A stretch of DNA of 59,534 bases, filler included, from Basidiobolus meristosporus CBS 931.73 (lineage: Eukaryota; Fungi; Basidiobolomycota), in NCBI GenBank assembly GCA_002104905.1. It is 3 parts of 3 records of this genome, joined end to end, with 100 filler letters (N's around TTAATTAATTAA, not from the genome) between each part and the next. Parts side by side here need not be neighbours in the genome. Positions count along the whole stretch, not along the records: positions 48,637 to 59,534 come from MCFE01001291.1; 2 more parts are not named here. One strand, 5' to 3'. Below, in pieces: positions 1 through 59,534 of the stretch. Made by a program: the position numbers and the translations under genes. The notes beneath the pieces were generated by a model. It searched no databases. It was not told the origin of the DNA and saw only the letters and a program-made list of their open reading frames with translations. How positions within the stretch are numbered: the first letter of the stretch is position 1; every line of letters starts with the position of its first letter.

Positions 1-733
1 ATCTCTTCAGTTATCCAAATGTGTGCTCTACCCTCACTCTGAAATGATTAAATATCTCATTGTAGAGCTTCTGCTTCCTGCTAAGCACACCATTCCTTGG
101 CTTCCTATAAGCTGTAATACATCTTAATCTCTGACAATCCTCTCCTATATAGGCTAAGTCTGCCATACATTTCTCCCCTCTACTGAATTCAGGATGATTC
201 TCTACCCAGAGTGCTTTGTCATGCCTACTTGCAGCAAATGGCCCACTAAACCAGATGATGTTACCCTCAATGTTAGACAGTGCTTGAAACTTCACACAGT
301 GTGCCTTGCACTTGCCAGAATAAAAGTGCCTCTGCCCTCTAGAAGGTCTGTTAATCCTCACTGGGAAGGTATCCAAAATACTCCTGATATGGAACCTGTT
401 GCTGAACACTCTGGGATATGGAAGTCTATTGGAGCTTCTGAACCTAGTATTCCAAGCTTGCTCTAAGTCATTCATACCCTCTGCAAGGTGGTTCTCCATT
501 GCTGTCAGCTGGGAATGAAAGCTTCTAGGACTTTTGTTGCCATGGATGGTGGGATGAAACCTTGTAGGGCAATAGTTCTTGTAATAGCAGGGAAGCTTAA
601 CAAGGGATCTCCTTGAGTAGATTGGGGTTGATGGTCCACAGTACTTGGAATAGATCTCCTCTAGGGTGTCAAAAGGAAATCCAGTGGTAGTGATGGGATT
701 GATGAGAAAAGACCATTCAGATGAGTAAGTCAT
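1..733 (-). pseudogene. DDE_Tnp_4-type transposase of copy 2 (runs off the window; TAA replaces Tyr at 11-13)
   Basis: Motifs ILDTFPVRINRP, YSGK.KAHCVKFQ, SRHDKAL, MADLAYIG and RVRVEHTFG match the IS5/ISL2/Harbinger DDE family. The ATG at 733 is shared with the other copies. Confidence 0.85.
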
Positions 734-1527
734 ATTAAAATTGGTGGATGATTGCATGGAGGCGGTTTGAATTGATTTGGCGCAATCTGCATTATTTAAC
801 TGATTAGACTTGTTCCATTGTACCATGCCAGGGCGTGCGGCGCAATCCGTGGTTGTAAAGAACAATCAGGCACAATATTATAGCTACCAGAAGGAAGGAT
901 TGTTCTTGGACAATCTTGCACACTATGGCACAATCTGACATGATGAGGTTGGAACGGATGATCACGCCAACTTGTAATGTTTGCATCACATGCGCAATCG
1001 GACACCGCCATTATGGCAGGTAAAATCCGGTATTTGGATATGTTTCTTTAATGTAAATGGAAATAAATGTGTATCACACTATAAACTACACTGGTACTTA
1101 CCATTTTGGTTACCCTCACTCCAATTGGACGGTATCTCAGTGGTTAATTGGTCCAAAAGTATCCTGAAGCTGGCAGCCCCCAATTGGCTCATTGACTACT
1201 ATAAAGCTACCTGATTTGCCATCAAATATCACATTTTGCTCATTGAGCAAGTAAATCCCTGATCCTAGTGATTGGACAAGGTGTCATAGCCAGCACGCAA
1301 GCAATTGTGTAGGTGCAAAACAGATCCAATAGCTGCACTGGTATTACAGATGACGTATATATATGCAGGGTGTTTATTTATAGGGCTTCTGTCTCAAATG
1401 TGAGACGACCTTTATATTACTTATATCAAAAATTTGATGATCACTGATTTGCAATGGCTCAATTTGGATTGCAAAAAAAAAGGGTTGTTGGGATCATTAC
1501 AAATGTGAGCAATTCAAAGCAATTGCA

Positions 1528-2775
1528 TCATCTTCTCCTGGGTTTTTTTCTCACAGGGATTACTACTGAAGCATTTGGTAGTGACTCACTTTGCACACCT
1601 ATGCTACTTCCTGGCTGACTATCATCTTGGCTACTTGTGTATTTGTAGTCAGTATTTTGCCTCCTAGTTGATGAGTGCAATGCTACAGCTTGGCCGCGCT
1701 GAATTGCTCTGACTGAACCAACTGAACCGGCCTGTAGTGCCACTCGCTGACGCGTTCTTTTACTTGCCAAGGGCTCCAGTGATTGAGGCACTTCATGTTG
1801 GTCATCATCAGTCAGTTCACCAGAAGTAACTCGCTGATGGTCAGGCAAAACGGCACGTGCAGGCGTGGCTTGACTTGTTGAGATGGCCCTTGGCTGAGTT
1901 CAATGTGATGCTGCAAGTTGATGCAACTCAGTCCGCTCCAATGGACTTGTGTCTAAATGAGCAGTTTGGCGAGTTCTTGTAGTTTTGCTCTGAAGCGCGC
2001 GCGTTGACCCAACGCGCATTGACTCAATGCGGGGCGTTCTGGTAAAGGGTGTTGGCGTGGTCTGGACTGATGTGCACCGGCACACTGTGGTTGCAAGAGA
2101 TGGTAGGGAATCCAGCAAGGTGTGCTGGCGCAATCTGGATGATGTTGCTTGCGGTCTGTATTCTTCCTCCTGAAGCTCACCATCTGATTTTTCAAGGTAT
2201 TCACTTACCCTCTGTCTGATACTTTGGAGCTGTTGCCTGGATGAGTCCTGTGTATATTGCTCTTGGAAGCCACTTAGCTCTACTAATATTTCACGTAGTA
2301 AATTAGTCATTTGAGGCAAAAACTCATTCAAAATCTCTTTGGTTCCCAAAGTTGAGGCACAAACAGACGCGTCCGGCCCGTAGTGTGCAAATTGAGCGCA
2401 AAATTGCTCCTGCAAGGCTTCTTTGTCAAATCCCCTCACTCTCAGCTCATTCTTGATTTCAATACTTGTCTTGTTATATATCTTTTTACATACATTGGCT
2501 GGCATCTTGATGTAGAACTCATGCCACAGCTTTCTACTCAAATTCTTCCATCTTTGTCAACTCTCTGAGGTATCTAGTTCTGCTAGATTAATCAGTAGTG
2601 CCCAAATATCTGTATGAAGGCTCATCATAGACACTTGGGCCATACTAAAATCATTTGGCAAGAACTTGAATGGATCCAACATCAACTTTTCCGGTCCAGA
2701 CCGCGCTTGTGAGCTGGGGGATGGGTTTTGTCTGGGTTGTACTAAAGATGAGTTGAGGATTGGTATGGGGACCAT
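1528..2775 (-). pseudogene. Second ORF of copy 1 (~415 codons, two in-frame TGA), putative Myb/SANT/MADF-like DNA-binding protein
   Basis: ORFs 2557-2775, 1900-2541 and 1528-1848 share one frame. The sequence contains IWALLINLAELDTSES*QRWKNL and a C-terminal basic RKKPRRR. Confidence 0.7.
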
Positions 2776-3134
2776 AGCAATGGATTTGGATACTTATACA
2801 GCAGTATATTGGCATCAACCTGGTCTTATATGAAATATATATGAATACTAATGTGATTGTTGATTTTCCCATATATTATGCATGATGCATCTTGGATTGC
2901 GTTGACACGGATCAGATCACATCAATTGCAGATTTCCTACTTGATTATAGACCTATGATCAAAGCATCAATAAAAGTTCCAAGGCATTGTTTGCGGATGA
3001 TTTTTGTGACATAATGATGGGACATATGGCAATTGATGGAGATTTAACCATAATGTATTAAAAATCAGATAAATAAGGCGGATTGCGCCAAATTGGTTCA
3101 AACCGCCTTAATACAATCATTCACCAATTTTAAT

Positions 3135-4019
3135 ATGACTTACTCATCTGAATGGTCTTTTCTCATCAATCCCATCACTACCACTGGATTTCCTTTTGAC
3201 ACACTGGAGGAGATCTATTCCAAGTACTGTGGACCATCAACCCCAATCTACTCAAAGAGATCCCTTGTTAAGCTTCTCTGCTATTACAAGAACTATTGCC
3301 CTACAAGGTTTCATCCCACCATCCATGGCAACAAAAGTCCTAGAAGCTTTCATTCCCAGCTGACAGCAATGGAGAACCACCTTGCAGAGGGTATGAATGA
3401 CTTAGAGCAAGCTTGGAATACTAGGTCCAGAAGCTCCAATAGACTTCCATATCCCAGAGTGTTCAGCAACAGGTTCCATATCAGGAGTATTTTGGATACC
3501 TTCCCAGTGAGGATTAACAGACCTTCTAGAGGGCAGAGGCACTTTTATTCTGGCAAGTACAAGGCACACTGTGTGAAGTTTCAAGCACTGTCTGACATTG
3601 AGGGTAACATCATCTGGTTTAGTGGGCCATTTGCTGGAAGTAGGCATGACAAAGCACTCTGGGTAGAGAATCATCCTGAATTCAGTAGAGGGGAGAAATG
3701 TATGGCAGACTTAGCCTATATAGGAGAGGATTGTCAGTGATTAGGATGTATTACAGCTTATAGGAAGCCAAGGAATGGTGTGCTTAGCAGGAAGCAGAAG
3801 CTCTACAATGAGATATTTAATCATTTCAGAGTAAGGGTAGAGCACACATTTGGATATCTGAAGAGATTCAGCATATTGGCAGGTAAATACAGAGGAAAGT
3901 CATATATAGGAGAAAACAGCAGAATAGGTAAAATAGTCAAGATACTTATTAATGCACAGTATGTTCATACAAGAAGACATCCACTGAGAGAAATGTGTCT
4001 GGAGCATTATGAAGAGTAA
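3135..4019 (+). pseudogene. DDE_Tnp_4 transposase of copy 1 (294 codons, premature TGA at 3738-3740)
   Basis: ORFs 3093-3740 and 3780-4019 are in frame across one TGA, with the same DDE motifs as copy 2. Confidence 0.88.
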
Positions 4020-4492
4020 ATAAAGCAAGGAAAGCACTATTCTGAGCAACATAAGTAAGATTGAGTAAAATTACCAGTAACTGTATCATACCACTGGCAT
4101 CATGGTAGAAATTATAGTGCCAGATGGTGCTGTAGAGTGCCAGATTGATCTGGCACTATAAACAGGCTGGCACTATGTGGCACTATCTAACGGAACAAGT
4201 CTATTTTTAATACATTATGGTTTAATCTCCATCAACTGCCATGTATCCCATCATTGTGTTGCAAAAATCATCCGCAAACAATGCCTTGGTACTTTTATTG
4301 ATGCTTTAATCATAGGTCTATAGTTAAATAGGAAATCTGCAATTGATGTGATCTGATCTGTGTCAATGCAATCCAAGATGCATCATGCATAATATATGGG
4401 AAAATCAACAATCACAATAGTTTTCATATATATTTCATATAAGACCAGGTTGATGCCAGTATACTGCTGTATAAGTATCCAAATCTGTTGCT

Positions 4493-5729
4493 ATGGTCCC
4501 CATACCAAGCCTCAACTCATCATTAGTACAACCCAGACAAAACCTGTCCCCCAGCTCACAAGTGCGGTCCAGACCGGAAAAGTCAATGTTGGATCCATTT
4601 GAGTTCTTGCCAAATGATTTTAGTATGGCCCAAGTGTCTATGATGAGCCTTCATACAGATATTTGGGCACTACTGATTAATCTAGCAGAACTAGATACCT
4701 TGGAGAGTCAACAAAGATGGAAGAATTTAAGTAGAAAGCTGTAGCATGAGTTCTACATCAAGATGCCTGCCAATGTATGTAAGAAGATATATAACAAGAC
4801 AAGTATTGAAATCAAGAATGAGCTGAGAGTGAGGGGATTTGACAAAGAATCCACGCGGGAACAATTTTGCGCGCAATTTTCACAGTACAGGCTGGACGCG
4901 TCTGTTCATGCCTCAACTTTGGGAACCAAAGAGATTTTGAATGAGTTTTTGCCTCAAATGACTAATGTACTACGTGATATATTAGTAGAGCTAAGTGGCT
5001 TCCAAGTGTAATATACACAGGACTCATCCAGGCAACAGCTCCAAAGTATCAGACAGAGGGTAAGTGAATACCTTGAAAAATTGGATGGTGAGCTTCAGGA
5101 GGAAGAATACACACTGCAAGCAACATTGTCCAGATTGCACCAGCACGCCTTGCTGGATTCCCTACCATCTCTTGCAACCACAGTGCGCCGGCGCATGTCA
5201 GTCCAGACCATGCCAACACCCTTTACCAGACTGCCCTGCATTAAGTCAACACGCGTGCTTTAGAGCAAAACTATGAGAACTTGCCAAACTGCTCATTTAT
5301 ACACAAGTCCATTGGAGCGGACCAAGTTGCATCAACATGCAGCATCACATTGAACTCAGCCAAGGGCCATCTCAACACGTCAAGGCGCACCTGCACATGC
5401 TGTTTTGCCTGACCATCAGCAAGTTACTTCTGGTGAACTGACTGATGATGACCAACATGAAGTGCCACAACCACTGGAGCCCTTGGCAAGTAAAAGAACG
5501 TGTCAGTGTGTGGCACTACAGGCCGGTTCAGTTGGTTCAGTTGGAGCAATTCAGCATGGCCAAGCTGCAGCATTGCACTCATCAACTAGGAGGCAAAATA
5601 CTGACTACAAATACACAAGTAGCCAAGATGATAGTCAGCCAGGAAGTAGTATAGGTATGCAAAGTGAGTCACTACCAAATGCTTCAGTAGTAATCCCAGC
5701 AAGAAAAAAACCCAGGAGAAGATGTTGCA
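4493..5729 (+). pseudogene. Second ORF of copy 2 (several in-frame stops; end approximate)
   Basis: ORFs 4493, 4763, 5081 and 5405 share one frame and are near-identical to the 1528-2775 product. Confidence 0.7.
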
Positions 5730-6266
5730 ATTGCTTTGAATTGCTCATATTTGTAATGATCCCATCAACCCATTTTTTTTGCAATCCAAATCAAGCCATT
5801 GCTAATCAGTGATCATGAAATTTTTGATATAAGTAATATCAAGGTTGTCTCACATTTGAGACAGAACCCCTATAAATAAACACTCTGCATATATATATGT
5901 CATCTGTAATACCAGTGCAGCTATTGGATCTGTTTCACACCTACATGATTGCTTGCGTGCTAGCTATGACACCTTGTCCAATCACTAGGATCAGGGATTT
6001 ACTTGCTCAATGGGCAAAATGGGTTGTTTGATGGCAAATCAGGTAGCTTTTTTAGTAGTCAATGAGCCAATTGGGGGCTGCCAGCTTCAGGATACTTTTG
6101 GACCAATTAACCACTGAGATACCGTCCAATTGGAGTGAGGGTAACCAAAATGGTAAGTATCAGTGTAGTTTATAGTGTGATACACATTTATTTCCATTTA
6201 CATTAAAGAAACATATCCAAATACTGGATTTTACCTGCCATAATAGCGGTATCCAATTGCGCACAT

Positions 6267-7349
6267 TGTGGTGGTGTATAAGTCCAAAGGGCAAAATACG
6301 GCCAACACTTCTCAAGTGTGAATGTGTGTGGGGTGTTCACTGGGTGCAATAACCTCTGGCAAAAGCTTGCTAGGAATACTGGGTCTTTTGTCTAATCTAA
6401 TGTGATGGGGGATAAAGCCTCAAGCCTGTCAAGGGAAAACTATTGAACTACAATCCCCAACTTAGTTGGCATCTTAACAAAAGTTTATAATGGCTTTGAC
6501 GTCCTTTGAGATGACAATGTACTAAAGCTTCCAAAGTCAAAACAACTGTAAACTCCACCAACAGGGACTTGATAAGAATGCAGCTTTGACCAATAGTTTC
6601 AAAGACTGAAAAGTATCTTTGCCTGTACAAGAACAAACTTGGGAAAACAAACAAATGTAATAAAATATACCTACTCTGAGTATTCCTCACAAGTAGTGCC
6701 TCCAAGGTCAGTTGGCTGTCAGCGCGGTTTCCTGGGAGTGTCGTCAGGTCTGAGTCAGAAAATAGTGGTAATAGGTAGCGGTGATCTCACTAATCAATAA
6801 GTCAGAATATTGGAAGAGGGATGATTTATTTAAAGGGATAGCCTCCCTTATATACTTTTTTTTTGCTGCTCAATTTCTTGCTAGAAAATACTTTCTGGAA
6901 GTTTCCAGAAGGTGGTAGACAGCCAATCATGTCATTGTGTACTAAAAATAGCGCAAATTCTTGGCGGATTGTTCCATGAGACATAGTAGCACCTAGCCAA
7001 TCAGGTAGTGGTAATATGAAACCTCTGTGTCATGTGGTTGCCTCTTATGGTAGTAAGATGGGAGGGTTATGAAACCAAGATGGTCACATGACATGGGCAC
7101 TGTTGGGGTACTTGCCTTATAAGGTAACTATCTTATCTTAGCACCTTGGCAAGGAATAAGAATAGCTTGTGCAATGGGTTAATAGTGACAAATAGTTTGT
7201 CAGGTTGCATAGTAATAATCACATAGACAAAAATAGGAAATATTGCAAATTTGGGATGATAATAATATAGGCAGGGTAATCCTTTTTAGGGAAGTGAACG
7301 CATAAGAATGAGCACATCTGCCTGTGGGTGTCACTGTGACCCCACTACA
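6267..7349. mobile_element. Solo LTR-like insertion (1,083 bp) of a family not otherwise seen in the window
   Basis: Ends are TGTGGTGG...CCACTACA (7/8 inverted match) and flanks are ACAT (6263-6266) / ACGT (7350-7353). Removing it restores the sequence seen in copies 1 and 3. No convincing ORF. Confidence 0.7.
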
Positions 7350-9774
7350 ACGTGATGCAAACATTACAAGTTGGTGCAATCATCCACGCCAACCTCATTA
7401 TGTTAGATTGTGCCATAATGTGCACAATTGTCCCGCATAGTGCAAAATTGTCCAAGAACAATCCTGCCTTCTGGTAGCTATAATATTGCGCCCAATTGTT
7501 CTTTACAACTGCAGATTGCACCGCATGCCCTGGCACGGTACAATAGAACAAGTCTATTATGTATTGTTCTCCTTTCTTTGTTTTCATAAAAGGGCCAACA
7601 AAGTTGATCCCTACCTGGTGGAAGGGTAGGACAAGCGGTATTGGTGCAGTTGTCCCTATTTTCTGACTCCGGTCAAATCTTTTGCAGGTGGAGCATCTTT
7701 GTAGCGTATTTATAATGTTGGTCATCATTTTTTCCCAATAAAACGTCTTTGTTAACATCTTGTATGTTGTTAGGGGGTTAGCATGTCCTTATGGCATATG
7801 TCTTTCTTGTACAATTTCTTTGTGGGCAGTTACTGGGGGTACCTTGACTCTGAACTGTCCTTGGAGGAACCATAATCAATCTTCTTGTACTTTGTACTGA
7901 CACCATTTCTTTCAAAAGTCTCTCTTCTGCTTGTTTGTAACAACATGTTTGGGATACTTCCATCTTCTTTTAAAGCAGATTACATCTTTGTAGTCATTGC
8001 TGACGTGTACCTGGCATACAGAATAGCAACTGAGGAAGTCTGCATCTTGGTATTTCTTGCCAGTGTAATGAGTTATTTTGAAGTTGTATTCTTGTAGTTG
8101 GAGGGCCCAATGTGCTAATTGACTGGTAAAGTCTTTAGTTTTCATCAGCCAGACCAGTGCACTGTGGTCCGTTCCTATTGTGAATTGGCAACCATGTATG
8201 TATGTATGGAATTGTTTAATTGAATAAACAACAGCCAGACATTCTATCTTGGTAATTGGGTAGTGACATTTGTGTTTGTTTAGCAAATGGCTCATGTAAC
8301 CAATTGGGTGGAATTTGCCAGCTTGATGGTATTGTGCCAGTATGGCGCCTATACCAGTGAGACTTCCATCACAGGTATTAGAAAATCCTGCATCCCAATT
8401 GGGAAAACGTAACACTGGTGGTGACGTCAGGGAATGTTTCAGCAGACTGAATGCTCTCTTTTGAAGCTCCAACCATACAAAACACCGGCCTTTTTGCGGC
8501 AATTTGTATAGGGGGCTGCTATTATTGCAAAGTTTTGACAAAGCGGCAATAGTAGCCAGCTAATCCTAGGAATCCCAACACTGCATTAACATCCTTTGAT
8601 GTGGGTGTATCTTGAATGGCTTTCAGGAGTGAAGTAGATGGGTATATTCCATCTACCAAGATGTTGTGGCCCAGGAACAACAATTTTGTATACAGGAAAT
8701 GGCACTTCTTGGGATGTAGTTTGAGTTGGTTCTCAAGGAGGGCGGTCAGGATATGTTGCATGTCATGTATATGTTTTTCTACATTGGGGGAATATATTGT
8801 GATGTTGTCCAGATATATGAGAGTGCATTCCTATTGTAGATTTCCTAACACCTTGTTGATCATACTTTGGAATGTAGCAGGGGCATTGCACAAGCCAAAG
8901 GGTAGTCAGTTCCATTTGTACAATCCAAACAATGTTAAAAAAGTGGTTTTGGGTCAATTTTCCGGGGCTACTTCTATTTGCCAATACCCGGAGATTAAGT
9001 CAAGAGAGCTAAATATTCAGCTCCAATTAATAGACTTGTTCCATCGTACCGTGCCAGGGCGCACGGCGCAATCTGTGGTTGCAAAGAACAATTGGGCGCA
9101 ATATTATAGCTACCAGAAGGCAGGATTGTTCTTGGACAATTTTGCACTATGCGGGACAATCTCGCACACTGTGGCACAATCTGACACGATGAGGTTGGCG
9201 CGGATGATTGCGCCAACTTGTAATGTTTGCATCATGTGCGCAATTGGACACCGCTATAATGGCAGGTAAAATCCGGTATTTGGATATGTTTCTTTAATGT
9301 AAATGGAAATAAATGTGTATCACACTATAAACTACACTGATACTTACCATTTTGGTTACCCTCACTCCAATTGGACGGTATCTCAGTGGTTAATTGGTCC
9401 AAAAGTATCCTGAAGCTGGCAGCCCCCAATTGGCTCATTGACTACTGAAAAAGCTACCTGATTTGCCATCAAATATCCCATTTTGCCCATTGAGCAAGTA
9501 AATCCCTGATCCTAGTGATTGGGCTAGGTGTCATAGCTAGCATGCAAGCAATTGTGTAGGTGCAAAACAGATCCAATAGCTGCACTGGTATTACAGATGA
9601 CATATATATATGCAGGGTGTTTATTTATAGGGCTTCTGTCTCAAATGTGAGACAACCTTGATATTACTTATATCAAAAATTTGATGATCACTGATTTGCA
9701 ATGGCTCAATTTGGATTGCAAAAAAAAAGGGTTGTTGGGATCATTACAAATGTGAGCGATTCAAAGCAATTGCA

Positions 9775-11022
9775 TCATCTTCTCCTGGGTTTTTTTCTCA
9801 CAGGGATTACTACTGAAGCATTTGGTAGTGACTCACTTTGCACACCTATACTACTTCCTGGCTGACTATCATCTTGGCTACTTGTGTATTTGTAGTCAGT
9901 ATTTTGCCTCCTAGTTGATGAGTGTGATGCTGCAGCTTGGCCGCACTGAATTGCTCTGACTGAACCAACTGAACCGGCCTGTAGTGCCATGCGCTGACGC
10001 GTTCTTTTACTTGCCAAGGGCTCTGGTGGTTGAAGCACTTCATGTTGGTCATCATCAGTCAGTTCACCAGAAGTAACTTGCTGATGGTTGGGCAAAACAG
10101 CATGCACAGGCGCGCCTTGATGCGTTGAGATGGCCCTTGGCTGAGTTCAATGTGATGCCGCATGTTGACGCAACTTGGTCCGCTCCAATGGACTCGTGTC
10201 TAAATGAGCAGTTTGGCAAGTTCTTGTAGTTTTGCTCTGAAGCGCGCGCGTTGACCCAACACGAGTTGACTTGATGCGGGGCGTTCTGGCAAAGGGTGTT
10301 GGCGTGGTCTGGACTGACGTGCACCGGCACACTGTGGTTGCAAGAGATGGTAGGGAATCCAGCAAGGCGTGCTGGCGCAATCTGGATGATGTTGCTTGCG
10401 GTCTGTATTCTTCCTCCTGAAGCTCACCATCTGATTCCTCAAGGTATTCACTTACCCTCTGTCTGATACTTTGGAGCTGTCGCCTGGATGAGTCCTGTGT
10501 ATATTGCTCTTGGAAGCCACTTAGCTCTACTAATATATCACGTAGTACATTAGTCATTTGAGGCAAAAACTCATTCAAAATCTCTTTGGTTCCCAAAGTT
10601 GAGGCACAAACGGACACGTCCGGCCTGTACTGTGCAAATTGCGCGCAAAATTGTTCCCACGCGGCTTCTTTGTCAAATCCCCTCACTCTCAGCTCATTCT
10701 TGATTTCAATACTTGTCTTGTTATATATCTTTTTACATACATTGGCTGGCATCTTGATGTAGAACTCATGCTACAGCTTTCTACTCAAATTCTTCCATCT
10801 TTGTCAACTCTCTGAGGTATCTAGTTCTGCTAGATTAATCAGTAGTGCCCAAATATCTGTATAAAGGCTCATCATAGACACTTGGGCCATACTAAAATCA
10901 TTTGGCAAGGACTCAAATGAATCCGACATCAACTTTTCCGGTCTGGACCGCGCTTGTGAGCTGGGGGATGGGTTTTGTCTGGGTTGTACTAAAGATGAGT
11001 TGAGGCTTGGTATGGGGACCAT
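9775..11022 (-). pseudogene. Second ORF of copy 3 (Myb/MADF-like, in-frame stops)
   Basis: Same 1,248-bp frame as 1528-2775, with QRWKNL and RKKPRRR. Confidence 0.7.
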
Positions 11023-11325
11023 AGCAATGGATTTGGATACTTATACAGCAGTATATTGGCATCAACCTGGTCTTATATGAAATATATATGAAAACTAATG
11101 GATCAGATCACATCAATCGCAGATTTCCTATTTGATTATAGACCTATGATTAAAGCATCAATAAAAGTACCAAGGCATTGTTTGCAGATGATTTTTGCGA
11201 CATAATGATGGGATACATGGCAAATGATGGAGATTTAACCATAATGTGTTAAAAATCAGATAAATAACGCAGATCACGCCAAATTGATTCAAGCTGCCTC
11301 CATACAATCATCCATCAATTTTAAT

Positions 11326-12210
11326 ATGACTTACTCATCTGAATGGTCTTTTCTCATCAATCCCATCACTACCACTGGATTTCCTTTTGACACCCTAGAG
11401 GAGATCTATTCCAAGTACTGTGGACCATTAACCCCAATCTACTCAAGGAGATCCCTTGTTAAGCTTCTCTGCTATTACAAGAACTATTGCCCTACAAGGC
11501 TTCATCCCACCATCCATGGCAACAAAAGTCCTAGAAGCTTTCATTCCCAGCTGACAGCAATGGAGAACCACCTTGCAGAGGGTATGAATGACTTAGAGCA
11601 AGCTTGGAATACTAGGTTCAGAAGCTCCAATAGACTTCCATATCCCAGAGTGTTCAGCAACAGGTTCCATATCAGGAGTATTTTGGATACCTTCCCAGTG
11701 AGGATTAACAGACCTTCTAGAGGGCAGAGGCACTTTTATTCTGGCAAGTACAAGGCACACTGTGTGAAGTTTCAAGCACTGTCTGACATTGAGGGTAACA
11801 TCATCTGGTTTAGTGGGCCATTTGCTGGAAGTAGGCATGACAAAGCACTCTGGGTAGAGAATCATCCTGAATTCAGTAGAGGGGAGAAATGTATGGCAGA
11901 CTTAGCCTATATAGGAGAGGATTGTCAGTGATTAGGATGTATTACAGCTTATAGGAAGCCAAGGAATGGTGTGCTTAGCAGGAAGCAGAAGCTCTACAAT
12001 GAGATATTTAATCATTTCAGAGTAAGGGTAGAGCGCACATTTGGATATCTGAAGAGATTCAGCATATTGGCAGGTAAATACAGAGGAAAGTCATATATAG
12101 GTGAAAACAGCAGGATAGGTAAAATAGTTAAGATACTTATTAATGCACAGTATGTTCATACAAGAAGACATCCACTGAGAGAAATGTGTCTGGAGCATTA
12201 TGAAGAGTAA
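11326..12210 (+). pseudogene. DDE_Tnp_4 transposase of copy 3 (premature TGA at 11929-11931)
   Basis: Near-identical to 3135-4019, with the same stop position. Confidence 0.88.
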
Positions 12211-14781
12211 ATAAAGCAAGGAAAGCACTATTCTGAGCAACATAAGTAAGATTGAGTAAAATTACCAGTAACTGTATCATACCACTGGCATCATGGTAGA
12301 AATTATAGTGCCAGATGGTGCCGTAGAGTGCCAGATTGATCCGGCACTATAAACAGGCTGGCACTATGTGGCACTATCCAATGGAACAAGTCTAATCTGT
12401 CCAACAGGTTATGTATTTGAAGTAGTGGACATATGTCCTTCTGGGTGACGGCGTTCAATTTTTGGTAGTTGATGCAAAAGCATTGCTTTCTGTCTTTCTT
12501 TGGGACTATCACTATGGGGGAGGCCCACAGGGACTGGCTCTCTGTAATGATGTTGTTTTTTAATAAAGTTTCAATTGTCTCTTTGATATAGTCTGTGTCA
12601 ATTTTTGAGTTCCTATAGGCTTTTTGCTTGATGGGATATTTGTTGGTGAGGTGGATTTGGTGATATACTCCAGGTATATTACCAATTACTTGGTTCTTAG
12701 AGAATACTTGGGTAAGCAAGCATATTCCTTCTAGGAACCTGTCTTGTAATGCAGGCGGTAGACTGGGGTCCACATCTAGTTTGGGGAGTTCTTCTTCTGG
12801 TTCCTTGTTTGTAGGTGGTCCTTGGTTGTTTTTGTTGACTTCCTCTAGGTTTAACAATGGCACTCCTCTAGGCAATGTCACTGTGTGTTGCCTGTTGTTA
12901 ACCACTAAGCACTTCAGACCTTGCATTTCAAATTTTGGTGGTATCCATACTTTAGGGATCAAGATTCCTTCTAGTTTCTTGGATGCCTTCACTGCAGTTA
13001 TCATTCTTCCGCTTGTTGAATAAGGTATTGGTGTCTCTAATGAGATCACTGTCTCACTGGTGGGTGGTATTTTTATCACCTTTTGTGTGATGATTGGAGA
13101 CTGCAACAGTTTCACCTCTTCAATTGTCACGCTGTTGCTATGCACCTTGCTCTCATTGGTGATATGAATCAATGGGATACTGTTGGTATCCCACCTGAGT
13201 TCAGATGCACTGTAAAGTATATCCATCTTATGTTGGATGAACCAACTCTCACCAATGAGTAAGCCGTTGACTGTGGCAGGTTGAACCACAACATCTTGGT
13301 GTATAATCAAGTTGCCTAGCCAGATGGGGCAATTAGGCACCACCCCTACTGTTGTGTCCAGTTGGTTGTTTGCTAGCTGTACCCAAATGGTGTCATTGGG
13401 GACTATATCTAACTGTGGATGTTTTGCTAATGATTCTGAAATGATCAACATAGAGGATCCTGTGTCAATAAGGGCAAGAATCTCCTTATTCTCTCTGCAT
13501 ACCTTTATGTATGTACCTTTATTTGGTTTTTGCAGGACTATCTGGTTGACATGTAGAGTTGTTATCTCCTTCAATCCCTCTATCAATTCCTTGACTAGAG
13601 CCAGGGCCAGTCCCAGTAAATTGGCTATTGGGAGGGTTGCCTTGGTTTGCTTTAGTACTTTCATTATGGGGAATAGGCCATGGGAAGACGTATTAGCATT
13701 CTTTGTTTGCTTCAACACTTCTTCCTAAGGCTTATTCTGCACCTCCTCACCTAATTCCGCGTTCTTTCCTCTTGACAGAACCTCTACTACAGGTTTCTTT
13801 GCCTCCTCTGTAGAAGCATCATGTTGACACTTCTTCTTCCATACTTCAACTATTCTGACTGGAGGGCTTAAATTGACTGAGTCCTGTTGGCCTCCTGGCA
13901 AGGGACTCTGTCTTTTGATGCCTTCTTCTCTTTTGTGTCTGGTACAGGTTCTTGTCCGTACCATTTTTCACAATTTTGGGCTTAGTGGCCTACTTCTCCA
14001 CATACATAACACAGGTACTGTTGTTGCGGTTGTTCCATCTGTTTGGTCAGGGCTTGTACCTGGGCCTTTAAATCTACAACTGCTTCCCAGAGTTTATCAC
14101 CTTCTTTGGGGACTTCTTGGACATTGTTGATCAAGAGTTCTTGGACCTTTTGCCATAATTTCTCTAACTCACAGTCTTTTGGGGAGGCAATTTCTCCTTT
14201 CTTACAGGGGATGCCTGTCCCTTGATCAATTGTATCACTATAGGGTAGCCCCCATAGCAAGATGACCCCTTGTACTTGTTTGACCAACTCTTGCAACATT
14301 TTACATCCCTGTTGTTCTTTGGATGCCCTACATCTTATTTTGTTGTCTAAGCCCATGATATAATACCTCATGAGCTGTTGTTTGGCAATTTTGTCTTTTG
14401 GGAGACATCAAACTTGTTGGAGAAACAGTTCAGTGTAGACTTCATAGCTATCACTGCTTTTCTTCCATGAGGACAGTAAAAGGGCTTTGTAGTGGTATCC
14501 TTTGGAATATAGAAAGCGTGTCTTGTAGGCTTCTTCTAGTGCATCCCAGTCATCTTTAACTGCATCTTCCAACCAATAATACCATTGCCATGCTGACCCT
14601 TCCATATGTCTTGCAAGCTCCATTACTTTGTTACTGTTGTCCCATCCTGCATCAACCGCAACTCTCTCAAACTTATTGAACCACTCAAGGGCTTTCTCTC
14701 TTGTTCCCTTGAACGTTTTTAGTTTGATTAGAGTAGTCATTACCTCACATGTGCTTATTTCTGCAGAGATAGCACCAAATA

Positions 14782-15128
14782 TGTGGGTTATTACTGACTT
14801 TACTTGGTGAGCAGGAGAGCTTGTAGGTCAATTCAGTACCACTTGGTTCAGAATAGCTTCCAATAGAAGGTAGCAAGGTAATAAAGACTTGTGTTTATTC
14901 CATCCAAATCCCCTTCACTTGGTTCAATTGGGTACAAATAAATATAATTTGGGGGGCTTAGATAACAGACAATGTGTTATAAAATAGGGGTGTGAGCACC
15001 TTCCTGTTATGGTAAGTGTTCTAACTAGAAAAGGGCAGGGATAGGAGGGAGGGCGCATGGGGGAATCATAGGGAGGATACTGGGGAGCGCTCTTGGGCAA
15101 AGAGTGGATACTGCATTTAGTACTCACA
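14782..15128 (-). repeat. 5' LTR of gypsy G1 (347 bp), followed by a TGG-type PBS
   Basis: Minus strand reads TGTGAG...CCCACA, then TATTTGGTGCTATC, then gag. Homologous to the solo LTR at 28463-28838. Confidence 0.85.
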
Positions 15129-15910
15129 TTGCTTGTTGAGTGTGGGGTTGGGCTTAATGTTAGTCTAGGGTATAGAGACTTGTATATGTCAATACAATTA
15201 GCAATTGAGGTACTACTGAAGTTTCAATGGAAATAAATCAATTTCTACGCATGAAAAGTAAGAGAAATGGTTGAGTCAGCAAGTAAGGAGTGTGAAAAAG
15301 AGGCAATAGCCAATCAATTCATACAAACATAGGAGGCAATAGCCAATCAATTCACACTAACATAGGAGGCAATAAAGTGTCTGAGAGCAGAAAGTGAGCA
15401 AATTGGCAGGGAACCAATCAAAAGCCACTTATACATTGTTGTGATGAAAATATTTGACCAAGTTTTTTGTGAAATCTGGGGTGCAATTATTTTTCAACAG
15501 TCTCTAGATGGTGTCCCAACGGGATCAGTACCTCTTAGTCATGGGACTCTAACTTTGCAATGACCTTTTGATGGGATCTTCTCAATAAACTTTCATAGGG
15601 TACTGTAAAGGAGCAATTTTATGGAATTCAAGAAAGCAACACCTAAATATTCACCTAACTTAGTCACTTGGATCATTACCATCAAACTTAGAGAATACTG
15701 ACCAAATTCCTTGTTGGGATTTACTAAGAATTTTTTCACCAAAATACCAGGTACCCAGAACATGAAAATTCTCAAAGTTGTCCAAACAGCCCCAAACCTT
15801 GCACACATGTTCTTGGGACCTTTTTTAACCTATTCTATGTGTTTATAGTGCCAAGACCAGGTAGAAGTATAAATGCTACTTTTACATTCAATAAATCATT
15901 AAGTGAAAAC

Positions 15911-18900
15911 TGTTTGAAGAGTCTTGGAGATATTGGAAGTGATTGGGAGAACAAGTAGATTATGTGGTTTTCACTTAATGATTTATTGAATGTAAAAGTA
16001 GTATTTATACATTTACCTGGTCTTGGCATTACAAAGATGTAGAATTGGTTAAGGAAGGTCCCAAGAACATGTGTGCAAAGTTTGGGGCTGTTTGGACAAC
16101 TTTGAGAATTTTCATGTTCTGGGTACCTGGTATTTTGGTAAAAAAATTCTTAGTAAATCCCAACAAGGAATTTGGTCAGTATTCTCTAAGATTTGATGGT
16201 AATGATCCAAGTGACTAAGTAAGGTGAATATTTAGGTGGAATTCAAATTTTTACAACACTCCCACTCGGCTAAATGTTCATACTGACTAGTCCTAATTTT
16301 GACCTAAGATATTCAAACTTGTCTCTAGCTAATGGTTTGGTAAATATGTCTGCAATCATTTCATCTGTAGGACAGTAAACTAAGCTAACTAAGTTATTCT
16401 CTGTAGCTTCACATATGAAATGATGTCTAATACCTATGTGCTTGGTTCTAGCATGAAAAGTTGGATTTCTACCTAATTGTATACATCCTTGATTATCTTG
16501 AAATAAAGTAATAGGCGTTTTTGACATAGGCCTAAATCTGCAAACAGCTTTCTTAACCACATTGCTTCTTTTGTAGCTTCACAGGCTGCCATATACTCTG
16601 CCTCTGTGGTGGAAAGTGCTACAGTTGGGTGCTTTCTTGAATTCCATGAAATTGCTCCTTTACAGTAAAGAAAGGTGTATCATGTGGTGGATCTTCTGTC
16701 TTCTAAATTTTGTCCCCAATCAGCATCAGAGTATCCCACAAGATCCTGTTCTGAATCCTTATAGGTATATCTTAAGCAGATATCAGCAGTTCCTTTTAGG
16801 TATCTAAAAATCTGCTTAACTGCTGCAATATGATCGGATCCATAGTTCTGATTATGTTGGCTGACAACTCCCACTGAATATAAGATATCTGGACGTGTTC
16901 CAAGCATGATATACACTAGACTGCCAATCATAGATTGATAAGGACAGTCAGGGCTTTCAAATGGCACCAAGCTCTCTTGATTTGGTTGAGTTTTGACCAA
17001 GTTAAGGTTTGTCTCCATTGGGGTAGCTGCTGGTTTACAGTCTTCCATTTTGTACTTCTTTAGTATATCTTGAATATACTTGGATTGGCTTAGGGTGATA
17101 GTCTGGGTACTTCTGTCTATGGAGAGCTTAATCCCTAAGTAATAACTAAGTTCTCCTAGATCGGACATCTTCAACTCCTTAGATAGGCTGGATTTAGTCT
17201 CTTCCAATGTTTCTAGGTTATTGGCGGCTATAATAAGATCATCCACATATAGAGCTAATAGAACTTGATTTTCTCTATCTGGCTTATAGTATATACTATA
17301 GTCAGCATTACTCCTTTTGAAACTCAAAGATTCCAAATAAGAATGTATCTTGCAATTCCAGGCTCTCAGTGATTGTTTGAGACCATATAGTGACTGTTTA
17401 AGCTTGCAGACCAAATGGGGGTGATCTTATTCAACAAACCCATCAGGCTGATCCATATACACGTCTTCATCAAGTTCTTCATTCAAAAAGCAGTTTTTAC
17501 ATCCATTTGATGAATAAAAAACTTATATTTTGCTGCTATAGCCAAAATTAATCTGATGGAATTAAACTTGGCTACCGGTGCAAAGGTCTCAGTATAGTCA
17601 AGTCCTTTTGTTTGAGAGTATCCTTTGGCTACAAGTCTTGCTTTGTATCTGGCAATTGTACCATCAGCCTTGTATTTTGTCTTGAAGACCCATCTGCATC
17701 CAATTGATTTTTGGTTGATTGGTAATTTGACTAAGTCCCAGGTTGGATTTTCCATCAGTGCCTGATATTCCTCAGTCATTGCAGATCTCCAAAACTTTGT
17801 CTGAGGGCTATTTAGGGCCTCTTTTACAGTCTGGGGTTCATCAATATTGACTGAATAGGCATAGGCTAAGTTTGTAACCTCATTGATATAGTAATTTGGG
17901 CTATTTCTTGTCCGATTTGATCTCCGGGCATTTGATACTGGAATGATCACTTCTGGGATATTACTTGGCACTGATTCTAGCTGAACCACGGTTGTAGAGT
18001 CCTCGGGAGGAAAAAATTTTCATTGCTTTGCTCTGATTCAATCCTGACAATTGGTGGACTTGAGATCAAATTTCTGTCATCATCTGATGTCATTTTTTGT
18101 GAAAATTTTGAGTTTTCATCAAACAACACATCCCTGGACTTGATCAGCTTCTTTGCTCCGGTATTGTAGAGTCTGTATGCTCTACTCTCATTGCAGTAGC
18201 CCAAAAATATGCATTTTACACTTTTTGGCTCAAATTTTGACTGATTTCCAGCCAGTTTTTGGGCATATGCTGCACACCCAAATATTCTTAGATGTTCTGC
18301 ACTTGATCTGTATCCATACCATGCTTCAAATGGAGTAGAATCACAAAGTATTCTGTTATAACTCCTATTTTTAAGATATATAGCAGTGGCAACTGATTCT
18401 GCCCAAAAATCATAGGATAATTTTTGATCATGGATCATAGATCTTGCAATATCAATTATTGATCTGTTAGCTTGTTCTGCTACTCCATTTTGCTGTGGGG
18501 AGTATGGTACAGTAGTCTCTTGCTTTATCACATGGATTTTGCAGAAGTGGATGAAGAGTTTTGAGGTATATTCTCCACCATTGTCAGAACATATTTTCTT
18601 GATTTTTTCACCAGTTTCTCTCTCCACCATGGCTTTAAACTCCCTGAACTTAGACAGAGCTTCTTCCTTTTCCTCCATGAAGTAGACCCATGAGTATCTT
18701 ATATAATCATCAATAAAAGTGATTAAATACTTCATCCCGCCTAAGGATAAATTTTGCATAGGTCCACACAGATCTGAGTAAATTAGATCTAATTTTTTCT
18801 TAGTTTTGATGAGCCCAGAGCTCTTGAACGGTTGTCTGGCTTGTTTCCCATATATGCAGGCTTCACAGTGCTCCAAATTAGCTGGGGGATCAATTTTCAC

Positions 18901-20591
18901 TCCAGAAATTAGCTGATCTTTGATCATTTTACGCAAATAATCAAAATTGATGTGTCCAAATCTCCTGTGCCAAAGCATTGGTGTTTCTTCAGTTAAGTTA
19001 CTTATATTGGCTTCCAAATATGATGGAATACAAGTCAACTTGTATAGATTCTGTTCTCTGATGCCCAAAGCAATATGGGCACCATTTTGATCAGTGATCC
19101 TGCATCCAGAATTGTCAATACTGAAACTGAGTCCTTCTGCTGTGGCCTTGCTTACAGAGAGTAGGTTCTTGGCTATTTCTGGTACATAGAGTACTTCTTT
19201 AAAGGTCAGTGTATGGCTTCCTTCACTGCTTCTAAGGTTTACTTGGATAGTTCCTTCTCCCACTGCATCAAGTGTTCTATTGTCACCCATGAAAACCTTC
19301 TTAATTGGAATTTCTTGATATTGGGTAAAAAGTTCTTTTTGGTGTGTAAAGTGTTGAGATGCTCCAGAGTCCATACATCATGTCTGAGAATCCTTGTTTG
19401 TAGTCATATTTAGTGCAGATATGAATAGTCTATCTTTATTTGTTGCAGCATTTCCATATTCAGGCTTCTTTTGCTGATAATCTCTCTTTTTGAGACACCG
19501 GTCTGATGTGTGTCCTTTCCTTTTGCAGTAGTTACAAAACAGGTTGCTGTTGCCTTTGTAGGGTCTTTGGTACCTCCTTTGTTGGTTATCATTGCTTATT
19601 AAAGCATTTTCTTCTTCCGTCTTATTGGCGCTTGTTTTTCTTAATTCTTCATCCAGGAGCCTTCCATATACGTAATTTAAGGTCAAATCTTCAGTTCTGG
19701 ACTCTAGGGCTGATACAAGGCCCTGAAACTTGTCTGTCAGGCTATTCAGAATGGTAACTATCACATCCTCATCAGTAGTTGGTACACCCACAGATTCCAT
19801 TTCATCTACCAGCATGGTAATTCTGTTAATTAGATTTTTCATTTCTTCTCCTGGCAGCATCTTTGTAGTAAAGAATTTTTGTCTCAGATACATTTTCTTA
19901 GCAGCTGAACATGACTGGTAGGTGTCTTCTAATGCCTTCAAGGCATTCTTTGCTGTTTTTGCTCTTGAGCATTGAATTAGCAATTTGTCCTTGACATTAA
20001 GGCAAATGCAGTTAAAGGCACTTTGTTCTTTCTTCTGGTACTTAAAGGCTTCCTCTCCCACGTTTTTAGGAGGGCATTCTTCTCCCATGACAATATCCCA
20101 AAGGCCTCTTTCTTGTAGCAGCATCTTCATCTTCACCTTCCACACTTGGTAGTTAGATCCATCCAACTTTTCAGCAGAGGGAAAAATTCCAGTAATAGCA
20201 GTAGTAGACATTGCAGAGAGTGACAGCTTGGGGCTCATAACCTGTTATAAGAGTCTTGGAGATATTGGAAGTGATTGGGAGAACAAGTAGATTATGAGGT
20301 TTTCACTAAATGATTTATTGAATGTAAAAGTAGTATTTATACTTTTACCTGGTCTTGGCATTACAAACATGTAGAATAGGTTAAGGAAGGTCCCAAGAAC
20401 ATGTGTGCAAAGCTTGGGGCTGTTTGGACAACTTTGAGAATTTTCATGTTCTGGGTACCTGGTATTTTGGGGAAAATATTCCAAGTAAATCCCAACAAGG
20501 AATTTGGTCAGTATTCTCTAGGATTTAAGGGTAATGATCTAAGAGACTAAGTTAGGTGAATATTTAGGTGGAATTACAAATTTTTACAACA
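15911..20591 (-). mobile_element. Full-length Ty1/copia copy A (4,681 bp) with both LTRs and a 5-bp TSD
   Basis: LTRs 15911-16258 and 20243-20591 (TGT...ACA, roughly 94% alike by eye). TSD AAAAC at 15906-15910 and 20592-20596. PBS 20231-20242, PPT AGTGGGAG 16259-16266. Confidence 0.95.
16270..20238 (-). pseudogene. Copia A gag-pol polyprotein, broken into five ORFs
   Basis: KLDGSNYQVW (gag), CNYCKRKGHTSDRC, DSGASQHF (protease), LWHRRFGH and DLCGP/DNGGEY/QQNGVAE (integrase), YVDDLII (RT), RTKHIGIRHHF (RNase H), in copia domain order. Confidence 0.92.
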
Positions 20592-22629
20592 AAAACCACA
20601 TAATCTACTTGTTCTCCCAATCACTTCCAATATCTCCAAGACTCTTATAACAGGTTATGAGCCCCAAGCTGTCACTCTCTGCAATGTCTACTACCACTAT
20701 TACTCAAATTTTTCCCTCTGCTGAAAAGTTGGATGGATCCAACTACCAAGTGTGGAAGGTGAAGATGAAGATGCTACTACAAGAAAGAGGCCTTTGGGAT
20801 ATTGTCATGGGAGAAGAATGCCCTCCTAAAAATGTGGGAGAGGAAGCCTTTAAGTACCAGAAGAAAGAACAAAGTGCCATTAACTGCATTTGCCTTAATG
20901 TCAAGGACAAATTGCTAATTCAATGCTCAAGAGCAAAAACAGCAAAGAATGCCTGGAAGGCATTAGAAGACACCTACCAGTCAATGTTCAGCTGCTAAGA
21001 AAATGTATCTGAGACAAAAATTCTTTACTACAAAGATGCTGCCAGGAGAAGAAATGAAAAATCTAATTAACAGAATTACCATGCTGGTAGATGAAATGGA
21101 ATCTGTGGGTGTACCAACTACTGATGAGGATGTGATAGTTACCATTCTGAATAGCCTGACAGACAAGTTTCAGGGCCTTGTATCAGCCCTAGAGTCCAGA
21201 ACTGAAGATTTGACCTTAAATTACGTATATGCAAGGCTCCTGGATGAAGAATTAAGAAAAACAAGCGCCAATAAGACGGAAGAAGAAAATGCTTTAATAA
21301 GCAATGATAACCAACAAAGGAGGTACCCAAGACCCTACAAAGGCAACAGCAACCTGTTTTGTAACTACTGCAAAAGGAAAGGACACACATCAGACTGGTG
21401 TCTCAAAAAGAAAGATAATCAGCAAAAGAAGCCTGAATATGGAAATGCTGCAACAATTGAAGCAAGACTATCAATATCTGCACTAAATATGACCACAAAC
21501 AAGGACTCTCAGACGTGGTATATTGACTCTGGAGCATCTCAACACTTTACACACCAAAAAGAACTTTTTACCCAATATCAAGAAATTCCAATTAAGAAGG
21601 TTTTCATAGGCAACAATAGAACACTTGATGCGGCGGGAGAAGGAACTATCCAAGTAAAGCTTAGAAGCAGTGAAGGAAGCCATACACTGACCTTTAAAGA
21701 AGTACTCTTTGTACCTGAAATAGCCAAGAACTTACTCTCTGTAAGCAAGGCCACAGCAGAAGGACTCAGTTTCAGTTTTGACAATTCTGGATGCAGGATC
21801 ACTGATCAAAATGGTGCCCATATTGCTTTGGGCATCAGAGATCAGAATCTATACAAGTTGACTTGTATTCCATCATATTTGGAAGCCAATATAAGTAACT
21901 TAACTGAAGAAACACTAATGCTTTGGCACAGGAGATTTGGACACATCAATTTTGATTATTTGCGTAAAATGATCAAAGATCAGCTAATTTCTAGAGTAAA
22001 AATTGATCCCCTAGCTAATTTGGAGCACTGTGAAGCCTACATATGTGGGAAACAAGCCAGACAACCATTCAAGAGCTCTGGGTTCATCAATACTAAGAAA
22101 AAACTAGATCTAACTCACTCAGATTTGTGTGGACCTATGCAAAATTTATCCTTAGATGAGATGAAGTATTTAGTCACTTTTATTAATAATTATACAAGAT
22201 ACACATTGGTCTACTTCATGGAGAGAAAGGAAGAAGCTCTGTCTAAGCTCAGGGGGTTTAAAGCCATGGTGGAGAGAGAAACCGGTGAAAAAATCAAGAA
22301 AATATGTTCTGACAATGGTGGAGAATATACCTCAAAACTCTTCATCCACTTCTGCAAAATCCATGTGATAAAGCAAGAGACTACTGTACCATACTCCCCA
22401 CAGCAAAATGGAGTAGCAGAACAAGCTAACAGATCAATAATTGATATTGCAAGATCTATGATCCATGATCAAAAATTATCCTATGATTTTGGGCAGAATC
22501 AGTTGCACTGCTATATATCTTAAAAATAGGAGTTATAACAGAATACTTTGTGATTCTACTCCATTTGAAGCATGGTATGGATACAGACCAAGTGCAGAAC
22601 ATCTAAGAATATTTGGGTGTGCAGCATAT

Positions 22630-22730
22630 NNNNNNNNNNNNNNNNNNNNNNNNNNNNNNNNNNNNNNNNNNNNTTAATTAATTAANNNNNNNNNNNNNNN
22701 NNNNNNNNNNNNNNNNNNNNNNNNNNNNNT
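22630..22730. other. Assembly gap with artificial TTAATTAATTAA linker
   Basis: N run with the 12-mer at 22674-22685, which gives stops in all six frames. Confidence 0.95.
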
Positions 22731-25700
22731 ACTTGGACTGACTTAGGATAATAAACTGGGTACTTCTGTCTGTGAAGAACTATATCCATAAGTAGTAGCT
22801 GAGTTCTCCCCAGATTTGGACATCTTGACCTTCTTAGAGAGGCTGGATTTAGACTCTGCCAGTATTTCTAAGTTATTGACAGCCATAACAAGATCTTCCA
22901 TATAAAGTACTAATAGATATGGATTTGCTCTATCTGGCTTATAATAGATACTATAGTTGGCAGTACTCCTTTGGAGACTCAAAGATTCCAAATAAGAATC
23001 TATCTTGCAATTTGAGGCTCTTGGTATTTATTTTAGACCATATAGAGATGTTTTAAGCTTGCAGACCAAATGGGGGCTATCCTGATCAACAAACTCATTA
23101 GTCTAGTCATTGTACACATCCTCATCAGGTTCCCCATTCAGAAATCCAGCTTTTACATCCATTTGATGAATGATAAACTTATAAAAGTTAAGGCCTCAAT
23201 ATAGTGAAGTTGTTTTGCTTGTGAGAATCCTTTGGCCACAGGTCTTGCTTTGTATCTTTCAACTTTACTGTCAGCCTTGTATTATTACTTCAAGATCCAT
23301 GTGCATCCAATTGGTTTTTAGTTGATTGGTAACTTGCTTTTCCATCAGGGCCTGATACTCCTCAGTCATTGCCAATCTCCAAAACTTTGTCTGAGGGCTA
23401 TTCAGGGCTTCTTATACCACCTGAGGTCCATCAATATGGACTGAATAGGCATAGGTTAAGTTTTAACCTCAATTGATATAGATATTGGGGCTATTTCTGG
23501 ACCAGTTGGATCACATGATTTGTAATACTGGAGTGATCACTTTTAGGATATTCCTGGCCACCAACTCTGGCTGCACCATAGTTGTAGAGTACTCTGGAGT
23601 GACTGAATTCCCACTGCTCTGCTCTGATTCAATCCTGATTATGGGTGAACTTATGATCAGATTTTTGTCACCATCTGATGACATTTTTTGTGAAAATTTT
23701 GAGTTTTCATCAAACAACAGATCTCTAGACTTGATTGGCTTCTTTGCTTTGGTATTGTGGAGTCTGTAGACCTTACTTGCATTACAGTAGCCCAAAAATA
23801 CACATTTTGCACCTTTTGGCTCTAGTTTTAACTAAAATCTGGTCAGTTTCTTGACATATGCAGTGCACCCAGGCACTCTTAGATGCTCTGCACTTGGTAT
23901 GTACCTATACCATGCCTCAAATGGAGTAGAATCATAGAGTGCTCTGCTACAACTCCTGTTCCTGAGAAGTAGAGCTGTAGCAGCTAATTCCACCCAAATG
24001 TCATAGGATAGTTGTGATCATGGATCATAGAACTTGCCATATCAATTAATGATCTGTTTGCACTTCTGCCACCTGATTTTGCTGTGGGGAGTATGGTACA
24101 GTACTCCCTTGCTTTACCCCGTCAATCTTGCGGAAGTGGATGAAAGGTTTTGAGGTATATTTTCCACCAGTATCAGGGTATATTTTCATGATTTTTTCAC
24201 CAGTTTCTCCCTCCACCATGGCTTTAGACTCCCTGGGCTTAGATAGAGCTTGCTCCTTTCTCTCCCTGAAGTAGATCTATGAGTATCTGTATAAGCATCA
24301 ATAAAAGTAGTTAAATACTTCATCCTGCCTAAGGATATATGTTGCACATGTTGACAAATATCTAGGTAAATTAGATCTATTTTTTCTTAATTTTGATTAA
24401 CCCAGAGCTTGTGAATGGTTGTCTGGCTTGCTCCACATACATGTAGGCTTCACAGTGCTCCAAAAAGCTGATCTATTGATCAGTGATCCTGCATCCAGAA
24501 TTATGAAACTGAAACTGAGTCCTTCTACTGTGGCCTTGCTTACGGATATTAGGTTCTTGGCTATTTTGGGTACATAGAGTACTTCTTTGAAGGTACATGT
24601 GTGGCTTCCTTCACTGCTACTAAGGTTAACTTGCATAGTTCCTTCCCCAACAACATCAAGTATTCTGCTGTCACCCATAGAAACCCTTTCAATTGAAACT
24701 TTTGATAGTAAGTAAAAAGCTCATTGAGGTGTGTGAAGTGTTGATATACTACAGAGTCAGTATACAACTTCTGAGAAGTCCTGTTTGTGGTCATATTTGG
24801 TGCAGATATGAGTAGTCTATCTTCAGTTGTGGCAGCATTTCCATATTCATGCTTCTTTGGTTAGTTAATACTCCTTTTGAGGTGCTGGTCTAATGTGCAT
24901 CCTTTCCATTTGCAGTAGTTGCAAAACAGGTTGCTGTTGCATTTAAAGGGTTTTGAGTACCTCCTTTGTTTGTTATCATTGCTTATTAGAGTTTTTTCTC
25001 TTCCTTTTTATTGGTGATCCATTTACTTAATTCTTCATCCAGGAGCCTTTCATAAAAGTGATATATGGTCAAATCTTCAACTCTGGACTTTAGGGCTAAT
25101 ACAAGTCCCTGAAACCTATCTGTCAGGCTAAACAGGATAGCTACTATCACATTGTCATCAGTAGTTGGTGCCTCCAGAGACTCTATCTCATTAACCAACA
25201 GAGTGATTTTGTTGATTAGATTTTTCAATTCTGCCACTGGCAGCATCTTTGTAGTAAAGAATTTTTGTCTAAGATATAGCAATACTGCAGCTGCTCATGA
25301 CTGATATGTGTCTTCTAATGACTACCAGGCATTTTCTGTTATTTTTGCTCTTGAGCAATGAATTACCAACTTATCTGCAACATTGAGGCCAATGCACTTG
25401 AAGGCTTTAATTCTTTCTTCTGCTATTTTGGGGCTTCCTCTCCTATACTTTTAGGAGGGCATTCTTCTCCAATGATAATGTCCCAAAGGCCACTTTCTTA
25501 TAGCAGCATCCTCAACTTTACCATCCACACATGGTAGGTAGATTTATCCAACTTTTCAGCAGAGGGAAAAACTCCAGTCATGGCAGTAGGAGACAATGCA
25601 GAGGGTGACAGCTTGGGGCCCATAACCTGTTGAAAGGGTCTTGGAGATATTGGAAGTGATGAGAAGAGTAAGCAGACTATATGCTTTTTACTTAGTGGTC

Positions 25701-25877
25701 TGTTGATTGGGAAACAACTTTGAGAATTCTCATATTCTGGGTACCTGATATTGTGGTGAAAATATTCCAAGTAAATCCCAACAAGGAATTTGGTCAGTAT
25801 TCTCTAGGATTTGAGGGTACTGATCTAAGTGACTAAGTTAGGTGAATATTTAGGTGGAATTACAAATTTTTACAACA
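22731..25877 (-). mobile_element. Degenerate copia copy C (RT, integrase, gag remnants, PBS, LTR 25628-25877)
   Basis: Collinear with copy A but with many stops. PBS GGTTATGGGCCC adjoins the LTR at 25627. Confidence 0.85.
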
Positions 25878-26906
25878 CTCCCACTCAGCTAAATGTTCAT
25901 ACTGACTAGTCCTAATTTTGACCTAAGATATTCAAACTTGTCTCTAGCTAATGGTTTGGTAAATATGTCTGCAATCATTTCATCTGTAGGACAGTAAACT
26001 AAGCTAACTAAGTTATTCTCTATAGCTTCACGTATGAAATGATGTCTAATATCTATGTGCTTGGTTCTAGCATGAAAAGTTGGATTTCTACCTAATTGTA
26101 TACATCCTTGATTATCTTGAAATAAAGTAATAGGCGTTTTTTGACATAGGCCTAAATCTGTAAAAAGCTTTCTTAACCACATTGCTTCTTTTGTAGCTTC
26201 ACAGGCTGCCATGTACTCTGCCTCTGTGGTAGAAAGTGCTACAGTTGGTTGCTTTCTTGAATTCCATGAAATTGCTCCTTTACAGTAAAGAAAGGTGTAT
26301 CCTGTGGTGGATCTTCTGTTGTCCAAATTTCATCCCCAATCGGCATCATAGTATCCCGCAAGATCCTGTTCTGAATCCTTATAAGTGTATGTCAAGCAGA
26401 TATCAGCAGTTCCTTTTAGCTATCTAAGAATCTGCTTAACTGCTGCAATACGATCAGATCCATAGTTCTGATTATGTTGGCTGTCAACTCCCACTGAATA
26501 TGAGATATTTGGACATGTTCCAAGCATGATATACATCAGACTGCCAACCATAGATTGATAAGGAAAGTCAGGGCTTTCAGATGGCACCAAGCTCTCTTGA
26601 TATGGTTGAGTTTTGACCAAGTTAAGGTTTGTCTTCATTGGGGTAGCTGCCGGTTTACAGTCTTGCATGTGGTACTTCTTTAGTATATCTTGAGTATACT
26701 TGGATTGGCTTAGGGTGATAGTCTGGGTACTTCTGTCTATGGAGAACTTAATCCCTAAGTAGTAATTAAGCTCTCCTAGATTGGACATCTTGAGCTCCTT
26801 AGATAGGCTGGATTTAGTCTCTCCCAATGTTTCTAGGATTTGAGGGTAATGATCTAAGTGACTAAGTTAGGTGAATATTTAGGTGGAAGTACAAGTTTTT
26901 ACAGCA
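25878..26906 (-). mobile_element. Internally deleted copia copy D (part of 5' LTR fused to RT, intact RNase H, PPT), in tandem with copy C
   Basis: RNase H ORF 25889-26326 ([30 protein letters not shown]). LTR fragment about 26832-26906. The PPT abuts LTR 25628-25877. Confidence 0.85.
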
Positions 26907-28462
26907 ATTTTATCACTTCTCAGAATCTATTTTTAGCTGTGACACCTGATCAATTTTCATGTGGTCATTACATCCACATCTGATCAGCCAAGCCTTCCCA
27001 AGAGATTAGTAATCTGAGATCTATCCCAAAACTTAGCAATTACCAAGACATCAGCTGATTGATGATGCAATTTTCATTTATCTTATGTGCCAATCTACAT
27101 TCATATCAATTTCAATTAGTCCGGTCTCTTAGTGCTTACTAACTCAACTTGATCAAAAGAGTATAAGAAGTTTACCAAACCTCTTGGCTTAGGGTGTGTC
27201 TCAGCAAAATTAAGAACTCAACAATTACATTCTAGTTTCTACCCAAGCCCAGCATTTCTAGCACACCTAAGAACACCAGCCTAGCCTGTGTAATAAACCA
27301 ACTCTGTTGCCTTTGTAGCCAAACCCAGCTATTTACAAGACCAACATTAGACCAGAACCTCTCTGCTAATATTTCTGTCACTCTCTGACAATTCTAAGAT
27401 TCTGCACTTGGTTGTCACTTGGGTTCAGCTAAACCATTCAGGAGTTTTATTGCACTTTCCTATTGGATAAAACACTCCTTTGGCAGGCTGGATTTAGTTG
27501 CTTTCAGTGTTTCAAGGTGATTGGCAGCTATAGTTAGATCATCCACATATTGAGCTATTTAAACTGGACTTGCTCTGTATGGCTTATAGCATGTGCTGTA
27601 ATTAGCAGTACCCCTTTGAAACAAAAGGATTCCCAATAAGAATTCTTCTTGCAATTCCAGGCTCTTGGTGACCGTTTTAGTCCACATAATACTTTAAGCT
27701 TGCAGCAATGTGGGTTATCTTGGTTAACAAGCCCATCAGGCTGGTCTATATACATGCCCTCATTGGGTTCTCCATTCAAAATGCAGTTTTTACATCCATT
27801 TGATGTATAAGAAACTTATATATGGCTGCAATAGCTAATATCAGTCTGATGGAATTAAGCCTGGCTACTGGTGCAAAGGTCTCAGTATAGTCAAGTCCTT
27901 TTGTTTGACAGTATCTTTTGTCCACAAGTGCTGCTTTGCATCTTTCAATTTTACTATCAGCCTTGCATTTTGTCTTGAAGACCCATCTGCATCCAATTGA
28001 TTTTTGGTTGACTAGTGACTTGTCTAAGTCCCATGTCTGATTATTCATCAGGGGCTGATACTCCTCAATCATTGCAGATCTGCAAGACTCTATCAGAGGG
28101 GTACTCAGGGCCTCTTTCAGAGTCTTGGGCTCATTAATATGGACTGTGTAGGTATAGGCTAAGTATGTATCCTTGTTGATACAGTAATATGGGCAATTTC
28201 TGGTTTAGTTGGATCTCCACATTTGTGATTCTGGAACAATCACTTCTTGGATATTCCAGGGCACTGATTTGGGCTGAACTGTGGTTGCAGAGCTCTTTGG
28301 AGTGAGAAAATGCTAACTGTTTTGCTCTGATTCAATCCTGACTATTAGTGGACTTGAGATCAGATTTTTGTCATCATTGGATGTCATTTTTTGTAAGCAT
28401 ATTATATTTTCACCAAACAGCATATCCACGCACTTGGTCAGCTTCTTTGCAGTGGTATTATA

Positions 28463-28838
28463 TGCAAGTACTAAATGTAGTACCCACTCTTTGCCCAAGA
28501 GTTCTCCCCAGAGTCCTGCCCAAAGTCCTTCAGTATCCTCCCTATGATTCCCCACATACCCTCCCTCATATTGCTGCCCCTATCTAGTTAGAACACTTAC
28601 CATAACAGGAGGGTGTTAACACCCCTATTTTGTTACACATTGTCTATTATTTAAGCCCCCCAAGTGATATATATATATCTATCCAATTGAACCAAGGAGA
28701 GGACAAGATGATTAGGATGGAATAAACACAAGTCTTTATTAACTTGCTTACTTCTACTGGAAGTTATTTGGAACCAAGTGGTACTGACTTGACCTACAAG
28801 CTCTCCCACTCACCAAGTACAATCAGTAATAACCCACA
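28463..28838 (+). repeat. Solo LTR of gypsy G1 (376 bp) inserted in copia E
   Basis: TG...CA ends and perfect TSD TTATA at 28458-28462 and 28839-28843. Reverse complement of 14782-15128. Confidence 0.9.
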
Positions 28839-28934
28839 TTATACAGTCTAGATGTGTTACTATCATTGCATTAGCCCAAAAATATGCATTTGACAATTGT
28901 GGACTCATCTTTTGCCTGATTTCTGGGCGGTTTC

Positions 28935-29283
28935 TGTTGTCAAAATTTGTAATTCCACCTAAATATTCACCTAACTTAGTCACTTAGATCATTACCCTCA
29001 AATCCTAGAGAATACTGACCAAATTCCTTGTTGGGATTTACTTGGAATATTTTCACCACAATATCAGGTATCCAGAATATGAGAATTCTCAAAGTTGTTC
29101 AAACAGCTCCAAATTTTGCACACATGATCTTGGGACCTTCCTTAACCTATTCTATGTGCTTGTAGAACCAGGACTATGTAAAAGTATAAATACTACTTTT
29201 ACATTCAATAAATCATTAAGTGAAAACCACATAATCTACTTGCTCTCCCAATCACTTTCAATATCTCCAAGACTCTTATAACA
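28935..29283 (+). repeat. Solo copia LTR (349 bp) inserted antisense in copia E
   Basis: TGTTG...TAACA ends and perfect TSD GTTTC at 28930-28934 and 29284-29288. Confidence 0.92.
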
Positions 29284-31610
29284 GTTTCTTGGTATATGCT
29301 GTTGACAAGGATACTCTCACATGATCTGCACTTTGTATGCATCTCTGTCATGCTTCAAACGGAGAAGAATCACAAAGTATTCTGCCAAAACTGTTATTTT
29401 TATGGCTTACAGCTGTGGCAACTAATTCCATTCAAAAATTATAGAATAACTTTGAATCATGGACTATAGATCATGCCATATCAGTTATTACTCTGTATGC
29501 ATGTTCTGCTACTTCATTTTGCTGCGGGGAGTATGGCTCAGTAGTCTCTTCCTTTATCTCAAGAGTTCTGCATAAGTGCGTGAAGAGTTCTGAGGTTTAT
29601 TCATTACCACAGTCAGAGCATATTTTCTTCATTTTTCCACCAGTTTCTCTCTGCACCCTGGCTTTGAGCTCCTTGAGCTTAAACAGAGCTTCTTCCTTTA
29701 TCTCCATGAAGTAGACCCACATGTATCTGTATAGTTATCAATAAAAGTGATTGAATACTTCATCCAGCCTCAGGGTAAGTTTTATGTAGGACCACACAGA
29801 TTCAAGTGAGTAAGATCTAAATATTTCTAAGTTTTGATTCACCCAGAGGTCCTGAATGACTGTCCGGTCTGTTTCCCATATATGTATATTCCAAAGTACT
29901 CCCAAGTAGCCAGGGGATTTATCTTACTGCAGAAATTAGCTGATCTTGATCATTTTTTGCAAATAATCAAAATTGATGTGTACAAAACTCCAGTAGCAGA
30001 GCAATGGTGTTTCTTCATTTAAGTTACCTACATTGGCTTCTAAATATGACAGAGTACAAGGCTACTTATAAAGATTCCAATCCCTGATACATAATGCAAT
30101 ATGGGCACCATTTTGATCAGTGATCCTGTGTCAAGAATTGTCAAAGCTCAAGCTGAGTCCTTCTGCTGTGGCCTTGCATAGAGATAGTAGCTTCATGGCT
30201 ATTTCTGGTACATATAATACATCTTTGAAGGTAAGTGTATGGTATCCTTCACTGTTTCTAAGGTTTACTTGTATAGTTCATTCTCCCACTGCATCAAGTG
30301 TTCTAATGTTACCTATGAGAATATACTTAATTGGAACTTTGAGATTTTGGGTAAAAAGCTCCTATTGGAATATAGAGTGCTGAGAAGCTCCAGAGTCAGT
30401 ATACTGTTGCTGAGAACTCTTATTTGTGATCATATTTAGTGCAGAAATGAATAGTCTACCTTCAGTTGTTGCAGCATTTCCACATTCATGCTATTGCTGC
30501 TGACTGTCACTCCTTTTGAGGCATGCGTTAGATGTGTTTACTCTCCTCTTGCAGTAATTGCAAAGTAGGTTGCTATTGCCTTTAAAGGGTCCTGGAAAAC
30601 TTCTTTGTTGATTATCATTGCTTATTAAAGCGATTGCATTTTCTTATTTGTGCTTGATTTTGCTGAATCTTCATCCAGGGGCCTTTAATTTATGAAATTC
30701 AAGGTCAAATCTTCAGTTCTGGACTCAAGGGCTAATACAAGGCCCTGAAGCATCTCTATCAGGCTACCTAATATGGTAACTATCATATCCTCATCAGTAG
30801 TTGGTACACCAACAGATTCCATCTCATTCACCAGCATGGTAATTTTGTTAATTAATTTTTCATTTCTTCTCCTGGCGGCATCTTTGCAGCAAAGAGTTTC
30901 TGTTAAAGATACACTTTCTTAACAGCTGAACATAGCTGCTATGTGTCTATTAATGCCTTCTAGGCATTCTTTGTCATATTTGCTCTTGTGCATTGAATTT
31001 GCAATTTGTCTTTAACATTAAGGCAAATGCAGTTGAAGGAACTTGGTTCTGTCTTCTGTACTTTATGGCTTCCTCTTCCAAGCTTTTAGGAGGGCATTCT
31101 TCTTGCATAACAATATCCCACAGTCTTCTTTCTTTTAGCAGCATCTTGATCTTCACCTTCCACACTGGGTAGTCAGATCCATCCAACTTTTCAGCAGACA
31201 GAAATATTCCACTAATTACAATAGTAAATATTGCAGAGAGTGACAGCTAGGGATCCATAACCTATTGTAAGAGTCTTAGTAATATTGGAAGTAATTATGG
31301 GAACAAGTAGATTATGTGGCTTTCACTTGATAGTTATTGAATGTAAAAGCAGTACTTGAACTTTTGCACGGTTTTGTCAGAACAAGATTATAGAATAGGC
31401 TTGGGAAGGGCCCAAGAGCATGTGTGCAAAATTTTGGGCTGTTTGGATAACCTTGAGAATTTTGATGTTCTGGGCACCTGCCATTTTGGTAGAAATATTC
31501 TAAGTAAATCCCTGCAAGGTATTTGGATGGTGTTTTCTAGGACTTGTAGGTAAAGATGTAAGTGACTAAGCTGGGTGAATATTTAGGTGGAACTACAAAT
31601 TTTTTCAGTA

Positions 31611-32639
31611 AGGTGTATCTTGAGCATAAATCAGCAGCACCTTTTGGGAATCTAAAAAGCTGCCTAACTGCCGCAATACAATCAGATTCATAATTCTGAT
31701 AATACTGGCTTACAGCCTCCACTGAATATGCAATATTGGGATGTGCTCCCAGCATGATATACATCAGACTATCAGCCATAGATTGATCAGGGAGTTTGGG
31801 TGTTCAGATGGAATCAAGCTCTGTTGATTTAGTTGAGTTTTAACTAAGTTGAGATTAGTTTCCATTGGGGTAGCTTCCAGTTTAAGCCTTCCATTTGTCA
31901 CTTCTCTAGTAAATCCTCCATATACTTGGACTAGTCTGGCGTGAGTGTCTAGGCACTTCTGCTTTTGTAGAGCTATACCCCTAAGTAGTCACCAAGATCT
32001 CTTAATTTGGATATTCTGATTGCCTTAGGTAGGCACTACTTAGTCCCTGTGAATGTTCCCAAGTTGTTGATGGCCATTATACAGTCTTCCACATTTGGAC
32101 CTAATAGAACTGAGATTACTCTATCTGGCTTATAGTAAATACCTCACTAAGTGGTACTTATTTGGAAGCTCAAAGACTTGATATAACAATCTGTCTAGGA
32201 GTTCCTTGCATTTTGTGAAAGCTTGAGACCAAATAGAGATTTCAAGCTTACTAAACAAATGAAGGTTATCTTGTCCAAGAAACTCTTCAAGCTGGTACAT
32301 GCACATGTCCTTGCTGAGTTCTCTATTCAAAAGTGAAGCTTTCTACACATCTTATGAGTAATAAACTTTTATTTTGCCACAATTGTCAATATTTGTATGA
32401 TAGAATTAAGCTTGGCTACTGGTGTAAAGGTCTCACTTTAGTCCTATCCTTTTGCTTTAGCATACTCTTTGGCCACAGGTCTTAATTTGTATCTTTTAGT
32501 TGTACCATTAGCCTTATATACTCTCTTGAAGGCCTATATGCATCCAATTGATATTTGGCTGATTGGTAAAATGACCAAGTCTATTCAACTGTACCTTGGA
32601 GCCTGATATTCCTCAGTCATTGCAGATCTCCAAAACTTC
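31611..32639 (-). mobile_element. Heavily decayed copia RT fragment (copy F)
   Basis: Collinear with about 16780-17800 of copy A. Confidence 0.7.
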
Positions 32640-32961
32640 ATAAATATGGATAAGTGTAATATAACAGCTATATATTCAAATTTACCTGTGGGGGGATGCT
32701 AACACATCATTGTGATTAAAAACTTTCACAAAGTATTTTGTGAGATACACATTGTAACCTATTTTGAGGGCTTCTGCACAGTATTCCCATTGCAATAGTA
32801 TCTCTTAGAAATGGTATTGATGTTTTGCAACAGCCTTTGACAGCATCAGAAATGTTACCTTTCAGGGTACTCCAATGTGGAAAAATATTGTGAAAATGTA
32901 CAAAGGTTTAAGAGTTCTTGGGAAAGGTGTTCAATTAATTCAAGTGATATTAGGTGATTTG

Positions 32962-35339
32962 TATTATAAACTAAGCCTTGAATGTCTAGGTTAGATCAGC
33001 ATTTATTAAGATCAATTTGTTTTATGCTTAGCCTATCAGTAAATCAATGGTATCTATCAAATCAGTGGTATTAGTTAGTAGATGAATCAGCAGATCATTA
33101 TCAGAGAGGAACCAACATATTTAGCAAGATCTGACTGGGTGATGATGATTGAGTTAAATGGAGCAGCAGCCACAACCTACATAAAGAAATACAATTAGCC
33201 AGCAATTAATCTGGCAATTTAAATACAAGGAGCTGCTGGAACCTCAGTAGGGATCTGTCCAAGCTTTAGCAAATACAATACTAGCAAAGCTCCCTATTCC
33301 TCTACAGCTTTTATATCAAGACTTGTAAACGGACTTCAGCTTGGTTAATTCTGATGTATTGGACACAAGTGAACTCAGAATGACACAGTTCAGTAGAGCA
33401 CTCAGAGAAAGTGCCCAGATGTCTCTCATGGCAGTATTACAGAGGAATCTTCTACTCTAGTTCCCCATCAGGTCTAACATCTTCTGAAGGAGTGCTCATA
33501 TTTGTTGCTTGAAGAATTTGTAACCCTACTACTAGTCAAAAATACAAATCATGGCATTGACATTGGAGTTGGACCCCAGAGAGCAAGCCTCTTTACAGGA
33601 TGAGTCCATTGGAGCTGTAAGAGGTGTAGAGACAATTTGATCAACTATTATAGCAAAGATACATTAAGCCCAGCAAGTCTCCTTGGGAAGCACCAGTGCT
33701 TCTTGTGAAAAAGAAGGATGGAATGCTTAGGATGTGCATTGACTACAAAGCCCCCAACTCAGTTGCTGTGAAGAATAGGTGCTCCATACCTTGGATTGAT
33801 GAGCTTTTGGACCAACTTAATGGAGCCTCTGTATTCAGCAAGATTTGCCTCATAACAGAATGTAACCATTTTAGGATGAAGCCAGAAAATATCCCCAAGA
33901 CAGCATTCAGGACTAGGCGTAGACCCTTCAAGCACTTGGTGATGAGTTTTAGTCCCACCAATGCCCCTGCAACAGCTGTGACCTCTATGCAAGCTCTCTT
34001 CTAAGTGTACTTGCACAGGTTGGTGGAAATCCACCTTAATGACATAGTGCTTGAATCAGATTGACCTAGCCTATCAACAAAGTTCTTAGAAGACCATGGC
34101 ATTGCCCATGAGGTATATGAAGATATCAAGAAGACTGCTGATGATGGAGCCAACAAATTTATAGCACAGGATGAAACACTCTACCAGATTGTTGATGAAA
34201 GCCCTATTGCCTATTATCCCTATATTCTTTGCCTTGATCTGATACACTAGCTAAATAATGTACACAAACATCTTGGAACTGAAGGAACCTATAGCCTTGT
34301 AAAAGCTAGAACATGGTGGCCCAGAATGAAATACAATATTGAGAAGCTAGTGAAAACATCCCTAAGTTACCAAATCAGCCAAGGTAACCACAGGGAATTG
34401 CTGAGCTGTTGCCCTTGTAGCCAGTAAGAACATCTCAGAGAAGAGGGATTGATTTTATTGGAAGACTGCCAGTAATGGGAAATGCAATTAGGGGATTTTA
34501 GTAGCATTTAAACATGCAGCCCAAAGACCAGTGACAAGAGCTGTACCAGCAGTCAGTGAGCAAGTAGCAGCAAGTTTCATATACCATGAGATCATCATGA
34601 TGTTTGGATTCCCTGTGGAAATCATATTGGATAGAGGAGCAAGCATAGTGGTAAAGACATTGGATGCATACTAGGAAATGCTGTATATCAAACATTTGAA
34701 AACTTTGGCATATCACTATACAACTAATGGTGTCACTGAGTGGTTTCATTGATTTTCTGGGGAAGTGCTAACCTAGTATGCAAATAGAGCTGTAAGCAGC
34801 TGGGAAAAGTATATAGACCAGTCACTGTTTGCCTGCAGAGTTAGGGTCCAGAACACCACCCAACAATTGCCATTGGACATGAACCAATGATTCCAGGAGA
34901 TCACATACAGCCAAAAACCACCATACCATTTAGTAGACAAACATGGGAATGTCTAACAGGATTTAATTCATAAAGACAGACTCAAGCTTGCAAGACTTCC
35001 CAATAATGCTGACCCATCAAAATACTGGTATCACAGGAAAAGAGATTCTAAAGAAGCCTCTCATCTTCAGTAAGGAAGAATGTTATGAACTGACCCTTGA
35101 ACGTCTGATTTAGATCAATTCTTAGTCAACTCATTTAGCTTAATGCTTAGCCTATGGTATATCAGAATTATCCATCAGATCAGGATATATGATTAGTTGG
35201 CAATTGATCTGCCAGAGTGTATATGAGGAGCAGCTGGAACTTCAACAAATATCAGGTCAAGTTTTAGTGAATGCAATACTAGCTAAGCTTCCAATTCCTC
35301 TACAACTCTTATATCAAGAGTTTTAGCATTTGTGTAACA
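32962..35339 (+). mobile_element. Decayed, internally deleted gypsy G2 copy (5' LTR fused to pol, RT and integrase remnants, PPT, short 3' LTR 35081-35339)
   Basis: ORF 33696-34004 matches the RT of 46021-48366. An IDFIGRLP-like integrase remnant lies near 34445. Purine tract AAGGAAGAA precedes TGTTATG at 35081. Confidence 0.75.
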
Positions 35340-37763
35340 TTGGAACTTTTTTTATTGCACTGAGCTGAGCTGAATACCTCTTAGAACAGAAGAAACCTAA
35401 AAATAATGTTCCCAGCCTTGCAAGTAATTTCCTAATAACACAATCAGTTCATGTTTGTAATTCTAGCAGTGCTGAGAACATGCGGAAATCAGCCCCCATG
35501 GTCTAGGAGTAACATTTGCAACTTATCTTACACTTTATCTCCCCAGTGAGACATCAGCCCATTTTTGATTGAATAGTCTGAGGCAATCTAAGAAGTGTTT
35601 TGGATTCAAGGAACTTATCAAGAATTAGGGATAATTGTTGAACTATTGTTTAACCATAAAGAAGCATGGTATTTATACCTTTGTAGAAGTAATACAACTA
35701 TAACACTGAGTATGGAAAGTTTCTCAACATACAGGAGCATTTGGCAAAAATATCAGGGCTTGTACAAAATATCTACTTAAGTGCTAATCTGATCTAAACT
35801 ATAGGGGAATAATCATAGATTAATAGATCTAAAAGAAGATGGCAAAGTTAGGGTGCAAATTAGTACTACAGTGACCAAGACTAGTCCAGATTTGCAATGT
35901 AAATTTTTAGCTGCTGAATGATACCAAATATTCAAATGCTTCAGTATAGTCCATAGGAATCCTGATTCTTTCTTTCCTAATGGAAATGGGTGACTTGCTG
36001 GGATCTTGTGATCTGCTAAAGATACAAGTTCCTGATTCTTGATCAATTTTCAATCCAAAGAGCCAACTCCTTCAAAGGTTTCCAACAAGTCTTTAGCACA
36101 GTTATCAAGCCTTTCATTGTTGACTTTAAGCAATTAGATTCCCTTCAACATTGACCAGGCAAGATTCTATTTCTACTCCATCTGAGGATGCACTAATCTA
36201 GTTTGTGCACACTACAAGTGCTTGATTTAGAGTTATTTGATAGACTACACTAGTATTGCTAATGTTGAGTACTTGATGAAAGCTTCCACCTCTATCAAGT
36301 GAAGGTACAAAGATCCTGCTCTATTATTGTAGCAATTTGATTGCTGATGGTGTCATCTGAGTTATGGGATAAGTGGGGTTGTAGACCTTAGATTTACTTT
36401 AGTACCAGTAAACTTGAGTATCCTGCTTTTCCAACACAACTTGGTCCAGCACTCTTCAAGTGCTCTCTAAAGAGAGCTAATTAGAGATCTACAGTTGCTC
36501 AGATCTGATTTGAAACTCATAAAAACTTAGCAGCATGAATCAATATCAAAAGCCACTTTAATTGACCAATTACTGATGTAACTGTATATGGAGAGAGATG
36601 CAGCCCCCAATATGAGCTCTTTACTCTGAGCATATAACTTGCTAATTGTAATGACCATGAGAATACTCTTTGTGTATTTTAAGACCCCTTCATGTGGTGA
36701 CAAGTACAATATTCAGTATTACTATCAAATATTTGAGATGTGGTGGACTAAACTTTACCTCTCACACTTTTCATTTCTCATGCTAATGACTACAAAATCA
36801 TGTATCTGTAGGCCAAAGAAGTGTTTCAGTTGCACCCAGTGTGACATATGTCCAGGTTAGTAAGTAAGCAGTCATGTTGGATAACTGGTCTACTTGATTG
36901 CATTCAGCAGCTGAACATTCACTGATCAACTCTAGACTAGTCTCAGCAACTGAGCAACTCATCATCAGCCCTAACATCACCCATTTTCTTGAGATGTACC
37001 GTCTTATTACTACTTGTCAATGCTCATTGATATATCAGCACTCTGACCAAACATGATGTATTGACCTTGAAGCTATCAATGCAAGCCCCAGAAAGTTGTG
37101 CAGCTTTTTTGGCTTTGTGTCACAGTTGATGTCCATTTGCAAGTGCAGAAGCTCAGTGCTGCCACCCTTGTGAAAGAAACAAAATCATAATAAACAAAGT
37201 TAGGAGGGTTCCTACCCATGCTACTTGAAAAAGGTATGAACTACAAGTCTGGCCTGAATCAGTTGCTAGTACAGTGAATCTCTTAGGTAGATGTATAACA
37301 ACAGAACTACATGACTTAACACTTCTTGAGGCATATATGGGCAAAAAAGCAAATGCTTAGTACTTTATGATCTTTAGCAGCAATGCTCTCTATCAAAACC
37401 CTGACAGGATATGCCTAGAGCTGGAGCCAGAGGGCAGAGTGGAGTTCTTCCTTGAGTATTATGAGCAAAACCAATGGTAAGCAGTGTGTAATGGAAATAT
37501 TCAAGAACTAATCAGGAGCAGGGTCCAGTTGGATGAGAACTGTAGCCATGCAGCCACTGAAGATATCAACCAATTATTTGATAATGGAGCTACCACATAT
37601 GAAGCTGATGCCTATCTAATTCAGCAGAAAGATAAAGGCTCTACCAGTTAGTGATCATAACAGACAAATCTTGCACTATAAGCAACATTTTGAAACCTGA
37701 ATAGCAGTCAATGGTCTATTTGCTGCAGCTTATTGGGAATACCAACCATTACTCAATGAAATA

Positions 37764-38127
37764 TGCTACTAGTCTTAATATAGAGTTGTAGTGGATTAGG
37801 GCGTTTAGCTAGTGTTGTATTTGCTAAAACTTGAACAGATCCTTACTGATGCTCCATCAGATTCTTATATACATTTTGCCAGATCAATTGCTGCCTAATT
37901 GTAATTTGTAATGTAGGTTGTGGCTGATGCCTCATGTAACTGCATCATTGCCGCCCAATCAGATCTTGCTTAATATATCTATTTTTGTCTGATAAGGATC
38001 TGCTGATTCACCTGTCTAACACTAGTGATTTGATAGATAGCACTGGCATACTAACAGACTAAGCATAAAACAAATTGATTGGATTATTAACTGATATAGC
38101 TCAATATTTAAGCAGTAGATCATAATA
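37764..38127 (-). repeat. Degenerate solo LTR of gypsy G2
   Basis: Reverse-complement similarity to 45595-45962; no clean TSD. Confidence 0.7.
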
Positions 38128-39456
38128 ATTACATGGAACTGGTAGACTTCCTAAAGTGGAAAAAGCCAACCTGATGAATATTAGAGCATAAGGGCAAGCT
38201 AACAATGAATAATGCAGCAATTAAGTACAAGGCTAGGTCATTTGCTGCATGCTAGTCCTGGACTCAATGATTAGACTTTGAGTAATTATTTGCTTCAGTT
38301 ACAATTTGGACTAAATAGAGCAGTTTAAGTCCTAATAGTTCTACAGACTTTAGATATGATCAATGCTTATGTCAAAGTTACTCTATAAATAGAGATCTTC
38401 AAGAAAATGTATAGAGGGAACCAGGAGGTCTAACTGATCCCAAAGACCCAACCTAGGTGTGCAGAATTAGAAAATCAATGTAAACACTTAAGCAGCATTA
38501 AGAGCTTAACCATAAGATTTACTCAAACATCAAAAAGATTGAGATCATCTCAAGTACTGCAACTCAAACAGTAGTTAACTAACAGCTTAATGATACACTA
38601 GTTTACCAGGTTCCTTATATGGACAACCTAGTATAGGCACAGGTGAACCAGAGGCACTTAGTCACACAGTGCGCACTCTTTTCAACAAGCCCAAGAAGAC
38701 AGATCATGGAAACAGAGCTAGTTTTTTGTGTTGGAGGTCATATTCAACACATCTACCCAGCTAATTGTGCTGTATTAGTCCATGTACATCAGGAATACTC
38801 TTAAGTACTTGAAATGGATAAACAAAGTTGTAATTCATTGGCAAGAATCCCCACCTATCTAGCCAGAACTGCCATGGGGATCACATTTCCACTTTGTAAA
38901 GTAATGGTACAGAATAACCTAGTAGATTCTGTGCACTGCCCATGTAACAAAGTGGTTGAGCTATTGTGGCTAAATTGTTGGCTTGACCACACTTTGAGAA
39001 GCCTTAAGATATATCATGATCCGGAAGCATTTTGGCTAATTGGAGTGCTGTAATAATTAGCTGTGTAATATATTACAGCAGCTGAATTTACCTAGCATCT
39101 TTAGGCCATTCTCAGCCTCTATGGAGCTTATTTACAGTTCTCACTCTTCCACCTTCCTCTTATCTATGACTCTATGAGTACTTTCCTAGAGTAAATATCA
39201 TATAACAGCTTTTACTGGGTACTATGTAAGAGTCCTGAATCTGTTGGTGTACACCTCTCAATCTTGTGAAACACACCTGACTTAATGATGCTGCTGAATA
39301 TATCAACAAGAGTCACTATAGGCTACTTTGTTGTGAGTAAAACCTGTATGACAATTATCACTAATTCTTGATATATTTCTTCCATCTAAACATAGCTGAG
39401 CTTTGACATGACACTGATATCCTCACAGTAATCTTGTGGATATTAGTATGTTCCTT

Positions 39457-40500
39457 TGTTATGATCCACTGCTTGAATGTTAAAGTTGGATCAGTTTTTA
39501 GCCAAGTCAATTAGTCTTATGGTCAACTTATTAGTATATCAGTGTTATCTATCATATCTGTAAAATTAGTCAGCAAATGAATCAACAGTTCCTCATCAGA
39601 CAAAAGTAGATATATCAAATAGGATCTTGTTGGGTGATGATGATGGAATCAAATGAGTCATCAGTCACAACCTACATTAGGAATTATCAATAGTCAGCAA
39701 TTGATCTGGCAAAATACATATAAAGAGCTGCTAGAACCACAACCAAAATCAGTTCAAGTTTTAGTGAATACAATACTAGCTCAACTTCCTATTCCTCTAC
39801 AACACATATGCCAGGATTTGTAACATTGGTAGCAGCAATAAACAGAAATCTCCCTCCTGAAGAAGGAAGAAGCCTCCAGCAAGATGTCCAAAAATCAAGA
39901 ATGGAAGAATGCTATGCAGCAAATCCTGGCCCAATAGCAACAATTGTTCCAGATCCTTAGCCAGCAGCAACAAGGAATGACTACTAGGGCCCAGAGACAG
40001 CAAAGACCTGTTAAGAGCAAGCTTTGTGCAAAGGTAAACCAGTACCATGGTAAAATCAATGAAAACCTGGGAACTTGGCACTTCTGGATTGAAAAAGCTT
40101 TCACGGCCAAGGGAATTGCTCCAGAAAGCAAGTTGCATTATGCAGCCTCTTACTTTGCAGATGCAGCTTTATAGTGTTACCACAACATGATCAGGTCAGC
40201 TACTATGATAGGATGCTCTACAATCCCTATCTGGAATGAGTTTGTGCTGGAAATGCTGGCTGCTCTTGAACCACCACTCCTGCAGACACTGCTGAGAAGG
40301 AAGCTCAAGACATTGAGACAGCAAGGAAAGGTTCAAGAGTATATCTGTGAGTATAGATGTCTACTTAGACAAATTGAACATATAGACCACTTGGCTCAAG
40401 TTGAATACTTTATTGACTGGTTAAAGGAAAGAACTTGCAAGGTAGTGAATTATTAAAGACCTTAGAGTATTGAAGAAGCTATCATGATTTTCATTGACTG
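39457..40500 (+). mobile_element. Truncated gypsy G2 copy (LTR 39457-39825, PBS, gag remnant)
   Basis: TGTTATG...TAACA, then TTGGTAGCAGC. ORFs 39944 and 40187 match the gag of 46021. Confidence 0.85.
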
Positions 40501-40504
40501 TGTT

Positions 40505-41080
40505 AAGGCTGCACCTGCCATGTAAGAAGCCGCAGTATGCAGCTTGCTTACTGGGGCAATTCCTTTAGCCTTAAAGCTTCTTCAATTTAAAAGAGCCAAG
40601 TTGCCAGGTTCTCATTGATTCTACCATGGTGGTGGTTGACCTACACACTGACAATGCTTTTAACAGGGCTTTGCTGGTTCTGGGCCATGGTAGTCATTCC
40701 TTGTTGCTACTAGCTGAAAGATCAGGAGTAACTACTGCTGTTGAGCAAGGATTTGTTTTGATATAAGAGTTGCAGAGGAATAAGGAGCTTGACTAGTAGT
40801 GTATTCACCAAGACTTGAGCTTATTGTTATCAGAGTTTCAGCAGCTCCTTATATGCATTTTGCCAGATCAATAGCTGACTAACTGCAACTCCTAGTGTAG
40901 GTTGTGGCTGATGACTCATCTGATTGCATCATTATTCACCAATCTGATCTACTTAATACTTCTATTTCTGTCTAATAAGGATCTGCTGAATCATTTGCTG
41001 ACTAATATTATCAACATGATAGATAACACTGATATACAAATATGCTAAACATAAAACTAATTATTTTAACTGAGAACTGA
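40505..41080 (-). mobile_element. Inverted gypsy G2 fragment (partial LTR fused to gag), facing the 39457-40500 copy
   Basis: Reverse complement of G2 LTR and gag, with the LTR end, PBS and gag start deleted. Confidence 0.75.
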
Positions 41081-41249
41081 GCTAAGACATTCAACCATCC
41101 AACCATAGCAGGTCCATAGTCACAGACTCAAGTCTACAAGTCTTACTGACAATACTGCGCCATCAAGATACTGATAAAACAAGAAAATGGATTCAGGAGG
41201 TCCCACCCAGCTTTGGCAAAAAGCAATGAAATGATCAGAGGCTTGAATT

Positions 41250-41585
41250 TTTCAATAAGATCAGTTTATGATTAAACAGTCAGTTTTGTGTTTGGCCTAT
41301 TAGTATATCAGCTTTATATATTAGATCATTCTTATTAGTCAGCAGATGAATTAGCAGAGCCTTATTAGACAGAAATAGATATATTGAGTAAGATCTAATC
41401 TGGTAATAATGATGCAACTGCATGAGTCATCATCCACAAGCTACATTGGGAAAAGTAATTAGTAAGCAATTTATCTGGCAGAATGTGGATAACAAGCTAG
41501 TGGCCCCTGAGTAAATCTCAGCTCAAATTTTAGTAAATACAATACTGGCAAACTACTTCTGCTACTCCAATATTAAGACTTATAC
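41250..41585 (+). repeat. Degenerate gypsy G2 LTR remnant
   Basis: Visible similarity to 45620-45955; boundaries approximate. Confidence 0.6.
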
Positions 41586-41589
41586 CCGC

Positions 41590-42700
41590 AATTTGATCAG
41601 AGTCAAGGTTGTGCACAAATGAATGATATTTCCCACTGCCACTGCAATATCTAGATTTCTAGATACCATCAAATTAATTAAACTGTTGACCTTTAATGGA
41701 TAGGGAAGGTTTGGTCTAGATTTGGGCAGATTTGACCCAAAACTGGCCAAGATTTGTTCAATCATGGATTGATGTCCCTGGAGCCTGTTGCAGGCTTGCA
41801 GTATTCCATTTTGAAGCATTCAAGAATGTTTTTGATATACTTTCACTGATTCAGAAAGGTTTTTTGCATCAATATGTTAGACTTGGCATCAACTCCAAGC
41901 CAAAAGTGCATTTTTAAGATCAGTTGTCTGCAATTTGCAATAGGGATATGATTTTGACTGATCGATTATTTATGGTTGCTTGTAGCAATTTTTAGGATGT
42001 CTATATAAATATCTGGGATAATAACTCCATTTTGACATTGATTTATACATTATGGAGATCTGCAGTGCAACAAAAGGGCCTTATCTCCTCTAGAGAAGCA
42101 TAAACTACGTCAAACCATCCTGCAGCTGCCTTCTCTGGGTCACACAACAGTTTTCTAAGTCTGCACACTTTGTTGGGACCTTCTAAGCCTTGCAGTTGCT
42201 CCCTATATATGGTTTTTTACAAATCCCCATTTTCAAAGGCTCTTTTGACATCTATATGGTGCAGATCTACACTGTGTACAGCTGCCAGAGCCAGGGCTGT
42301 TATAGTGAAGTTAAGCTTGACTACTGCACCAAAGGATTCCTTGAAGCTTAGTCCCTAATTTAGTAAGAGCCTTTAGCCACCAATCTAGCCTTTGACTTAA
42401 CAATAGCTCCTTTTGAGGTTATCTTGATCTTGTAGGCCCATTGGTATCCTATTGGTTTTGTCCCATTTGGTAGATCTGCAAGCTCCATGTTTTTGGCCTA
42501 TTTAGTGAATAGTACTCCTCTTGCATGACTTGTTGCCCCATGTGTCTTACCCACTATTTAAATAGAGCTTGCTTGAAGCTGATTTTGCTGTCATGATTGT
42601 CTCTGAGATATCCCAGGCTTCTTTAGCAGTATTACTGCAGGAACTTGTCCCACAAAGAAGTCTTGAACATTGATGCATATGGCATCAACAGTATATCTCT
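41590..42700 (-). mobile_element. Decayed RT remnant of a second copia family
   Basis: Minus-strand translation across frameshifts gives ALALAAVHSVDLHHIDVKRAFENGDL and related RVT_2-like blocks. Confidence 0.6.
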
Positions 42701-43529
42701 CCACTTGTAGCTTGTCAACTTCGGCTTCTGCTCCTTTGGGCTCAGCTTTTAACTGTTACTATGTTCCTGAGCATTTGTTTATCAAACTGGATCTGCATCC
42801 TGATTCTCCAACATATGCAGTTCTCCCCAACAAGCCTTTCCTTTATGTGGAAGATAATTGTGTAATTCTGTTTGTTGCTAGAAGTGATCTTTAAAATAGA
42901 CTAAGGTAATTGGGGCTCATTACATGCTCCAGCTTAAGAAGTGTTTTGGATTTAAGGAACTTTTATAGAGCTACTGATGATAGTAAAAAAGTTATTTATT
43001 CCCAAAGGAGATCAGCTTTTATGCCATTTTCATTATAATGCAGCTGTGGCACTGAGTTGAAGAGTTTATCACTATTCAGGAGCATCCTGCAACTGCTTCA
43101 CTGATAATACTTAATGTTTAGTAAAAGTGCAAATATGATATTGACTATATGGGAATAATCATAGGATTGTGGATCCAAAAGAAGGTAGTCAGGTTTGGGC
43201 CATGATTGACTACTACCGCAACTTAGACTAGTCTAGAACCCTTCAGTAAATCAATAGCTGCAGAATGATACCAAGTAGTAAAATATTGCAACTGCTAATT
43301 GGACCTAATTTCAAGGGCTTTGGTTATTGAAATTAGAAAAGAAATATGATTGCCAGAAGCCCCACCCCAGGGTGTTTATTTCTATCCTAGTAAAGCTAGC
43401 ACTTGGAATAGCTGGAAATAACCAGCGGTGGCACTTTCTACAACAGAGGCAGAACACTGGCTACCTGTGAGCAATTAATAAGGCTTTGTAATTACCAGAA
43501 ATTATACAAACTTAAATTGCAGTTGAGAA

Positions 43530-43870
43530 GAACAATAAATCATTAAGTGAAAGCCACGTAATCCACTTGTCCTCCCAAATCACTTTCAATATGTCCAAGA
43601 CTCTTACAACATTGACAAGGATAATCAAAGTTATCTTTCAATAGCTAGAAGTCCTACATATCATGCTAGAACTAGGCACATGAGTACACAACAATACCTC
43701 ATGAGGGAAGCTGAAGAAAATAATCTGATAGTCAGTTGACTGCCCAACAGACAAATTGAAAGCAGATGCAGAGACAAAACACTATATCTGCCAGCATTGC
43801 AGAATCTCAGAGAGAAAGTAGGACTAAGAAGTGTTTTAGTTGGGGGAGGTGTTGGAATACTCAACTGATT
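43530..43870 (+). mobile_element. Copia LTR 3' fragment (about 43530-43610), then an RNase H tail, PPT GGGGGAGG and TGTTGG LTR start of another copia
   Basis: Matches the 3' end of 28935-29283, then CPTDKLKADAETK-like residues and a purine tract near 43842-43849. Confidence 0.55.
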
Positions 43871-45594
43871 GGTATCATTCAGCAGCCAAGATCTACTTAA
43901 CAATTGTAGAATAGTCTTTGTCACTGTAGGACTCATATACAGCCCAAACTTTATTGCATTCTTACAGCTGAATAATCCTTTATTTAATCCACAATAGTCA
44001 AGATCAAATTAGCAATTTCACCCCACATCATGACTAGTCCCACAGTGACCAAGACTAGTCCAGAACTGTTAAGTAAGATTTTAGCTGCAGAATAATACCA
44101 AATAGTCCAAAATTTCAACAGAAACTTCTCTAACTCAGTGTTACATTTGTATTAGTTCCAAAAGGGTAAAATGCTGAGCTTCTGTATGAATTAACAGTAG
44201 CTAAACAATTATCAGTATATCTTGACAGGTTTTTTTACATCCAAAACACTTTCATAGCTGCAACATTCAGAAGGTGAGTAGCTTCAATGAATAGGTAAGC
44301 AGCTGTGCAAGGTAAGGCTTAGATAGATGTACTAGCAATTGATTACCGCCTGACTACTTTACCCAATTGTGTTAGGTACTTTTTGGGTACAAACCACTCT
44401 CTGCAACTTTCAACAAAGAACACACAGGAAATGTACTGGAGCAGACCTACAAGAATGACTGAAATCCACTATGGAATAGGATTGCAATGATTAAGTACCA
44501 AATGTATTTTGTGGATATTAGAAATGTATTCATTGCACATATGGTGGCCAGAAATGCTTCTTTGTAAGGGGATATATGGCTTGTAATAGAGGGCAAATGG
44601 CCACTTTGCAAGTGTTGTGCCAGAGAGCTGTGATGTGGAAGTGGCAGGGAATGTTAGTTACAGCACATTTCAACATATGAAGGGGATAGTTTGCAGATGG
44701 CCAGGATCTCAACCAAATATGAAATACCTATGGTTGAGGTATTTATGCAAATGAAGAGGTGTGAATCCAAAGTTCAATATATAAGTGGTACCACAGGAGG
44801 TAAGGAAATGAAGTATCATTAGTAAGCTGGTATGTTGCTATTGTACCAAACTAGCAGTTGGCAGCATACTGCCATGATAGTGCCAATAGAGCGCCACACA
44901 AAGTCCATCAAAATAATGCCTTTTTTGCAATATCTGCCACTGAAACTATAGGCCAGTTAGCCTTTTGTAAGTAAAAAGAAATAGCTGCAAAACTGCCACA
45001 ATACAATGCAAACCCGGCACAAATACTGGCAAAGCACTGTTAGGTTTATTAGAGTACATATGAAAAATAAAAGAAGCCCATCAGTGCACTGTTGCCAATT
45101 TGGATCTCATAACTAAGAGGTGCATATGCCACTAGGATGTTGTACAAAGCTGTTGAATATAATTGCACCTAGATTTGACAAAAAAACAATGCCAAGTATC
45201 TCAGCACATTGGTCCCCACATTGATTTTTAATTGATTTGCCTCATTTTTCTTACTTTCAATATGGGGCACTTAATAATCTCCCACACTGGTGTATATTGA
45301 TTGAAAATTGCCTCTTTTGTACAATGTGTACTTCCTGACTCAACCAGTCCTCTTACTTTTCATACATACATCTTGAGTTACTTTTATTAAACCACCCATT
45401 GCAACTCAGCTTTAGACTGTACTAAGGAGCACTAGGTCTTAAGCCTATATTTGTTAATTATAGGACCACTTGGTATCATACAGCAGCTATGAGCTTACTA
45501 AGCAATTCTGGACTAGTTATTTTCACTCTAGGACTCACTTACAGCCCTAACTTAGCCACCTCAACTCCAATCTATGATCTTATGATTATTCCTA

Positions 45595-48536
45595 TGTTAT
45601 GATCTGCCGCTTGAATGTTTAAGTTAGATCAGTTTTTAGTCAAATCAATTAGTATATGTTTAGGTTATCAGTATATCAGTATTATCTATGAAATCAGTAG
45701 CATTAGTCAGCAAATGAATCAGCAGATCCTTATCAGACAGAAAAAGATATATTAAGTAGGATCTTATTGGGTGATGATGATGCAATCAAATGAGTCATCA
45801 GCCACAACCTACATTAGGAAATACAATTAGTCAGCAATTGATCTGGCAAAATGTATATAAGGAGCTGCTGGAACCTCAATAAAAATCAGTTCAAGTTTTA
45901 GTGAATACAATACTAGCTAAACTCCCTATTCCTCTACAACTCTTATACCAAGACTTGTAACATTGGTAGCAGCGATAACCAGAAACCTCCCTCCTGAAGA
46001 AAGAAGAAAACACCCTCAAGATGTCGGACAATCAAGAATGGAAGAATGCCATGCAGCAAATCCTGGCCCAACAGCAACAGCTACTCCAGATCCTCAGCCA
46101 ACAGCAACAAGGAATGACTACCATGGCTCAGAGCCAGCAAAGCCCTATCAAGAGCAACTTTAGTGTGAAGGTCAACCGGTACCATGGCAGAGTCAATGAA
46201 AACCTGGGAACTTGGCTCTTTCAGATTGAAGAAGCTTTTAAAGCTAAAGGAATTGCTCCAGAGAGCAAGTTGCATTATGCAGCTTCTTACCTGGCAGATG
46301 CAGCTTTACAGTGGTACCACAACAAGATCAGGTCAGCTACTATGATGGGATGCTCTACAATCTCTACCTGGGATGAGTTTGTGTCGGAAATTCAGGATGC
46401 TTTTGAACCTCCACACCAGCAGACACTACTAAGAAGGAAGTTAAAGACACTCAGACAGAAAGGAATGGTGCAAGAATACATCTATGAGTACAGATGTCTA
46501 CTTGGACAAATTGAAAGAATGGACCCCTTGGATCAAGTTGAATACTTTATTGATGGGTTGAAAGAAAGAACTCGCAAGGAAGTCAATTACCGAAGACCTC
46601 AGACTATTGAAGAAGCCATCAAGATTGCCATTGACTATGACTCAGCTATGTTTGGAGTTGGGAAGCCTACAGTGACTAGTCAGAAAGGCTATAATCATTA
46701 TGAAAGAAGACAATCAGAAGCAGTACCAATGGAAATAGACGCTATGCAGAAGAATCCCTCCTCAGAAGAATGCAAGAAGAGAGGACTTTGCTTTAATTGC
46801 CACCAGCAGGGACATATTGCAAAATACTGCCCTCAGAGAAGAAATGGACACCAGCCAACAAGAACCTTCAACCATATTGAATCCCATGAACACAATAATG
46901 AGGAAGATGAGCTTGAAGAAGACTCGGAACTCACCTTCCATATGACAGAAGAGTACTTGTCCCAAATGACTTCAAACTCAGGGAAGTTATTGTACCTGAA
47001 TGGAGCAATCAATGGAGTACCTGCCAAGATCATGATTGACTCAGGAGCATCGCATGAGTACATGTCAGAGCAATTTGCTTTGAAAGCTGGAATCAACTCG
47101 GAACCTACCAAATCAACTTCAGTCTCCACAGCAGATGGGAACTCCCACATAATCAACCGTATTACCCAGCCAGTAAGAATGAAGATCAATGACTATGAAG
47201 AAGACCTACAGGCTTATATATTTGGGAACTGCAAGTTTGACCTTGTACTTGGGAAAACCTGGCTATTTTGTCGTAATCCATCAATCAACTGGAGAACCCA
47301 TGCTACTCAGATCCAAAAAGACAACAAGACCTATGAGCTATTACCTGCCAGGCTGGATTTCAACTTGGTCAATTCCAGTGTGTGTGAGACAAGTGAACTT
47401 AGCAAGACCCAGTTCTGTAGAGCACTTAGAAAAGGTACCCAGATGTTCCTCATGGCGGTATTACAGGAGGATTCCTCTATCCCAGCACCCCAGCAGGTCC
47501 AGACTCTCTTGAAGAAATATTCAGACGTGTTTCCAGATGAGCTTGTAAGCCTACCACCAGTCAGAGACGTGGATCATGCCATTGACACAGGAGATAGCCC
47601 TCCAGTGAGCAAGACACCTTACAGAATGAGTCCATTGGAATTGGAGGAAATGAAGAAACAAATTGATCAGCTATTGGAGCAAGGATACATCAGGCCCAGC
47701 AAGTCACCTTGGGGAGCACCAGTGCTTTTTGTGAAAAAGAAGGATGGAACACTTAGGATGTGCATTGACTACAGAGCCCTGAACTCAGTTACCGTCAAGA
47801 ATAAGTACCCCATACCTCGGATTGATGAGCTTTTGGACCAACTTAATGGAGCCACTATTTTCAGCAAGATCGACCTCATGTCAGGATACAACCAGATTAG
47901 GGTGAAACCAGAAGATATCCCTAAGACAGCATTCAGGACCAGATATGGACATTACGAGTACTTAGTCATGAGTTTTGGCCTCACTAATGCCCCTGCAACA
48001 TTCATGACGCTGATGCAGACTGTCTTTCAGGAGTACTTAGACAAGTTTGTGATAATCTACCTGGATGACATATTGATATACAGCAAGACAGAAAAGGATC
48101 ACATGGTGCACATTGAAAAGGTCTTGAAGAAACTAAGAGAGAACAAGCTATACGGCAAGCTAGCCAAGTGTGAATTCTTCAAGGAACACGTAGAATATCT
48201 GGGACACATAGTGACTAGCACAGGAGTAACCTTAGACCCCAAGAAGGTGGAAGTAATCAAGAATTTGAAGCAGCCCCATAGCATATCAGAACTCAGATCC
48301 TTCCTTGGAATGGTTTCCTATTATCGGAGATTTGTCAAGTCATTTGCAAGTATTGCAGCCCTTTAACTGATATCCTCAAGAAAGAGAATACCTACAAGTG
48401 GGACATAGCTTGTGAGACTGCCTTCCAGACGCTAAAGAATGAACTTGCTAAGTTACCAAGCTTAAGAATACCAGACTTCAGAAAAGAGTTCACTCTATGC
48501 ACAGATGCTTCAGATTATGCAATTGGTGGAGTGCTG
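45595..48536 (+). mobile_element. Youngest-looking gypsy G2 copy: 5' LTR 45595-45962, PBS TGGTAGCAGCG (initiator tRNA-Met type), gag-pol running into the gap
   Basis: Perfect TGTTA...TAACA ends. The PBS starts within 2 nt of the LTR and a long ORF follows. Confidence 0.92.
46021..48366 (+). CDS. Gypsy G2 Gag-Pol (781 aa, gag-CCHC-protease-RT in one frame); RNase H continues after a frameshift near 48360
   Basis: [58 protein letters not shown] follows in the shifted frame before the gap. Confidence 0.9.
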
Positions 48537-48636
48537 NNNNNNNNNNNNNNNNNNNNNNNNNNNNNNNNNNNNNNNNNNNNTTAATTAATTAANNNNNNNN
48601 NNNNNNNNNNNNNNNNNNNNNNNNNNNNNNNNNNNN
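48537..48636. other. Assembly gap with artificial TTAATTAATTAA linker
   Basis: 44 N, the 12-mer at 48581-48592, then 44 N. Confidence 0.95.
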
Positions 48637-48699
48637 ATAGTTCAAATCAAAAAACCCTATGGCCTCTTGCTTACTAACCTCTGCAAACATGCACATCTG

Positions 48700-49620
48700 C
48701 TGCAATTGACATACTTATAACATCTCAGCTTTACAGCTCTTTAGTGTGATACTTGCAAAGTTGCCATATACCTTGTACTGCTGGTAACATATACATCTTG
48801 CAAACATATGCTTGGTTGTTGCCACTTCTGCCATGAATACCTTCTGATTATCCGCAAAGAACTTCTTGGTATTTAGCCAATATATTCCTTCTCTGTGCTG
48901 GGTTTGAGTCCCCCTTACAGGTGTGCTCTGGCTCTTGTTTGTCTGAATTCTGTATTGAATGGTGTAGAAGTTGGCTTGTGACCAAGAGAAATCCAGCATA
49001 CCTTGGTAGAGTTTTCCTAGTAAAAATTAGTTGCCTGTTGCACCCAACCCAACTTTGCATTATTTAACTGATTACCCTTGCATTGGGGCTGCTTAGCTTC
49101 TTAATGCCATAGGCATAGGTGTCTCCATGTGCACATTTGTCCTCAGTATTTTCCAGCTTATCATGGCTGTCCTCCATGTGCCAACTCATGACATTCATGA
49201 TGGACTTGAAGGTAATATTCTTGATGAAATTAGAATATGGTAGTACCTGCCACTTGACTTGTCTTCCCATCTCCCCACACATTTGCTCCTTAAGAAACTC
49301 CCAAAAGGTGAAGCAAGGCCCAATATTCTCCACACACCATGCAAGATGGAGTAGAGAATGGATACAGTAGCAGCAGAGATTTACATGTTCAGCTTTATGC
49401 TTGTAGTATAGCTGCTCAAATCCCATCACAAACTACTCACACAACAGCTGTAGATGCATCAAGTTGGCATTGGTGATTTGCTTCTGGATAAATATTGCTA
49501 CAATGTCCACATATGACTCCCAATGCTTCCAATGTACTCTTAATAGGAATGGCTTCAGAATGCCACTTGAATAAATACATATCCAGTTCATTCTATCTTT
49601 GCATTTGTATTGTTGCATAT
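48700..49620 (-). pseudogene. CACTA/En-Spm (CMC)-like transposase remnant
   Basis: HWESYVDIV...FEQLYY...IHSLLHL...IGPCFTFWEF..E.MCG...VK...PYSN resembles the conserved C-terminal half of fungal tnp2-type transposases (recognised from memory). Confidence 0.65.
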
Positions 49621-49659
49621 GAGTATGAATACAACTTATTCAATTTTCATGAACTGGGT

Positions 49660-49794
49660 ATCAGATATTTTGGTGAAAATATTCTGAGTAAATCCTAACA
49701 AGGAATTTGGAAGGTATTCTCCGAGATTGTTAGATATTTATCTAAGTGACTAAGCCAGGTGAATATTCAGGTGAGATTACAAGTTCTTACAACA
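49660..49794 (-). repeat. Copia LTR 5' fragment
   Basis: Matches about 16130-16258 and ends TTACAACA on the plus strand. Confidence 0.75.
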
Positions 49795-51966
49795 GAATTA
49801 ATGTCAATTTGAGCTCCCTGAGTAAGTTGACAATGGTGTGTGTCAATATGCGCTTGTGTTTATGGACTCCTTCCTACATATATAAATTGCAGATTTTTGT
49901 GTGATATTATGGTAACTCTCAGTACTTACGTAATTCAAGAAATTAGTAGATAACTGAAATGCAGTCAGCCACTTCACACATCCAAATCTCTCTATCAAGA
50001 TAATGGTTGCTAATGCAGAGGTTGATCTGGCAACATTCATTACTTGTTGAAATTAAAATTTTGGAAGTAGTCTGGCTGGACACTTGGCTCTTACTGTGAG
50101 ATTACGGGCATATCACAAAAATAGCCACGGCCCTGGATTATGCTCAAACATTTGTAGCACCCTCCCCAACAGATTTATACAACACACCGAGTCAGAAAGT
50201 GGAAACCACTTCCAAGGCATCGCCCACTTCCGCGACAAAATTTTGGCCCTCGCCCACTTATGAGTAATGGGCCTAAAAGCATAGGACAAATAGGCTCCAG
50301 GTTAAACTTTGCAAAAGTATGATAACAGACCAGGTGGAAGGTCAGAATAGTTTAAGTATCTAGTGTCTTCTATATTGGTTGGTGGCTTTCCATCTTTATG
50401 GATTTCCATAATTCGGAGGAAGTGACTGGCACTGCCAAGAATGACAAGTGGAATTGTGGAATATGGAGAAAAGAAACTGGCCCCTGCATTTGGATTCGAC
50501 TGGATCACCGCATGAAGACCAATTCCAAACATTAAAGCATTAAAATTGCCGGATCTAGTAGGTTGATAGGCAAAGGTGCTGTTCTCTGAGAACCACTGAT
50601 GTGTATTTGTTTTTATTCTGCAGATTAACCATCAAACCTATACAATATGACGGCTGCACACTTCCATGCTTGTAGATTAGGCAGATTGGGCGATATGAGG
50701 TATTTAGAAACTGTTTACCAATTTTAGCACTCAAAATTACCAGGATATCAGTGACTGGGGGTCAGGATTCCAGCACCCCGATCATTAGCATGCTGAGACA
50801 TTCGGTACAAAAGGCTTATCGCGATAAATATGCACAACCAGTTCACTGGGCATTAAATCGGCATTGCTGTACCGAATGTATATCAAGGCCTGGTAATTGG
50901 GTAACCAACCAACACCTAATATTAATATATCTAAAAGTAAAAGTAGCCAAAAGGGATAATCACATCCGAAATAGCCAACAGTGTATATTCAGATGTTCCT
51001 TCATTTTTGCCACGTCTGATTTTCAAACACTGATCTGGGAACAGGAAGCACGTGTGGCCGAATACGGGATCGGTTCCCATATTGGGGAAATCCAACATCA
51101 TCAACCCTGGAATTACCAACAAATTGGTACATGGCTTTCATGGTGCCCCACGCCAGATTGTGGGAAATCCTTCGTGAGTCTTATCAATACCAGTAAGGCA
51201 GCCATGCATTGATCCTTCTACAACCAGTTGATACGACTATTATCGCAATGTATCCTGGGTATATGCCGGAGCTCATGAAGTGATTCAGCGCCATTAATCA
51301 TTATCACAATGTGGTTGCACATTGGCCATGATTACCTGTGAGCTGTGAGACGAGAAGTTATACCTGATAGCGTTCCTGTGTAATACGCGTACTTAATAGT
51401 TGTGCGTTAATATTAGTGGACTTTGTCAATACAACCCCACAAGCTGTAGAGCTGATTCCAAAACAACTTGGACCACAACAGGCCATATTCCATGCGTGAT
51501 ACTCCGAAAGAATTGGGTTTATTATAGAATTATCATTCTTTCCTACATTATCTAATGAATCAAACGCGATACTCAATGGAGGAATACACATCTCACACAA
51601 TCATTTACATTTGGTACTAGGTTTGCTGGTCAGTCCAATAAGATGTGCCGCTCTCATAAATCAGACCATCTAATGGACTTTGAGCAGTGTACCCTCATTC
51701 ACGGTCTTCCACAAAATGTTCGTATGCGGGAGAAAGTGGAAAAGCATTTTTGTTACAAACTAACCTACAACTGCAAAATATCTACCTTGAGGCTAGGTCC
51801 AGTTGGTATTTGCTCATTAGTATGAAAAAATTCATACAGCTTCTGTTTATTTAATAAAGAATACGATTTCGGTCCACTGGCAAACAAATTGTTAAACTTT
51901 TAGTCTAGCCAGGCCGAGAATCTATTAGTAGAGTACGAACATCCGATACCTGGAGTTCTATAGGAA

Positions 51967-54900
51967 TCACTTCCAATCGCAAATAATAGATTGGCCGTGA
52001 GTCTTACAAACCGTACCGCTTGCACAATGATTTTGAATCAGACGTCCATTGCTGCAGACGAAAAAGACTGCCGAAGTACCCGATTGCAGACAACTATACT
52101 GACCATCGGTACACACCCTATGGTTAGCGGCCCGGGAATGAATCTCTTCCCGGGTAACCGTCATGGTTTGAATGCTATGCAATGTAACAGTTTGAATAGT
52201 AGTAACCGTAACCAGATTAATATCGGTGACAGACACAGTCAGAGTGGACGTAGCACAGCCAGGGGCACACGTGATGGCGGATGAAATTGGAATACCTAGA
52301 AAATATTCCTGTCAGAAAGATGCACAAATTGTAGCCCGTAAAATAAATACTTACCGCTTACTGGAGGGGAATAGGTTAAAGCATTTGGAATGATATGGGC
52401 ACCGCCTCCTACAGAAACCGTGGGCTGAGCTCTGACAGTGTGGTCCTTGAGAGTAGACACCTTGCCATCAATCTCTGTAATAGTAACTGTGTGCGCACCA
52501 CTTTCAACGGACAGAGTTGGTTGAACGCTAATATTGTGGTCAATGACAGTGTGAACCTTGCCATCAATCTCAGTAATGATAACGGTGTGAGCGCCGCTCT
52601 CAACTGAAACAGTAGGATGAATAGTGACAGTACGGTCAATGACAGTGTGAGCATCACTTTCAATGGAAAGAGTTGGTTGATCAGTAATACTGCGGTCAAC
52701 GACAGTGTGAACCTTGCCATCAGTCTCAGTAATGGTGACAGTGCGAGCACCGGTCTTAACGGCAATAGTAGGCTGGGTAGTGACAGTACGGTCAACGACG
52801 GTGTGAACCTTGCCGACGGTATCGGTAATTGTAACAGTGCGAGCACCGCTCTCAACGGAAGCAGTAGGCTGAGCAGTTACAGTGCGGTCAATGACAGTGT
52901 GAACCTTACCATCAGTCTCTGTGATGGTAACAGTACGAGCACCGCTCTCAGCCGAAACAGAAGGCTGAACAGTAACAGTAAGGTCAACGATGGTGTTAAC
53001 CCTGCCGTCAGTCTCTGTAATGGCAACTGTGCGAGCACTGCTCTCAACAGAAACAGAGGGTTGAATAGTGACAGTGCGGTCAACGACAGTGTGTACCTTG
53101 CCATCAGTCTCAGTAATGGTAACAGTGCGAACACCGCTCTCAGCGGAAACTGTAGGTTGAACAGGGACAGTACCGTCAATGACAGTGTATACCTTGCCAT
53201 CAGTCTCTGTGATGGTAACAGTGCGAGCACCGCTCTCAACGGAGACAGTAGGTTCAACAGTGACAGTGCGGTCAACGACAGTGTGAACCTTGCCGTCGGT
53301 CTCGGTAATGGTAAGTGTGCGAGCACCGCTCTTAACGGAAACAATAGGCTGAGCAGTAACGGTACGGTCAATGACAGTGTGAACCCTGCCGTCAGTCTCG
53401 GTAATGGTAACAGTGCGAGCACCGCTCTCAACGGAGACAGTAGGCTCAACAGTGACAGTGCGGTCAACGATAGTGTGAACCTTGCCGTCGGTCTCTGTAA
53501 TGGTGAGTGTGCTAGCACCGCTTTCAACGGAAACAGTAGGCTGAGCAGTTACAGTACGGTCAACGACGGTGTGAGCCCTGTCGTCAGTCTCTGTAATGGT
53601 AACTGTGCGAGCACTGCTCTCAACAGAAACGGAGGGTTGAATAGTGACAGTGCGGTCAACGACAGTGTGAACCTTGCCGTCGGTCTCGATAATGGTAACA
53701 GTGCGAGCACCGCTCTCAACGGAGCCAGAAGGCTCAACAGTGACAGTGCGGTCAACGACAGTGTGTACCTTGCCATCAGTATCTGTGATGGTAACAGTGC
53801 GAGCACCGCTCTCAACGGAAACAGTAGGTTGAACAGTGACAGTGCGGTCAATGACAGTATGAATCTTGCCATCAGTCTCTGCGATGGTAACAGTGCGAGC
53901 ACCGCTTTTAACGGAAACAGTAGGCTGAACAATGGCAGTGCGGTCAATGACAGTGTGAACCTTGCCGTCGGTCTCTGTAATGGTAACTGTGCGAGCACCG
54001 CTCTCAACGGAAACAGTAGGCTGAGCAGTGACAGTGCGGTCAACGATAGTGTGAACCTTGCCGTCGGTCTCTGTAATGGTGACTGTGCGAGCACCGCTCT
54101 CAACGGAAACTGTAGGCTGAGCAGTTACAGTACGGTCAACGACGGTGTGAACCCTGCCGTCAGTCTCTGTAATAGTAACTGTGCGAGCACTGCTCTCAAC
54201 GGAAACGGAGGGTTGAATAGTGACAGTGCGGTCAACGATAGTGTGAACCTTGCCGTCGGTCTCTGTTATGGTAACTGTGCGAGCACCGCTCTTAACGGAA
54301 ACCGCAGGTCGAACAGTGACAGTACGGTCATTGACAGTGTGTACCTTGCCATCAGTCTCTGTGATGGTGACAGTGCGAACACCGCTCTCAACGGAAACAG
54401 TAGGCTCAACAGTGACAGTGCGGTCAACGACAGTGTGAACCTTGCCGTCAGTCTCTGTAATGGTAACTGTGCGAGCACTGCTCTTAACGGAAACAGTAGG
54501 CTGAGCAGTTACAGTACGGTCAATGACAGTGTGAACCTTGCCGTCGGTCTCTGTGATGGTAACAGTGCGAACACCGCTCTCAACGGAAACAGTAGGCTCA
54601 ACAGTGACAGTGCGGTCGACAACAGTGTGAACCTTGCCGTCAGTCTCTGTAATGGTAACTGTGCGAGCACCGCTCTTAACAGAAACAGTAGGCTGAGCAG
54701 TTACAGTACGGTCAATGACAGTGTGTACCTTGCCGTCGGTCTCGGTAATGGTAACTGTGCGAGCACCGCTCTTAACGGAAACAGTAGGCTGAGCAGTTAC
54801 AGTACGGTCAATGACAGTGTGAACCCTGCCGTCAGTCTCGGTAATGGTAACAGTGCGAGCACCGCTCTTAACGGAAACAGTAGGCTCAACAGTGACAGTG

Positions 54901-57900
54901 CGGTCAACCACAGTGTGTACCTTGCCATCAGTCTCTGTAATGGTAACAGTGCGAGCACCGCTCTCAACGGAAACAGTAGGCTCAACAGTGACAGTGCGGT
55001 CAACGACAGTGTGAACCTTGCCGTCGGTCTCTGTAATGGTAACTGTGCGAGCACCGCTCTTAACGGAAACAGTAGGCTGAGCAGTTACAGTACGGTCAAT
55101 GACAGTGTGAACCTTGCCGTCGGTCTCCGTAATGATAACAGTGCGAGCACCGCTCTTAACGGAAACAGTAGGCTCAACAGTGACAGTGCGGTCAATGACA
55201 GTGTGAACCTTGCCGTCGGTCTCTGTAATGGTAACTGTGCGAGCACCGCTCTCAACGGAAACAGTAGGCTTAACAGTGACAGTGCGGTCAACGACAGTGT
55301 GAACCTTGCCGTCGGTCTCTGTAATGGTAACTGTGCGAGCACCGCTCTCAACGGAAACAGTAGGCTGAGCAGTTACAGTACGGTCAATGATAGTGTGAAC
55401 CTTGCCGTCGGTCTCCGTAATGGTAACAGTGCGAGCACCGCTCTTAACGGAAACAGTAGGCTCAACAGTGACAGTGCGGTCAACGACAGTGTGTACCTTG
55501 CCATCAGTCTCTGTGATGGTGACAGTGCGAGTACCGCTCTCAACGGAAACAGTAGGCTTAACAGTGACAGTGCGGTCAACGACAGTGTGAACCTTGCCGT
55601 CAGTCTCTGTAATGGTAACAGTGCGAGCACCGCTCTCAACGGAAACAGTAGGCTGAGCAGTTACAGTACGGTCAATGATAGTGTGTACCTTGCCGTCGGT
55701 CTCGGTAATGGTAACTGTGCGAGCACCGCTCTCAGCGGAAACAGTAGGCTGAGCAGTTACAGTACGGTCAATGATAGTGTGAACCTTTCCGTCGGTCTCG
55801 GTAATGGTAACTGTGCGAGCACCGCTCTTAACGGAAACAGTAGGCTGAGCAGTTACAGTACGGTCAATGACAGTGTGAACCTTGCCGTCGGTCTCCGTAA
55901 TGGTAACAGTGCGAGCACCGCTCTCAACGGAAACAGTAGGCTGAGCAGTTACAGTACGGTCAATGACAGTGTGAACCCTGCCGTCAGTCTCGGTAATGGT
56001 AACAGTGCGAGCACCGCTCTTAACGGAAACAGTAGGCTCAACAGTGACAGTGCGGTCAACCACAGTGTATACCTTGCCATCAGTCTCTGTAATGGTAACA
56101 GTGCGAGCACCGCTCTCAACGGAAACAGTAGGCTCAACAGTGACAGTGCGGTCAACGACAGTGTGAACCTTGCCGTCGGTCTCTGTAATGGTAACTGTGC
56201 GAGCACCGCTCTCAACGGAAACAGTAGGCTGAGCAGTTACAGTACGGTCAATGACAGTGTGAACCTTGCCGTCGGTCTCCGTAATGGTAACAGTGCGAGC
56301 ACCGCTCTTAACGGAAACAGTAGGCTCAACAGTGACAGTGCGGTCAACCACAGTGTGTACCTTGCCATCAGTCTCTGTAATGGTAACAGTGCGAGCACCG
56401 CTCTCAACGGAAACAGTAGGCTCAACAGTGATAGTGCGGTCAACGACAGTGTGAACCTTGCCGTCGGTCTCTGTAATGGTAACTGTGCGAGCACCGCTCT
56501 CAACGGAAACAGTAGGCTGAGCAGTTACAGTACGGTCAATGATAGTGTGAACCTTGCCGTCGGTCTCCGTAATGGTAACAGTGCGAGCACCGCTCTTAAC
56601 GGAAACAGTAGGCTCAACAGTGACAGTGCGGTCAACGACAGTGTGTACCTTGCCATCAGTCTCTGTGATGGTGACAGTGCGAGTACCGCTCTCAACGGAA
56701 ACAGTAGGCTTAACAGTGACAGTGCGGTCAACGACAGTGTGAACCTTGCCGTCAGTCTCTGTAATGGTAACAGTGCGAGCACCGCTCTCAACGGAAACAG
56801 TAGGCTGAGCAGTTACAGTACGGTCAATGACAGTGTGTACCTTGCCGTCGGTCTCGGTAATGGTAACTGTGCGAGCACCGCTCTCAGCGGAAACAGTAGG
56901 CTGAGCAGTTACAGTACGGTCAATGACAGTGTGAACCTTGCCGTCGGTCTCGGTAATTGTAACAGTGCGAGCACCGCTCTCAACGGAAACAGTAGGCTCA
57001 ACAGTAACAGTGCGGTCAACGACAGTGTGAACCTTGCCGTCAGTCTCGGTAATTGTAACAGTGCGAGCACCGCTCTCAGCGGAAACAGTAGGCTGAGCAG
57101 TTACAGTACGGTCAATGACAGTGTGAACCTTGCCGTCAGTCTCGGTAATTGTAACAGTGCGAGCACCCCTCTCAACGGAAACAGTAGGCTCAACAGTGAC
57201 AGTGCGGTCAACGACAGTGTGAACCTTGCCGTCGGTCTCTGTAATGGTAACTGTACGAGCACCGCTCTCAACGGAAACAGTAGGCTCAACAGTGATAGTG
57301 CGATCAATGACAGTGTGAACCTTGCCGTCAGTCTCGGTAATTGTAAGAGTGCGAGCACCCTCTCAACGGAAACAGTAGGCTCAACAGTGACAGTGCGGTC
57401 AACGACAGTGTGAACCTTGCCGTCGGTCTCTGTAATGGTAACTGTACGAGCACCGCTCTCAACGGAAACAGTAGGCTCAACAGTGATAGTGCGATCAATG
57501 ACAGTGTGAACCTTGCCGTCAGTCTCTGTAATGGTTACTGTGCGAGCACCGGTCTTAACGGAAACAGTAGGCTCAACAGTTACAGTACGATCAACGACGG
57601 TGTGAACCTTGCCGTCGGTCTCGGTAATGGTAACCGTGCGAGCACCGCTCTCAACGGAAACGGTAGGCTCAACAGTGACAGTGCGGTCAACGACAGTATG
57701 AACCTTGCCGTCAGTCTCTGTAATAGTAACTGTGCGGGCACCGCTTTCAACGGAAACAGTTGGATGAACGGTAATAGTCCGGTCAACGACAGTATGGACC
57801 TTTCCATCTGTCTCGGTAACGGTAATTGTGCGAGCACCACCTTTAACGGAAATCGTAGGATGTAAGGTAAAGGTGCTGTCAATAATAGTGCGGACTGAGT

Positions 57901-59533
57901 CTCCTGATTCAGTTACGGTCACTGTCGGTGCTGAGATCGTTATATCGACTGAAGTTTTGCTTTGTAATGTTACGATGCTGGCCACATTTTCCGTTACAGA
58001 ATGCGTATAGGTTGCTGTTGGTTCGGTGATGGTTACTGGAGGCTCTGTTACTGTAATGCCCACGGATTTATGGTGTTGAATGGTCACCTCCTCCGAAATA
58101 TTCTTTGTAACAGTGTGCTTATACGTTACTGTTGGCTCGGTTATAGTGATTGTAGGCGGGGTGATTGTTATATTGACCGATGACTCGTGTTGGATGGTCA
58201 TCTCGCGCGATGATGTTTCAGTAACTGTATGCTTGTATGTTGCTGCTGGCTTAGTGGTAGTTGTTGTTGGTTTCGCAGCGGTAATTTCCACAGTTGTGCC
58301 ATGTTGAATTGTGACTACTTTTGAAATCCCCTTTGTAACTGAGTGTTTATCGGTTATCGTAGGTAAAGTTACAGTAATAGTTGGTTCGGTAACTGTCACG
58401 TTAGCTGAAGTGTTCGGTTGGATGGTCACCTCTTTGGATGCTTTCTGGGTCACGGAATGCTCGTATGTCAGTGTAGGTGCAGTGATGGTCAAGGTTGGCT
58501 CAGTCACGGTAACATCAATCGACTTACGGTGTTGGATAGTCACCTTCTTGGTTTCTCCGGTCGTAATTGAGTTCGTATATGTCACTGTGGGTTTACTTAC
58601 TGTAACAGTCGGTTCAGTGATTGTTACATCAATCGAAGTCTCGCGTCGAATGGTCACTACGTCTGATGGTTTATCAGTCACGGAACGTTTGAGAGTCAAT
58701 GTTGGCTCAGTGACCGTAATTGTTGGTTCCGTAATAGTAACTTCAACTGAAGTAACATGCTGAACGGTCACAATCTCCGAATTCTTCTTAGTAACCGATT
58801 GCTTATATGTCAAAGTAGGTTCAGTAACTGTTACAGTCGGCTCAGTGATTGTTGTAGTAACTGAAGTTTCAGGTTGAATGGTCACCCAGCTGGATGGTTC
58901 GACAGTTACGGAATGTTTGTAAGTTAACGTTGGCTCAGTGACGGTAACTGTTGGTTCGGTAATAGTAACTTCAATGGAAGCTTCATGCTGAACTGTAACT
59001 TCCTTCGAAGCCTCTATAGTAATAGAGTGCATAATGGTAACTGCTGGCTCAGTAACTCTGCCCGTTTCCTTGGAATTAATGCTACGATGCTTGTTTGACT
59101 CAGTGCGATGGTGTTCACTATAGTGAGGCTTTTCGGTCTCAATCGACTCTGACTCATGGCGTTCACGGGAGTGAGGGTTACTGGCCTTCTTAGACTCACT
59201 GTGATGGCGCTCGCTTGAGTGAAGCTTCTCAGTTGCCTTAGACTCTGGCTGATGATGACCACTTTGGTGAGGCTGCTCAGTCTCCTTAGACTCTGTGTGC
59301 TGGCGCTCGCTTGAGTGAGGCTTCTCAGTTGCCTTAGACTCTGACTGATGGTGTTCACTGGAGTGAGGCTTCTCAGTCTCCTTGGACTCTGTGTGCTGGC
59401 GCTCGCTTGAGTGAGGCTTCTCAGTTGTCTTAGACTCTGACTGATGGTGTTCACTTGAGTGAGGCTTCTCAGTCTCTTTGGACTCTGTGTGCTGGCGCTC
59501 GCTTGAGTGAGGTTTCTCAGTTGCCTTAGACTC
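51967..59533 (-). CDS. Giant Thr/Val-rich tandem-repeat protein with a C-terminal 6-Cys CBM19-like domain (5'-partial, >2,400 aa; exons >59533-52355 and 52295-51967; 1-bp frameshift at about 57358-57360); putative cell-wall or adhesin-like protein
   Basis: The frame is open from 59533 to about 57360, then (one base restored) to 52355. The intron splices in frame to GIPISSAITCAPGC...VCTDGQYSCLQSGTSAVFFVCSNGRLIQNHCASGTVCKTHGQSIICDWK*. Confidence 0.8.
52296..52354 (-). other. 59-bp spliceosomal intron
   Basis: Donor G|GTAAGT, CTGAC branch-like motif and TTTTCTAG| acceptor. Phase-1 splicing joins two open frames. Confidence 0.85.
52400..57860 (-). repeat. Coding tandem array, 96-bp/32-aa unit x ~56 (TVTITETDGKVHTVVDRTVTVEPTVSVESGAR)
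   Basis: Directly visible periodicity; units are near-identical at 54.4-57.4 kb and more divergent toward 52.4 kb. Confidence 0.97.
57860..59040 (-). repeat. Coding tandem array, ~114-bp/38-aa degenerate unit x ~10 (IEVTITEPTVTVTEPTLTYKHSVTVEPSSWVTIQPETS-like)
   Basis: Translation of ORF 57101-59032 aligns in 38-residue register. Confidence 0.85.
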
Positions 59534-59534
59534 T
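59100..59534 (-). repeat. Coding tandem array, 48-bp/16-aa His/Ser/Glu/Lys unit alternating as a 96-bp pair (ESKATEKPHSSERQHT / ESKETEKPHSSEHHQS)
   Basis: Manual translation from 59533 in the same frame as ORF 57101-59032 (offset 501 bp), with no stops. Confidence 0.85.

Follow-up and report, generated by a model that had tools for sequence, protein, structure and literature searches.

A giant repeat-protein gene predicted to encode a beta-helix rod with a chitin-binding-module-like C-terminal domain

What kind of protein, if any, is encoded by a long array of Thr/Val-rich repeats that leads into a Cys-rich end? This question is raised by the minus strand at positions 51967-59534 of the window, by which we mean the whole stretch of 59,534 nucleotides of DNA that was analysed. 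The region is the 3' 7.6 kb of a giant repeat-protein gene and encodes approximately 2,500 residues; the gene runs past the piece edge at 59534, and reading-frame translation places its N-terminus beyond that edge. A single strand is continuous through three repeat types, a canonical and phase-compatible intron and a Cys domain, with the following features:

59054..59533, minus strand: block 1, 16-aa units (translation, TRF, composition)
57902..59053, minus strand: block 2, 38-aa Thr/Val-rich units (anchors, TRF)
52407..57901, minus strand: block 3, 32-aa units (TRF, unit listing, dN/dS, AlphaFold, fold matches)
57359..57361, minus strand: frame break, one base short (three-frame translation, comparison with the units 96 nt either side)
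52296..52354, minus strand: putative 59-nt intron, phase 1 (sequence reading; frame change that reopens the exon; splicing inferred)
52123..52295, minus strand: first part of exon 2, with a CxxxC pair, Thr/Val-rich strands and a short predicted helix (translation, AlphaFold)
51970..52122, minus strand: C-terminal six-Cys domain of approximately 50 aa (Pfam, Atlas, model, fold matches)
51967..51969, minus strand: TGA stop codon (sequence reading)

The three distinct repeat blocks named in a preliminary description of this DNA were recovered by TRF, translation and unit listing, with at least 9.5 copies of the 16-aa unit, ten of the 38-aa unit and approximately 57 of the 32-aa unit. Block 1 is built from the His/Glu/Ser/Lys unit ESK(A/E)TEKPHSSE(R/H)(Q/H)H(T/S) (E 21%, S 20%, H 16%, K 11%), gives TRF periods of 48 and 96 at 59097-59534 and matched no Pfam family; as it is cut by the piece edge, its copy number is a lower bound, and any signal peptide lies outside the piece. 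The ten units of block 2, VTIQHxxSVEVTITEPTVTVTEPTLTYKHSVTxxxSxx, have anchors spaced exactly 38 aa apart, and the TRF period of 228 nt corresponds to two of them (2 x 38 aa). Beyond composition, no significant profile similarity was found between block 2 and the 32-aa unit. Block 3 consists of tandem copies of SGARTVTITETDGKVHTVVDRTVTVEPTVSVE (consensus SGARTVTITETDGKVHTVVDRTVTVQPTVSVE), for which TRF reports 54.4 copies with 88% matches. Its unit had been described as Thr/Val-rich with turns, and this agrees with a content of 24% Thr and 20% Val and the presence of DG and SG turns, while Cys, Trp, Phe and Met are absent from the block. The unit had also not been recognised as any named repeat family, and indeed no Pfam or NCBIfam entry matched it; searches of 1.84 billion protein cluster representatives, metagenomes and prokaryotic genomes returned no relatives of the repeats.

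Since several frames are open across the array on both strands, block 3 could in principle be a non-coding 96-bp minisatellite with accidental open frames. The differences between its units argue against this. At the DNA level, 43 of 48 units are distinct, variability peaks at the third position of codons, and synonymous and non-synonymous differences stand at 180:147 in the proposed frame versus 86:241 in the open antisense frame. A dN/dS of 0.275 in the proposed frame (pS 0.22, 48 units), compared with 0.74-1.03 for the others, shows that purifying selection acts on the 32-aa units in the proposed frame. This frame also connects the array to two further kinds of repeat, a canonical intron and a Cys domain that gives CBM-like matches, and the minisatellite reading, scarcely credible on these grounds, is close to refuted. 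The coding frame is, however, not the one uninterrupted frame of more than 2,400 codons that had been claimed, because a 1-nt deletion at 57360/57359 breaks it. At this site, the GAGAGCGGT of neighbouring units reads GAGAGGGT, which is a base short relative to their AGC (Ser) codon. The break splits the model into pieces of 722 and 1,669 codons in different frames, the upstream frame being counted from 59533 and the downstream frame resuming at 57359. If the deletion is real, the gene might be a pseudogene or truncated allele, in which the repeat frame is left after 5.5 units and followed by 87 out-of-frame, Leu-rich codons and a stop at 57103-57101, so that the product loses approximately 51 units and the Cys domain. 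We consider this unlikely, although the deletion is plain in the sequence, since the 1,669 codons downstream of it contain no further stop or frameshift, exon 2 is still open, the units carry a signature of purifying selection and the intron is intact. Any inactivation must therefore have been very recent, or the base was lost through an assembly error in the 5.5-kb tandem array; one of these two is the most likely origin of the break.

Downstream of block 3, an intron had been proposed, and the sequence signals at 52354-52296 are those expected of it: a GTAAGT donor, a CTGAC branch site approximately 16 nt ahead of the TAG acceptor and a length of 59 nt. Splicing in phase 1 would restore the split codon G|GT as Gly, and the frame change across the intron reopens an exon 2 of 108 codons. 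We take an intron of 59 nt with GTAAGT and CTGAC to be typical of fungi. Exon 2 encodes 108 residues with eight Cys, of which C9 and C13 form a CxxxC pair directly after the last coil; its first part is modelled with a pLDDT below 55 (AlphaFold, single sequence) and might close off the rod as its end or cap. The protein terminates in ...GQSIICDWK*, and, as had been noted, its six-Cys end has no GPI-type hydrophobic tail. An AATAAA motif is found at 51851, 115 nt past the TGA stop. No recognisable gene was found in the flank, which is strongly CpG-depleted.

How might the repeats fold? For eight 32-aa units, AlphaFold predicted a parallel beta-helix in which every unit makes up one coil, its three strands being 8, 11 and 6 residues long (pLDDT 85.6, pTM 0.82), from a pseudo-alignment of six near-identical rows of the same array that holds almost no independent information. 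The description of a giant modular beta-rich protein is supported, but the beta-hairpin rod that had been envisaged gives way to a predicted parallel beta-helix (beta-solenoid). The best structural matches to the model were SufB/SufD proteins (Z 16.5-17.2, rmsd 3.1-3.3 A over 220 residues), followed by Awp1 (7o9q; Z 11.9, rmsd 3.0 A over 171 aa, 10% identity) and Awp3b (Z 11.0), and autotransporter, SRRP, TPS and pectate-lyase helices were matched with Z 9-12. With approximately 57 coils at 4.8 A each, the 32-aa block would form a rod of approximately 27 nm.

The last six Cys of exon 2 are spaced C-x6-C-x11-C-x9-C-x5-C-x8-C, with all six in approximately 45 aa. The resemblance to CBM19 that had been suggested holds insofar as CBM_19 (PF03427) ranks first among the Pfam families (profile positions 17-57 of 61, E 0.0025), but its 18.2 bits lie under the gathering cut-off of 20.1 bits; CBM_14 (PF01607, peritrophin-A) was matched with 16.2 bits and E 0.011, under a cut-off of 22.1 bits. 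The Atlas lead for the domain is an Ascomycota CBM19 cluster with a score of 0.77. In the AlphaFold single-sequence model, residues 60-108 form five strands with a pLDDT of 76-81, and six of the top 26 fold matches are CBM14-type structures, all weak (4zce and 6so0, Z 3.3; 4z4a and 2mfk, 2.9; 6bn0, 2.5; 5zjl, 2.3), the top match being an unrelated Fsx1 domain with Z 5.5. Foldseek aligned the domain to 6so0 with E 0.47, an rmsd of 3.2 A over 47 columns and 30% identity. The domain appears chitin-binding-module-like, with scores below those for formal Pfam membership.

These predictions have to be weighed against other readings of the same protein. The Thr/Val repeats might not form a solenoid in vivo, but an extended stalk that is heavily O-glycosylated and mucin-like, or else small, separate beta modules of the kind proposed for the Als tandem repeats. 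AlphaFold tends toward solenoids for near-perfect repeats, two of its five models had low confidence (pLDDT 60 and 54), the alignment was nearly without independent information, Ser and Thr make up 31-33% of residues, and an extended stalk could be favoured if exposed Thr were heavily O-mannosylated in a fungal secretory pathway. On the other hand, the remaining three models agree (pLDDT 77-86), and the strict alternation of hydrophobic and polar residues, turns with conserved Gly, Pro and Asp, and the dN/dS of 0.275 argue for a defined fold rather than a stalk defined by composition only; a non-solenoid structure seems to us unlikely, but it deserves real weight. The Cys-rich region, in turn, might be a disulfide-stabilised cap that shields the end of the beta-solenoid, blocks end-to-end association and does not bind chitin. 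This is suggested by analogy with the Mortierellaceae INpros, for which a six-Cys C-terminal region has been proposed to cap the solenoid that precedes it (PMC12978214), and it would fit the CxxxC pair directly after the last coil, the CBM scores below both Pfam cut-offs and the weak fold matches. We nevertheless regard a pure cap as improbable, as the six Cys belong to a five-strand domain of their own, approximately 45 residues and one helix past the last coil, and chitin-binding modules are the only family and fold leads for it. Finally, the DNA might come from an animal or protist rather than a fungus, in which case the protein would be chitin-associated, resemble a peritrophin or mucin and carry a CBM14-type domain. 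The CBM_14 match, structural leads that are all CBM14-type, the CpG depletion of the flank and a search that found no fungal relative point in this direction, but CBM_19 outscores CBM_14, the Atlas lead is ascomycete, the intron is presumably of fungal type, and the observed Cys spacing seems at odds with the CBM14 consensus. We therefore think a non-fungal origin very unlikely.

The reading we favour, with somewhat better than even confidence, is that of a lineage-restricted, secreted wall or surface beta-helix rod protein that attaches to chitin through its C-terminus and is encoded by a eukaryotic gene with fungal-type intron signals. Each of the 32-aa units, and perhaps also each of the ten 38-aa units, would contribute one coil of three strands to an uninterrupted parallel beta-helix, in which the alternation places Val and Ile inside and Thr rows outside, giving a stiff rod. 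This rod would be followed by a short cap region and by the 50-aa disulfide-bonded beta domain of chitin-binding-module type. Given the lack of a GPI signal, the most likely attachment is a non-covalent one to wall chitin via the C-terminus; a yeast chitin-binding module has been shown to hold fusion proteins on a fungal surface (PMC2903697). This would leave the rod and the charged, His-rich N-terminal repeats projecting outward, as a spacer, an adhesin or a protein that affects surface properties. A bolder proposal, which we consider quite unlikely, is that the protein represents an undescribed class of eukaryotic surface fibre, a single-chain beta-solenoid of more than 1,800 residues and approximately 57 coils with continuous Thr ladders on its faces (TxTxTxT on one strand), in which a terminal Cys module that holds chitin replaces the GPI or PIR link. 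With hydroxyls arrayed in so flat and repetitive a manner, the fibre could impose order on water, as in ice binding or nucleation, or assemble with itself side by side, a property that would have arisen independently of InaZ-type proteins.

To our knowledge, the surface proteins of fungi outside the Saccharomycotina have been little described, and almost every known adhesin with a long stalk carries a GPI anchor. If confirmed, a rod of this many near-identical beta-helix coils, a repeat that lacks relatives in so large a set of protein clusters yet is under clear purifying selection, and a likely non-covalent chitin anchor would all be new, and together they would amount to a new repeat family and a new way to build and attach a wall fibre. 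For the study of very long single-chain beta-solenoids, such a rod would offer an attractive natural scaffold, the value of the present sequence being limited for now by an N-terminus outside the piece and a frame that is broken once.

How does this protein compare with known systems? The resemblance to CBM19 (PF03427) modules lies in the six Cys in approximately 45 aa and the C-terminal position of the domain, but here no catalytic domain is attached and the score is lower than the family cut-off. The Als/Flo adhesins resemble it in their long tandem arrays of Thr/Val-rich, beta-prone units of approximately 32-36 aa in a presumed surface protein; they differ in that no GPI signal is present here and in that both the number of units and their conservation are much higher. 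An Als-type adhesin was rejected, as the Als repeat profile gave no match at E up to 10, no Pfam adhesin family was matched and the C-terminus (...SIICDWK) has no hydrophobic tail, any N-terminal Ig-like binding domain lying outside the piece. The ice-nucleating Mortierellaceae INpros and bacterial InaZ combine a charged, flexible N-terminal region with 23-60 near-identical beta-solenoid coils, TxT rows and a Cys-containing C-terminal end (PMC12978214). This architecture is similar to that predicted here, and their rods of 13-25 nm compare with approximately 27 nm, but the proteins are non-homologous and serve as an analogy only, with units of 16 aa compared to 32 aa. An InaZ-type protein was likewise rejected: TxT rows are present, but the SLT and YGS motifs are absent and no Pfam ice-nucleation family was matched. 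The SufB/SufD core (PDB 9h78, 1vh4, 5awf), although the best geometric match, belongs to cytosolic Fe-S assembly proteins with 6-7% sequence identity, and fold geometry alone is therefore held in common. The A-regions of Candida glabrata Awp1 and Awp3b form a right-handed parallel beta-helix (PDB 7o9q, 7o9p; PMC8746771), and these fungal cell-surface proteins thereby contain a parallel beta-helix like the one predicted here; as no search returned a sequence match to the Awp/Hpf clusters, the similarity is at the level of the fold only. The Awp proteins carry a short N-terminal A-region helix followed by a beta-sandwich and are GPI-anchored, whereas the protein described here would extend a helix over approximately 57 near-identical coils and end in a Cys domain.

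Between 48637 and 59534, a piece that contains no N letters, the minus strand carries a real, constrained and very large repeat gene, which exits the right edge of the piece, so that its N-terminus is missing from it.

Features of the repeat gene, in reading order
59054-59533, minus strand: block 1, at least 9.5 copies of a 16-aa unit, ESK(A/E)TEKPHSSE(R/H)(Q/H)H(T/S)
minus strand: block 2, ten units, each exactly 38 aa, VTIQHxxSVEVTITEPTVTVTEPTLTYKHSVTxxxSxx
minus strand: block 3, about 57 units of 32 aa with the consensus SGARTVTITETDGKVHTVVDRTVTVQPTVSVE
52354-52296, minus strand: predicted intron of 59 nt in phase 1, with a GTAAGT donor and a CTGAC some 16 nt ahead of the TAG acceptor

Block 1 is rich in E (21%), S (20%), H (16%) and K (11%). 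For block 3, TRF reports a 96-nt period with 54.4 copies and 88% matches; our count of about 57 units is higher because degenerate end units were also included. Cysteine is absent from the entire 2,391-residue repeat part, and Trp, Phe and Met are also absent from the 1,669-residue piece downstream of the frame break described below. The block 3 array (52754-57266, minus strand) has a weak higher-order periodicity, in which units 6 or 12 places apart are the most alike (identity 0.915 and 0.927, respectively, versus approximately 0.89), and contains two interspersed unit subtypes, VVDRTVTVEPTVSVE and VIDRTVTAQPTVSV(E/K). The His-rich unit at 59054-59533 (minus strand) has a DNA super-period of 96 nt, the length of the 32-aa unit of block 3. 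Statistically, there is no support for the 38-aa and 32-aa units sharing an origin.

The preliminary description of this gene assumed one continuous reading frame. A single base is missing at 57360/57359, where the sequence reads GAGAGGGT and neighbouring units read GAGAGCGGT, and the frame is therefore interrupted. The codon register upstream is counted from 59533 and restarts at 57359; in the assembled sequence, the frame coming from upstream runs into 87 out-of-frame codons and then a stop codon at 57103-57101. As no damage is found in the 1,669 codons downstream of the break, nor in exon 2, the missing base is either a very recent lesion or an assembly error in the 5.5-kb tandem array. Every search took the pieces on either side of the break, and exon 2, separately.

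Several frames are open across the array on both strands, and the proposed frame therefore required a coding test, which was based on 48 well-aligned 32-aa units, 43 of them distinct at the DNA level. Read in the proposed frame, the third codon position varies the most (0.128, as compared to 0.063 and 0.033 at the others), and codon differences from the consensus comprise 180 synonymous and 147 non-synonymous changes. The long open antisense frame gives 86 synonymous and 241 non-synonymous changes for the same 48 units. Nei-Gojobori estimates over all unit pairs yield a pS of 0.224, a pN of 0.070 and a dN/dS of 0.275 for the proposed frame, while dN/dS is 0.74 for the antisense frame and 1.03 for the two shifted frames. 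The substitution pattern, the dN/dS ratio and the 43 of 48 distinct DNA units show that the array is old and that the peptide unit is constrained. The plus-strand ORF at 52617-57413 (1,598 codons, ATG start) is an antisense artefact, as judged by its 86:241 ratio and dN/dS of 0.74; a prokaryote-style gene caller could choose it as the gene.

Downstream, the 3.3 kb of flank (48637-51966) contain no recognisable gene, and no Rfam families or tRNAs were found in the piece 48637-59534. Only one CpG (o/e 0.02) occurs in the interval 48637-49636, along with more TpG and CpA than expected (o/e 1.4-1.7); CpG o/e climbs towards the gene, to 0.3-0.7 along a gradient reaching approximately 50600, and is about 1 inside the gene. 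Classical RIP is ruled out by a TpA/ApT ratio of 0.77, and the decay of 48637-49636 is CpG-targeted. This suggests that a methylated or CpG-hypermutated repeat remnant lies next to the gene. A stop-free stretch of 122 aa at 49067-49432 (minus strand) contains HSLLHLAWCVENIGPCFTFWEF, which we took to resemble a KDZ or tnp2-type transposase motif; this reading is unsupported, as the ORF has no Pfam match and a word-index protein search returned no homologue. On the plus strand, a 178-codon stop-to-stop frame at 50676-51209 gives a weak APOBEC3-like Pfam match (E 0.014, 15.9 versus 27 bits) over residues 123-173, with H-x2-E and C-x4-C, which is probably due to chance.

Pfam and NCBIfam searches returned a real family for none of the repeat blocks. 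Matches of the repeats to Pfam tRNA_edit, Imm-NTF2-2, CARM1 and SPP1_Dit were rejected as artefacts, because they add up short beta-hairpin matches, in which significant stretches are few or absent. The 722-aa piece upstream of the break, which contains all three repeat types, gave six matches (E 1e-5 to 1e-3) in a full HMMER search against 1.84 billion cluster representatives, and all of them proved on inspection to be unrelated bacterial or animal repeat proteins. Similarly, the 16-aa unit of block 1 has its best database match (E 1e-4) in the unrelated protein P0003, whose HTSSIETKPGHSS repeats resemble it in composition only. The 1,669-aa repeat piece had no match in a word-index protein search. 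There was no relative in pattern scans of the JGI metagenomes (with the repeat alignment) and of 185,579 prokaryotic genomes, only chance-level rows in an Atlas search of the repeats, nothing meaningful in PDB sequence searches with all pieces, and no occurrence of the repeat motifs in the papers searched. This lack of relatives holds for the repeats; exon 2 with its Cys domain was screened in narrower sets, namely by a word-index search among proteins of 59-189 aa and a metagenome scan reaching close relatives, both of which found none. Four ORF translations of the window were looked up exactly and none was present in the searched protein collection; thus, the databases covered by these negative searches probably lack the source genome and may lack its close kin as well.

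Eight 32-aa units were modelled with AlphaFold, using an alignment of five other eight-unit stretches from the same array (A1), which adds almost no independent information; the five models reached pLDDT values of 85.6, 84.6, 77.0, 60.1 and 53.8, with a pTM of 0.82 for the best one. AlphaFold is inclined to build solenoids from near-perfect repeats. Each unit is predicted to form three strands of 8, 11 and 6 residues, and a structure search independent of Foldseek aligned the eight-unit model to parallel beta-helices. Instead of the hairpin rod initially put forward, these models and fold matches predict, confidently albeit unverified, a beta-solenoid with one coil per 32-aa unit for block 3. 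At the usual rise of 4.8 A, 57 coils would form a rod of about 27 nm. The alternation in RTVTITET would point Val and Ile inward and the four Thr outward.

Exon 1 ends at 52355, and predicted splicing at 52354/52296, as read from the sequence, connects it with the 108-codon exon 2, which ends with a stop codon at 51969-51967. The protein ends in ...GQSIICDWK and, as noted previously, lacks a hydrophobic C-terminal tail. Exon 2 contains eight Cys residues, the last six spaced C-x6-C-x11-C-x9-C-x5-C-x8-C. The earlier likening of this Cys domain to CBM19 holds insofar as Pfam CBM_19 is the closest lead (E 0.0025, profile positions 17-57 of 61), but the score of 18.2 bits lies below the 20.1 cut-off for formal membership; CBM_14 scores 16.2 bits, below its cut-off of 22.1. 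In the Atlas, the lead is a cluster of CBM19 domain-containing proteins from Ascomycota, at a low score of 0.77. Together with the intron signals, the CBM_19 lead is the basis for regarding the gene as fungal. A single-sequence AlphaFold model of exon 2 is poor for residues 1-55 and has five strands and a pLDDT of 76-81 for residues 60-108. All its fold matches are weak, the best being an unrelated Fsx1 domain (Z 5.5), and CBM14-type folds recur at Z 2.3-3.3 (Der p 23, chitotriosidase CBM14, two Avr4 structures, Blo t 12 and Der f 23); the weak match to 6so0 has an rmsd of 3.2 A and 30% identity over 47 columns. Profile and model suggest that the Cys domain is chitin-binding-module-like, with CBM19 closest. 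Alternatively, the Cys region might cap the end of the solenoid rather than bind chitin, by analogy with Mortierellaceae ice-nucleating proteins, in which six cysteines with a proposed capping role come after the solenoid (PMC12978214). For secretion, orientation and function we infer the following: the protein is probably secreted, and the C-terminal module would hold the rod non-covalently on chitin, leaving the charged, His-rich N-terminal repeats exposed at the opposite end.

The 32-aa unit is new, in a protein that probably belongs with the already known tandem-repeat surface proteins of fungi. Among known structures, the eight-unit model aligned to SufB/SufD-type cores with Z 16.5-17.2 and an rmsd of 3.1-3.3 A across 220 of its 256 residues, and to CsgA with Z 15.2. 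Z was 11.9 for Awp1 and 11.0 for Awp3b, two wall proteins of C. glabrata, and 9-12 for the helices of autotransporters and of TPS and SRRP adhesins, for pectate lyases and for tailspikes.
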